In this document: positions 1 through 64,000 of the stretch, piece after piece
Layout of the letters: the number at the start of each line of letters is the position of its first letter
Position numbering within the stretch: position 1 is the stretch's first letter
NCBI GenBank assembly: GCA_964016885.1
Contig: OZ024762.1
Location: forward strand, 14,570,001-14,634,000
Direction: 5' to 3'
Length of the DNA stretch: 64,000 nt
DNA from: Eledone cirrhosa
Lineage: Eukaryota
Program-made: the position numbers and the translations under genes
The notes under the pieces: model-generated
What the model was told of the DNA's origin: nothing
Database searches by the model: none
The model's input: the letters and a program-made list of their open reading frames with translations, nothing else

Positions 1-404
1 TAATATTTTTTTGTATTTTATCTGATGGAGCGTACCAAAATACTGTTGCCTTTGAAATATATATAATAAAATCTCTAAGTTTATCATATTTGTGGTATAA
101 AAACGTTGGGGGTTGGTGAAATAAATCACTGCCAATACTGGAATTGAATAATCAAAACCGTAGCGGTATGTAGCATATCCAATCTCTCATATAATTTATT
201 TGATGAAAACGTACTTAAACACCATTGTACCTTTGAAATATATATAATAAAATATATATTTTGATTTATGAGAATATTTTTCATTTATTAATATTTTGAA
301 TAATATATATATATATAACGAAAGAAATGTGGTAAGGAACCAGGTGGACCATAACGCACCAAAGTACTCAATACTTAGGGTAGTAGAGTGGGTAATATAT
401 ATAT

Positions 405-596
405 ATTAAAATAACAGATTAGACAGATTGACTTTGTTAGTTTCAGAAGATCCCGTTAAGGGTGAAAGCAGCGATTCTTTACTTAAACTTTAATCTGTTA
501 TTTTAATAAATATTTGCTCTACGGTTCTTATATATTTGATATATATTTATCCTTATCGAGCCCTCTTTGGATTTTAGTCTTCAAATTTATTATTAT

Positions 597-600
<4 letters not shown>
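405..600 (+). mobile_element. Short repeat with 17-bp inverted arms and hammerhead-like variant core; near-identical reverse copy at ~36938-37113
   Basis: attaaaataacagatta ... taatctgttattttaat flank CAGAAGA-TCCC gttaa GGGT-GAAA. Flanked by (TA)n. No clear helix I. Confidence 0.5.
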
Positions 601-678
<78 letters not shown>

Positions 679-861
679 ATAGTATTAATAAATGCGCGCG
701 TGTGTGTGTGTGTGTGTGTGTGTGTGCATGTAACTATGTGTAACTCTAAAATTTTCACACACACAATGCATTTCCTATCTCAGTCTTGTTACTGCAATAA
801 GTTCGATTTCCACACACAAGATCCTGGATTCTAACCTACCCTACATTTATCCTTTTTATTA

Positions 862-966
<105 letters not shown>

Positions 967-1088
967 TTTGGTTATATGTAGAACAATAAGATCTGCAGGC
1001 GAAGGCAACATACCTGCCTATTATCTATCAACCAACTAACCTACCTTTTAATCTTTACCTGCCCAGACCTGCCAACCTCTAAAAACCT

Positions 1089-1527
1089 AAACGGGGAGAA
1101 ATGATGCAAAATGGCTGGATTTTACATAATGAAAGCTATACCCATTTTCACAAGAGAAGACATATCTCACCCACCCCAGAGTGGGTGGGAGACCTACCCG
1201 CGGACAGGGAGAGTCGACAGCTCTAATATATAAACAGTGTCTCATAAAAATTTATATATTTGATGATAAGATTTATACAAATTTCTCTTTGTCTTTCCCA
1301 TACCACACTATACATACATATATATATGTATATGTATACATACACATATATATATATATATATACACATTCTTAATCACATTCGCAGCCATGTATCGGCA
1401 CTTGCCCCGACAGACGAACAAAGGCATCATTATAATATAACTTTCATGTCTGCCTTGTTAGGGGACCACTGATCGATGTTGAGAGAGAGAGAGAGAGAAT
1501 GTGTGTCTGATGGTGTGTGTGTGTGAT

Positions 1528-1596
<69 letters not shown>

Positions 1597-1936
1597 TGGT
1601 GTCGTGTTGCAGGAAGCTCGTTCTACATTTAAAACATCTCATCTGTGCCTATCAATGGCAGACATTGTGTTGGTCATTGTTTTACCTGAGATATTCTCAT
1701 TAATCAATTTATCTGATCACAACCACAGCCGCACCTGTAGCAGTTTAGGGTTTGTTGTTGTTGTTGACGTTGGCCTCGTCGTCATGTCAACCGAAGTGAG
1801 CCTTCATGTGGCATGTAGGCAAACATGTCAACTCTCCCCGTCGGACGGGGACATCTCTCACCCACTCTGGGGTGAGAGATGACTTCCCTTGTGAAATGGG
1901 TATAGCTTTCATTATGTAAAAAAAATCTCCCCGTTT
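1089..1936. repeat. Pair of diverged ~120-bp inverted repeats (1089-1218 / 1826-1936), possible non-autonomous DNA transposon
   Basis: tttacataatgaaagctatacccattttcacaag is the reverse complement of cttgtgaaatgggtatagctttcattatgtaaa; ccccagagtgggtg pairs with cacccactctgggg. Confidence 0.6.
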
Positions 1937-1942
1937 TGGGGC

Positions 1943-4900
1943 AGTGACACAGTGTATAGAACCCTAAGTGTAGTGACACAGTGTATACAGACCTAAGTGT
2001 AGTGACACAGTGTATACAGACCTAAGTGTAGTGACACAGTGTATAGAACCCTAAGTGTAGTGACACAGTGTATACAGACCTAAGTGTAGTGACACAGTGT
2101 ATAGAACCCTAAGTGTAGTGACACAGTGTATACAGACCTAAGTGTAGTGACACAGTGTATACAGACCTAAGTGTAGTGACACAGTGTATAGAACCCTAAG
2201 TGTAGTGACACAGTGTATAAAGACCTAAGTGTAGTGACACTGTGTATACAGACCTAAGTGTAGTGACACAGTGTATAGAACCCTAAGTGTAGTGACACAG
2301 TGTATACAGACCTAAGTGTAGTAACACAGTGTATACAGACCAAAGTGTAGTGACACAGTGTATACAATCCTAAGTGTAGTGACACAGTGTATACAGACCT
2401 AAGTGTAGTGACACAGTGTATACAGACCTAAGTGTAGTGACACAGTGTATACAGACCTAAGTGTAGTGACACAGTGTATACAGACCTAAGTGTAGTAACA
2501 CAGTGTATACAGACCTAAGTGTAGTGACACAGTGTATACAGACCTAAGTGTAGTGACACAGTGTATACAGACCTAAGTGTAGTGACAGTGTATACAGACC
2601 TAAGTGTAGTGACACAGTGTATACAGACCTAAGTGTAGTGACACAGTGTATACAACCCTAAGTGTAGTGACACAGTGTATACAGACCTAAGTGTAGTGAC
2701 ACAGTGTATACAGACCTAAGTGTAGTGACACAGTGTATACAGACCTAAGTGTAGTGACACAGTGTATACAGACCTAAGTGTAGTGACACAGTGTATAGAC
2801 CTAAGTGTAGTGACACAGTGTATACAACCCTAAGTGTAGTGACACAGTGTATACAGACCTAAGTGTAGTGACAGTGTATACAGACCTAAGTGTAGTGACA
2901 CAGTGTATACAACCCTAAGTGTAGTGACACAGTGTATACAGACCTAAGTATAGTAACACAGTGTATACAACCCTAAGTGTAGTGACACAGTGTATACAGA
3001 CCTAAGTGTAGTGACACAGTGTATACAGACCTAAGTGTAGTGACACAGTGTATACAGACCTAAGTGTAGTGACAGTGTATACAGACCTAAGTGTAGTGAC
3101 ACAGTGTATACAGACCTAAGTGTAGTGACACAGTGTATACAGACCTAAGTGTAGTGACACAGTGTATACAGACCTAAGTGTAGTGACACAGTGTATACAG
3201 ACCTAAGTGTAGTGACACAGTGTATACAGACCTAAGTGTAGTGACACAGTGTATACAGACCTAAGTGTAGTGACAGTGTATACAGACCTAAGTGTAGTGA
3301 CACAGTGTATACAGACCTAAGTGTAGTGACACAGTGTATACAGACCTAAGTGTAGTGACAGTGTATACAGACCTAAGTGTAGTGACACAGTGTATACAAC
3401 CCTAAGTGTAGTGACAGTGTATACAGACCTAAGTGTAGTAACACAGTGTATACAACACTAAGTGTAGTAACACAGTGTATACAGACCTAAGTGTAGTGAT
3501 ACAGTGTATACAGACCTAAGTGTAGTGACACAGTGTATACAGACCTAAGTGTAGTGACACAGTGTATACAGACCTAAGTGTAGTGACACAGTGTATACAG
3601 ACCTAAGTGTAGTGACACAGTGTATACAGACCTAAGTGTAGTGACACAGTGTATACAGACCTAAGTGTAGTGACAGTGTATACAGACCTAAGTGTAGTGA
3701 CAGTGTATACAGACCTAAGTGTAGTGACACAGTGTATACAGACTTAAGTGTAGTGACACAGTGTATACAGACCTAAGTGTAGTGACACAGTGTATACAGA
3801 CCTAAGTGTAGTAACACAGTGTATACAGACCTAAGTGTAGTGACACAGTGTATACAGACCTAAGTGTAGTGACACAGTGTATACAGACCTAAGTGTAGTA
3901 ACACAGTGTATACAGACCTAAGTGTAGTAACACAGTGTATACAGACCTAAGTGTAGTGACAGTGTATACAGACCTTAGTGTAGTGACACAGTGTATACAG
4001 ACCTAAGTGTAGTGACACAGTGTATACAGACCTAAGTGTAGTGACACTGTGTATAGAACCCTAAGTGTAGTAACACTGTGTATACAGACCTAAGTGTAGT
4101 GACACTGTGTATAGAACCCTAAGTGTAGTAACAGTGTATACAGACCTAAGTGTAGTGACACAGTGTATACAGACCTAAGTGTAGTGACACAGTGTATACA
4201 GACCTAAGTGTAGTGACAGTGTATAGAACCCTAAGTGTAGTGACACTGTGTATACAGACCTAAGTGTAGTAACACAGTGTATACAACCCTAAGTGTAGTG
4301 ACACTGTGTATACAGACCTAAGTGTAGTGACACTGTGTATACAACCCTAAGTGTAGTGACACAGTGTATACAACCCTAAGTGTAGTGACACAGTGTATAC
4401 AACCCTAAGTGTAGTGACACTGTGTATACAACCCTAAGTGTAGTAACACAGTGTATACAACCCTAAGTGTAGTAACACAGTGTATACAACCCTAAGTGTA
4501 GTGACACTGTGTATACAACCCTAAGTGTAGTGACACAGTGTATACAACCCTAAGTGTAGTGACACAGTGTATACAGACCTAAGTGTAGTGACACTGTGTA
4601 TACAACCCTAAGTGTAGTGACACAGTGTATACAGACCTAAGTGTAGTGACACTGTGTATAGAACCCTAAGTGTAGTGACACAGTGTATACAGACCTAAGT
4701 GTAGTGACACTGTGTATACAACCCTAAGTGTAGTGACACAGTGTATACAGACCTAAGTGTAGTGACACAGTGTATACAGACCTAAGTGTAGTGACACTGT
4801 GTATACAGACCTAAGTGTAGTGACAGTGTATACAACCCTAAGTGTAGTGACACAGTGTATACAGACCTAAGTGTAGTGACACTGTGTATACAACCCTAAG

Positions 4901-5900
4901 TGTAGTGACACAGTGTATACAGACCTAAGTGTAGTGACACAGTGTATACAGACCTAAGTGTAGTGACACTGTGTATAGAGACCTAAGTGTAGTGACACTG
5001 TGTATACAACCCTAAGTGTAGTGACACAGTGTATACAGACCTAAGTGTAGTGACACTGTGTATACAACCCTAAGTGTAGTGACACTGTGTATACAGACCT
5101 AAGTGTAGTAACACAGTGTATACAGACCTAAGTGTAGTGACACTGTGTATACAGACCTAAGTGTAGTGACACAGTGTATACAGACCTAAGTGTAGTAACA
5201 CAGTGTATACAGACCTAAGTGTAGTGACACTGTGTATACAGACCTAAGTGTAGTAACACTGTGTATACAGACCTAAGTGTAGTGACACAGTGTATACAGA
5301 CCTAAGTGTAGTAACACAGTGTATACAGACCTAAGTGTAGTGACACTGTGTATACAGACCTAAGTGTAGTAACACTGTGTATACATACCTAAGTGTAGTG
5401 ACACAGTGTATACAGACCTCAGTGTAGTGACACTGTGTATAGAACCCTAAGTGCAGTGACACTGTATACAGACCTAAGTGTAGTGACACTGTGTATACAG
5501 ACCTAAGTGTAGTAACACTGTGTATACAGACCTAAGTGTAGTAGCACAGTGTATACAGACCTAAGTGTAGTGACACTGTGTATACAGACCTAAGTGTAGT
5601 GACACTGTGTATACAGACCTAAGTGTAGTAACACAGTGTATACAGACCTAAGTGTAGTGACACTGTGTATACAGACCTAAGTGTAGTGACACAGTGTATA
5701 CAGACCTAAGTGTAGTGACACTGTGTATACAGACCTAAGTGTAGGGACATTGTGTATACAGACCTAAGTGTAGTGACACTGTGTATAGAACCCTAAGTGC
5801 AGTGACACTGTATACAGACCTAAGTGTAGTGACACAGTGTATACAGACCTAAGTGTAGTGACACAGTGTATACAGACCTAAGTGTAGGGACATTGTGTAT
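1943..5900. repeat. 29-bp tandem satellite (gtgacacagtgtatacagacctaagtgta)n
   Basis: About 4 kb of head-to-tail copies with few variants (cagac/caacc, cacag/cactg, 2-bp deletions). Confidence 0.98.
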
Positions 5901-7340
5901 GCAAACCTAAGTGTAGGGAGACTCTACATACAAACCTAAGTGTAGGTAGACTATATACAAACCTAAGTGTAGGCAGACTATATACAAACCTAAGTGTAGG
6001 TAGACTATATATACAAACCTAAGTGTAGGGAGACTCTACATACAAACCTAAGTGTAGGGAGACTCTATATACAAACCTAAGTGTAGAGAGACTATATACA
6101 AACCTAAGTGTAGGGAGACTCTATATACAAACCTAAGTGTAGGTAGACTATATACAAACCTAAGTGTAGGGAGACTATATACAAACCTAAGTGTAGGGAG
6201 ACTATATACAAACCTAAGTGTAGGGAGACTATATACAAACCTAAGTGTAGGTAGACTACATATACAAACCTAAGTGTAGAGAGACTATATACAAACCTAA
6301 GTGTAGGGAGACTATATACAAACCTAAGTGTAGGGAGACTATATACAAACCTAAGTGTAGGTAGACTACATATACAAACCTAAGTGTAGGGAGACTCTAC
6401 ATACAAACCTAAGTGTAGAGAGACTATATACAAACCTAAGTGTAGGTAGACTACATACAAACCTAAGTGTAGAGAGACTATATACAAACCTAAGTGTAGG
6501 GAGACTCTATATACAAACCTAAGTGTAGGTAGACTACATATACAAACCTAAGTGTAGGTAGACTATATATACAAACCTAAGTGTAGGGAGACTCTACATA
6601 CAAACCTAAGTGTAGGGAGACTATATACAAACCTAAGTGTAGGGAGACTATATACAAACCTAAGTGTAGGTAGACTATATATACAAACCTAAGTGTAGGG
6701 AGACTCTATATACAAACCTAAGTGTAGAGAGACTATATACAAACCTAAGTGTAGGGAGACTCTACATACAAACCTAAGTGTAGGTAGACTATATACAAAC
6801 CTAAGTGTAGAGAGACTATATACAAACCTAAGTGTAGGGAGACTCTATATACAAACCTAAGTGTAGGTAGACTACATATACAAACCTAAGTGTAGGTAGA
6901 CTATATATACAAACCTAAGTGTAGGGAGACTCTACATACAAACCTAAGTGTAGGTAGACTACATACAAACCTAAGTGTAGGGAGACTATATACAAACCTA
7001 AGTGTAGGTAGACTATATATACAAACCTAAGTGTAGGGAGACTCTATATACAAACCTAAGTGTAGGGAGACTCTATATACAAACCTAAGTGTAGGGAGAC
7101 TCTATATACAAACCTAATTGTAGGGAGACTATATACAAACCTAAGTGTAGGGAGATTCTATATACAAACCTAAGTGTAGGGAGACTATATACAAACCTAA
7201 GTGTAGGGAGACTCTATATACAAACCTAAGTGTAGGGAGACTATATACAAACCTAAGTGTAGGTAGACTATATACAAACCTAAGTGTAGGGAGACTATAT
7301 ACAAACCTAAGTGTAGGTAGACTATATACAAACCTAAGTA
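5901..7340. repeat. 27/29-bp sister satellite (gggagactatatacaaacctaagtgta)n
   Basis: Shares the tataca..acctaagtgtag core with the preceding array but has a different left half. Confidence 0.97.
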
Positions 7341-7635
7341 TATAAGTCCCGAATTTTATTTATTACTAAAGCAGTAATAGAGTCTATCAACAGGTATACA
7401 TTCTAACCCCCCCCCCCCCCCTCAACATTGTCTTTAAAAATGTAACAGTAATGACAAAGCATTATGGGTTATATGAAGCACACATCGTTAAGTCACTCTG
7501 ATTTTATACTCGTTTGATAAAGGGTTTCTAACACCGAATTATATATGGACTATAAGGTAAAAACTAATGTTTTGTTTTGTCCTTATTACTTTATTCTACT
7601 CTGGTTGGGCCAATGTATTTCCAATTAGTATGAGG

Positions 7636-8065
7636 TCTCTCTCTCTCTCTCTCTCGAGTGCGTACCACGTGAGGGACGATATCTCTCTCTCTCTCTCGAG
7701 TACGTACCACGTGAGGGACGATATCTCTCTCTCTCTCTCTCTCTCTCTCGAGTACGTACCACGTGAGGGACGATATCTCTCTCTCTCTCTCTCGAGTACG
7801 TACCACATGAGGGACGATATCTCTCTCTCGCACTCTCGAGTACGTACCACGTGAGGGACGATATCTCTCTCTCTCTCTCTCTCTCGAGTACGCACCACAT
7901 GAGGGACGATATCTCTCTCTCTCTCGAGTACGTACCACGTGAGGGACGATATCTCTCCCTCCCTCTCTCTCTCGAGTACGTACCACGTGAGGGACGATAT
8001 CTCTCTCTCTCGAGTACGTACAACGTGAGAAACAACCTCTCTCTCTCGAGTGCGTACCACGTGTG
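7636..8065. repeat. Compound minisatellite: 10 x [(CT)n + cgagtacgtaccacgtgagggacgatat]
   Basis: Constant ~28-bp unit separated by (CT)n of variable length. Confidence 0.95.
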
Positions 8066-8349
8066 AGTGCAACTCTCCCTCACCCTGTGTCGAAATACAC
8101 AGCAAATAAAATGGGACAGTAATAAACAAAATGTGCAACGTAATGGCGTGAAGCGACTGAGTACAAGACCTTTTAATTTGGTTATTATGGCTCTAGATAA
8201 AGTCTATTGAGCTTACTTACTGAGAAACACACAATTTTTTTTCCTTCCCTGTATGTTGTTACAGCTCACACCTATGTAGGTTTAGCTGGCCTCCTCCTCT
8301 TCCTCCAGGGTATATCGTTGGAGGTGTCTTGGGTGATTTAATGATAGGG

Positions 8350-8510
8350 ACCCCAGTCCCTATCATCTCATTTCTACAGCTGAGTAAACTGGAGCAATGT
8401 GAAATGAAGTGTCTTGCTCAAGGAAACAACACATCACCAGGTCCGAGAATTGAACTCACAACCTTTCGATTGCAAACCCAATGCTCTAACTACTAAGCCA
8501 TGCGCCTTCA
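8350..8510 (-). mobile_element. tRNA-derived SINE, family A
   Basis: Minus strand reads TGGCTTAGTAG (A box) ... GAGTTCAATTC (B box) ... ccttgagcaagacactt. Matches copies at 43.9, 46.8, 50.0 and 52.7 kb. Confidence 0.85.
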
Positions 8511-8939
8511 CTAAGTCTATTGAGCTTACTTATTGAGAAACACACAATGTTTTTTTCCTTCCCTGTATATATGGTGGTGATTGGCCAGGTAGAATGATTT
8601 GCGGTATTTGTTCTGGCTCTCTGCACTCTCACTTCGAGGTCGATAAAAGAAATACCTCCCCAAGCACTGGGATTGATTCTTCTATATTTCTTTCTCACTT
8701 CCCACTCTCTTTCTCCTTCTCTTGAAGAAATCGAGAGGAAATAAGCCTCACTAAGTTTTAACTGCCCAAGATACACCGTATGTCAGCCACAACGGCTCCC
8801 CCAGAAGTTATCTATGGATTAAAGAAGAAAAAAATCCACTTAATCCCAGTTTGCTTAAGTTCGTAGACAGCCTAAGTTTTGTATAGTGGTATCTAGTAGG
8901 GTCTTGTTGACTGTGCTAACTTCGGTTCTTAACCTACAT

Positions 8940-9217
8940 TTGAGTTTCATAAAACTTTATCTTTTGAAGGCTAAGATCTTCATTACTTACATCCTACCAG
9001 TTGTGTTATATGGTCTTGACTGTGTTAATTGGACAAGGTCACTTCAGAAGCTCTCTCTACATTCCAGAACCACATCATGAGACTTATGACAGGCAAGCGG
9101 CTCAGCGACCGTATCTGTATCAGTGAGCTGCTCAACATTACCAAACTTAGACCAATTATATCAATTATCAAGTCAAGAGTACTCAAACTGTACGATCATA
9201 TAAAAAGAGTTGTATGA
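8940..9217 (+). pseudogene. RTE-clade LINE ORF fragment (region C-terminal to RT), frameshifted
   Basis: KAKIFITYILPVVLYGLDC..W / LSTFQNHIMRLMTGKRLSDRI..IIKSRVLKLYDHIKR resembles the RTE pattern K.IY..VLP.LLYG.E.W...R.I.G....DRI...RRL.W.GH..R. Confidence 0.8.
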
Positions 9218-9725
9218 TATCAACTCAGTGAAGGCGCGAGTTCGATTCTCGGACCGTTGTGTCATTAAGCAAAGCACTTTATTTCATGTTGCTCCAGTTT
9301 ACTGGGGTTTAGAAATGAGTTGTGATGTCATTGCCACAAGATTTTTTTTACGATGAATTTTTTCAAATGTTTGGGGCCTCATAACTTAACTCACAGGGCC
9401 TCATTTGCCCCGAATTCGGCACTGCACCTGGCCACGTACGTGACAGTAGATTAATTTAACTATATACAGTGAAAAAACAAATGATAGAAAAAATACAAAA
9501 ATTATTTTCAAATATATATTTTTTATTGATTTGTTTATTTGATCAACCTTAATCAATACTTACCAACATTGTGATAGGGTCTTTGTTTGTTTGTTTGTTT
9601 GTTTGTTTGTTTGTTTGTTTATAATTTAGAGTAATTGCTAGAGACCCAATTCAATGTGAGTAGTATAGCAGACAGAAACTGTGTAGAAGCCCGCTATTGT
9701 GTTTTTATGTTCTTTGGCAACACCT

Positions 9726-9773
<48 letters not shown>

Positions 9774-10096
9774 AATTACATAATAAACAACACAATATAA
9801 TTATCCCATTACAAAAGGTTTCAAGAAACTAGACGATTTTTACAGAAACGTCCAGCCCGTTCATCAGATATATAATGTATGTATGTATATTAGTATAGCT
9901 AGGTTGATAAATATTTCAGAAAGCCAGTACAATACGGTAGAAATATATAAAGGGTAAAGGATGACGAGTAAAACAAAGTCATGTTTTTACCCAGTATATT
10001 TCAATGTAATATTTCGGGGCTAATCCCCCCCTTTTCAAACGTAAAAACAGAAAAAGGTGCAAAACAAAAGGAAGTGTTCTTCTTTAACTGCTCTAA

Positions 10097-10156
<60 letters not shown>

Positions 10157-10292
10157 CAAAGGAAGTGTGGTAAGGAACCAGATGGACCATAACGCACCAG
10201 AGTACTCGATAATATGGGTAGTAGATTGGGTAATAGGAAAAGAGTCAGGACCCCGACGGCTAGATCACACACACGCGCGCGCCTGTGTGTGT

Positions 10293-10358
<66 letters not shown>

Positions 10359-10481
10359 TCAATCGATTTTTAATAAATGCTCGGGTTTACTCCTTAGAAC
10401 CTTTGGGCTTCTGCAGGTGGTATTGGTGAATGGCTGTGATTTTCTCAGACCTGACATCTATAATTGTTAGTATTGTATATA

Positions 10482-10548
<67 letters not shown>

Positions 10549-10863
10549 TGTGTGTGTGTGTCTATTGTTGCTGTTGCTTAGTGATAGAGAAAGAGACCTC
10601 AGTCAGATTGCGATCTAAAAATACCTAATAGCCACACCTTGATTTTTTTTTACCTGAGTATACCAGGAGCATTTATTCATAAAGAAAGGAAAATATATAT
10701 AATAGAAAACAAATAAAATTTAATCATGTGTATATAAATGTGAGTGTGTGTATATAAATGTGTGTGTGTGTATGTATATAAATGTGAGTGTGTGTGTATA
10801 TAAAATACATATAATAGAAGACAAAATAAAATTGAATCATGTGTGTATTTAAATGTGTGAGTG

Positions 10864-10900
<37 letters not shown>

Positions 10901-10904
10901 ATAT

Positions 10905-11360
10905 ATATATATGTACGTATGTATTCACCGAACATTTATTATAATGCTCGGTGTGTTTGTAAACAAACATCCCGTATTAAGCCGTAGTGTCTAGCAACCA
11001 TCGTTGCTCGTTTGTTCAACACTGACAAAGGCACGCTGTTCTAGTTTCAAGCTTATTAGCTATCGTCAGCAACGTATACCTTCCTGCCAGATTGTTGAAC
11101 GTATATACTTACCTTATGCATATTAATGGCTACTCAGCCGTTAATATGCATAAGGTAAGTATATACGTTCAACAATCTGGCAGGAAGGTATACGTTGCTG
11201 ACGATAGCTAATAAGCTTGAAACTAGTACAGCGTTCCTTTGTCAGTGTTGAACAAACGAGCAACGATGGTTGCTGGACACTACGGCTTAATACGGGATGT
11301 TTGTTTACAAACACACCGAGCATTATAATAAATGTTCGGTGAATCCATACGTTCATATAT
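10905..11360. mobile_element. ~450-bp fold-back element, Penelope-like terminal repeat
   Basis: Near-perfect inverted arms of about 225 bp around loop actc (11132-11135). A few arm mismatches. Hammerhead motif in each arm. TA-rich flanks. Confidence 0.85.
11192..11234 (+). ncRNA. Minimal type I hammerhead ribozyme
   Basis: ACGTTG-CTGACGA-T AGCT aata AGCT T-GAAA-CTAG-TA-CAGCGT. Predicted cleavage after 11228. Confidence 0.8.
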
Positions 11361-11544
11361 ATATGTGTGCATGTATGTATATATATATACATACTACTGT
11401 ACGTCTGTATACATATATGTATGTACGTGTACATACTTATATTTAAGTAACAGCCGTATTAAGAGTGGGAAATGAAATTTCGTTTCATTTTTTCCGTTTA
11501 TATATATATAAAATAGAGGTGTGACACACGAGTTGTGATATATT

Positions 11545-11825
11545 AGTAAAAAGGAAAAGAAAATGCTGACAAATTTTTCCCATTGAAAAATAGTTTAATT
11601 AGGAATAAGTATAAATTAGTAATAAGTATTGGTTAGTATTCAGTTTTAGTTTTAAGTTTTTACCGGTTGCGCATTTCTAATGCTTTTCAAAAATAATTTT
11701 GAGATAGAGCGCTCGTGATGTTTGCTAAACTGAATACTAACCAATACTTATTACTAATTTATACTTATTCCTAATTAAACTATTTTTCACTGGGAAAATT
11801 TGTCAGCATTTTCTTTTCCTTTTTA

Positions 11826-11827
<2 letters not shown>
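11545..11827. mobile_element. Fold-back element with ~105-bp arms
   Basis: agtaaaaaggaaaagaaaatgctgacaaa... / ...tttgtcagcattttcttttcctttttact; abuts (TA)n. Confidence 0.75.
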
Positions 11828-11881
<54 letters not shown>

Positions 11882-11886
<5 letters not shown>

Positions 11887-12076
11887 AATTCCAACTTTGT
11901 CTGATTTACTCGTTTTATTTACAATCCTTTAAAATTATAATGATATTATAATGAAATAGTATGGTAGAATGTTAAATGTTAAGTGTTAATTGTACAACTA
12001 CTTTCATGCTTTCGCAATCTTCAGGTTCATATTTTGTAAATAAAACGAGTAAATCAGACAAAGTTGGAATTCCTTT
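11882..12076. mobile_element. Fold-back element with ~42-bp perfect arms and an internal hammerhead
   Basis: aaaggaattccaactttgtctgatttactcgttttatttacaa and its exact reverse complement. Confidence 0.75.
11991..12030 (-). ncRNA. Near-intact minimal hammerhead ribozyme
   Basis: Minus strand: TGAAC-CTGAAGA-T TGC gaaa GCA T-GAAA-GTAG-TT-GTACA; one mismatch in helix I. Confidence 0.6.
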
Positions 12077-12113
12077 GATTAATATAATCTTCTATACACA
12101 ATCATACACACCC

Positions 12114-12144
<31 letters not shown>

Positions 12145-12237
12145 CTTATTCTTTCAAACTTGATAACTTAACGACACTGCTTACATATCTATCCATCCAT
12201 CTATCTATCTATCTATATATCTATATCCACACACACA

Positions 12238-12314
12238 CAAGGGTGTCGCAAAAATGTATATACACTTCAACAGCATTCTAATCAACATGTGTATGCATTT
12301 TTTGGGACACCTTG
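12238..12314. mobile_element. Tc1/mariner-type MITE (TIR cagggtgtcccaaaaa)
   Basis: aagggtgtcgcaaaaatgtata ... tgtatgcattttttgggacaccttg. Further copies near 31313, 31505-31799, 32553-32762, 50347 and 62820. Confidence 0.7.
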
Positions 12315-12434
12315 TATAATATAATCTTCTATACACAATCATACACACCCGTGTATATTTATATTTATATATATATATATATATATATAAGAAAGCAAAA
12401 TAAAATTGAATGATGTGGGTATAAAAATGTGTGA

Positions 12435-12484
<50 letters not shown>

Positions 12485-13049
12485 ATGTGTATACACACAC
12501 ATATTTATACATACACATACAGAGAGGAGAGAGTAAACAGTGAACTCATAACAACTACTCGTAATACAGCACTTCCTATGTTAATTTACAACAATGTTTC
12601 TGGTATAAAGCACAAGGCCAGCAATTTGAAGGGAGGGGATAGTCGATTAATTTGACCCCAGTGCATTACTGGTACTTTATTTTATCGACCCCGTAAGGAT
12701 GAAAGGCAAAATTAACCTCGACGGGATTTGAACGCAGACCGTAAAGGGCCGTAACTCTATGCTGCAAAGCAGTGTTTGAACTCAATAATAATGACTATCT
12801 GTGAATACATAATTTAGAAAAGACTCTAAAAGGGAAACGGCGGTGGTGGGGTGGGGTGGGGTGGGAGTGAATAGGGGGGCGGGGAGACATCATAACGACG
12901 GTAGAAGGGTGGTGGTGGTGGTGGTGTGTGTGAAGCAGGGGGGTGGGGGTGGGGTACGTGCAATCATATCACGACCTAATATATAGTATTTCACTATATT
13001 ATCCAGGGAGGAGAGAGAGAGAGGGAGAGAGAGAGGGAGAGGGGGGGAG

Positions 13050-13138
<89 letters not shown>

Positions 13139-13388
13139 AGAGGCAGAGGAGATATTCAATCACATTCCCTCCGGGGTGCGTTTTATGTCAATTTCTTTCT
13201 TGTCTTCACACTTTAAAGAGTGAAGACGCTAGCAACCTACCTAATATGTCTAACACACACACGTGTGTGTGTGTTGGCTTGCCGCCTGAATCCATACACA
13301 TAGCCATAACGTATTATTCTCAGGGAGATTCAGCATGACACAGGGCTGTGTTGGAGGGACAAAGGACGTCTCTTTGAATTTACAAGTA

Positions 13389-13593
13389 CAGTGTTTTTTG
13401 CTTTTTACGCGAAGATGCGTTCGTGGACGCGACGCGTTAAGTAAATTCGCGTATTTCTGATAAATGAAAAAAATTAAATACCACTCGCGTTATAACGCGT
13501 TTTTCGCGCAAAGTTAATATTTGATAATATTTTTTCAAGGGGCGTTAAAGCGAATTCGCGTAATTCAAGTTCGCGTTAAAAGCGAACAGACTG
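13389..13593. mobile_element. pogo/Tigger-like MITE
   Basis: TA|cagtgttttttgctttttacgcgaa ... ttcgcgttaaaagcgaacagactg|TA; imperfect TIRs and TA target duplication. Confidence 0.7.
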
Positions 13594-13957
13594 TACAGCT
13601 CATTTTTGCCAGCTGAGTGACTGGAACAACGTTCTGAGTTCGAATGTGACATAGAGTTACGGCCCTTTACGTTCTTGAGTTCGAATATGACACAGAGCTT
13701 TGTGGTGACATAGAGTTACATCCCTTTACGTTCTGAGTTAAAATATGACAAGATTTGTGGCATAGAATTACGGCCCTTTACGTTCTGAGTTAAAATACAA
13801 CACAGGGCTTTGCGGCATAGAGTTACGGTCCCTTACGTTAGCTTAACTTTGCCTTTCATCCTTACGGAGTCGATGAAATAAAGTACCAGTAACGCATTGG
13901 GGTACGATTTAATTGAATTTCCCTTCCTCCAAAAAATTGTTGACCTTGTGTCTAAAT

Positions 13958-14122
13958 CAAGGTCTCCCAAACTTTTTTAAAACCCCTTTTGGTTCAGAAA
14001 CTTTTAAGGGAACTCCAAAATCTAATACTTCTATATGGTCGTAATATAAATAAATAAATTCCCCTACTTTTTTTCACGGAACCCTAAACACTCCTTTGCG
14101 GAACCCACTTTGGGAATCACTG
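13958..14122. mobile_element. hAT-family MITE with 8-bp TSD
   Basis: TIRs caaggtctcccaaa / tttgggaatcactg. Exact TSD gtctaaat at 13950-13957 and 14123-14130. Confidence 0.85.
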
Positions 14123-14188
14123 GTCTAAATCATAAACCCCTGTTTTTCAGGGATTTTTTAACCTTCGGATTCCGGAGGGGAGATATTT

Positions 14189-14456
14189 AAGCGGGTGGTA
14201 GAGGGGGTTATATTTGACCCTGGCTGCACCCTCAGAAAGTCTGATCTAAGCGGGTGGAAGAGGGGGTTATATTTGACCCCTGAAGGCCCTGGCTGCACCC
14301 TCAGAAAGTCTGATCTAAGCGGGTGGTAGAGGGGGTTATATTTGACCCCTGAAGGCCCTGGCTGCACCCTCGTAAAGTCTGATCTAAGCGGGTGGAAGAG
14401 GGGTGTTATATTTGACCCCTGAAGGCCCTGGCTGCACCCTCAGAAAGTCTGATCTG
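14189..14456. repeat. 69-bp minisatellite, 4 copies
   Basis: aagcgggtgg(t/a)agagggggttatatttgacccctgaaggccctggctgcaccctcagaaagtctgatct. Confidence 0.9.
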
Positions 14457-14519
14457 GGGACTCTAGTTTCAAATCATCCATAAACAGCAGATAATTAAAA
14501 GTTAGGTTAGCAAGTATCT

Positions 14520-14860
14520 TTCCCCCAACTTATACCACATTCTCACCAGTAACACCATCTTCCACAGTACTAACACCCTTCTTTAGTACTAACCATCAGA
14601 TTAGTACTAACCATATTCCCCAGCACTAACCATCAGATTAGTACTAGCCACTCTCCCCAGTACTAACCATCATATTAGTAATAACCACAGTCCCCAGTAC
14701 CAATCCTCAGCACTAACCATCAGATAAGTACTAACGATATTCCCCAGTACTAACCACCTTCCCCCAGTACCAACCACCTTCTCCAGTACTAACCACCTTC
14801 CCTTCCCCAGTACTAACCACCTTCTCCAGTACTAACCACCTTCCCCCAGTACTAACCATC
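14520..14860. repeat. Degenerate ~21-bp minisatellite (ccccagtactaaccacctt)
   Basis: Recurrent agtactaacca motif. Confidence 0.8.
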
Positions 14861-14995
14861 AAAGACAAAGAACAATGGAGCATTTTTTGAGTTTATGTTT
14901 TATTTTTTCTATTTTTCTTCCTGCAAAATTAAAGAACAAAAGCAAGAGAAACAATAATACTAACAGAATATAGTAGACAGAGAATAATATTACTA

Positions 14996-15150
14996 CAGTG
15001 AAATTCCGTTATAACGAAATTCACGGGGTATTAAAAAATTCGCCGCAACGAAAAATTCTTTATATCGAGATCGACCGAAACAAATCGAGCGTTTGTTTGT
15101 TTGTTATATCGGCAATTGAAAAAAAATTCGTTATAACGGAATTTTACCTG
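14996..15150. mobile_element. pogo/Tigger-like MITE; second copy at 58594-58756
   Basis: TA|cagtgaaattccgttataacgaa ... ttcgttataacggaattttacctg|TA. Confidence 0.8.
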
Positions 15151-15315
15151 TAACAGAATATAGTTAACACCATCTTCTTTCAGTTTCAGTTTTCCTATTT
15201 GGTTCTAAATCCTTTACTGTCATATTAATGTATTGTATGTATGTACGGGCATGTAACTCCTGACAGAGTCGTAGGGGTGTCGTGTTGAAATACGGCGTTT
15301 CTTGGACATGTTAAA

Positions 15316-15439
15316 CCTGGTGGGGCCCATCCGTCTCCAGGCCTGACCTGGTGGGGCCCATCCGTCTCCAGGCCTGACCTGGTGGGGCCCATCCCTCTCC
15401 AGGCCTGACCTAGTGGGGCCCACCCCTCTCCAGGCCTGA
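15316..15439. repeat. 31-bp minisatellite, 4 copies
   Basis: acctggtggggcccatccgtctccaggcctg. Confidence 0.9.
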
Positions 15440-16099
15440 GTAGAGCAGATTTCTTCCAGAGAAAGATAGAAAGTGAGAAAGAAATGGTAAAGAGATATAG
15501 AGAAAGAATCGACCCCAGTACTAGACTGGTACTTTTTGAACCTGGTGGAGCTCATCCCTCTTCAGGTTTTAACAGCCAATTTCCTTGAGAGAGAGAGCTG
15601 GTGAGAGAGAGAGAGGACGAGCGTGAAAGAGAGGAAATGAGAAAGAGATATAGAGGAAGAATCAACCCCAGTATTAGACTGGTACTTTTTTTTTATCGCC
15701 TTCGAAAGGATGAAAAGCAAAGTTGACCTCGGTGGGATTTGAACTCAGAGTAGAGAGCCGGAACGAACACCATAAAGTATTCTATCTGACGTTCTAACGA
15801 CTCTGCCGATTCACCGAGTCTTATAAATGATGATAGATCAATAAAGTGAGAGATCAAAGATTGGTGATTGATCAATCATTGATTGGATTAATAAATAATT
15901 TAGAAATCAATAAAATGAATTAGATAGATGGTTAAGATGGGAAGTTTGATAATGAATCGTTTAATGAAAGATTTTTTTTTATTTTATCACATCTTTTCTA
16001 TTCGTGATTATTAAACAAAAAAAAATCATTCAACGTTCAGGGTGATCGAAGTGTGCTGAGTGATTGTGATTGAGTGGAATTACCTGATCAGATTATTAA

Positions 16100-16790
16100 T
16101 AGATTAATAGAATAGCACACACATGATTTGATAAATGGATCGATAAATGGTATTGAATAATAAATACAATAAATACGATACAATAAGACACATATGATTG
16201 ATAAACGGATCGATAAATGGTATTGAATAATAAATACAATAAATACGATATAATAGCACATATTGATAAACTGATAGATGGATCGATAAATGGTATTGAA
16301 TAAATACAATAAATACGATACAATAACATGAGTGGTTTGATAAATCGATTAATGTTATTAGATAACACGAATGGTTAGACTGACGGTTGGATAAACGGAT
16401 AGATGGATCGATAAACAGATTGATGGATCGATAAATGTTATTGGATAAACAAAATAGAATAAGGATGGTTAGATGAATCGATAAACAGACTGATGGATCG
16501 ATATAAATGTTATTGGATAAATAAAATAAAATAACACGAATGGTTAGGTTGATGGTACGGGTAGATGGATCGATAAATGTTATTAGGTAATTAAAATGAC
16601 ACGGGTGGTTAGATTGATGATAGGGTAAACGGGTAGATGGATCGATAAAACATTGATAAATTGATGTTGATGATTGTTTTGATAAACGAATCGATAGATC
16701 GATAATTTTATTGGATAAAATAAAATAAAATGACAAGGATGGTTTGATAAATGAATTGATGGATCATTAGATCGATAATTGCTATTTGAT
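16100..16790. repeat. Degenerate minisatellite built on gatggatcgataaa
   Basis: Repeated ggatcgataaatg(g/t)tatt blocks. Confidence 0.75.
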
Positions 16791-16809
16791 AAACAATGAA
16801 ATGAAATAA

Positions 16810-17026
16810 TAGTTTCTTATATAGGCACAAGGCCAGCAATTTTGGGGGAGGGGAAAGTTGATTAACTCGACCCCAGTGCGTGACTGGTACTTTATTTTAT
16901 CGACCCCGTAAGGATGAAAGGCAAAGTTAACCTCGGCGGGATTTGAACTCAGATCATAAAGGGCCGTAACTCTATGCCGCTAAGCATGGTGTCCGACGCT
17001 CTACCGATTCTGCCAATCTACCACCC
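16810..17026 (-). mobile_element. tRNA-related SINE, family B (representative; about 17 copies in the window)
   Basis: Head TGGCAG(A/T)ATCGG ... GAGTTCAAATCC; body gcctttcatccttacggggtcgataaaataaagtaccag; tail gctggccttgtgcc. Other copies near 12.6, 13.8, 15.7, 20.2, 22.5, 22.7, 29.0, 30.0, 30.3, 31.6, 40.6, 45.7, 55.9, 58.9, 60.5 and 60.7 kb. Confidence 0.85.
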
Positions 17027-17274
17027 AGTGAAATAATAAAATAACATAGGGTTGGTTCCATGGCTGAACGGATGGATGTAAGACAATTATTAAAACTGCA
17101 AAAAATAAAATAGTTTATTGTTGATGTTGGTGTTGTTGTTGTTGTTGTTGTAGTCAGTACTAGATGACGACAGTAGTGATGATGTTGTTGTTGTTGTTGT
17201 TGTTGTTGTTGTAGTAGTTGGTACGTATGGGACTAGGTGACGACAATGCTTGCTGTTGCTGAGCATTCCACAGG

Positions 17275-17337
17275 GTGGATGAGTATGATCTAGTCATGAC
17301 TAACTATCATCCACATGGACCAGAAACATATTCAACC
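17275..17337 (-). ncRNA. mir-279: miR-279 family microRNA precursor; mature 3p UGACUAGAUCAUACUCAUCCA(C) at 17296-17275
   Basis: Seed GACUAGA. 5p arm GGUUGAAUAUGUUUCUGGUCCAUG pairs with CAUGACUAGAUCAUACUCAUCC. 15-nt loop. Basal stem UUCCUUAGCGUGG/CCACCCUGUGGAA. Apical UGUG, basal UG at about -15/-14, and CNNC (CAAC) about 17 nt downstream. Confidence 0.88.
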
Positions 17338-17762
17338 ACGCTAAGGAAAACATGGCGGTGGCTGTGGGCGGACAGGCGCAGGGGGAGGGGGGTTACAACA
17401 ATAAACCCCCCTCTCATTCTCACACACACAAACAAACACAAAAGTTTTTGAAATATTTTTTTTTTATAATTTTCTGATTTGATTTGTTATATTTTTTTTT
17501 ATTCAGTTTCCTTCGATGGTCTATTTTTTTTTTTTCTTTTTAAAGAATTATTTTTTTTATGAATACAAAGATGAAAAAAATTTATTTATTAAATAAAATA
17601 AAATAAAATAAAATAAAATTAAATTCTAAAATAAATAAATTTAATTAATAAGAAAAATAGATATAAATAAACGCCCACGAAATAACGCCACACACCTCAC
17701 ACCTGTGTGTAATTAGCCGTTTTTTTCCCCTTCTAAAATAAATTAATATATATATAAATATG

Positions 17763-17804
<42 letters not shown>

Positions 17805-18102
17805 CTAAAAAAAAATTACAAATATATACGTTTACAATTTGCAAGAAAAACAAACATTAACGTGTGATTTCTTTGTAAAAACTCACAAGAAAAATAGGAT
17901 TTAGTAATGTTCAGGTCATTCTGAAAAACTTTAACCTTTTTTAAACCTTCTTTGTAAAAATGCTTAAAAGAGAGGGAGAGGACTCTCTCTCTATATATAT
18001 ATAGAGAGATAAGGGCCCGACACGTCAGACTTACTTACCCCATTTCCATATAAAGCGTGAAACTAATAGGACCTTTTGTAGCTGTTTTGTCATTTCCTTG
18101 AG

Positions 18103-18164
<62 letters not shown>

Positions 18165-18219
18165 GATGACCCCGTGAGAAGCAGGTGAAAAACCAGAGTA
18201 ACAAGACTCACTATTTAGC

Positions 18220-18268
<49 letters not shown>

Positions 18269-18379
18269 TAGATACACACACACCAATCAGGGTTATAGAA
18301 GATACAAATTACAAAAACCTCATCATATGAAATTCTTCCCCATTTCATCAACCACGAAAACCACAACTACTACTACTAT

Positions 18380-18411
<32 letters not shown>

Positions 18412-18442
18412 ATAATAATAATAATAATAATAATGATGATTT

Positions 18443-18875
18443 CATTTATTGGCCACAAGGGCCGACATGTAGGGGACAATACAAAGACAGGGACAGTGGG
18501 GGGTTTACAATAAGGTCGAGTAAAAGTGCACAATGACAAGACTTATTTAACACTGAAGATATACAAATATATAAAATAAACTATGCATAAATATAACAAA
18601 ATAAATTCCCCAATAGGGGGGGGGGGACAGGTACCCCACCAATCCTGAACCACCCTGCACTTCTAGGGCAACCAGGGAGAGCACCCCTCTCCTCACCAAA
18701 TTAGCTAGCCTATAGGCGCATGGTCAGAGTAGGCCCATTCTCGCCACATTCATCCACCTTTTAGCAAATGTACTGGAGAGCAGGCAGCACTTCTCTCTCC
18801 ACCCTTACCTTCCTTTCCAGGTGAAACTTGAAGAAGTTGATGAGGGATTGGCCGAAGAGAAAAGTGTCTGTCTTA
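18443..18875 (-). mobile_element. 3' end of an L1/Tx1-like LINE
   Basis: Minus-strand translation ..GQSLINFFKFHLERKVRVERE.., then a 3' UTR ending in AATAAA and an (ATT)n/(AGT)n tail. Confidence 0.5.
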
Positions 18876-18903
18876 CTACTTTGGCTGTTGTTACTACTAC
18901 CAC

Positions 18904-19086
18904 CAGTGTGGGATTTAGGACAAATGAGACCCTGTGCTAGTTAAGTTATGAAGCGCATTACTTGGTTCCTGAAGGAGATAATTCATCGTAAAAAAAAATG
19001 TGGGAGGGGGAGGAAGATACCCCCCTCCCTGGCTAAGGGGGCCCTGTGCATAAAGACACCTAAGCACAATGGTAAATTCGACACTG
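18904..19086. mobile_element. hAT-type MITE with 8-bp TSD
   Basis: TIRs cagtgtgggattta / taaattcgacactg. TSD actaccac on both sides. Related copies at ~9375-9425 and ~29505-29670. Confidence 0.8.
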
Positions 19087-20439
19087 ACTACCACAGTTAC
19101 TACTACTGCTACCATTCACTGAATAGGACAGAGGCTGAGAGAATCAAGAAAAAGCTGAAGGCAGTGGGGTGTGAGAAAAACAGAAGGGAGAAAAGAAAAG
19201 AAAGAAAATTAGACAAATGGGTGAGGTGTGGGGACGTAGGGGGAGTTGGGGACTGGGCTTGAATAGACGACGATTGAAATCGTTTTGCAGGAGGACCTGA
19301 AATCACCTGAGTGTTTCACCTGAACTGATGAAATAGATATGATTAAACACACCGGAAATAGTTTGGGGGAGGGGGGTCAGGAAAGGAAAAGGGGTATCCT
19401 CATTCACTCCATCTTTACACCCTTGACTATCTTCCCATCATCATATCTCACTCATGCTGTGGGACCTCCGTCGGTTTTCGACGACGAGTGCCCCAGTTGT
19501 TTGAACAAAGGAACCAGCCTGTTCCTGAAATTTTAAAATAAATTTTTACAAAGTTTTTTTTTTTTTAAACGGTCGAGTATCCCGTAGTAACACGTGACCC
19601 ACCCATATTGTAGCCCCCACAACAGTCAAGAGTCACTTGGGGGTAACCTTACTCATATTACACACACACCACTTCCACTACTACCAAAACTACCACTATT
19701 AGCACTACCACACCAGTTCTAACAACAACTATGTCACCCCTGACCGCAACAAGCACCACCCGACCACCCCAGTTATAAATAACAACAACAACAACTATCA
19801 CCACACAAGCACCTTAGGCATAACAACAACCACCCGACTATCTCAGTTATTTATACTCACAACAACCACCACAGTTATAACTAATACACAATAACCCGAG
19901 TTATAACTACAACACAACCACCCGACCACCACGTACATCAATTATGATCATAACTACCACCTGACCATCGCCGTTTAATAACCACAACCAGCAGCTGACC
20001 ACCCTAGTTGTAACCACGACAACCGTCTCTATCATAATCCTGAAATCTACCCAACCATCCCAAATACCACAATTTAAATACATACCCCTCTTATGTACTT
20101 TATCAAATTCTAATCATAATTAATTGTTTCTACTTTAGGCACAAGGTCAGCGGCCAGAATTACCCAGTGCATTACTGGTACTTTATTTTATCGACCCCAT
20201 AAGGATGAAAGGCAAAGTCAACCTCGGCGGGATTTGAACTCAGTTCGTAAAGGGACGTAACTATGCTGGAAAGCATGGCGTCCGACCCTCCACCGATACT
20301 GCCAAATCATAATTAATGAAAGAAAAGTTCTTGAAGGAGTTTACTAGGTTGATAAAGTTTAAGCAAATCTATTTCCCATGCCAGATTTCATCCAGCCGTA
20401 GAAACCAAGTGCGCTGTCAACACTAAATCGATCGTATTA

Positions 20440-20620
20440 GTGCCACGACAAAAAGCACCCAGTCCACACTGTAAAGTGGTCATGTAGGTGTCACGACAAA
20501 AAGCACCCAGTCCACACTGTAAAGTGGTCATGTAGGTGTCACGACAAAAAGCACCCAGTCCACACTGTAAAGTGGTCATGTAGGTGTCACGACAAAAAAC
20601 ACACAGTCAACACCGTAAAG
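20440..20620. repeat. 48-bp tandem repeat derived from the SINE/RTE 3' tail
   Basis: cacgacaaaaagcacccagtccacactgtaaagtggtcatgtaggtgt, about 4 copies. Confidence 0.85.
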
Positions 20621-21364
20621 TGTTTGGCGTTAGGGAGAGCATCCAGCCAGAAATAATTATGTATGATGAGTAAGACACGGTCATCTGACCTGGCTTGTCT
20701 CACAACAAGACAATTCATCTCACCCATACTAGTGTGGGAAAATGGACGTTGAACGGTGATGATGATGATGAAGATGATGGTGCTACCATAAATGAAACGT
20801 AAGGGCCAATTCGCCTTGTGGCCCCTAAGGACAAAATGAAGACATTGGAATTACAGGTATAAATTATTATCTTGCCAGCTGAGTTGACCGGAACAAGTGG
20901 AATAAAATATCTTGCTCGAGGATACAACGCACTACCTGGGAATTGAACCCACGGCCCTATAATCGCGAGCCAAACCCCTTAACCACTAAACTACGTGCCC
21001 TTGAGGAGATAAGAAAGATAAGAGAGACAAACCTTCTGTTTTGTTTACCTCCACCAACATACAACCACGCACACACACACAGTGGAATTCCTTCAATGCA
21101 TAGCTAAGTGTTGTTGTTATTGTCGTCGTGAAGAAGAGGGGGGACGGGGGCCTGATTAGAAGTATGTTATCTGGTTCTGATTGACAACGAATACATATAC
21201 ATACATATATACATGGGGGGGGGGGGATAAGTATACACATGCATATATATATATAAAGAGAGATGTCACCTCTTATCAATAACCACCATAAATCATCACC
21301 ATGACAACAATGCCCGTTACTACGATATGTATATATCTGTATGCGTGCCTATGTATTTATAATG

Positions 21365-21445
<81 letters not shown>

Positions 21446-21489
21446 CACACCTGAAGAGAAATGAAACGATAAACAGAAGAGGAAAAGAA

Positions 21490-22025
21490 AGTCTCCAGGT
21501 AAAAATAAGAAGTGTTCAGGTAAGACAGGAAGTGACTAGATAAGGCAGGAAGTGACCAGGTAAGAAAGGAAGTGACCAAGTAAAACAGGAAGTGTTCAGG
21601 TAAGAAAGTGACCAGGTAAAACAGAAAATGACCAGGTGAGAAAGAAAGGAAGTTACCAGGTGAGAAAGGAAGTGTTCTGGTAAGAAAGGAAATGACCAGG
21701 TAAAACAGAAAATGACCAGGTGAGAAAGAAAGGAAGTTACCAGGTGAGAAAGGAAGTGTTCTGGTAAGAAAGGAAATGACCAGGTAAAACAGAAAATGAC
21801 CAGGTGAGAAAGAAAGGAAGTGTTCTGGTAAGACAATGAGTGGCCAGGTGAGAAAGGAAGGGAGTGTTCTGGTAAGAAAGGAAATGACCAGGTAAAACAG
21901 AAATGACCAGGTGAGAAAGAAAGGAAGTTGCCAGGTGAGAAAGGAAGTGTTCTGGTAAGACAATGAGTGGCCAGGTGAGAAAGGAAGGGAGTGTTCTGGT
22001 AAGAAAGGAAATGACCAGGTAAACA
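21490..22025. repeat. Purine-rich minisatellite of CAGGTG/CAGGTA and GGAAGT modules
   Basis: Units such as gaccaggtaaaacagaaaatgaccaggtgagaaagaaaggaagt. Confidence 0.85.
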
Positions 22026-23142
22026 AAAGAAATGAAATAAGGACATGTATGAATCATATCCAGGTGGAAAAGTAATAAAACAAGAATCAATTCCGATTGG
22101 AATGTGACCAGGTGAGGTCAGGTGTGCAGGTGAGTCACAGGACTGAAAAGGGTAGGATGGAAAGAGTCAGTGATTTGTAATTTAGGCACACAAGACAAGA
22201 CAATACTAGCAAATTGTGGTATAGAAGACAAGAATATGGTCCTCCAGTACATTACTGGTACTCTAGTTTATCAACACCGGAGGGGGGAAAGGAAAAGATG
22301 GAACCAGAGAAGACATTGAGGGCCACAACGAAGCCTTCCACCCGACGTTCTAACGACCCTCCTAATCCAGCTCACTTAAGAAAGAAATAAAACTCCTGAT
22401 TTAGTCACATGACCAGCAATTTGGAGAAGGGGTGGGGGAAGTTGACTGTTCGATCTCCTACCCAGTATTTGATTGGTACTTTATTTTATCGACCTCGAAA
22501 TGAAGAAGGGCTAAGTTAACCCCGTCAGGATTTGAACTCAGAACGTAGGAAGCCTTAACTAAAATAAATTAATATCGCAAAGCATTTTGTCCGACGCTCT
22601 ACCAACTCACCACCCCTTAGAAAGGAAATAATGGTTTCTGATTTAGGCACAAGGCCAACAATTTTCGGGGAGGATAAAGTTAATTAAATCGACCCCTAGT
22701 AATGTTACTGGTACTTTATTTTATGGACCCTGTAAGGATGAAAGGCAAAGCTAACCACGACGGGATTTGAACTCAGAAGGTAAATGGACGTAACTATATA
22801 CCATAAAGCATGTTGCCCGATGCTCTACCAATTCTGCCAACCCCCAGGAAGGAAATAACAATAAAAATGGTCTACATAGATATTCATTGTGTGTGTGAGT
22901 GAGTGACTCAAGATATTTGAGTGAGAGTAAGGGGTGGAGGGAGGGTGAGAGTGAGTGGTGGAGTGAGGGTGAGAGTGAGTGGTGGAGTGAGGGTGAGGGT
23001 GAGAGTGAGGGGTGGAGGGAGGGTGAGTGGTCGAGTGAGAGAATGTTTAACATGTTGACAATTCAAGGTGTGGTTAGGTTCTGTATAATCTAGATCATTT
23101 TTGTAAACCAAATTTTTAAAAAAGCTATATACGACGGTGAGC

Positions 23143-23233
<91 letters not shown>

Positions 23234-23340
23234 CACATGTGTGTGTGTGTGTGTATTGGTCTAACCCACGCTACTGTGGGAAAATGGACGTTAAATGGTG
23301 ATGATGTATATATACACTCACATACATATAACAAGCGTGG

Positions 23341-23377
<37 letters not shown>

Positions 23378-23471
23378 CGTTATTCCGGGTTGAATCGGAG
23401 GTAACCACAGTAAGTAAGGTACTCAATACATTGCAGAGTATAAAAGTTTTAATATAGATGAGATTCTACAG

Positions 23472-23510
23472 GACTAGAACTGTTTCATTCTTTAGAAATC
23501 ATCAGTAATC
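23472..23510 (-). ncRNA. Minimal hammerhead ribozyme in a Penelope-like terminus (element ~23380-23515)
   Basis: Minus strand: GATTA-CTGATGA-T TTC taaa GAA T-GAAA-CAGT-TC-TAGTC. Confidence 0.7.
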
Positions 23511-23595
23511 TGGGTATCAAAAAATATATATCAAAAAATATATATATATTCGTCTAACCCATGCCAGTGTGGGGGAAATGAACGTTAAACGGCGA

Positions 23596-23663
<68 letters not shown>

Positions 23664-23845
23664 GCGCTTGATATATGTATGTATATAAAGTTTATTTATG
23701 AGGTGGTAGAAAAATTAAATCACAAAAACTTATAAAATAATCACGCTAGCACTAGTCGTTGTTTTGAGGGACAAATAGCTGTTATTTCTAACGCCGTGCG
23801 CGACCCGCATGTACTGCGCAACCCATATATGCTGTTAAGGCTATA

Positions 23846-23905
<60 letters not shown>

Positions 23906-24062
23906 GTCTAACCCATGCCAGTGTGGGGGAAATGAACGTATAAAGAATTTTTTAGCGTGGTTATATATATATATATATATGCAAAGTTTTATTTAAATTG
24001 TTGGGTTAACAACGAGTAAATATTTATAACTGATATAAAAGCACTCAACAAGTATTTGGAGT

Positions 24063-24423
24063 ATATATACGATATTAAATAAATGGAAACTATATTTATA
24101 AAACCATATTTATTTCATTATATATATTTCAGGGATATCATATTAAAAATATGTTATGCCTTCTTCAGACAAAATACAATATAAACAGTCTTATAAATAA
24201 ATAGATTCGACATACCTTTCAACTTCGACTTCTATTTGAAAACTTTTCAAATAGAAGTCGAAGTTGAAAGGTATGTCGAATCTATCTATTTATAAGACTG
24301 TTTATATTGTATTTTGTCTGAAGAAGGCATAACATATTTTTAATATGATATCCCTGAAATATATATAATGAAATAAATATGGTTTTATAAATATAGTTTC
24401 CATTTATTTAATATCGTATATAT
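24063..24423. mobile_element. 360-bp fold-back element with a hammerhead in both arms
   Basis: Near-perfect arms with axis at 24243 (tttgaaaa c ttttcaaa). Left side extends ~90 bp further. (TA)n on both sides. Confidence 0.85.
24310..24375 (+). ncRNA. Minimal type I hammerhead ribozyme (mirror copy on minus strand ~24111-24176)
   Basis: TATTTTGT-CTGAAGA-AGGcATAaCATATT ttt AATATGaTATcCCT-GAAA-TATATA-TA-ATGAAATA. Confidence 0.8.
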
Positions 24424-24567
24424 ATATATATATATATAACCACGCTAAAAAATTCTAATTTAGTCCAGAAATAGCCGTCGAAACGGCTTGAGCTCTGCCG
24501 TCGGGGTTAAACTTTTTCCTATATATATATATATATTAACCTATAATATATATTATATATACATTAA

Positions 24568-24662
<95 letters not shown>

Positions 24663-24751
24663 TAATCTATTATATATACATTAATCTATTATATATATAT
24701 TATATATACATTAATCTATTATATATATATTATATATACATTAATCTATTA

Positions 24752-24812
<61 letters not shown>

Positions 24813-25089
24813 GTTAAGTTTAGCTGTGAAGTGGGATATAAAAAAGATTACGAAACTAAATGCCAAATGTTGTCGTATGAAGCGAAGCTGGGGGTCGTCT
24901 GAATTTAGCTGGGGGTGGGGGTTATGTCAGATACACTTGTGAGTTGCTGGGGACAGCTTCTTAGATAGAGATGGGTATAGAAGTAGCACTTGTGTGGGCT
25001 TAAGAGTACACGGTAATTGTTGAAAGTATAGATGACCTATATGTAGTCAGTAAGGGTGCGTATGAAAAGATATGAGAGTGTATGTGTCT

Positions 25090-25500
25090 CTGTGTATGTA
25101 AAGGTGTGTGGTTTAGTAGTTAAGGTGGTCGGCTCTCCAGATCGTTAGGGTGTGTATGTGTGTCTGCGCGTGTGTGTGTGTCTCTGTGTGTGAAGGTGTG
25201 TGGTTTAGTAGTTAAGGTGGTCGGCTCTCAAGATCGTTAGGGTGTGTATGTGTGTCTGCGCGTGTGTGTGTCTCTGTATGTAAAGGTGTGTGGTTTAGTA
25301 GTTAAGGTGGTCGGCTCTCCAGATCGTTAGGGTGTGTATGTGTGTCTCTGTGTGTGAAGGTGCGTGGTTTAGTAGTTAAGGTGGTCGGTTCGTGAATTCG
25401 ATTCCCAGCACTGTGTTGTGTTGTGTTCTTGAGCAAGACACTTTACCCTTTATTTCACGTTGACCCCAGTCCACTTAGTTGCCAAATGAATGAGTAATTG
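25090..25500 (+). repeat. SINE-A head repeated four times with (TG)-rich spacers, followed by the SINE body
   Basis: aaggtgtgtggtttagtagttaaggtggtcggctctc x4, then gaattcgattcc ... ttgagcaagacactt. Confidence 0.75.
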
Positions 25501-26463
25501 TACCAGTAATTTAAATGGGTTAGCCGTGTCTTACTTGGTATCATGCTGAACCCCCCCCCCCCCCCCCCCCATGTCACAAAACAGTGCTATGCTGAATCTC
25601 CCTGAGAACTATATTCAGTGTACACGTGCCTGTGGAATGAGGGTTAGTAACCCCTTTTTATATTATTATTAACTAAGATTGTTCATGCATGTAGTGGACC
25701 AAACTGTATGCTTGTGTGTGAGAATCTTTAAAAAAATCAAGGGAGATAACTCCATTAATATAAAGCAAATGAAATTGGCGCTATTATAGGTAGGGTTGGA
25801 AGGGGTTGAGAGCAGGGATGGGAGACAAGACAAAAATAAAGATGAAGAAAGTAGGGAAGGAAGGAAGACAGAAGGAAATGAAAAAAAAGCAGAGAGAAGA
25901 AAAGAGAGAGACACGGAAGAAGAAAAAGAGAAGGGGAATAAGAGCGAGAGAGGGTGGACAGAAGGGGAATACGAGAGAGAGAGTGGACAGAAGGGGAATA
26001 AGAGAGAGAGAAGGAAGAAGGGCAAGAAGACAGATACAAATAAATAAACAAAGAACAGGTGTGTGTGTAGAAATAAATGTAGTAACTAGATTGGTTAGGT
26101 GAGAGGTGTGGGGGAGTCTAGTTATGTACCCAGGTGTAGTAGTATATAGCTAAGAGATACAGAAGGGAGGTGAGGTTGGTAGAAATACCCGTCTGTAGTA
26201 GCTAGTAGCTTAGATATGTTATTTACCAGGTCAACTCTCATTCGGGTGTTCACTACAATACATTAAACCTTAACATCCTCCAATGATCTAGCTGAAAATA
26301 TCTTCTAAAAAATAACCTGGTTTCTTAATTCAAAAGATTTTAGGAAGGACCAGTGTAATATCTATATATATATATATAGATATATATATATATATATATA
26401 TATATAGATATATATATATATATATATATATATAGATATATATATATATATATATATATATAG

Positions 26464-26493
<30 letters not shown>

Positions 26494-26495
<2 letters not shown>

Positions 26496-26674
26496 TTTTA
26501 ATATAGAAGAGCTTCTACAGGACTAGAACTGTTTCATTCGTGTGAACCTGATGATTTCTCACGATTGAAACAGTTCTAGTCCTGTAGAAGCTCTTCTATA
26601 TTAAAACTTTTATACTCTGCAATGTATTGAGTACTTTACTTACTGTGGTTACCTCCGATTCAACCCGGAATAAC
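26494..26674 (+). mobile_element. Asymmetric fold-back with hammerhead core at the inversion junction; same family as 23380, 27227-27414 and 52349-52533
   Basis: ttttaatatagaagagcttctacaggactagaactgtttca ... CTGATGA tttctcacgatt GAAA cagttctagtcctgtagaagctcttctatattaaaa. Confidence 0.8.
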
Positions 26675-26844
26675 TTATAGGAAAATGTTCAAGACCCCGA
26701 CGGCAGAAATAGCTGTCGAACATTTTCCTATTAGCCACTCTACTACCCTAAGTATTGAGTACTCTGGTACGTTATGGGCCACCTGGTACCTTGCCACACT
26801 GCCTTCGTAATGTATATGTATATGTATGTATATATATATATATA

Positions 26845-27023
26845 TAGGAACGAGTAGGACCCCGACGGCTGAGCTCAAGACGTTTCGGCGGCGAATTAGC
26901 CGTCGAAACGGCTTGAGCTCAGCCGTCGGGGTCCTACTCGTTCCTATTACCCACTCTACTACCCTAAGTATTGAGTACTTTGGTGCGTTATGGTCCACCT
27001 GGTTCCTTACCACATTTCCTTCG

Positions 27024-27026
<3 letters not shown>
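26845..27026 (+). mobile_element. Asymmetric fold-back, family 'ggaacgagtaggaccccgacgg'; copies or fragments at 316, 10154, 24460, 26676, 31839, 40330, 49255, 57400, 57899 and 58115
   Basis: ~45-bp inverted arms plus a ~80-bp one-sided extension, nearly always next to (TA)n. Confidence 0.8.
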
Positions 27027-27075
<49 letters not shown>

Positions 27076-27415
27076 TATACTTATATATATAAACTATATA
27101 CGATTTTAAATACGAAAGGGTATGTTGTATTACCCAATTACCAGTAAGAAAAATAGCTCAATGTAAATTATCAGATGCAGAGCAGAAATAGAAAATATAA
27201 AACAATCAAATTTTTGTTTAATATGTATTTAATATAGAAATGGCTTGTACAGAACTAGAACTGTTTCATTCGGGAGAAATCAGGCTTCCTGATGATTTCT
27301 CCCGAATAAAACAGTTCTATTCCTGTAGAAGCCATCTCTATATTAATATTTATACTCTGCTATGTATTGAGTACCTTACTTACTGTGGTTACCCCCGATT
27401 GAACCCGGGATAAAC

Positions 27416-27447
<32 letters not shown>

Positions 27448-27539
27448 AGTATGTACAGTATTCGAGTTGCAACAAGGATTTGTATGTGTATAATTGTATT
27501 TTGAGGTATATAAAGGTGGACTGGTATATAATCCAAATG

Positions 27540-28320
27540 CTTATTATAGTATTTATCAGAAAATATCTTTTTAAAAAATTAAATCTCATTTATCAATTAG
27601 TATTTAATTTGTTTTAGAATTTAACAAAAAATATCTTCTAAAAAAAACCTGGTTTGTTAATTCAACGGTTTGTAGTACTTAGCAAAAAATATGTTTTAAA
27701 AAATAAATCTCGTTTATTAATTAGTATTTAGTTTGTTTTAGAATTTAGAAGAAAATATCTTCTTAAAAAACCTGGTTCCTTAATTCAAATGCTTATTATA
27801 GTATTTAACAGAAAATAACTTTTAAAAAATTAAATTTCATTATTAATCTATTTTAGAATTTAGCAGAAAATATCTTCTAAAAAACCTGGTTTCTTAATTC
27901 AAATGCTTATAGTATATTTAAGAGAAAATATCTTTAAAAAAATTAAATCTCATTATTAATTAAGCATTTCATTTGTTATAGGAATTTAGTAGAAAATACC
28001 TTCTTTTTTTAAAATCCGGTTTGTTAATTCAAATGTTTATAGTATCTACTACTCAACAGATCGTCATGGCATTCTATATTAATTCTTAAAGTAGCACAGT
28101 CATTGTGTCGTTTTAAACTTGTCACAAATGCCTTACTAATGTGGTTTGTTAATTCAAATGTTTATAGTGTCTTTACTAGTGGAGATGTGAAAATTTGCAG
28201 TAAACTAAAGTAAAAACTTTGATATTTAAAGTGACAGTCATAATGTCGTTTTAAACTTCACACAAATGCCTTGCTAATGTGGTTTGTTAATTCAAATGTT
28301 TATAATATCATTCTTTACTG
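27540..28320. repeat. Degenerate ~120-bp AT-rich tandem repeat
   Basis: Recurrent cctggttt(g/c)ttaattcaaatg and agaaaatatctt blocks. Confidence 0.7.
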
Positions 28321-30928
28321 GTGACAGATTATTATTATTTTTTAAATACAGTATTAGAGTAAAGAGCTTAATTTTGAATGTGATGCAGCCATAGTATTGT
28401 TTTGTGTGTTGCGATTGCTACTAACCCTAACAGGTGGTGGTTAATAAATTAAAAAAAATGTTATAATAATGGTTAACTACTTGTTTAAAAGGTCCCGGGT
28501 GCGGTGTGTAGGTGAGAAGTGGGGTGAAGACACAAAGTGGTACTACCCCCCCCCCCCCACACACACACACAACATTTGTACTCAGAAATATCCCAGGGGG
28601 GAAAAAGATTTAACAAAAAAAAAAAAAAAAAACATTGGCCACAAATTTGTAACAAAAAAATGAATGAAAATTAGAAGAAATTAAAACAAAATAATAAAAA
28701 AAACAAAATAGAAATTTTAAAAAGAAAAATCAAATAATGTTGGGTTTGAACTAAAAAAATTAAATAGAGAAATTCTATTATTTAAAAAAAAATCGAATAT
28801 CGTTGGGGTTTGAATTCAGAATGTAAGATAAAACTTTGCAATGCCAGCAAATTTGGGCGAAAGAGCAAGGAAAGTCGATTATATCGACCCGAGTAGCATA
28901 ACTGGTATTACTATATTTAATTGAGGGCGGCGGAGTGGCAGAGGGTCGGACAACACGCTTTGCAGCATAGAGTTACGGACCTTTACGGTCTGAGTTCAAA
29001 ATCCCGTCGAATTTAATCTTTCATCCTTACAAGGTCGATAAAATAAAGTACCAGTAATGTACTGGGATAATTGCTGGTATTGTGCCTAAAGTAGAAACAA
29101 GAGGAAAAAAGACCGATTTGACCCCGGCAGAATTTGAACACATTGGCACTTTGTATTTAGTTCGACGCTCTATCAATTCAGCCACCACCAAATCAATAAT
29201 TCGTAATAACATAAGAACACCGCTAGAAATTTGCAAGAGATAAAATCAGTTAAATCCCTCCACCCCAGTATATCGTTGGTACTTTGTTTTATCGACCTTC
29301 TCCCCTCCGGTTTGATTTGAACTCTGGACTTAGAATATAAGGAGGTCCCGTCCTAGACGTCTCTAACCCAGCAGTTGCTAGTCCGAAGCCCACAAAAGTA
29401 TGTGTGGGCGAGGTGGATGTATGTAGCGAGTTTGTTAAGTAGACACAGATTTCAAAAGCCAAAGGAATTTTGAGAAATTCATTTAAATAATAAAGGTCCT
29501 TGGTAGGTGTGCCGAATTTACCATTGTGCTTAAGTGTACTTATACACAGGGTCCCGTTAGCCAGGGGAAAGCGGTCCATCTGCTAAAAAGATTTCTACGA
29601 TGTATTTTCCAAATAAGGGGCATCATAACTTAACTAGAAAAGGGCCTCATTTGTCCTAAATCCGGCACAGGAAACTACAAGCTATAACCTAACAATTCTG
29701 CTCAACGACAGAGGGAGAAGTTCTTACAGGTGTTAAAAGGTAACAGTGGGGTTATTGCTACATTTTAATTAACCCCTTTCAAACCCTAACCCGTCTGAAA
29801 CCGCCTCTAATTTTAAAGTATTCATTAATATTTAAATTTAAATGGTCAACTGAAATGCCATTATTACATGACAGAAGGGTGGTGCTGTGGTGTGGTGGAG
29901 GACTGGTAGAATTTTCCGGCTTTTAATATTTTGTGTTCAAACCCGGCCCGAGATCAACTTTGCCTTTTATTTTTCAAGGTGGTCGATAAAATAAAGTACC
30001 AGTTACGTACTGCGGTCGATTTAATCGACTTTCCCCTCCTCAAAAGTTGCTGGGCCTATGCCTACGGCGGACATCAACTTTGCCTTACATTTTTCCTAGG
30101 TGGTCGATAAAATAAAGTACCAGTAATGCACTGGGGTCGATTTAATCGACTTTCACCTCTCCCCCAAAATTGCTGGCCTTGTGCCTATAGTAGAAATCAT
30201 TATTATAATTATTATTATAATTATTACATTATTATAATTATTACATTATTATAATTATTATTAGGGCGGGAGATTGGCAGTATCGGTAGAGGGTCGGACG
30301 CCATGCTTTGACGCATAGAGTTACGGCCCTTGCCATTCTGAGTTCAAATCCTGCCGAGGTTAACTTTGCCTTTCATCCTTACGTGGTCGATAAAATAAAG
30401 TACCAGTAATGAACTGGGTAATTGCTGGCCTTGTGACAATAGTAGAAACAATTATTATAATTATTACTGATGTCAAATTTCGCCGAGAATATCTGACTTT
30501 CATCCTTAACGCATTGGAACCGATATAATAAGCTTTCCTCTCCCTTAAAATTGTTCGATAAATAAAGTACCAGTTACATACGTATGGGACAATGTAACAG
30601 GCTTCCTATCCCCCCACAAAATAGAATTACTGACCTTGTGCCTAAATTAGAAACTATTATTACATGATATGTATGATATTAAATGCCAGTAGATAAATAT
30701 TGGGACACACACAAGTCCAGTAAATTTTGGGGGAAGTCGACCCCATTATAAAATAAAGTTATAAAATAAAGTACCAGTAATACACTGGATATTTGCTGGC
30801 CTTGTGCCAAAAATAGAACCAATTATATATGTATAGTAATAATAGATACGAAGACCAAAACTGAGGGGTCTCGATAAAGGTTGTATGCATACATACACCC
30901 ATATATATATATATATATATATATATAA

Positions 30929-31203
30929 CATATTAATAAATGGAAACTATATTTATAAAACCATATTTATTTTATTATACATATTTCAAGGGCAAAAGGC
31001 AAATTATGGTGCGCTTTCATCAGATAAAATACAGATTTGTTTTATAAATAAATATTGACATACCCAGAAAAAACAAATAAATCTATAAAACAAATCTGTA
31101 TTTTATCTGATGAAAGCGCACCATAATTTGCATTGGTTGCCCTTGAAATATGAATAATAAAATAAATATGGTTTTATAAATATACTTTCCATTTATTAAT
31201 ATA
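30929..31203. mobile_element. Fold-back element with hammerheads in both arms (same family as 24063 and 59395)
   Basis: Plus copy 31099-31164: TATTTTAT-CTGATGA-AAGcGCA..TGCcCTT-GAAA-TATGAA-TA-ATAAAATA. Minus copy ~30968-31031 has loop TATGTA. Confidence 0.8.
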
Positions 31204-31796
31204 TTGTGTATTTATTCCACTAACTGTTGAGTGCTTTATAATAGTTATAAAAATGTTTAAGCTTGTTGATTCCCAACAAATTAAATATAACCTCTATACA
31301 CACACACACACACAGGGTGTCCTAAATTGTATACGTACTTAAACAGCATTCTAATAAATATTGCCTGTACAGGTAACCAAAGAATGGAAACCTGTATTTT
31401 ATGTATACCTGTATTTTAAGAAGATCCCTCTAAGGGTCAGAGCAGAATTCTTTGATTAAACTTTTAATCTATACTAACATATAATATATATACAGACACA
31501 TACACAGGGTGTCCCAAAAAATTTACAAACTTTAACACCATTCCAAGAAATATTATCTGTACAGGGCGGGGCATTTGGCAGTATCGGCAGAGGGCCGGAC
31601 GCCATGCTATGCAGCACAGTTACGTCCCTTTACGGACTGAGTTCAAATCCCGCCGGCGTTAACTTTGCCTTTCATCCGAACGGGGTCGATAAAATAAAGT
31701 ACCAGTAATACACTAGGATAATTGCTGGCCTCGTGCCAAAAGTATAAACAATTATCTGTACAGGTAATAGAAGTGTGTATGCATTTTTAAGACACC

Positions 31797-31840
<44 letters not shown>

Positions 31841-32159
31841 CGAAGGAAATGTGGTAAGGAACCAGGTGGACCATATATATAGGAAACACTAACCCAGTTT
31901 AAAATATCCAAAACTAAAAATTAAAAAAATACCTAAATCGCTCAGAAGGTGAAAAGGTGTAAAACATTTCAAAATAACAAAACAAAATCTTCAAAAATTC
32001 TAAAAATTACTAAAGAAAAAAAAAAAGAGAAATTTTTAGGGGAAAAAAATTAAAAATTAAATTAAAATTAACCAAAACATACATAAATAAAATAAAAAAT
32101 ATAAAAAAAAAAAAACGGAAAATAATTTCAAAAACTTTTGCTACCTCTACCAAAAGTTG

Positions 32160-32213
<54 letters not shown>

Positions 32214-32314
32214 ATATATATATATATAATCTTTTTTCCTCCTCTAATTTCATTCGCTTTCGTTTTTCCACTTCTTTCTCACTTTCTTGTTTCTTCATAT
32301 TTTTCTCACATGTA

Positions 32315-32358
<44 letters not shown>

Positions 32359-32501
32359 CTAATATAAATTTCCTCAACAAAGTTGTTGCTTTTTTTTTCT
32401 TTTCCTTTTCGTTCTTTTCTTTTCTCTTCTCCTTATTTTTTCTTTCTTTCTTTCTCCTCTTCGTTGGAGGTTGAAAAACGCAACGAAGACAGAGGACAAA
32501 C

Positions 32502-32538
<37 letters not shown>

Positions 32539-32552
32539 CATACATACATACA

Positions 32553-32762
32553 TAGGGTGTCACAAAAAAATGTATAGACACTTCAAAAGCATTCTAATAT
32601 CGCCTCTACAGGCAATCAAAGTGTGTAAACATTTTTTGGGACAACCTGTATATATATGTATATAGGGTGTCCCCAAAAAATGTATACACACTTCAACAGT
32701 ATTCCAATAAATATCGCCTATACAGGTAATCAAAGTGTGTATACATTTTTGGGGCACCCAGC
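32553..32762. mobile_element. Two tandem ~97-bp Tc1/mariner-type MITEs
   Basis: agggtgtc(a/c)caaaaaatgtata ... acattttttggg(a/g)ca(a/c)c, in TA context. Confidence 0.75.
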
Positions 32763-32838
32763 ATATATATATATATATATATATACATACATATATATAT
32801 ATATAAGTATATATATATAAGTATATATACATACATAA

Positions 32839-32885
<47 letters not shown>

Positions 32886-32890
32886 CATAA

Positions 32891-32941
<51 letters not shown>

Positions 32942-32950
32942 CATAAGTAC

Positions 32951-32981
<31 letters not shown>

Positions 32982-33434
32982 GGTGTGTACATTCAGCTCC
33001 AACGCAGGGAAAATCTATTCATGAGGTGAGCAGATTCGCTACCTGAGATTTAATGAAACTCAACCTGGACGAGGTGACTGACTAGAGAGCGCGCATGCGT
33101 ACCTGCACACACGTACCTTTTTTTTGTTTTTGTTTTTGTTTCAAAGTTGTTCTGTGTGTGTGTGTGTGAGAGTATGCCTGTGTGTATGTGTGTATGTGTA
33201 TATGTATTTCTATGTGGGTGTGAATGAATATAGAAAGGTTCATGTGAGTATATCTGTGTGTGTATATATATATGTATATGTGTGTGTGTGTGTGTGTATA
33301 TGAATATAGAAAGATTGATGTGAGTGTGTATATATATATATATATATATGTATGTGTATGTGTGTGTTTATGAATATAGAAAGATACATATGAGTGTATC
33401 TGTGTCTGTGTGTGTGTATAAGTACAATTGTGTG

Positions 33435-33507
<73 letters not shown>

Positions 33508-33561
33508 GGGTTCATACATATATACCTATATGTATATATATATATATATATACACATATAT

Positions 33562-33618
<57 letters not shown>

Positions 33619-33630
33619 GCTATGTATGAG

Positions 33631-33674
<44 letters not shown>

Positions 33675-33844
33675 TATGTATATGTGTGTGTTATGCTTTT
33701 TTCTTCTCTATTTTTATTTATTTATTCTCTTTCTTATATTTATTTCTTTATATTTTATCTTTCCTTCTTTCTTTCCTTTACTTCTGTCTTTTCAGTTTCT
33801 ACAACTGACCTGTTTCTACCTTCTTTTCTAGATGTTTATTGCCT

Positions 33845-33897
<53 letters not shown>

Positions 33898-34029
33898 TAC
33901 CTGTGTGTATCTGTGTGGTTTGATATTCATGTGTGTGTGTGAATGTCTGCTTTCATTGTCTTGATGTATGTATGTGTGTGAGTGAGTGTATATATATACA
34001 TAAGTGTGTGTCTATGTCAATATGTGTGT

Positions 34030-34061
<32 letters not shown>

Positions 34062-34106
34062 CTGTGGTGTCATTGTCTTGATGTATATATGTGTTTATTG
34101 TCACGT

Positions 34107-34142
<36 letters not shown>

Positions 34143-34709
34143 AGTGTGTCTTGATATTCATGTTCTTGTGTTGTGTATGTGCTTTCATTGTCTTCATATA
34201 TGTGTGTGTGTTGTCATTATTTATATGTATGTGTGTGTGAATGTGTGTGTGTACATATGCACACACGTGTGTGTGTGTGTCCTGATTTGCAATAAGAGAT
34301 ACATGTGTGGGCACACACAAATGCTAGGGGAATCATACCTGTGTAATATGAATACAGGTGTGTATGTATGTATGTATGTATGTATGTATGTATGTATGTA
34401 TGTGTGTGTGTGTGTATGTGTGTACGTATGTGTGTATGTATGTATGTATGTGTGTGTATGTATGTGTGTGTGTATGTATGTATGTATGTATGTATGTGTG
34501 TGTGCGTGTGTATGTGTGTACGTATGTATGTGTGTGTGTGTCTATGTATGTATGTATGTATGTATGTATGTATGTATATATGTATGTATGTGCTTCTAAT
34601 TTGAAGTATATAAATTTATCCATGTAAATATGTATGAACATATGAATACATGAAGATACATATATAGTATATATAGTATATATATATATACATATCTATA
34701 TACACCCAC

Positions 34710-34740
<31 letters not shown>

Positions 34741-34800
34741 TTATGTATATATATATAATATTTATATATATCTATATATTATATTTATGTATATATATAA

Positions 34801-34892
<92 letters not shown>

Positions 34893-34899
34893 TAATATA

Positions 34900-34932
<33 letters not shown>

Positions 34933-34978
34933 TATAATATATAATATATATATATATTATATTTATGTATATATATAA

Positions 34979-35020
<42 letters not shown>

Positions 35021-35087
35021 TTATGTATATATATATATATATATAATATATAATATATATATATATTATATTTATGTATATATATAA

Positions 35088-35165
<78 letters not shown>

Positions 35166-35181
35166 TTATGTATATATATAA

Positions 35182-35216
<35 letters not shown>

Positions 35217-35217
35217 A

Positions 35218-35273
<56 letters not shown>

Positions 35274-35430
35274 TATGTATATATTATTTAGCTCTGGTTT
35301 AACTATTGACCAGTTAGCCAGTATCATTTCTGATTTTTGCGTTTCGCTTCGCTTTTCCTGCCCGCCGAAAATGCGATTCTCGCTAAATCTTTATTTGTAT
35401 GTATATACATATACATACATATATATATAT

Positions 35431-35471
<41 letters not shown>

Positions 35472-35477
35472 TATATA

Positions 35478-35511
<34 letters not shown>

Positions 35512-35648
35512 TACGCGTGTGTATGAAGCAGGATGTAGCTGGAACTGTGTGTGTATGTGAGTATGTGTGAGTATGTGTATGTGTGTGTGTGTCTGTGAGT
35601 ATGTGTGAGTATGTGTATGTGTGTGTGTGTCTGTGTGAGTATGTGTGT

Positions 35649-35715
<67 letters not shown>

Positions 35716-35779
35716 TGTGTGTAATGGTTGTGATGTTCACTGAGTGCTTGTGACACGGCATTTCCTAAGTAATCCCTAT

Positions 35780-36380
35780 TCCATCCGATCCCTCAACGGA
35801 AAGGGGACAGTGTTTGTAACTAAGTGCGAGTTGAGTGTAACTAAGTGTGACTGAGTGCGATTTGGTGAGAGTGCGGGTATACTTGAGTGAGAGTGCGGGT
35901 ATACTTGTGACTGAGTGTGAGTGACTATTCCTTTCCTAACAAAATGTATATGATCCATCAACGACAGAGAGGGGGGAGGGGGACACTCCTAGTAATGCGA
36001 GTGTGGCCGAGTGCGACTAAGTGAGAGTGAGGGTATACTTGAGTGAGGGTGTGGATGTGAATATTTAATTCCCTAACAAAATCCATACGATCCATCAACA
36101 GAGAATGGGGGGGTGACCAGGTGTGACCGAGTGCGAGTAGGGGTATGACTGAGTATGACTGAGTGCGAGTGGGGTGTGACTGAGTGCGAGTGGGGTGTGG
36201 CTGAGTGCGAGTGGCGGTTAATTTCCTTAACAAAATTCATACAATCCATCAACAGAGAAAAGGAGGGGTGAGTCCTAGTAATACGAGTGTGACTGGGAGT
36301 ACCTGAGTGTGAGTGGGGTGTGAGGGAGTGCGAGTAGGGGTCCATTTCCCTAACAAAATCCATACGATCCATCAACAAGA
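35780..36380. repeat. Degenerate ~140-160-bp tandem repeat
   Basis: Recurrent ttcc(c/t)taacaaaatccatacgatccatcaac blocks separated by gagtg(c/t)gagt runs. Confidence 0.75.
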
Positions 36381-36553
36381 GAGAGAAAGGGGAGGCGGAG
36401 GGGCTAGCCCTATTTAAAACCAGTAGGAAACTGTGATGTGGTGATGTTCATGCCTTCATTGAAAGAATTAGTAACACGGGTTCGAATCCTAGGGAAAACA
36501 CATACGAGACGCAAATAAGTTATGTATATAATGTGAATAATCATATATATATA

Positions 36554-36703
<150 letters not shown>

Positions 36704-36814
36704 GGTTTGTTGGTTCACCACTGGATAGAACTGGATAGCTTGTCGATCAGCCGTCCCTTCTGTCTCTGATTTTTCGGACCCATGGCTTTTTACATATTCC
36801 TTTGTTATATTCCA

Positions 36815-36872
36815 ATACCTGATGATATCACCGGATTCATATGGAACCCGGTCATTGAAATGATCATAGTAT
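36815..36872 (+). ncRNA. Minimal type I hammerhead ribozyme
   Basis: ATAC-CTGATGA-tatc ACCGG aTTC atatg GAAc CCGGT catt-GAAA-TGATCA-TA-GTAT. Confidence 0.75.
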
Positions 36873-37312
36873 ATTAAACCTTTCAAGGATTTACACCAGT
36901 CCAGCCTCCTGTTATTTCATATATATATATATATATAGTAATAATAATAAATTTGAAGACTAAAATCCAAAGAGGGCTCGATAAGGATAAATATATATCA
37001 AATATATAAGAACCGTAGAGCAAATATTTATTAAAATAACAGATTAAAGTTTAAGCAAAGAATCGCTACTTTCACCCTTAACGGGATCTTCTGAAACTAA
37101 AACAATCAATCTGTGAACGCAGAAGTAAATATTTCAAAAAACGTTGCAACCGAAGGAGAGCCATATTGTTATAAGATTGCCAGAAATATATAATAAAAGA
37201 CTCACTGTTTGGTTTTCGCTTCTGTATATTTTATATCCCCTTAGTTAATTTAGCTGGCAATCAATGTTTATTATTTGACCAACAGTTAAAAATACAGATA
37301 TAGCTATATATA

Positions 37313-37382
<70 letters not shown>

Positions 37383-37437
37383 ACAGGGAGAAAGAGACGA
37401 TTATAAGGAAGAAAAAAAATTTGTTTTCCCTTTTTTG

Positions 37438-38038
37438 TTTATATAAAACTGAGGATGTCTGCCTGTGTGTGTGTGAGTTTGAATCCTTAAAACTCGAGAA
37501 CCACGCAACCGACTGTTTTCAAACTTTACACATGTAATACTTATGTTTCAGGGAGTGTTCGGAGCAAAAAAAAAATTCAAAATTTCAATGCCCTAGGCAT
37601 TAGGCGATTTAGCGACCTCTCTCTATAATTCTTAGTCTTTCTCTTTTTAGATAGATACATACATATAACGTCGCGCCCTGTCTGTTTGTCTGCATTACGT
37701 CACTTCCCTGAGGATATCTGTGTGTGTGTGTGTGAGTTTGAATCCCTAAACTCGAGAAGTACCCAACCGACTTTTTTCAAACTTTACATGTGTATTACCT
37801 ATGTTTCAGGGAGTGTTATGCACATAAAAAATTCAACTTTTTCATCCCCTAGCATTAGGTGAAAACCTGTATTTTTCCTGCTTCATCGAGGAAAATCTTA
37901 AAGATTATCCAGCCATCAGAGAATTCGGTTTATTTTCTTTACATATTGTCCAGGCATGCAGTTTTTCCACGATTAGGTCTGTTGGCGGCCGGCGTTCCAA
38001 AATACTTTATCCCGTGCAACGCCGGATACCACTGCTAG
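37438..38038 (+). mobile_element. Non-autonomous Helitron
   Basis: 3' end is a GC-rich hairpin cccgtgcaacgccgg followed ~10 nt later by CTAG|T. 5' end tatataaaact. Internal ~140-bp duplication. Confidence 0.7.
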
Positions 38039-38631
38039 TATATAATAAAAAGGACGATTTTTTATGTCTTCATTACGTTTATCGATCAGCTCAAGGTTCG
38101 ATCTGTATATCGATCTAGCCCGACAAAAAGCACCCAGTACACACTGTAAGGTGGTAGTGTTGATGCCACGATAAAAAATACCCAGTCCACCCTGTGAAAG
38201 GTGGTAGTGTTAGTGTCATGATAAAAAGCACCCAGTCCACCTTGTGAGGTAGTAGTGCTTCTGCCTTTAAAATACACCCAGTCCACCCTGTAAGGTGGGA
38301 GTGCGGATGCCACGATAAAAAGAAAAAACACCCAGCCCATGTCTGGCAAAGCTGGAGTCATGATTAAAAGCTTCCAGTAACATGCAGTAAAATGGTTGGC
38401 GTTTGAAAGGGCACTTAGTTGTACAAAGTCTAATGTCGGTCTTAAGTCATTTAGGGCTCATTCGGCCAGTGCTTATCCCAGTTTCATGGCACGAAGCGAC
38501 TGAGAGTACAAGACTTCCCCCCTGGACAGGACGCTAGTCCATCACTGGCTTAACCCCCCCCCCCCGCTATTGCTGGTACCCATTTTCAGCTGAGTATACT
38601 GGAGAAATGTGAAATGAAGTGTTTTGCTCAA

Positions 38632-39720
38632 GAACACAACACACAACCCAGCCCAGGAATCAAACTCATGACATTATAATTGTAAGTCCAACACCCTTAC
38701 CACTAGGCCATACACCTCCACAGAACACAACACACAACCCAGCCCAGGAATCAAACTCATGACATTATAATTGTAAGTCCAACACCCTTACCACTAGGCC
38801 ATACACCTCCACAGAACACAACACACAACCCAGCCCAGGAATCAAACTCATGACATTATAATTGTAAGTCCAACACCCTTACCACTAGGCCATACACCTC
38901 CACAGAACACAACAGACAACCCAGCCCAGGAATCAAACTCATGACATTATAATTGTAAGTCCAACACCCTTACCACTAGGCCATACACCTCCACAGAACA
39001 CAACACACAACCCAGCCCAGGAATCAAACTCATGACATTATAATTGTAAGTCCAACACCCTTACCACTAGGCCATACACCTCCACAGAACACAACACACA
39101 ACCCAGCCCAGGAATCAAACTCATGACATTATAATTGTAAGTCCAACACCCTTACCACTAGGCCATACACCTCCACAGAACACAACAGACAACCCAGCCC
39201 AGGAATCAAACTCATGACATTATAATTGTAAGTCCAACACCCTTACCACTAGGCCATACACCTCCACAGAACACAACACACAACCCAGCCCAGGAATCAA
39301 ACTCATGACATTATAATTGTAAGTCCAACACCCTTACCACTAGGCCATACACCTCCACAGAACACAACAGACAACCCAGCCCAGGAATCAAACTCATGAC
39401 ATTTTAATTGTAAGTCCAACACCCTTACCACTAGGCCATACACCTCCACAGAACACAACACACAACCCAGCCCAGGAATCAAACTCATGACATTATAATT
39501 GTAAGTCCAACACCCTTACCACTAGGCCATACACCTCCACAGAACACAACAGACAACCCAGCCCAGGAATCAAACTCATGACATTATAATTGTAAGTCCA
39601 ACACCCTTACCACTAGGCCATACACCTCCACAGAACACAACACACAACCCAGCCCAGGAATCGAACCTACGACATTATGATCGTAAGTCTAACGCCCTTA
39701 CCACTAGACCACGGGCCTCC
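38632..39720 (-). repeat. 12 tandem copies of a 91-bp SINE tRNA head
   Basis: Period of 91 (aggaatc at 38655, 38746 ... 39656). Minus strand carries A box TGGCCTAGTGG and B box GTT(T/C)GATTCC. Contiguous with the SINE body at 38450-38632. Confidence 0.92.
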
Positions 39721-40160
39721 ATTAGTCGTAGAAAGCCATGGTCACCTGACCCCATCTAGCCACATAAATGTGACTACTCGTCAAACCCATGCAAACATGG
39801 AAAATAGACGTTGAATGGCGGTGGTGGTGATAATGAAAGGTCTAGTAGCAGGTACGTTGAGGGGAATTTAGCTGTTATTTCTAGAAAGCAGAGTAACCAA
39901 TTGGTAGCCCCAGCCCCTACCCCCATCGTGGTCACGTGATCGTTGTGTGTATTTCTGAGGAACAATAGAATACTCAGTACTCGTTTGTAAGATATATATT
40001 TTATAAGACATAAAATTCAAAATTCAAGGGGAGGTCACTCTAGCGACACTAACCTCTTCCTTTTCACATTAGCTAATATATGTTGCGCATGAAATGTGTT
40101 TGTATGTGCGAAGGATATCGATGTAAAAGGACATAGAAAAATCTGCTTCGTAGAATCAAG

Positions 40161-40254
40161 ACGTATCTGAAGACCTTGCGATTTTCAGAGTCAGGTTCGA
40201 TCATCACACCGATCGTACCTCGAGCTGGTTGCCTGAGAAACGATTGTAATATGT
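40161..40254 (+). ncRNA. Hammerhead-like motif with long branched helix II, partly decayed
   Basis: ACGTAT-CTGAAGA-[63 nt with internal hairpin]-GAAA-CGATTG-TA-ATATGT; the base of helix II pairs poorly. Confidence 0.5.
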
Positions 40255-40302
40255 CCAATAAATTCCATTCGTCGCAACACTGATTCTCTTTTTTTCTGTG
40301 AG

Positions 40303-40350
<48 letters not shown>

Positions 40351-40444
40351 TAGGGTGTGGTAAAAACCAGCTAGACCATAACCCACCAGAGTACTCGATA
40401 CTTGGGGCAGTAGAGTGGGTAATATGAAAAGATTCAGGACGAAT

Positions 40445-40534
40445 TTCATCTGAAGATACCGTTCTCATAACAACAACAATTGCATGAATTACATCTTGAT
40501 TGCATGGAAGAACCGTTGAAATGATTATAATGAA
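40445..40534 (+). ncRNA. Hammerhead ribozyme with extended helix II
   Basis: TTCAT-CTGAAGA-TACcGTTCT ... AGAACcGTT-GAAA-TGATTA-TA-ATGAA. Confidence 0.65.
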
Positions 40535-40702
40535 TAAACAATTTATGAAAACGTCACCATCTTTCTTAATGTTATTATTCTGAGTTCAAATCCCGCCGAG
40601 GTTAACTTTGTCTTTCATCCTTACGGGGTCGATAAAATAAAGTACAAGATGGCCTAGGACAGAACAAAGGAGAGGCACAAAAAACAAAGAAAAGAATCCC
40701 CA

Positions 40703-40743
40703 GTCACTGAAGGGGTCACAGATGTGTGACGAAAGAATTTGAC
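40703..40743 (+). ncRNA. Variant or decayed minimal hammerhead
   Basis: GTCA-CTGAAGG-g GTCACA gatg TGTGAC-GAAA-GAA-TT-TGAC; core position A9 is G. Confidence 0.45.
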
Positions 40744-40943
40744 AATATATAAACAACCATCTGGTTGTGGAACCAACCAACCAACCGGAAATTTATAAAT
40801 TCCTAAATTTATTATAATAAATTGAAGTGAAAGCAACTGGTGCGTGTGTTTCTTATTGGCAACATGACCGTCCCAAAGTATAACAATATCGGTTTCAACA
40901 CACGTTTTCAGATAAAGAATCTTGCTAAACAAATTCAGAAACG

Positions 40944-40988
<45 letters not shown>

Positions 40989-41088
40989 TTTTGAGTTTAT
41001 ATTGGTTGTATACCAACACCTCAGTATGCAGGCTGGAGCACTCGACGAAGGGCGCAGGTTGGTTTGGTTACTCCGGAGTAGTGTAAAA

Positions 41089-41312
41089 TAAAGTTAAATA
41101 AAAGTCAAATGATTAAAATTTAGCTTCGTTTATTACTGCTATATATATTTCAGTGACAGCCATCTTTGGCTGTGACCTCTTCAGGTAGTTTGAATTAGTA
41201 TCTAATTCAAACTGCCTGAAGAGGTCACAGCCAAAGATGGCTGTCACTGAAATATATATAGCAGTAATAAACGAAGCTAAATTTTAATCATTTGACTTTT
41301 ATTTAACTTTAT
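41089..41312. mobile_element. 220-bp fold-back element with hammerheads in both arms
   Basis: Arms differ at one visible position; axis at ~41200. One-sided extension to ~40985. (TA)n on both sides. Confidence 0.85.
41211..41265 (+). ncRNA. Minimal type I hammerhead ribozyme (clearest example)
   Basis: ACTGC-CTGAAGA-GGTcACAGCCA aaga TGGCTGTcACT-GAAA-TATATA-TA-GCAGT. Predicted cleavage after 41260. Confidence 0.85.
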
Positions 41313-41332
41313 ATATATATATATATATAGGC

Positions 41333-41377
<45 letters not shown>

Positions 41378-41380
<3 letters not shown>

Positions 41381-41970
41381 TCATCATCATCATCATCACC
41401 GTTTTACGTCCGTTCTTCCACGCTAGCATGGGTTAGACGGGTTGTCCTGTTGTGGGCAGTGTCTGGTCGGCTGACCATGCCTTGCTCATACAGGAACTGA
41501 TCTGGCTTGATTTCTACAGCTGGATGCCCTTCCTAACACCAACCTCATTTACAGTGAGTGCTGGGTGCTTTTTCGTGGCGCCTACACGTCCACTTTACAG
41601 TGTGGGCTGGGTGCTTTTTTGCCGTGGCACCTCCACGACCACCTTGCGGTGGGGGGGGGGGGGGCATATTGTTTATATGCTTCAGCATGTACCCATGGGA
41701 GGTCGGGTACCCTGTATTACTGCGTGACGCCAGAAGTCACGGTCGTGTGTCATTGACTTTGAGAGGTGTAGTTGGGTAAGGTCGGCTTTTATCACCTCAT
41801 CCCAAGTCATCTTGGGTCTCCCCACTCCGCGGTTTCCATCAACTTCTAGTGCTCTGCACCTTTTTATGCAGCTGTCATCCTTCATACGCATCACATGTCC
41901 ATACCAGCGTAACCGCCTCTCCTGCACGCAGCATTTGATTCCTCTTATGCTCAGTCTCTCTCTCAATTCA
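41378..41970 (-). mobile_element. 3' fragment of an RTE-clade LINE with (ATG)n tail
   Basis: LRERLSIRGIKCCVQERRLRWYGHVMRM..RGVGRPKMTWDEVIKADL, followed by the tail shared with SINE-A and (GAT)n. Confidence 0.88.
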
Positions 41971-42410
41971 TTTATGCTTTTTATATATATATTTATATAT
42001 ATATATTCATTATCATTGTACTATGTAATAAATAGGATGCTCTAGTTGGCACAAGCCCTTACAGTCGTGGAATAATACATATATTTATCTACTGCCATAT
42101 ATAAAATATACTACTTCTCAACATCTCTGGTCCGTGAAACTCTCTCTGCTCTCTAAATTCAAATTCCACAGAGGTCAACTATGCCTTTCATCCTTTCGAG
42201 GTCGATAAAATAAAGAACCATTTCCTCTCTCTCTCTCTATCTCTTTCCATCTTTCTCTGGACGAGATCTGCTGTACTCAGGGCTAGAGAGGAGATGGGCT
42301 CCACCTGGCTTAAAATGCCCACGAAACGCTGTATGTCAATACGGCACCCCTACAACTCTATCAAGAATTACGGCACCATACACACACACACATACACACA
42401 CACACATATA

Positions 42411-42463
<53 letters not shown>

Positions 42464-42793
42464 TGACTTCCGAGGGTCAAACATGGAGAAAATACGCCAC
42501 GGCCACCCATGCCGTTCTTCAATCTAGAGGAGTGTCTATAGACCCAAGGCCTGCATGGAGCTGATAGACATTTAAAATATTTTTAGATACTTGTATAGAA
42601 AATTCCACAATATGGGGAGGGTGATTTCCGAGGGTCACTTGTAGATAAAGAAAAAAATGGGCCACGATTACAAAATGCCACGGCCACGCTGACCACTAGG
42701 GCATGTCGCCCTCCCAATCAACACGTGTATGTATAGACTGAGTGTAAAGACTGGGAACGAGTGTGGAGGGCGCAGAGAGTGATTTCAAGCAAC

Positions 42794-43140
42794 GTGTGTG
42801 GAGGGCTGAGAGAGTGATTTCAGGTAATGTGTGTGGAGGGCTGAGAGAGTGATTTCAGGTAATGTGTGTGGAGGGCTGAGAGAGTAATTTCAGGTAATGT
42901 TTGTGGAGGGCTGAGAGAGTAATTTCAGGTAATGTGTGTGGAGGGCTGAGAGAGTGATTTCAGGTAATGTGTGTGGAGGGCTGAGAGAGTAATTTCAGGT
43001 AATGTGTGTGGAGGGCTGAGAGAGTGATTTCAGGTAATGTGTGTGGAGGGCTGAGAGAGTAATTTCAGGTAATGTGTGTGGAGGGCTGAGAGAGTGATTT
43101 CAGGTAATGTGTGTGGAGGGCTGAGAGAGTAATTTCAGGT
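42794..43140. repeat. 35-bp minisatellite, about 10 copies
   Basis: gtgtgtggagggctgagagagt(g/a)atttcaggtaat. Confidence 0.95.
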
Positions 43141-43744
43141 ATGTTGTGATGGGTGCAGAGTAAGTATGTGATAAGGTGTGGTGAAGAAGAAAAAGAATAG
43201 AGGAAAATGAAAACAGGTTTCGCTTGTCATTGATATATATTAAAGAAGTTATTTCAGATATTTCGACATTCGCTGAAATGTTTTGTTATCACCCGTGTCT
43301 GCGTTACTTAATACACCCACACATACACATATATACACCTACACACACATATACATACACACATACATACCCACACATACACATATATACACCTACACAT
43401 ACACACCTACCCACATATACTTATACACATACACCCACAACACCATCCGACCATGCACATACATATATACACACATATAAATCCAGTGACAGACATTTAT
43501 ATATACATATGTGTGTGTGTGTGTGGGGGGAGGGGGGGGGGGTGTATATATATATACACACATACATACACACAGTATATAGGTCTCTACAAAACAAATA
43601 TATACCTGTATCTGTATGTCATATATATATACACACGTATATATATATATGTATACACACACGCACATATACATATATACCCGCAAACAAATAAAAAGCA
43701 ACGCATGACTTGCGATTTGGGTAAAATGTGGCTATATATATATA

Positions 43745-44075
43745 TCATCATCATCATTTCATTTTACGTCCACTTTCCCCTGCTTGCAAGGGTGGGACGG
43801 GAACTGATTCTAGCTTGATTTCTACAGCTGGATGCCCTTCCTAACACCAACCTCATTTACAGTGAGTGCTGGGTGCTTTTTTCCGTGGCACCCCCACGAC
43901 CACTTTGCAGTGGAATGATATGGACCCCAGTCCCTATCATCTCATTTCTACAGCTGAGTAAACTGGAGCAATGTGAAATAAAGTGCTTTGCTCAAGGAAA
44001 CAACACATCACCCGGTCTGAGAATTGAACTCACAACCTTTCGATTGCAAGGCCAATGCTCTAACCACTAAGCCAT
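43745..44075 (-). mobile_element. Full SINE-A with RTE-like tail
   Basis: Near-identical to plus-strand copies at 46833, 49971 and 52676. Confidence 0.88.
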
Positions 44076-44076
44076 A

Positions 44077-45345
44077 TAATTCCTGTTACAAGGTTTTAAA
44101 TCAATTTTAAAAATACATTATGTTGCTAATATAACCAATATATTTGTATCAAATCCATGCACTATAACCACATTAACTATTTTTCAAAACATTACGCCAT
44201 TAACAATTAGCAATGGCCATAGAATTGAAAAGAAAGTCCATAATAGAGAAGCATGAAAAAGGCCCGACTCCACCCGAGATATTTAAACTGGGGAGGAAAA
44301 CTCTTAAGATCAATAGAATGTTGATCTAAAGGACAATCGATCAATTTAAGGAAACTTCCTCGACCAAAGACAGACCTCGATCCGGACACCCTCGCACCTC
44401 AAGAACACCAAAGCTCATTAAAAGTGTAGGGAAAAAATAAGGCGTAATCCAAGAAGGTACATGACAAAAATGACAGAAGAAGCAGAAACATCGCCGAGAA
44501 CTATGCGGAGGATATGTCGAGATGATCTGGGGATGTCACCCTATAAGTTCCAAAGGAGGCAGCTTCTTTCTGCAGCCACAATTGAAAAGAGGCTCTCCAG
44601 AAGTAAACTATTATTTAACTGTATCAAGGATGGCATGCTGCAAAACATCATCTTTACAGATGAGAAGTTATTCACTGTGCAGCAGTCTCACAATCATCAA
44701 AATGATCGAGTACTTGCAAAAAGTCTCAAATCAATTCCTTCAAGTGTAGGAAAAGTGTTCAGAACACAGAAACCAGCATCAGTGATGGTTTGGGTAGCCA
44801 TTTTTGAAAGAGGGAAGTCTCCTCTGATTTTTGTGCCTCAAGGAGTTAAAATTAACAAAGAACTTTACATAAAGGATATTTTGGAAGGAGCACTGATGCT
44901 ATGGTGCACATCTGTTTATGGCGATGACATTTGGACTCTCCAACAAGATGGAGTGATGAGCCACACTGCTCGCGTAACACAACAGTGGATCAGTAAGGAA
45001 GAGTGGCCTCCCACATCAGATCTCAACCCTCTCGCTTTTTCTTTATGGTCAATTCTTGAGAGTGAAGCCTGCTCTACTCCTAGCCAAAATATTGAAACTC
45101 TAAAATCAAAACTGAATAAAGTATGGGAGAAAATACCCATGGAAACTGTTCGTGCAGCCATCGAAGACTTTCTTAGAAGACTTTGAGTGGTAGTGAGAGC
45201 TAGGGGAAAGCATTTCGAATAAATTTTTGTGCAGTTGTTTAATAGTATATTACTTACTATTTGTTGAAGTCAGATCTTGAAACAAATATTTTTTTTCAAG
45301 AACTATTTGCATTTTATTTTGTAACAGTTTTTATGCCCCACCCTG
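44077..45345 (+). mobile_element. Decayed Tc1/mariner transposon, maT/DD37D-like
   Basis: 3' TIR ttgtaacagtttttatgccccaccctg|TA. The 5' TIR remnant ctgttacaa is clipped by the adjacent SINE. Confidence 0.85.
44212..45220 (+). pseudogene. DDD transposase pseudogene (intact stretch 44461-45186)
   Basis: IIFTDEKLF, VMVWVAI..GKSPLIFVPQGVKIN, QQDG..SHTA, WPPTSDLNPLAF. The third catalytic D is replaced by A, there is an internal deletion, and the N-terminus (MAIELKRKSIIE) is frameshifted. Confidence 0.9.
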
Positions 45346-46832
45346 TATATATGTTATGGGAAACAGGTAGGGTGTAGGGTATAGGGTATAGGTAATATAC
45401 AATAATATATATATATAGGAAGGTCTGTATTTCACTACCAAAACCCCCTACCTGCCTACAATGGCGTCATGGTAGTAATATTAACCCCTTTGATACCAGG
45501 CCGTCTGACAGCGCCCTGCAGTTATGAGACAGAACTACCAGTTTCAAAATGTTTATCATCATCACTATCATCATTACCATCACCATAGCCATCACCACCA
45601 CAAACAATCATTATTAACCTCATTATTATCATCACCATCATCATTATCATTATCATTATTATTGTAGATTGGCAGTATCGGTAGAGGGTTGGACGCCATG
45701 CTTTGCAGCAAAGAGTTACGGCCCTTTATGGTCTCAGTTAAAATCCCGCCGAGGTTAACTTTGCCTTTCATCCTTACGGGGGCGATGAAATAAAGTACCA
45801 GTAATGCACTGTGATAATTGCTGGCCTTGTGCCAAAAGTAGAAATTAATAATTATTATTATCATCATGATCATCACAATCACCATTAATTACCATCATCA
45901 TCACCATCACAATCATTATTAACATCATCATCATCACAATCACCTTTACCATCACCACAGTCATCATCACCACAATCACTATTAACATCATCATCATCAT
46001 CATGATAGTCACCACTCATCATAATCACCATCACTATATGCATATATATGGTGTTAGGAAGGGCATCCAGCTGTAAAAACTGGACAAAATCAGTCCTGTA
46101 TGAGAAAGGCATGGTCACATGACCTAACATGGCCCACAACAGGACCACTCGCCTAACCCATGGTAGCATGGAAGATGGTCGTAAAACGGCGATATATATG
46201 TATGTATGTATGTATGTATGTCATGTCCTGTCCTGTCTCATGGTCGGGTCGTTGGCGACTAAACTGGCAACCCCACCAACGTTTCTTGGTGAGGAGGGTG
46301 ACTTTGGACATCTTGCGGGACTAAAAACAAAACCTGTCAAAGGGCAAATGAGCTCTTAAGAGTCAATGGCCATCCAAAATCACCGGGAGAGATGACCCCT
46401 TAGCTTTTGTCAAGGCAGAATTCTAGGAGAAAGAAAACTCTGATATAACACCTGCAACCCCGATGGTATCCAATGATGTTGACTTGTTCTTCTTTTTGGT
46501 AAATATCATCTTGGTTAAGAGAGTGGGACTGGCTTTGTGCAGTGCCTTTGCTCACTATAAAAGCTTCACGACATAGGCATTGCTTTATATCTGGAGATCT
46601 CTCTGCACTTGTCGTCACATGGTACCATGGGCCCAGCACTATGTGTCAATAATTGTCACAAGTGTAGTGTCTGTACCAGAGTTTTCAAGTCGCTGGCTGG
46701 ACTAAAAAGTCACACTTGTTCAGCGCATCGGTATGAGTTCTCCTACATGGATATAAAGTAGTGGCCGTACTCGAAAACGAGTTGGCAGTCACCAGGTATG
46801 TATGTATGTATGTATGTATGTATGTATGTATA

Positions 46833-47163
46833 GAGGCACATGGCTTAGTGTTTAGAGCATTGGCCTTGCAATCGAAAGGTTGTGAGTTCAATTCTTAGAC
46901 CGGGTGATGTGCTGTTTCTTTGAGCAAGACACTTTATTTCACATTGCTCCAGTTTACTCAGCTGTAGAAATGAGATGATAGGGACTGGGGTCCATATCAT
47001 TCCACTGCAAAGTGGACGTGCAGCTGGCACGGCAAAAAAGCACCCCGCACTCACTGTAAATGGGGTTGGTGTTAGGAAGGGCATCCAGCTGTAGAAATCA
47101 AGCCAGAATCAGTTCCCGTCCCACCCTTGTGAGCAAGGAGTAAGCGGACGTAAAATGATGATG
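46833..47163 (+). mobile_element. Full SINE-A
   Basis: A/B boxes, body, tail ending gcggacgtaaa(atg)n. Confidence 0.88.
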
Positions 47164-47184
47164 ATACATGCATATATATGTATG

Positions 47185-47236
<52 letters not shown>

Positions 47237-47266
47237 CATGCATATATATGTATGTATGTATATATG

Positions 47267-47325
<59 letters not shown>

Positions 47326-48023
47326 TCAGTAACAGAGAAGACCCGCCTTACCTAAATATATAGTAAAACCTACTCCAGCCAGTAGGCATCTCTAACAAAA
47401 TACACCCCGTCCCACCACCACCACCCCCACCGCATCCACACTACCCCGTTCTATGTAAAGTTATGTTGGTGCCGCGCCATCCAGGCCGAAACAAATGAGA
47501 TCGTGTAGGTGTCACGACAAAAAAACACACAGTCCACGCTGTAATGTGGCCGTGTAGGCAACACGGTAAAAACCTGCCAGCCCCACACTGTAAATGTGGT
47601 TGGTGTTAGGAAGGGCATCCAAATGTAGAAAACCTGCCAGACAGTCCTATGCGAGCAAGACAATCACTCTTGCTTCAAGTGGGACTACCCCCGTCCAAAC
47701 CCATGCAAGCGTGGAACACGGACGTTAAACGTTGATGATGATATATATATATGTTTATATATATATGTATGTTTATATATATGTATATATATATATGCAT
47801 ATATATGTATATATATATATATAGTCCGATTTGACGAAAGTTGATCGACTGTCTATATATATATATATCTATATATTAATAAAATCACAGAGGATTGTCT
47901 CAAGGTCATTCGTGGAAGTTTTGGACCTGAGTCGGGTATCACTCTGCTCATCAGATTGGTGATTTAACAAAAAGATAAATGCTATCGGTGTTGGGTATAT
48001 AAACACACACACACACACACATA

Positions 48024-48072
<49 letters not shown>

Positions 48073-48079
<7 letters not shown>

Positions 48080-48534
48080 GAAATGACAGGAGGCTGGATT
48101 TGTGTAAATCCTTGAAAGGTTTATTATACTATGATCATTTCAATGACCGGGTTCCGTATGAATCCGGTGATATCATCAGGTATTCGAAATATAATACGTG
48201 AATGTAATAGGTAAAATCCATGGGGCTGAAAATCGAGACCCGAGGGCGACCGCTATTCTGTTCCTTCAACCTCAGCCGGTCGCCCTGGAGTGATGATATC
48301 ACCGGATTCATACGGAACCCGGTCATTGAAATGATCATAGTATAATAAACCTTTCAAGGATTTACACAAATCCAGCCTCCTGTCATTTCATTATAATATT
48401 TAACTCCGTAATAGCACCACCAACTACAAAAACAAAGACGGTTGAACTGCTTTACGTTGAGTACTCTCTATATTATTGCATTACGATTGACCATACGGAA
48501 TAGACCAGCTCTATACAGTGGTGAACCTCAAACC

Positions 48535-48540
<6 letters not shown>
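48073..48540. mobile_element. Asymmetric fold-back with ~105-bp arms and a hammerhead
   Basis: Arms 48073-48178 and 48291-48395. Intact minus-strand hammerhead 48126-48183 (ATAC-CTGATGA..GAAA-TGATCA-TA-GTAT). The plus copy is cut inside the core. Confidence 0.85.
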
Positions 48541-48570
<30 letters not shown>

Positions 48571-48869
48571 GTACCACAATATCCAGTCCAAAATAAATGA
48601 GGTCGTGTAAGTGTCACAAGAAAATAAAAACACGCAGTCCACGCTGTAATATGGCCGTGTAGGTAACACTGTAAAAACCTCCCAGCCCACACTGTAAACG
48701 TGGTTGGTGTTAGGAAGTGCATCCAGCTGTAGAAAACCTGGCAGACAGTCAGTCCTATACGAGCGAGATGACCAATCTTGCCTCAAGTGGGACAATTCTC
48801 GTCTAAACCCATGCTAGCGTGGAAGATAGACGTTAAATGATGATGATGATGATGATGATGATGATGGTG

Positions 48870-48953
<84 letters not shown>

Positions 48954-48990
48954 ATATATAAGATCAAAAGATGGTTAAATGAGTTCCATG

Positions 48991-49061
48991 TATTTTATTA
49001 TGCGCATTTCAAAAACAAATATCATCATGCAATAACATTTGTGTTTTCATCAGATAAAATA
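48991..49061 (-). ncRNA. Minimal type I hammerhead ribozyme
   Basis: Minus strand: TATTTTAT-CTGATGA-AAAcACAAATGTTATT gcat GATGATATTTGTtTTT-GAAA-TGCGCA-TA-ATAAAATA. Confidence 0.82.
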
Positions 49062-49221
49062 GGAGGACATGATATGAAGGTTAATAACACTTGTGGATAG
49101 TGCAGTTTTAAATCAACATATATGAAGGTTAAAGGTTATACTCCAGTCCTACAAACTGTAGAGTGCTTCTTATCCGATATCTGCATTGCTTTATTGTACT
49201 ACAATAAAACTCACCTCCTAC

Positions 49222-49258
<37 letters not shown>

Positions 49259-49460
49259 GAAAATGTTTGACCCCGACGGCAAGCTGAAGCCGTTTCGACA
49301 GCTATTTCTGACTGTCCAGAATTAGCCGTCAAAACGGCTTGAGCTCTCCGCCGTGGTCAAACTTGTTCCTATTACCCACTCTACTACCCTAAGTATTGAG
49401 TACTCTGGTGCGTTATAGTCCATCTGGTTCCTTACCACACTTCCTTCATTATATACACAC

Positions 49461-49643
<183 letters not shown>

Positions 49644-49715
49644 TGATGGTAGCTAAGATGCTTCCATAGGCGGTATGCTGGTTGAGTACTCTATGTTCTT
49701 ACAGAGTAGAGTATG

Positions 49716-49962
49716 GTATAATATAAAACGAAAAATCAGTGATGCATCTGAAATCAATTTATTATGTGTTACAATTGTTTCGCCAACACCCCAGTGAAAG
49801 AATTTGCTCCGAAAGCATTAGACGTGTCTGATGAGCCCGCAGGTCCAAAGTCAGACAAGATCCACACAATGATCGCGTCTCGAGCTGTCCACCGGCGAAA
49901 CAATTGTAACACACAATAAATTGATTTCAGATGCATCACTGATTTTTCGTTTTATATTATAT
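49716..49962. mobile_element. Fold-back element with ~68-bp arms
   Basis: tataatataaaacgaaaaatcagtgatgcatctgaaatcaattt ... and its reverse complement. Decayed relative at 53335-53480. Confidence 0.8.
49824..49912 (+). ncRNA. Hammerhead ribozyme with a large helix-II insertion
   Basis: GTGT-CTGATGA-GCC[56 nt]GGC-GAAA-CAATTG-TA-ACAC. Confidence 0.7.
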
Positions 49963-49970
49963 ATTTATAT

Positions 49971-50304
49971 GGAGGCACATGGCTTAGTGGTTAGAGCATT
50001 GGCCTTGCGATCGAAAGGTTGTGAGTTCAATTCTCAGATCGGGTGATGTGTTGTTTCCTTGAGCAAGACACTTTATTACACATTGCTCCAGTTTACTCAG
50101 CTGTAGAAATGAGATGATAGGGACTGGGGTCCCTATCATTCCACTGCAAAGTGGTCGTGGAGGTGCCACGGCAAAAAAGCACCCAGCACTCACTGTAAAT
50201 GAGGTTGGTGTTAGGAAGGGCATCCAGCTGTAGAAATCAAGCCAGAATCAGTTCCCGTCCCACCCTTGCAAGCAGGGAAAAGTGGACGTATGATGAAATG
50301 ATGA
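49971..50304 (+). mobile_element. Full SINE-A
   Basis: ggaggcacatggcttagtggttagagc ... gagttcaattc ... gtggacgta(tga)n. Confidence 0.88.
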
Positions 50305-50397
50305 TATATATGTGTGTGTGTGTGTGTGTACATATATGTATACACACAAGGTGTCCCATAAAATGTATACACACTTCAACAGCATTCTAATAAATAT

Positions 50398-50437
<40 letters not shown>

Positions 50438-50534
50438 ATATTTATTAGAATGCTGTTGAAGTGTGTATACATTTTATGGGACACCTTGTGTGTATACATA
50501 TATGTACACACACACACATGTGTGTGTAAGGTAT

Positions 50535-50674
<140 letters not shown>

Positions 50675-50700
50675 ATACCTTACACACACATATATACACA

Positions 50701-50743
<43 letters not shown>

Positions 50744-50869
50744 CTCTCCACGCTCTACTGAACAGAGGACCATGTCTCTAGTTTTCAGAGTCTCAACTTT
50801 CAACTAGAAATAAGGTCACCAAACGTGTAACCCACCTGACTACCTGTACAACTGTGGTGGATCACCTTA

Positions 50870-52010
50870 CAATAGACACTACCACTACCACTACCACTAC
50901 TACCACCACCACTACTACCACTACCACTACCACCACTACCACTACTACTACTACTACTACCACTACCACTACTACTACTACTACCACTACTACTACTACT
51001 ACCACCACCACTACCGCCACTAACAGCCACTACCTCTATCCCTACTATCACCACCACATCTAACAATAGACACTACCACTACCACTACTACTACTACTAC
51101 CACCTCCACCACCACCACTACCACTACTACCACCACCACTACCACTACTACTACCACTAACGGCCACTACCTCTATCCCTACTATCACCACCACATCTAA
51201 CAATAGACACTACCACTACTACTAATACTACCACTATCACTATCACTACTACTACTACCACCACCACTACCACTACTACCACTAACCGCCACTACCTCTA
51301 GCGCTACTACCACCACCACATTTAACAATAGACACTACCACCACCTCTACCACTACCACCACCACTACCATTACCATTACTACTACCACCACCACCACCA
51401 CCACTACTACTACTGCTGCTGCTGCTGCTACCATCACCACCAATACGCCACCTCTACTACTACTACTACTACTACTACTACCACTAACTACTATTACTGC
51501 CACTACTACTACTACTACCACCACCACCACTATTGCCACCCCATCCACCCCTGCGACTACTACTACTGCCATTACCACCAATATCGCCACCTCTAACACT
51601 ACCACTACTACTACCATTGCTACCACTACTATTACTGCCACTAATACTACTGCAACCACCACCACGACTACTACCACTACTGCAACTACTACTACTGCCA
51701 TCACCACTAATATCGCAACCTCATCCACCACCTCATCCACCACCACCACCACCACCACCACCGTTGCCACCTCTATTACAACCACAACCACTCTCACTAC
51801 TATTACTATCGGCGCCACCTCTATTACAACCACAACCACCACACCTCTAACAATAATACACTAACACCCACACCACCACCACCAGCACTAACTTTAACAC
51901 TATCATTAACACCACAACCACCACCTCCATTACCACTATTACATTACACTAACCCTAACACTATTACCACCACCACCTCTAGCACTACTACCAATACCAC
52001 CACCACATAA
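50870..52010. repeat. (ACC/ACT)n low-complexity tract with internal duplications
   Basis: Triplet runs; acatctaacaatagacact block repeated. Confidence 0.9.
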
Positions 52011-52106
52011 TACAACTGATTGGTATGTTTAAATGAACATACCATCAAAAATTTGACTATTTTCCTTTTATTTCACACACTCACACATACATATATATAC
52101 ACACAC

Positions 52107-52155
<49 letters not shown>

Positions 52156-52213
52156 CACACTCATATATATAATAAATAACAAAGAACGCCTATAGCATAT
52201 GCATATCTTTACT

Positions 52214-52259
52214 TGCTAACATTGTTTCATCCGCACTATAAGTGGGGCTCATCAGAGCA
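52214..52259 (-). ncRNA. Probable minimal hammerhead ribozyme
   Basis: Minus strand: TGCT-CTGATGA-GcCC CACT tat AGTG cGGaT-GAAA-CAATG-TT-AGCA. Confidence 0.6.
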
Positions 52260-52577
52260 TAAAGGTTAATTACATACCACACAAGCAATAACAGTCATAT
52301 ATATATATATACACACTCATATATATATATATATATATACATATATGTTTATCCCGGATTCAATCGGGGGTAACCACAGTTAGCTACTCAATACAAAGGT
52401 ACTCAATACAAAGCAGAGTATAAATATTTAATATAGAAATGGCTTCTACAGGACTAGAACTGTTTCATTTGAAGGAAATATTTCCTTTGAATGAAACAGT
52501 CTAGTCCTGTAAAAGCAATTTCTATATTAAATATATACACACACACAACAATTGTGTTGTTATTTCTGTTTATCTTT

Positions 52578-52675
<98 letters not shown>

Positions 52676-52676
<1 letters not shown>

Positions 52677-53011
52677 GGCTTAGTGGTTAGAGCATTGGCC
52701 TTGCAATCAAAAGGTTGTGAGTTCAATTCTCAGACCGGGTGATGTGTTGTTTCCTTGAGCAAGACACTTTATTTCACATTGCTCCAGTTTACTCAGCTGT
52801 AGAAATGAGATGATAGGGACTGGGGTCCATATCACTCCACTGCAAAGTGGTCGTGGAGGTGCCACGGCAAAAAAGCATGCAGCACTCACTGTAAATGAGG
52901 TTGGTGTTAGGAAGGGCATCCAGCTGTAGAAATCAAGCCAGAAACAGTTCCTGTCCCACCCTTGCAAGCAGGGAAAAAGCGGACGTAAAATGAAATGACG
53001 ATGATGATGAT
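52676..53011 (+). mobile_element. Full SINE-A
   Basis: Near-identical to the copy at 49971. Confidence 0.88.
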
Positions 53012-53293
53012 AAATATAAATTCAGCTAGAATCGCATTTCGGCGGGTAGAAAAAGCAAAATCAGAATTGCTGGCAAGCGCTCCATAGTTAAAAAACCAGA
53101 GCTAAATATATATGTTTAAACGCCATACAAAACTGAAAAAGTTGTCAAGAAGGCATTAACCACCTAAGCCAAGCTAAACAGGTCAAACAAAATAAATGAT
53201 AAAATCATATATATATACACATATATAACAGACCTGGACCCATTGGAATTGATGGTAAAATCCAAATGCAGGGTTTCTATGACACCTAAATCA

Positions 53294-53326
<33 letters not shown>

Positions 53327-53477
53327 CGTGTGTATTAGACATGTCCGTCGAACCTGCGATCCAGAATCAGACAGATCCACACAATGATCGCGTCTCGAGC
53401 TATCTGCCAGTGAAACAATTGTAACACACAATAAATTATAAATTGAGTTCAGATGCATCACTGATTTTTCGTTTTCT

Positions 53478-53521
<44 letters not shown>

Positions 53522-53799
53522 AATGTAAGTATAATATACTGTATGTTTATTGTAAAACATTTTGAAGGCTATTCGCTATGAATTTTGAAGTAGTGACTAA
53601 CATCACATATCCAGTCTCAGCAGAAGCAAAGGGGAATAATCGACGGTACCATTTCTCATTTATAAGACTGCATACCTTTTCGCTTCTGTCGAGAGTTATA
53701 GAAGGTGGATTCTTATAGAATTCCAGTTATGTTTATGATCTGTTTAAACTTATTAACATACAGAGCGGTTGCTGGCCCAGCAAAATTTAGAAATTAGTG

Positions 53800-54506
53800 C
53801 TATGAAATAGCGATGTATAGTATGATGCGTGCATATAAACAGCAATGTTGCATGGTAGAGAGGGCTGCGTGCTGTGACGCAGAGGCAGAGTGTTGATTGG
53901 AAAGAAATGAAGCTTCTATGCTCCGATGCATGTGTAATAGTAATATACGCGAACGGCAAAGCATAAACGGACTGAGAGAGAAACTGGGTGTAAGATGAAT
54001 CAAATGCTGTGTGCAGGAGAGGAGATTACTTTGGTATGGACATGTGACGCGTATGAAAGATGACAGCTGTATAAAAAGGTGCAGAGCGCTCACAGTCGAT
54101 GGAACCCTTGGAATGGGGAGACACAGGAAGAATTGGGATGAGGTGATAAAAGCTGACCTTGCTCAATTGCACCTTGCAAAAGGTGATGACACAGGACCGA
54201 AATCTCTGGTGTTACACAGTAACATAGAAGACCCCACTTTCCACAGTCACAAGCTAAACTTGACGCATATATCCAGTATGTCCCACCTCACCCACACACT
54301 GTAAATTGGTTGTGTAGGTGTCATGACAAAAAGCACCCACCACTTACTATGGGGTCAGCGTTAGGAAGGGTATCCAGCTGTAGAAACCAAGCTAAAATCA
54401 GTTTTGTACGAGCAAGACATGGGCATCTGACCTAGCATTGCCCACACAGGACAATTCGTCTAACCCATGCTGATGTGGAGGAATGGACATAAAATGGTGA
54501 TGATGA
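53800..54506 (+). mobile_element. 3' fragment of an RTE-clade LINE
   Basis: ERNEASMLRCMC..LREKLGVR*IKCCVQERRLLWYGHVTRMKDDSCIKRC with in-frame stops, then the shared tail. Confidence 0.85.
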
Positions 54507-54645
54507 CACACATATATTTATATACATACACACACACACATATATACATACATATACAAACATATATATATACATATATACACATATATATATACATATA
54601 TACACATATATATATACATATATACACACATATATATATACACAC

Positions 54646-54677
<32 letters not shown>

Positions 54678-54965
54678 GTGTATGTATGTATACATACATA
54701 CATATATGTATGTATACATACATACCTATACATATACATACATATATGTGTATATATACATACAAACCTATACATATACATACATTCATACCTATACATA
54801 TACATATATATATATACATACATACATATACATATATATATATACATACCTATACATATATATACATACATACATACACATATACATACATACCTATACA
54901 TATACATATATATATATACATACATAGCTATACATACATATATATACATACATACATACACACAC

Positions 54966-55012
<47 letters not shown>

Positions 55013-55049
55013 AATATACATACATACACACATATATATATATATATAT

Positions 55050-55102
<53 letters not shown>

Positions 55103-55543
55103 AAAATACCCTCAATCAAAATAACTGAAATCAGTTTTTAGATGAGTGAACACAGATATATTTTAATATGTGAAGTTTAAAATTGAGGCCAGACTTCCTC
55201 CACATTTGTCTGTTGAATAACAATGCATTGAATAGCATGCTATACGTCATTCAATGGTATAATAGTATATATATACATATAAACAATATGCCACCACACC
55301 CCCCACCGCAAGGTGGTCGTGGAGGTGCCATGGCAAAAAAGCACCCAGCCCACACTGTAAAGTGGACGTGTAGGCGCCACGGCAAAAAAGCACCCAGCAC
55401 TCACTGTAAATGAGGTTGGTGTTAGGAAGGGCATCCAGCTGTAGAAATGAAGCCAGATCAGTTCCTGTATGAGCAAGGCATGGTTAGCCATCATCATCAT
55501 CATCGTTTTACGTCCGTTCTTCCACGCTAGTATGGGTTAGACG

Positions 55544-55579
<36 letters not shown>

Positions 55580-55681
55580 TAAAGTCTGAGGCTCATTTGG
55601 CCGGTGCTTATCCCGGTTTCATGGCGTGAAGTGGCTGAGTACAAGACTGCGCCCTGGGTAGGACGCCAGTCCATCGCAGGG

Positions 55682-55731
<50 letters not shown>

Positions 55732-56850
55732 CGTCCAAAGCTAAACTCAGCGGTATTTGAACCCAAAAGGTAAAGGGACATACCAATGTGTTGCAAAAGG
55801 GGTCGACTTTCCCCTCCCGCAAAATTGTTGGCCGAAATCAGAAACCATTATTATTTGTTTTCGGCAGAGGGTCAGACGCCATGCTTTTCAGCATAGAGTT
55901 ACGGCTCTTTACGGTCTGGGTTCAAATCCCGCCGAGGTTAACTCTGCTTTTCAGCTTCACGGGGTCGATAAAATAAAGTACCAGTAACGCGCTGGTGTAA
56001 TGCTGGCCTTGTGCCAAAAGTAGAAACAGTTATTTTTGTTATTACATGGTATTGGTTTTAGGTCGATATAAATACGCTCCATGCCCCCCCCCCCATTCCC
56101 CCATTAAGTCCTGTCGTCGTGTTCATAACTGGCCGTAAAATATCCCAGAAGTGAAGTAGGTGTGGTTGATTGTTTAAACAAGAATTATAAGGGATATACA
56201 ACAATTAGTAACGACCGTTTTAAGACGATTTTCCTTACTAAAACAGGGAGAGGGGATTAACCTTCCTGACCCCAACACTAACCCTAACAGTAATTCCTTT
56301 TTTTTTTTTTGTTATCTATAGTTATGTTGTAAGCTGTCTCTAAAATACAAGAAGCTCCACAACAAATAATTATCAAAGCGTTAAAGGGAGGTAAATATTA
56401 GTAACACGATGTAAGGTTGGTAACTCCGAAAGTCTTTTGTGTAAATAATAATCGCTTCATTCTTTTGTTACAAAAGACATAAATAAACCAGGGGATCTCA
56501 AAGTGGGCTCTGTCTTCCACTAAGGGGCGTTGTGAAGATCCAGTGGGACGGTAGGGATTTATAACATAAACGAGACCTTATTTCCTTCCAGCTAAGTTCG
56601 ACAAAGCGACGTGACATAAAATGAAAAAAATCGTTCTGAAAAAAAATCGACGTAGGGTTGGAACTGAACTCACGATCCCCCGATCGTGAACCGAACACCC
56701 TTACCACTAAGCCACGTGCCATCACGTCTTGTGATGAGTATTACTGTCAATTATAAGTTAACTGGGAAAACAAAATAAGCAACGAGAACAAAAAGAAAAG
56801 AAAAGAAAAGAAAATGTGAAATAAAAAAAATAAAAAAATATCTGACTTAC

Positions 56851-56930
56851 CATATTTAATAATTTACCGACAGTGGTCGTAATATATAATTCGAGAAGTC
56901 TCGATGATGTTCCACGTGTTTCTCTGTTTT
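56851..56930 (-). other. Candidate 80-nt spliced exon ending in ATG
   Basis: Minus strand: cttttacctctttcttgttcCAG|AAAACAG...AAATATG|GTAAGTcag, in non-repetitive sequence. Confidence 0.5.
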
Positions 56931-57119
56931 CTGGAACAAGAAAGAGGTAAAAGAAAATAATAAAAATACAACAATTTTGAAAAAGAAAACAAACAAAAAC
57001 AAAAAAAAAAAAACGATTCGTTTTTCAAATGTGATAATTGAAAAACAATACAATTTACAAGAATCTACTGTCCCAAAGGTGTGGGCCTTGGTGATGACAG
57101 CCCATAGGTAAATATCACA

Positions 57120-57235
<116 letters not shown>

Positions 57236-57731
57236 CCTCTGGGAACCTTTCCTCTCCTTTCCACCTTTCTCCCGATGAAGGGCTTATACCCGAAACGTCC
57301 CCCCCTCCCACTCTCAAGCGTGAACCTATTACCGAACAACTTTCGTAACTGAGCTCCTTGTTGTTTACGTTTCCAATATATATATATATATATATATATA
57401 TGAAAAGATTAAGGACCCCAACGGCTGAGCTCCGGCCGTTTCGACAGCTAGGTCTGAACTCTGAGTCCTAAATCTTTTCATATTTCCCACACTACTACAC
57501 CACCAAGTACCGAGTACTTTGGTCGATTATGGTCCACCTGCTATTTTACCACACCATATCTTATATATATATATATATACATATGTGTGTGTTGTGTGTG
57601 TGGTGTGTGTGTGGTGTGCGTGTGCGTGTGTGTGTGTGTGTGTAAAAGGTAAACAGAAATAACAACACAATCGGTACAGTATATGGAAGGGATATATTAG
57701 GTTAACGCTTCTTGATATAGCAGGAAGAGGG

Positions 57732-57767
57732 TCTTAACGTTTCGGACGCTAATTCTTCATCAGAAGA
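57732..57767 (-). ncRNA. Probable minimal hammerhead ribozyme
   Basis: Minus strand: TCTT-CTGATGA-A GAA ttagcg TCC-GAAA-CG-TT-AAGA; one helix-II mismatch. Confidence 0.55.
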
Positions 57768-57898
57768 AAGAGTGGGAAATAAAATAGATTGAGGGGACGG
57801 GCAGGGTGGAATTGGAAAAAGAGTCTTTAGATAAAAGTAACAGGTTCATTCATGTTGACATCTCTTGGAAAACTGTTGGTGCTGGCTATATATATATA

Positions 57899-58093
57899 TA
57901 ACGAAGGAAATGTGGTAAGGAACCAGATGGACCATAACGCACCAAAGTATTCAATACTTAGAGTAGTAGAGTGGGTAATAGGAACGAGTAGGACCCCGAC
58001 GGCTGAGCTCAAGCCGTTTCGACGGCTAATTCATGTCCAGAATTAGCCGTCAAAACGGCTTGAGCTCAGCCGTCGGGGTCCTACTCGTTCCTA
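57899..58093. mobile_element. Asymmetric fold-back pivoting on a hairpin followed by GAAAC
   Basis: taggaacgagtaggaccccgacggctgagctcaagccgtttcgacggctaatt catgtccag aattagccgtcaaaacggcttgagctcagccgtcggggtcctactcgttccta. Confidence 0.8.
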
Positions 58094-59394
58094 TATATAT
58101 ATATATATATATATGGAGGCAGTAAAAACCTGTTAGACCATTACTCGCCAGAGTACACGATAATTGGGGTAGTAGAGTGTGGTAATATTAATGAGTCGGG
58201 ACCCCGACGGCTGAGCTCGTGCCGTTTCAATTGCTAGTTCCAATGTCTTGTATAAGCGAGTTTAGATTAAATATTGTTTTTGTCGATCTGGTTTGCACTC
58301 CCATAAATAGAGTTTTTTTCTCACAAAAATCTAATATTGCCTCTGGGGAGTGATTCCACCCATTCATTAGAGACTAATTAACCATTAATTAATTAATATA
58401 TATTTTAATAATTTGAAAACCATACAATGCACTAGAAAATTAAAATTGTAAGATAATAATAGAATCTTGCCGTAGCAAATTTAATAATCCCATATAAATT
58501 CTCTTTAACACTTGGTCCAGCCATTCGGCTGGGGCCATACACACACACACACACACACAGACACACACACACACACACAGACACACACACACACAGGTAT
58601 AATTCCGTTATAATGAATACTAGTATAACGAATTTTTTTTTTTCAATCCCTGGCCAAACAAACACTCGATGTGTTAGGTCGATCTCGTTATACAAAATGT
58701 TCGTTACAACGAATTTTTTCACATCTCGTGAATTTCGTTATGACGGAATTTCACTGTATAGCTATTTAGGGAGTGTAACGTCAAGTTGGTGTTAGTTTCA
58801 AGTTACTCGATGTGTAGATTCCAGTATGTAATTAGAGGATGTGCACAAATACACAGTACATTATTATAGTCGGTGGTTTGGCAGTATCGGTAGAGGGTCG
58901 GACACCATGCTTTGCAGCAGAGTTACGGCCCTTGCCATTCTGAGGTCAAATCCCGCCGAAGTTAACTTTGCCTTTCATCCTTACGAGGTCGATAAAATAA
59001 AGTACCAGCAATGCACTGCGATAATTGCTGGCCTCGTGCCAAAAACTAGAAACAATTATTATTGTCGTCGATGAGTTACAAAGTAACTTACAAGGGAAGC
59101 AACTAGTGTTGACAAACGTGAGACTGGGGGTGTAAGCACTTAAGAGTTATTTCCCCGTTAAATTGTATTACAAAACTGGCTTTTATAAAAGTCAACCTAA
59201 ATAGGATTTTCTCAAAAAAATGTATAGACACTTGCTGTTGAAGTGGGTATACATTTTTTTTTTTGTATATTAATTCTTAAAAAGGTGGACGAAGACAACG
59301 GAAAAACGGAATACAGAACAGTCCCATCCCATCAGTCGACTTCGTCAGGTATTTGTGATTTCGGTGCATATATATATGTACATATATATACAAT

Positions 59395-60085
59395 GATATT
59401 AAATAAATGGAAACTATATTTATAAAACCATATTTATTCTATTATATATATTTCAAGGGTACCAAAACTTTGGTACGCTCTCATCAGATAAAATACAAAG
59501 TTTGTTTTATAAATATTGACATAACCAAGAAAAAATACCTTAACGGTTCAAATTTTTCATGGATAGTGAAGGAAAAGAGAATAAAAGTCAGACATTTCAA
59601 ATTATTAAGATGAGTATGCAAATGAGGTTGAGGTATAAGACTGAAAAAAAAAACGTTATTTTTAGACGCTGTGCAGAATTTAAATAATTACGATATGTGT
59701 ATGTATGCGTAGGAAGAGGAAAAAAGAGAAAGAAGAGCTTGTATTTACGTTAATTTAAAAGGAATTGCAAGAATGGTGGAATATGATTCCAGAATTTAAA
59801 ATTGATTTAGCTATATTATGAGTTATAATATTGTATATATAATCAATTAGATTATATGAAGAATTATGGCTGTAAGTAGATTTCATCTTATTACATTACA
59901 AATGTAAGCGTACCATGGTTTTGGTACCCTTGAAATATATATAATAGAATAAATATGGTTTTATAAATATAGTTTCCATTTATTTAATATTGAATATTAT
60001 ACTCCAGGAAACTTGTCGAGTGCTCTGAATCAGTTATAAACATTTATATTTGTTGAATTACCAACAAATTGAATATCTCTTTTGC
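59395..60085. mobile_element. Fold-back element with ~400-bp spacer and a hammerhead
   Basis: Minus-strand hammerhead 59435-59495: TATTTTAT-CTGATGA-GAGcGTACCAA agtt TTGGTACcCTT-GAAA-TATATA-TA-ATAGAATA. The right arm starts inside helix II. Confidence 0.82.
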
Positions 60086-60107
60086 ATATATATATATATA
60101 TATTTAT

Positions 60108-60368
60108 ATTATAATGAAATGACAGGAGGCTGGATTTGTGTAAATCCTTGAAAGGTTTATTATACTATGATCATTTCAATGACCGGGTTCCGTATGAATC
60201 CAGCCTCCTGTCATTTCATTATAATATTTAACTCCGTAATAGCACCACCAACTACAAAAACAAAGACGGTTGAACTGCTTTACGTTGAGTACTCTCTATA
60301 TTATTGCATTACGATTGACCATACGGAATAGACCAGCTCTATACAGTGGTGAACCTCAAACCTGAATA
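60108..60368. mobile_element. Internally deleted copy of the 48073-48540 element
   Basis: Matching sequence with the centre removed at an AATCC microhomology. Confidence 0.85.
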
Positions 60369-61129
60369 TATATATTTATATATATATTTATATTTATATA
60401 TATATTTATAAATAATTGTTTCTACTTTTGGCACAATGCCAGCAATTATCTCAGTGTATTACTGGTACTTTATTTTATCGACCCCGTAAGGATGAAAGGC
60501 AAAGTTAACCTCGGCAGGATTTGAACTCAAACCATAAAGGGCCGTAACTCTTTCTGCAAAGCATGGCGTCCGACCCTCTACCGATACTGCCAAATGGCTG
60601 CGCCCTCGTTATTGAGTATGGCCATTGGACGATATAACATTATTAATAATTAGCAATTAATTGGTTCTACTTTTGGCACAAGGCCAGCAATTACCCAGTG
60701 CATTACAAGTACTTTATTTTATCGACCCCGTAAGGATGAAAGAAAAAGTAACCTCGGCGGGATTTGAACTCAGAATGGCAAGGGCCGTAACTCTATGCGT
60801 CAAAGCATGGCGTCCGACCCTCTACTGATACTGCCAATCCACCGCCCTGCTATGGTGCAATGAACATTTGTTTAAAGTGAAGAAAGACTGTGCACTGAGC
60901 CAATCCCACTCTCTGAGCGACAGTAGCTATAACTCGAAAAGAAGAAAAGATCAACATCATCGGTAACTACTGAGCCGCAGGTTTTATGTCGGTTTTATCC
61001 GAGTTTCCTGAGTTACCTTCTCCTAGAAGAATGCCCTGACAAAGGCTAGGGGTCCTTCACTCCCAGTGGTTTAACCGCGCGATCGGGTATCCAGCCCGAC
61101 TATTTCTATGTCCCCGCGCATATACATAT

Positions 61130-62705
61130 ATATGTATTCATGTATATACATACATACGTATACATGTATATACGTACACACGTATACATGTATATACATA
61201 CATACGTATACATGTATATACATACATACGTATACATGTATACACACATACGTATACATGTATATACATACATACGTATACATGTATATACATACATACG
61301 TATACATGTATATACATACATACGTATACATGTATATACATACATACGTACGTATACATGTATATACATACATACGTATACATGTATATACACACATATG
61401 TATACATGTATATACATACATACGTATACATGTATATACATACATACGTATACATGTATACACACATACGTATACATGTATATACATACATACGTATACA
61501 TGTATATACATACATACGTACGTATACATGTATATACATACATACGTATACATGTATATACACACATACGTATACATGTATACACATACATACGTATACA
61601 TGTATACACATACAAACGTATACATGTATATACATACAAACGTATACATGTATATACATACATACGTATACATGTATATACATACAAACGTATACATGTA
61701 TATACATACATACGTATACATGTATATACATACATAGGTATACATGTATAGACACACATACGTATACATGTATAGACATACATACGTATACATGTATATA
61801 CACACATACGTATACATGTATAGACATACATACGTATACATGTATATACACACATACGTATACATGTATAGACATACATACGTATACATGTATATACATA
61901 CATACGTATACATGTATATACATACATACGTATACATGTATATACACACATACGTATACATGTATATACATACATACGTATACATGTATAGACATACATA
62001 CGTATACATGTATATACATACATACGTATACATGTATATACATACATACGTATACATGTATATACATACATAGGTATACATGTTTATACATACATACGTA
62101 TACATGTTTATACATACATGCGTATACATGTATATACATACATACGTATACATGTATACACATACATACGTATACATGTATACACATACATACGTATACA
62201 TGTATACACACATACGTATACATGTATATACATACATACATACGTATACATGTATATACATACATACGTATACATGTATATACATACATACGTATACATG
62301 TATAGACATACATACGTATACATGTATAGACATACATACGTATACATGTATAGACACACATACGTATACATGTATATACATACATACGTATACATGTATA
62401 TACATACATACGTATACATGTATAGACATACATACGTATACATGTATAGACATACATACGTATACATGTATATACATACATACGTATACATGTATAGACA
62501 TACATACGTATACATGTATATACACACATACGTATACATGTATATACATACATACGTATACATGTATGTATACATGTATATACATACATACGTATACATG
62601 TATATACATACATACGTATACATGTATATACATACATACGTATACATGTATATACATACATATGTATACATGTATATACATACATACGTATACATGTATA
62701 TACAT
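61130..62705. repeat. 24-bp satellite (cgtatacatgtatatacatacata)n
   Basis: About 1.6 kb of tandem copies; accounts for the long MYIHVYVC ORFs. Confidence 0.97.
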
Positions 62706-62746
62706 ATATATACATATATATATGCAAATACATCTACACCTTTTTG

Positions 62747-62777
<31 letters not shown>

Positions 62778-62871
62778 ACGCTGTGGCTGTGCATTCTAAT
62801 AAATATTGCCTGTACAAGTAATCAAAGTATGTATACATCGTTTGGAACACCGTGTGTGTATATATATACAC

Positions 62872-62967
<96 letters not shown>

Positions 62968-63239
62968 ATACATGGACATTGTTTAATAACGAAATAAGAA
63001 AAATAAAGTGTGGTATTATATGTATACACACACACACATACACACATATTATGTATACATACTCATATATATATGTGTGTGTGTGTTTGTGTTTGTCATA
63101 TATACGCGCGCTTTTCGGGTGCATATGAATGAGGGAGGGTGGAAAGGGTGGGGGACAATGAAACTGGAGAAATGACCTTTCTATGAACCCAAAACTGTGA
63201 CAATAGAGGGCCACCATCCACTACCCTCAGCTTTTATTT

Positions 63240-63900
63240 CCCCACCACCACCATCATTACCAACTACAAACCACCACCACTACTATCATTACCAACTACA
63301 CTGTACTGTACAACACTCCACCACCATTACCAACTACATTACCACCACCACCACCACCACCACCACCACCACCACCACCACCACCACAATTACCAACTAC
63401 ATTACCACCACCACCATCACCACCAACTACATTACCACAACCACCACCACCACCACCACCAACTACATTACCACAACCACCACCACCACCACCACTACCT
63501 ACACCACCATTACCACCACCACCACCTACACCACCATTACCAACCACCACCACCACCTACACTACCACAACCACCACCACCACCGACTACATTACCACCA
63601 CCACCACCTACACCACCATTACCAACCACCACCACCACCACCTACACTACCACAACCACCACCACACCCACCACCACCTACACCACCATTACCAACCACC
63701 ACCACCACCTACACTACCACAACCACCACCACCACCGACTACATTACCACCACCACCACCTACACCACCATTACCAACCACCACCACCACCACCTACACT
63801 ACCACAACCACCACCACACCCACCACCACCTACACCACCATTACCAACTACAATAGCACAACCACCACCACCACCGACACCACCGCCACCTACACCACGA
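63240..63900. repeat. (ACC)n-rich low-complexity tract
   Basis: Triplet runs with higher-order duplication. Confidence 0.9.
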
Positions 63901-64000
63901 CTATGTTTTGAAGATGAATTAATTGTGAGGTGGAGGTGGTGAAAACAAATGGCGATGCAGATGGGGGGGGGCGAGAGTGTGGGGGAAACAAACAGGGAAA

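Follow-up and report, generated by a model that had tools for sequence, protein, structure and literature searches.

A single-copy miR-279 gene, most likely the octopus Mir-279 ortholog, with a variant mature sequence

Introduction

The minus strand of positions 17264-17350 very probably holds a single-copy miR-279 gene, most likely the ortholog of octopus Mir-279, whose mature sequence is a lineage variant. Positions are those of the window, the whole 64-kb stretch of DNA analysed, which is C23:14570001-14634000 of an assembly of 2.996 Gb in 1,796 contigs. The reading is built on features observed directly, namely the sequence, its fold, its match to the family, its occurrence as one copy, its conservation in a second species and a compensatory base pair. 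An earlier note had placed a miR-279 hairpin on the minus strand here, and the family, strand, arm and coordinates it gave all stand up to the sequence, the match to Rfam family RF00754 and a folding z-score of -3.39.

Structure of the hairpin

Around the hairpin the minus strand reads ...GTCATGACTAGATCATACTCATCCACCC..., and in a longer reading ...GCGTGGTTGAATATGTTTCTGGTCCATGTGGATGATAGTTAGTCATGACTAGATCATACTCATCCACCCTGTGG.... The 3' arm, TGACTAGATCATACTCATCCA, has its first base at 17296, where it opens with UGACUAGA; the mature string runs from 17296 to 17276, and the GACUAGA seed occupies mature positions 2-8. The features of the locus are as follows.

17264..17350, minus strand: pri-miRNA hairpin of the miR-279 family (lower stem, duplex and loop), from the RF00754 match and the fold
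17276..17296, minus strand: predicted mature 3p miRNA of 21 nt, which may reach 17275, from the sequence, the alignment to the mollusc 22-mer and the fold read with the 2-nt overhang rule
17314..17336, minus strand: predicted 5p (star) strand of 23 nt, placed by homology to bgl-miR-279-5p and 2-nt overhangs on the fold
17297..17313, minus strand: terminal loop region between the predicted Dicer cuts, from the fold and the sequence
17265..17352, minus strand: block conserved in a second species (organism B), from contigs of runs X7 (202 nt) and X6 (697 nt)
17255..17258, minus strand: CAAC, a motif of the CNNC type, 17-18 nt past the predicted Drosha cut on the 3' side

The segment 17358-17256 (103 nt) forms a single long, imperfect hairpin whose minimum free energy (MFE) is -33.4 kcal/mol, and none of 200 dinucleotide shuffles of this segment folded equally well. 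The 87-nt hairpin at 17264-17350 has an MFE of -29.3 kcal/mol and a hairpin-pair probability of 0.97, and the mean probability lies at 0.97-0.99 in contexts of 63, 87 and 103 nt. In contexts of 136-221 nt the MFE structure is a different fold, in which the mature arm is paired, at its 3' end, to the loop region, and the probability of the hairpin pairs drops to 0.18-0.28. As a modelled result, this competing fold counts against the miRNA-hairpin reading. Competing folds are frequent when long flanks are folded in silico. A further feature of the long-context fold (17200-17420, minus strand) is a strong G/C stem that lies a little way upstream, at about 17390-17420; this tract matches very-high-depth contigs of organism B and is therefore repeat or low-complexity sequence.

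The three processing motifs named in the earlier note are present: UG at 17352-17351, UGUG at 17315-17312, where it spans the 5' edge of the loop, and the CNNC-type motif at 17258-17255. The UG sits 1-2 nt further out than expected for human pri-miRNAs, and the expected positions of all three motifs stem from vertebrate work. Being short, the motifs carry little weight as evidence.

Family membership

The Rfam family mir-279 (RF00754) matches the minus strand at 17264-17350 over the full length of its model (positions 1-87 of 87), with a score of 48.5 bits. The E-value is 4.4e-9 in a 401-nt search, 7e-7 across the whole window and 7.8e-6 across the whole genome; taken as a sequence match, it is significant even genome-wide. 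The score lies 7.5 bits below the gathering score of 56 bits, which is a curated cut-off and not a biological feature, and a search of the whole 64-kb window against Rfam at gathering thresholds gave no match. For calibration, 20 control hairpins were hand-picked from 104 environmental loci in metagenomes that match the mature-arm pattern TGACTAGATCN{2,5}ACTCATCC. All 20 have a sense-strand match to RF00754, with scores from 34.2 to 66.5 bits; 12 fall under 56 bits and 8 reach or exceed it, and 15 score above the 48.5 bits of the window hairpin. When the genome itself was searched with RF00754, the window hairpin was the best among the 59 scored of 283,325 first-look candidates. The one other genomic match, on C28, was rejected as a TG-rich low-complexity stretch and not a family member.

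The seed by itself says little, as the seed 8-mer TGACTAGA occurs at 3 sites in the window against 2.35 expected and is thus not above chance. The other two sites were rejected as hairpins (z of +0.6 to +0.9).

The stem was examined in an alignment of the window hairpin with environmental relatives. Among the 104 loci, 50 distinct ones passed a filter, which asked for sufficient flanking sequence and for 5'-ward pairing at 14 or more of the first 20 mature positions and left out a tandem-repeat type. Two more, with the spacers GCA and GGGTG, were dropped by eye as not miRNA-like, so that the final alignment has 49 rows, the window and 48 environmental hairpins. Over the named 23-pair stem 86.3% of the cells are in standard pairs, a figure that the filter inflates in the mature arm by selecting for pairing there, against 29-40% when the partner is slid by 1-3 columns. 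Changes on both sides of a pair were counted in 77 cells against 32 +/- 4.6 in shuffles, a number reached by none of 500 shuffles; most of these double changes fall in lower-stem pairs (columns 10-15 with 96-101) that the filter did not touch. The window row makes 20 of the 23 stem pairs, counted on this alignment. At columns 24-87 the window has A-U where 35 rows have G-C, and four other rows, including all three with spacer CAT, also have A-U; the RF00754 model alignment likewise shows this A-U compensation. The shared stem has thus been kept through compensatory changes.

GACUAGA, which the earlier note took to define the miR-279 family, is given as the family seed in PMC4238352, where the ancestral mir-279 locus is described as intergenic and found throughout protostomes. 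In the supplementary table of MirGeneDB 3.0, which gives family names only, MIR-279 is placed under Protostomia. The Drosophila mir-279/mir-996 cluster and mir-286 (RF00754; PMC4238352) belong to this seed family of protostome origin. Whereas Drosophila mir-279 and mir-996 are clustered, the window has no second miRNA-family match on unique sequence. Consistent with the intergenic ancestral locus of PMC4238352, nothing coding-like was seen in the 15 ORFs of the 64 kb that were scanned.

In flies, miR-279 functions in olfactory neuron fate and circadian output, roles that are not transferable to the gene described here.

Surroundings of the locus

Some 290 nt of unique sequence hold the hairpin; the repeats around this stretch are a (TTG)n run, an A-rich tract, SINE copies and a minisatellite of 70 bp. 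This bears out the earlier description of the locus as an island of unique sequence. Also in agreement is the view that it is the only recognisable host gene in the 64 kb, as judged from the Rfam scan at the gathering score, a tRNA scan that found no tRNA genes in the window, and a Pfam search. The latter covered 15 ORFs picked by eye from the 75 stop-to-stop ORFs of at least 110 aa in the window; no family exceeded its cut-off, and there were two sub-threshold matches.

Two further sub-threshold matches to miRNA families were rejected. The mir-999 match at 41162-41238 (48.5 bits) is a multi-copy fold-back repeat. This near-perfect fold-back (also 41145-41255) is flanked by TA repeats. The 40 candidates scored in the genome gave at least 84 matches, often to one arm only, and the element resembles a terminal inverted repeat such as that of a DNA transposon or MITE. 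The mir-974 match at 26504-26598 (52.9 bits) is a long inverted repeat of a multi-copy fold-back family with at least 80 genomic matches at 83-95% identity. The many matches to mir-297, mir-466 and similar families in the window are taken to be simple repeats, judged from the family names and their clustering.

Elsewhere in the window there are a tandem repeat with a 31-bp unit and a minisatellite with a unit of about 70-73 bp, at 15284-15438 and 16104-16800. A SINE-like element containing GGGATTTGAACTCAGA is present in three copies (15668-15767, 16872-16971 and 20163-20262), and its words reach depths of up to millions in DNA-type runs.

The mature sequence and the canonical mollusc form

The canonical mollusc 22-mer, ugacuagauccacacucaucca, is printed in PMC3972184 for a small RNA of the blood clam Tegillarca (Tgr-nmiR-39), and in PMC7328434 as Biomphalaria bgl-miR-279-3p, with 0 mismatches to limpet lgi-miR-279. 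It is the very lophotrochozoan sequence with which the earlier note had compared the mature arm. PMC7328434 also reports Biomphalaria 3p read counts of 50,935 and 35,566 and a 5p strand of 23 nt, and pearl-oyster primers in PMC6627748 fit both ends of the canonical 22-mer.

Compared with ugacuagauccacacucaucca, the window 3p has a single C where the canonical form has the central CC (positions 10-11), and it has U in place of C13, the rest being unchanged. The alignment thus holds 1 gap and 1 substitution, exactly the one deletion and one substitution first noted, and 19-20 of the 21 aligned positions are identical. The seed, the first 10 bases and the last 8-mer ACUCAUCC plus A are common to the window and to lgi-miR-279, bgl-miR-279-3p and Tgr-nmiR-39. 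So are the location on the 3' arm and the 5p end ...UCUGGUxCAUG: the 5p arm ends ...UCUGGUCCAUG in the window and ...ucuggugcaug in bgl-miR-279-5p. The canonical 3p is 22 nt long, whereas the predicted 3p of the window has 21 nt.

The two changes differ in how common they are. The U that replaces C13 pairs with an A on the 5' arm, and A-U occurs at that pair in other aligned rows, so that the C-to-U change is unremarkable and the shortened spacer is the unusual part. Among the 104 environmental matches, hairpins are formed by 57 of 63 loci with a 3-base spacer, 17 of 22 with 4 bases, 4 of 16 with 5 bases (a dubious tandem type) and none of 3 with 2 bases. The 2-base spacer of the window therefore occurs in 0 of the 78 hairpin-forming loci. 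The exact 20-mer of the window has 0 matches in the metagenome collection, and the mature string and its 16-nt prefix are absent from the full texts searched, supplements being outside the scope of that search. By sequence comparison, the mature strand is most likely a derived lineage variant of the bivalve and gastropod form.

Conservation in a second species

The hairpin is found again in a second species, organism B. Its contigs match 17265-17352 with 1 differing letter and 0 gaps and then continue unlike the window on both sides, so that 87 of the 88 bases of the hairpin block are kept while the flanks are unalignable. The sources are a 202-nt contig from X7, a DNA-type run, where the match ends loosely at 17265, and a 697-nt contig at depth 16 from X6, a run presumed to be RNA on the strength of an automated label. 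The hairpin is thus conserved in one other species. Since the match is gapless, organism B shares the deletion; its single difference may fall in the mature arm.

A second contig of organism B (X7), 209 nt long, matches only 17293-17345. With 4 differences it follows the 5' arm and the loop and goes four bases into the 3' arm, where it departs from the window within the seed; a partial duplicate in decay, or a branch of the assembly, may account for it.

Contigs of organism A reproduce 17226-17515 with 0 differences, and the assembly is therefore sound here. Runs X1, X2 and X4, in which nearly all bins are covered at a depth of about 4-5 in the unique parts, were set aside as evidence of expression because they look like DNA of the same species. 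Runs X5, X9, X10 and the metatranscriptomes X15-X20 match only A-rich or G/C-rich low-complexity sequence at 17402-17500 and are uninformative on the hairpin.

Copy number and orthology

The hairpin is single copy, with 1 match in the 3.0-Gb genome; a repeat-borne fold-back (a MITE or TIR hairpin) would be expected in many genomic copies. The pattern TGACTAGATCN{2,5}ACTCATC, which catches the canonical form too, occurs at this locus only, and its reversed control occurs 0 times; this pattern search of the genome found no canonical-type miR-279 copy. More permissive searches combined the seed with a complementary 5' arm. With TCTGGT there were 30 genomic matches against 937 in the reversed-pattern control, and with TCTAGT there were 157 against 198. 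Folding was carried out for 61 pattern instances, covering all 30 TCTGGT matches and 29 loci from the 157 TCTAGT matches, and the window locus was the only one that is miRNA-like with a miR-279-type 3' half. The remaining folded instances were rejected as paralogs, being at chance level or members of one interspersed repeat.

In octopus the family is already catalogued as Ovu-Mir-279 and Obi-Mir-279 (MirGeneDB; Zolotarov et al. 2022, PMC9699675), with the 3p as the counted arm and apparently in a single copy. According to table S4 of that paper, one O. vulgaris library, from the posterior salivary gland, covers Ovu-Mir-279_3p with 3,363 reads, and the multi-copy families listed there carry -P or -o suffixes whereas Ovu-Mir-279 has none. 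The coverage in this row indicates that the 3p arm is expressed in octopus. We take an unsuffixed MirGeneDB name to mean that O. vulgaris has a single gene. No miR-279 sequence is contained in the supplementary PDF of PMC9699675, and a literature search with supplements outside its scope found no paper joining miR-279 to octopus or cephalopod microRNA.

The lack of a canonical copy in the genome, the gapless 88-nt block in organism B and the single unsuffixed Mir-279 of O. vulgaris together lead us to read the gene, at the level of sequence, as most likely the ortholog of the catalogued octopus Mir-279 carrying a lineage variant, and not a paralog. The earlier note had left the choice between lineage variant and paralog open; the former is the better supported on these grounds.

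Other seed-bearing and repeated sequences in the genome

An interspersed repeat of about 430 bp contains a hairpin, close to a palindrome, in which the 3' arm starts with the miR-279 seed 9-mer TGACTAGATAAATTTTATCTGG. This repeat accounts for most of the 157 TCTAGT-arm matches, with copies at loci L147, L150, L154, L159, L164-L173 and others, for example C1:100190088-100190124, and the L150 copy folds at -28.0 kcal/mol for 87 nt. The seed match of this repeat may be due to chance, or its hairpin may yield small RNAs that share the seed. The seed 8-mer also occurs once per unit in a tandem or dispersed array of TCTAGTCTCACCTTATTGCAGATGACTAGA, which is present at least 14 times over about 68 kb at C5:42303666-42371721.

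The molluscan hemocyanin beta-sandwich domain has 39 genomic matches, mostly in open frames of about 420-480 aa with one functional unit each. Copies lie at C26:21.93-22.02 Mb (an inverted pair), at C1:173.74-173.91 Mb (about three in tandem) and at C27:61-68 kb, and some units contain stop codons. The C1 unit scores 854.9 bits to PDB 1js8_A, 738.3 bits to 4yd9_C and at most 488 bits to gastropod-type units; the C26 unit scores about equally to 1js8_A (650.2 bits) and 4yd9_C (658.9 bits). We take 1js8 to be an octopus hemocyanin unit and 4yd9 to be squid hemocyanin. On that footing the host is probably a coleoid cephalopod and most likely an octopod, hence of the group in which Mir-279 is already catalogued.

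Alternative explanations

The gene could instead be a lineage-specific paralog with a neofunctionalised 3' half, comparable to insect mir-996, the true ortholog lying elsewhere or having been lost. The departure of the mature sequence from the bivalve and gastropod form would suit such an origin, as would the duplication and divergence for which the arthropod miR-279 family is known (PMC4238352), and the search for divergent members was partial, with 59 of the 283,325 candidates scored and 29 loci of the 157 TCTAGT matches folded. Set against this, the genome is without a canonical-type copy, no other of the 61 folded instances has a miR-279-type 3' half, the Mir-279 of O. vulgaris is single and unsuffixed beside suffixed multi-copy families (PMC9699675), and 19-20 of 21 aligned mature positions are retained. 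We consider a paralog quite unlikely. It is less likely still that the locus is a relic, a conserved hairpin that is no longer processed, or a chance hairpin that happens to contain the seed. The sub-cut-off RF00754 score, the competing fold in longer contexts and the chance frequency of the seed 8-mer all point that way, yet they are outweighed by a genome-wide E-value of 7.8e-6 and by the retention of 87 of 88 bases in organism B beside unalignable flanks. The compensatory A-U pair and the 20 of 23 family stem pairs also speak against this reading, and 12 of the 20 environmental hairpins matching the mature-arm pattern are likewise under the cut-off.

Least probable of all, and to our mind scarcely credible, is that the plus strand or both strands are transcribed, with an antisense miRNA as a product, as happens at miRNA loci that are bidirectional. 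When folded, the plus strand reaches -31.5 kcal/mol, nearly as good a value as that of the minus strand, and it has a weak match to RF00754 (22.3 bits). The opposite strand, however, folds well at nearly all miRNA loci, 7 of the 20 control loci also have weak opposite-strand RF00754 matches (32.7-39.4 bits), and the family mature sequence is on the minus strand only.

Predicted processing and significance

On the preferred reading of the locus as the octopus Mir-279 ortholog, we infer its transcription, cut sites, choice of arm, targets and the effect of the deletion from what is known of the family. The locus would be transcribed from the minus strand within a longer pri-miRNA. Drosha would be expected to cut near 17337/17336 and 17276/17275, and Dicer near 17314 and 17296. 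The 21-nt 3p strand (17296-17276) would then be loaded into Argonaute and would repress mRNAs through the unchanged GACUAGA seed. The deletion takes one base out of the spacer that separates the seed from the 3' half, and any 3'-supplementary pairing would accordingly be shifted in register.

A bolder extension of the ortholog reading, which we think doubtful, is that the octopod lineage fixed the 1-base deletion, giving a spacer without match in 78 hairpin-forming environmental relatives, together with the compensated C-to-U change, and that the shift in supplementary register re-tunes the targets of the miRNA.

What has been found is an ordinary, expected and deeply conserved miRNA gene in an otherwise repeat-filled 64 kb, with the gain of exact coordinates for annotation. 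The family was already catalogued in octopus, and the change seen here is modest, lineage-specific and outside the seed. If the re-tuning of targets were true, it would be a rare non-seed remodelling of a protostome-wide miRNA, in an animal group known for miRNA expansion. If the change proves to be octopod- or cephalopod-wide, it would provide a clean marker, and also a small natural experiment on how far an old miRNA tolerates change outside its seed.

Follow-up and report, generated by a model that had tools for sequence, protein, structure and literature searches.

Minimal hammerhead ribozymes of Penelope-like elements (PLEs) were described by Cervera & de la Peña in 2014 (PMC4209133), whose account includes palindromic positions 15.2-16.2 and a palindromic loop 3, U3-A8 core variants, pairs of motifs on opposite strands, and ribozymes that were inactive as monomers and weakly active as dimers and trimers. 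The legend to Figure S8C of Perreault 2011 (PMC3088659) presents a palindromic stem/loop III across ribozymes together with the dimer reading, and PMC6765202 and PMC6466107 both state the palindromic helix III and dimer cleavage, citing Lünse 2016 (Lünse, Weinberg & Breaker); PMC6765202 also cites Forster 1988 on double hammerheads. In axolotl, where 126,247 motifs were reported, dimers cut better (PMC7229834), and retrozymes are described as derived from PLEs (bioRxiv 10.64898/2026.07.22.740005). The hammerhead of a lizard PLE depends on protein and is dispensable for insertion in vitro; the same report describes RT starting at two internal sites, with uncut RNA serving as its principal template, and cleavage assisted by protein (PMC11167929). 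Both the palindromic helix III and cleavage as a dimer had been published before for Penelope hammerheads, and the concept is not new here.

We followed up one such motif, at 48991 in a 64-kb stretch (hereafter the window) of the 3.0-Gb, microsatellite-rich genome of Eledone cirrhosa. The CUGANGA and GAAA core, a U-H cut site and helices I and II are all present (Table 1). Rfam gave no match at gathering score across the 64-kb window, and within 47900-50100 none of its hammerhead families matched at E up to 10. The motif is carried by a dead 280-bp fragment of a Penelope element with (TA)n on both sides, and its 101-nt region was 100% identical in 45 of 48 genome matches (among the matches listed; 40 of 789 candidates were scored). 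It represents the pseudo-LTR hammerhead of a young Penelope element of Hydra-clade-like type, at whose 3' end it lies. The copy in the window stands alone, with no partner motif of its own, so any selection acted on master elements.

Table 1. Hammerhead motifs and associated segments in the window.
Feature	Position in window	Strand	Remarks
Type-I hammerhead motif, TGCGCA family	48991..49061	-	
Helix I of the 48991 motif	49061-49054 / 48998-48991	-	TATTTTAT/ATAAAATA
Core CTGATGA of the 48991 motif	49053-49047	-	
Helix II of the 48991 motif	49046-49011	-	36 nt, 15 bp, -8.4 kcal/mol
GAAA of the 48991 motif	49010-49007	-	
Palindrome TGCGCA of the 48991 motif	49006-49001	-	
Predicted cut of the 48991 motif, after TA	49000-48999	-	reads TA, cut, ATAAAATA
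Inverted arm, pseudo-LTR segment -123 to +51 relative to predicted cut	48946..49121	-	94% identical to full L128 element
Direct arm, 'tail' segment +48 to +136 of same element	49137..49225	+	99% identical to L128
TATATA motif, sister lineage to TGCGCA	24310..24375	+	inverted twin, core at 24168 (-)
TATATA motif, same helix-I clade as 48991	59435..59495	-	
TATGTA motif, G·U at centre, helix I exactly that of 48991	30968..31031 (31023)	-	
TATGAA motif, decayed loop	31099..31163 (31107)	+	inverted twin of 31023 copy
TATATA motif, separate family, unrelated helix I ACTGC/GCAGT	41211..41265	+	inverted twin, core at 41184 (-)
TGATCA motif	36815..36872	+	
Second TGATCA copy	48126..48183	-	
CAATTG motif, 62-nt helix II	49824..49912	+	
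CTAG motif	11192..11234	+	inverted twin, core at 11069 (-), U16.1 lost
Minimal CG motif, no loop, helix II decayed relative to its family	57732..57767	-	family ends in (CA)n/(TA)n
CGATTG motif, one G·U	40160..40255 (40167)	+	
CAATG motif	52255	-	
GTAG motif	12024	-	
Four long-loop motifs	444, 37093, 26548, 23505	+, -, +, -	

The initial annotation had named nine loop segments between GAAA and the cleavage T-H, and all nine lie there at the positions it gave. Its list was correct for the perfect palindromes but left out the imperfect and long-loop motifs of the same window. It had also given 48991 the helix I of the TATATA family, which holds for the copies at 24310 and 59435, related with G·U differences, but not for that at 41211, whose helix I is unrelated; the exact TATTTTAT/ATAAAATA helix recurs in the TATGTA and TATGAA copies 31023 and 31107. 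Penelope-like elements, earlier publication of the dimer idea and the missing partner of 48991 itself do not figure in it. Rearranged, inverted 3'-end fragments of an L199-type PLE are abundant in the window (49224-49455, 26813-27068, 57887-58247). A Tc1/mariner-like transposase fragment (44422-45186, +) and the C-terminal fragment of a LINE-like RT (41682-42020, -) were recognised by eye from the ORF list, and long tandem arrays with periods of about 28-29 and 91 bp occupy 1941-7342 and 38631-39711. The unit carrying TGATCA is a large non-autonomous element, 2.8-2.9 kb long with no ORF of 200 aa in the two direct pairs examined (L220/L221, L213/L214); this family is young, with 40 of 40 matches identical among those listed. 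One of 13 copies of the CG family (L268:1543) has TA in place of CG, which reflects either compensation or the decay of CpG on both strands.

In a protein search, 150 near-identical copies of the host element came up, some with frames of 800+ aa. At locus L128 an 809-aa ORF lies between two direct hammerheads at 3465 and 7329, 3,864 bp apart; the scan found direct pairs around the ORF at 4 of 20 loci (L126, L128, L130, L142), and sister lineages have them at L186, L187 and L205. Pfam and PDB sequence searches of the ORF returned nothing significant. The predicted structure (pLDDT 85) had as its best VIA match a telomerase RT (Z 16.8, rmsd 2.8, 265 aligned), tied within 1 Z with a DGR RT, and telomerases were also among its top Foldseek matches. 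At the C-terminus, a conserved vY...YiG...fK.R pattern falls on two strands and a helix and resembles GIY-YIG clusters with an Atlas feature score of 0.95, GIY-YIG being present on 11% of the members. The ORF carries DKT at 132, RWT at 46 (K to T of RWK) and CNCRIKNKC at 668, and the DKT, RW-x and CxCx5C patterns occur in 39, 34 and 35 of 42 aligned proteins, respectively. Homologues are 31-39% identical. The element shows partial-tandem pseudo-LTRs, inverted 5' copies and an optional tail; its sequence motifs and (TA)n targets fit the description of the Hydra clade in PMC8557442, consistent with a Hydra-clade-like element.

At least four PLE families have many near-identical full-frame copies, and intact PLEs form head-to-tail arrays at C7:78.45 Mb, C1:183.74 Mb and C1:437.20 Mb with periods of 4,011, 6,673 and 3,531 bp. 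Scans found no hammerhead at L197/L198, which represent a related PLE lineage whose 3' region is filled with microsatellites. One of 20 CG-family loci (L265) has a different PLE-like RT/endonuclease fragment upstream, seen by eye with Pfam silent. Attempts to tie the CTAG, GAAC, CTAATTAG and CCGCCGG families to nearby ORFs gave no firm link; those ORFs carry other ribozymes. Retrozyme-like tandem hammerhead repeats (CTAATTAG, CTACGTAG, CTAG) occur at L161, L066, L178 and L146 with periods of 528, 522, 592 and 467 bp.

We scanned 1,064,000 nt (the window, its flanks and 80 evenly spaced tiles) for the core with helices I and II, blind to loop sequence. The strict scan yielded 109 candidates, compared with a total of 9 when this DNA was shuffled five times (1.7 per Mb), and a relaxed scan yielded 236 against 50 in one shuffle. 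Five decoy cores gave 0-3 matches; the decoys GTTT and AAAG mostly re-found true motifs in shifted register and are therefore no valid controls. From 78 strict matches in the 80 10-kb tiles on contigs C1-C5 we extrapolated 2.9 x 10^5 motifs (bootstrap 2.1-3.8 x 10^5), about 2% of them expected by chance, and 19 strict motifs in 20 further tiles agree with this figure. Including variant cores raises the density to 139 per Mb and the total to 4.2 x 10^5 (3.1-5.3 x 10^5). We estimate 2-4 x 10^5 motifs in the genome, with an upper reach of 5 x 10^5; these totals are extrapolations from 1 Mb, namely 100 evenly spaced 10-kb tiles with about 100-140 motifs per Mb. Among the 117 short-loop motifs of the 100 tiles, 14 had a same-strand partner, 46 an inverted partner only, and 57 none within the tile.

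The relaxed scan, clustered with the loop masked, gave 25 families seen at two or more loci. Four long-loop families were set aside, leaving 21 with loops of 2-8 nt; one of these was re-read by hand at a second GAAA, and a doubtful CC family was kept as a miss. In a 6-nt segment the outer pair belongs to the normal helix III, so only inner pairs inform on dimers, and we counted those pairs that would leave a loop under 3 nt in the monomer and are hence dimer-only. Across the 21 families, 33 of 39 such pairs were Watson-Crick (37 of 39 with G·U included), and the innermost pair was Watson-Crick in 15 of 20 families (AT 6, TA 4, CG 4, GC 1); with repeated loops counted once, the figures were 28/33 and 13/17. 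Control windows in the flanks (n = 76) averaged 28% Watson-Crick with a maximum of 49%, and apical loops II were palindromic in 1 of 21 families. Permutation gave p values of 5e-6 (the floor of the test) and 2.5e-5 (range 5e-6 to 1e-4), which overstate independence because the families are related and are to be read as upper bounds on the evidence. Loop length was even in 20 of 21 families. In twenty held-out tiles with 19 motifs, 28 of 33 pairs were Watson-Crick and 10 of 19 loops were perfect palindromes. An additional display of 11 hand-picked 6-nt loops, in which 44 of 44 cells are paired, serves as illustration and is no test.

These counts support the idea, put forward in the initial annotation, that selection keeps the helix III palindrome, as judged from a loop-blind test in which dimer-only pairs are mostly paired, all four pair types occur innermost and the held-out tiles agree. 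Nor are the loops only as palindromic as chance would make them: perfect palindromes made up 59 of the 109 strict candidates and 0 of the 9 from shuffled DNA, and the flank windows stayed at their 28%. Loop variants that depart from Watson-Crick pairing favoured G·U over A·C, by 4 to 0 among those present at two or more loci and by 9 to 1 with single copies included, small numbers from which 8 families judged to be chance matches had been dropped beforehand; this excess points to pairing on the RNA sense strand. Inner pairs are broken in GAAC (homoduplex +2.4), GGAC, CCTCTGG and TATTTA, and in the doubtful CC family. Two long loops keep a central palindrome (GAGCTC, CTAG). Two lineages tied to ORFs have a long, monomer-competent helix III together with variant cores (L195:4279, CAGAAGA; L199:682/4213/7744, TTGAGAA, U3-A8), which may mean that a stable helix III is traded against a strong core. 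The four long-loop motifs of the window (Table 1) also belong to lineages with such a helix III.

An RT tree built from 14 genome rows and 8 homologues placed the TGCGCA lineage as sister to TATATA/TATGTA with support 100/100, so the helix I they have in common reflects descent. TATATA and TGCGCA differ by two compensatory changes, both at dimer-only pairs, and TATGTA, a common state of the lineage, is the wobble state of the inner TATATA/TGCGCA pair. Deeper lineages carry CGATCG, CAATTG and CGGTCG. Paired or wobble steps also separate related, mostly single, copies (CAATTG/CAGTTG/CAGCTG, CAATTG/CATATG, CTGATCAG/CCGATCGG).

Folding predicts that helix III of 48991 alone is a 2-bp stem at +4.7 kcal/mol, and that its homoduplex reaches -10.5 kcal/mol with an 8-bp duplex AUGCGCAU/AUGCGCAU and swapped helix I strands. 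The strand-swapped double hammerhead scored -32.7, where two active monomers scored -12.8 and two monomer MFEs -21.2. An unconstrained co-fold of two 48991 motifs (-33.3) had helices I and III as in the double hammerhead, so that the strand swap between two ribozymes proposed at the outset is also the predicted co-fold. The designed dimer beat two monomer MFEs in 6 of the 8 window motifs tested, the exceptions being 36815 (TGATCA) and 31023 (TATGTA). We therefore favour, with a probability of roughly 0.75, the reading that the motif is the pseudo-LTR hammerhead of a Penelope-like retrotransposon that likely cuts only as a strand-swapped double hammerhead, a need that would account for a palindrome kept while its letters change from lineage to lineage. 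Catalytic activity of the dimer is inferred by analogy with published Penelope and retrozyme hammerheads. In one tandem transcript the two pseudo-LTR motifs would pair with each other and so free an RNA of unit length (3,864 nt in L128), which might then be circularised; the protein of the element may assist the cutting. The many fragments that are solo or inverted, the 48991 copy among them, would remain inactive.

Of the 45 distinct long copies that remained when 7 duplicates were taken out of 52 rows, 1 has its 5' end at the predicted cut site, and none of 25 bystander copies from four families does. Copy 3' ends lie past the predicted cut, at +51 in 43 of 89 and at +134 to +136 in 29 of 89, which means that the copied RNA was uncut or re-ligated there, in agreement with PMC11167929. 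Among inverted 5' copies (L096-L145), 7 of 17 end between -17 and +1 of the cut site, a post hoc observation; these ends, most of them at the base of helix II or at GAAA, may mark RT pausing at the folded ribozyme. Bystander copies show the same stop weakly (5 rows from 4 loci of 25; another window holds 8).

Such ends would suit a selected role that is structural, the dimer holding the two pseudo-LTRs, or two RNA molecules, together so that RT can copy or switch templates, while cleavage is incidental or the ribozyme a passenger. The missing pile-up of 5' ends at the cut site, the downstream 3' ends and the inverted copies that stop as if RT had met a folded, uncut structure are in line with it, as are the catalytic mutants that still insert in vitro (PMC11167929) and the Naiads that thrive without canonical hammerheads (PMC8557442). 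We nevertheless consider it unlikely: the catalytic core is kept in every family, down to covariation from C3-G8 to U3-A8, which a mere pairing site would not need, and the stop signal fades in the bystander copies.

We give still less credence to a monomeric ribozyme in which the element's protein stabilises a helix III of 1-2 bp and the palindrome is helix III plus chance. The outer pairs, expected in a monomer, are Watson-Crick in 89 of 90 cases, cleavage of the lizard element is protein-assisted (PMC11167929) and a few families are not palindromic inside; yet the innermost pair, impossible within one strand, is Watson-Crick in 15 of 20 families with four pair types, 20 of 21 loops are even in length, and the CG family has no loop at all. 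Equally improbable are palindromes that arise at the DNA level, by microsatellite slippage, as by-products of inverted duplication or because the element's protein binds or nicks there. In favour of this, no perfect loop is commoner than TATATA, in a genome rich in (TA)n (a resemblance that counts against the dimer reading), one family holds both TATATA and TATATATA, and inverted pairs account for 46 of the 117 short-loop motifs. Against it, the GC-rich TGCGCA, CGATCG, CCATGG and CCGG are kept equally well, neighbouring windows are not palindromic, the preference for G·U over A·C on the ribozyme strand (4 to 0; 9 to 1) is not predicted by DNA symmetry, and the loop letters are too varied for one protein site.

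The palindrome could also tell lineages apart. Retroviruses offer an analogy in their dimer-initiation palindrome. The predicted cross duplex of TGCGCA with TATATA stands at +5.7 kcal/mol, against -10.5 and -3.2 kcal/mol for the two homoduplexes. As a doubtful, analogy-based extension, we suggest that this genome may exceed all others counted so far in its hammerhead load (about 2-4 x 10^5) and that its helix III palindrome may serve as a code of lineage identity. Families that are co-active and compatible in helix I, TGCGCA and TATATA for example, would then have diverged at helix III, preventing cross-dimers, and dependence on the dimer would stop solo copies from cutting host transcripts. 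Against such a code, TATATA, CTAG and CAATTG each recur in several families and TATATA cross-pairs with TATGTA; a strict code of one palindrome per family was considered and is not supported.

Compared with known systems, the Eledone motifs resemble the metazoan PLE hammerheads of PMC4209133 in being type-I motifs in pseudo-LTRs with a short palindromic helix III and a long helix II, and in having many sequence families per genome, a U3-A8 variant, solo copies and close opposite-strand pairs. They differ from the hammerheads described there in loops of mostly 6 nt (range 2-8), a helix II of up to 113 nt and covariation tied to an RT tree in one genome. The survey of Perreault (PMC3088659) and the newt and ASBVd double hammerheads (Forster 1988, as cited in PMC6765202) provide the same observation and inference as ours; those of newt and ASBVd, however, belong to short tandem repeats or viroids, whereas the Eledone partner lies about 3.9-4.0 kb away in complete elements. 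The non-LTR retrozymes (PMC7229834; bioRxiv 10.64898/2026.07.22.740005) have counterparts in the CTAATTAG, CTACGTAG and one CTAG family, which form tandem repeats of 467-592 bp, and in the TGATCA unit with its lack of an ORF; unlike them, the 48991 family is autonomous.

Also close is the Hydra clade of C-terminal EN+ PLEs, which as described by Craig et al. 2021 (PMC8557442) has in common with the Eledone element the DKT and RW-x motifs, the CxCx5C linker, canonical hammerheads, (TA)n targets, tandem and inverted insertions with a tail, and perhaps the C-terminal GIY-YIG-like domain. That clade has RWK where the 48991 family has RWT, units generally under 3 kb rather than 3.9 kb (3.5-6.7 kb in sister families), and a tail of 30-40 bp rather than about 83 nt; unlike the clade as described, Eledone has several families with many near-identical intact copies. 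The literature, mostly outside subscription papers, yielded no tree-anchored test of these pairs and no larger motif count, and Lünse 2016 may contain a covariation analysis. New here are the tree-anchored covariation inside one genome and the estimate of 2-4 x 10^5 motifs. More than 20 families in one genome, with covarying dimer-only pairs and wobble states on an RT tree, form a natural data set, and together with several families of intact, near-identical copies they make it easy to test what the ribozyme does when Penelope elements transpose. The copy number estimated here lies well beyond the 2,000-9,000 per genome of PMC4209133 and exceeds the axolotl's 126,247 (PMC7229834), raising the question of how the host tolerates such a load.
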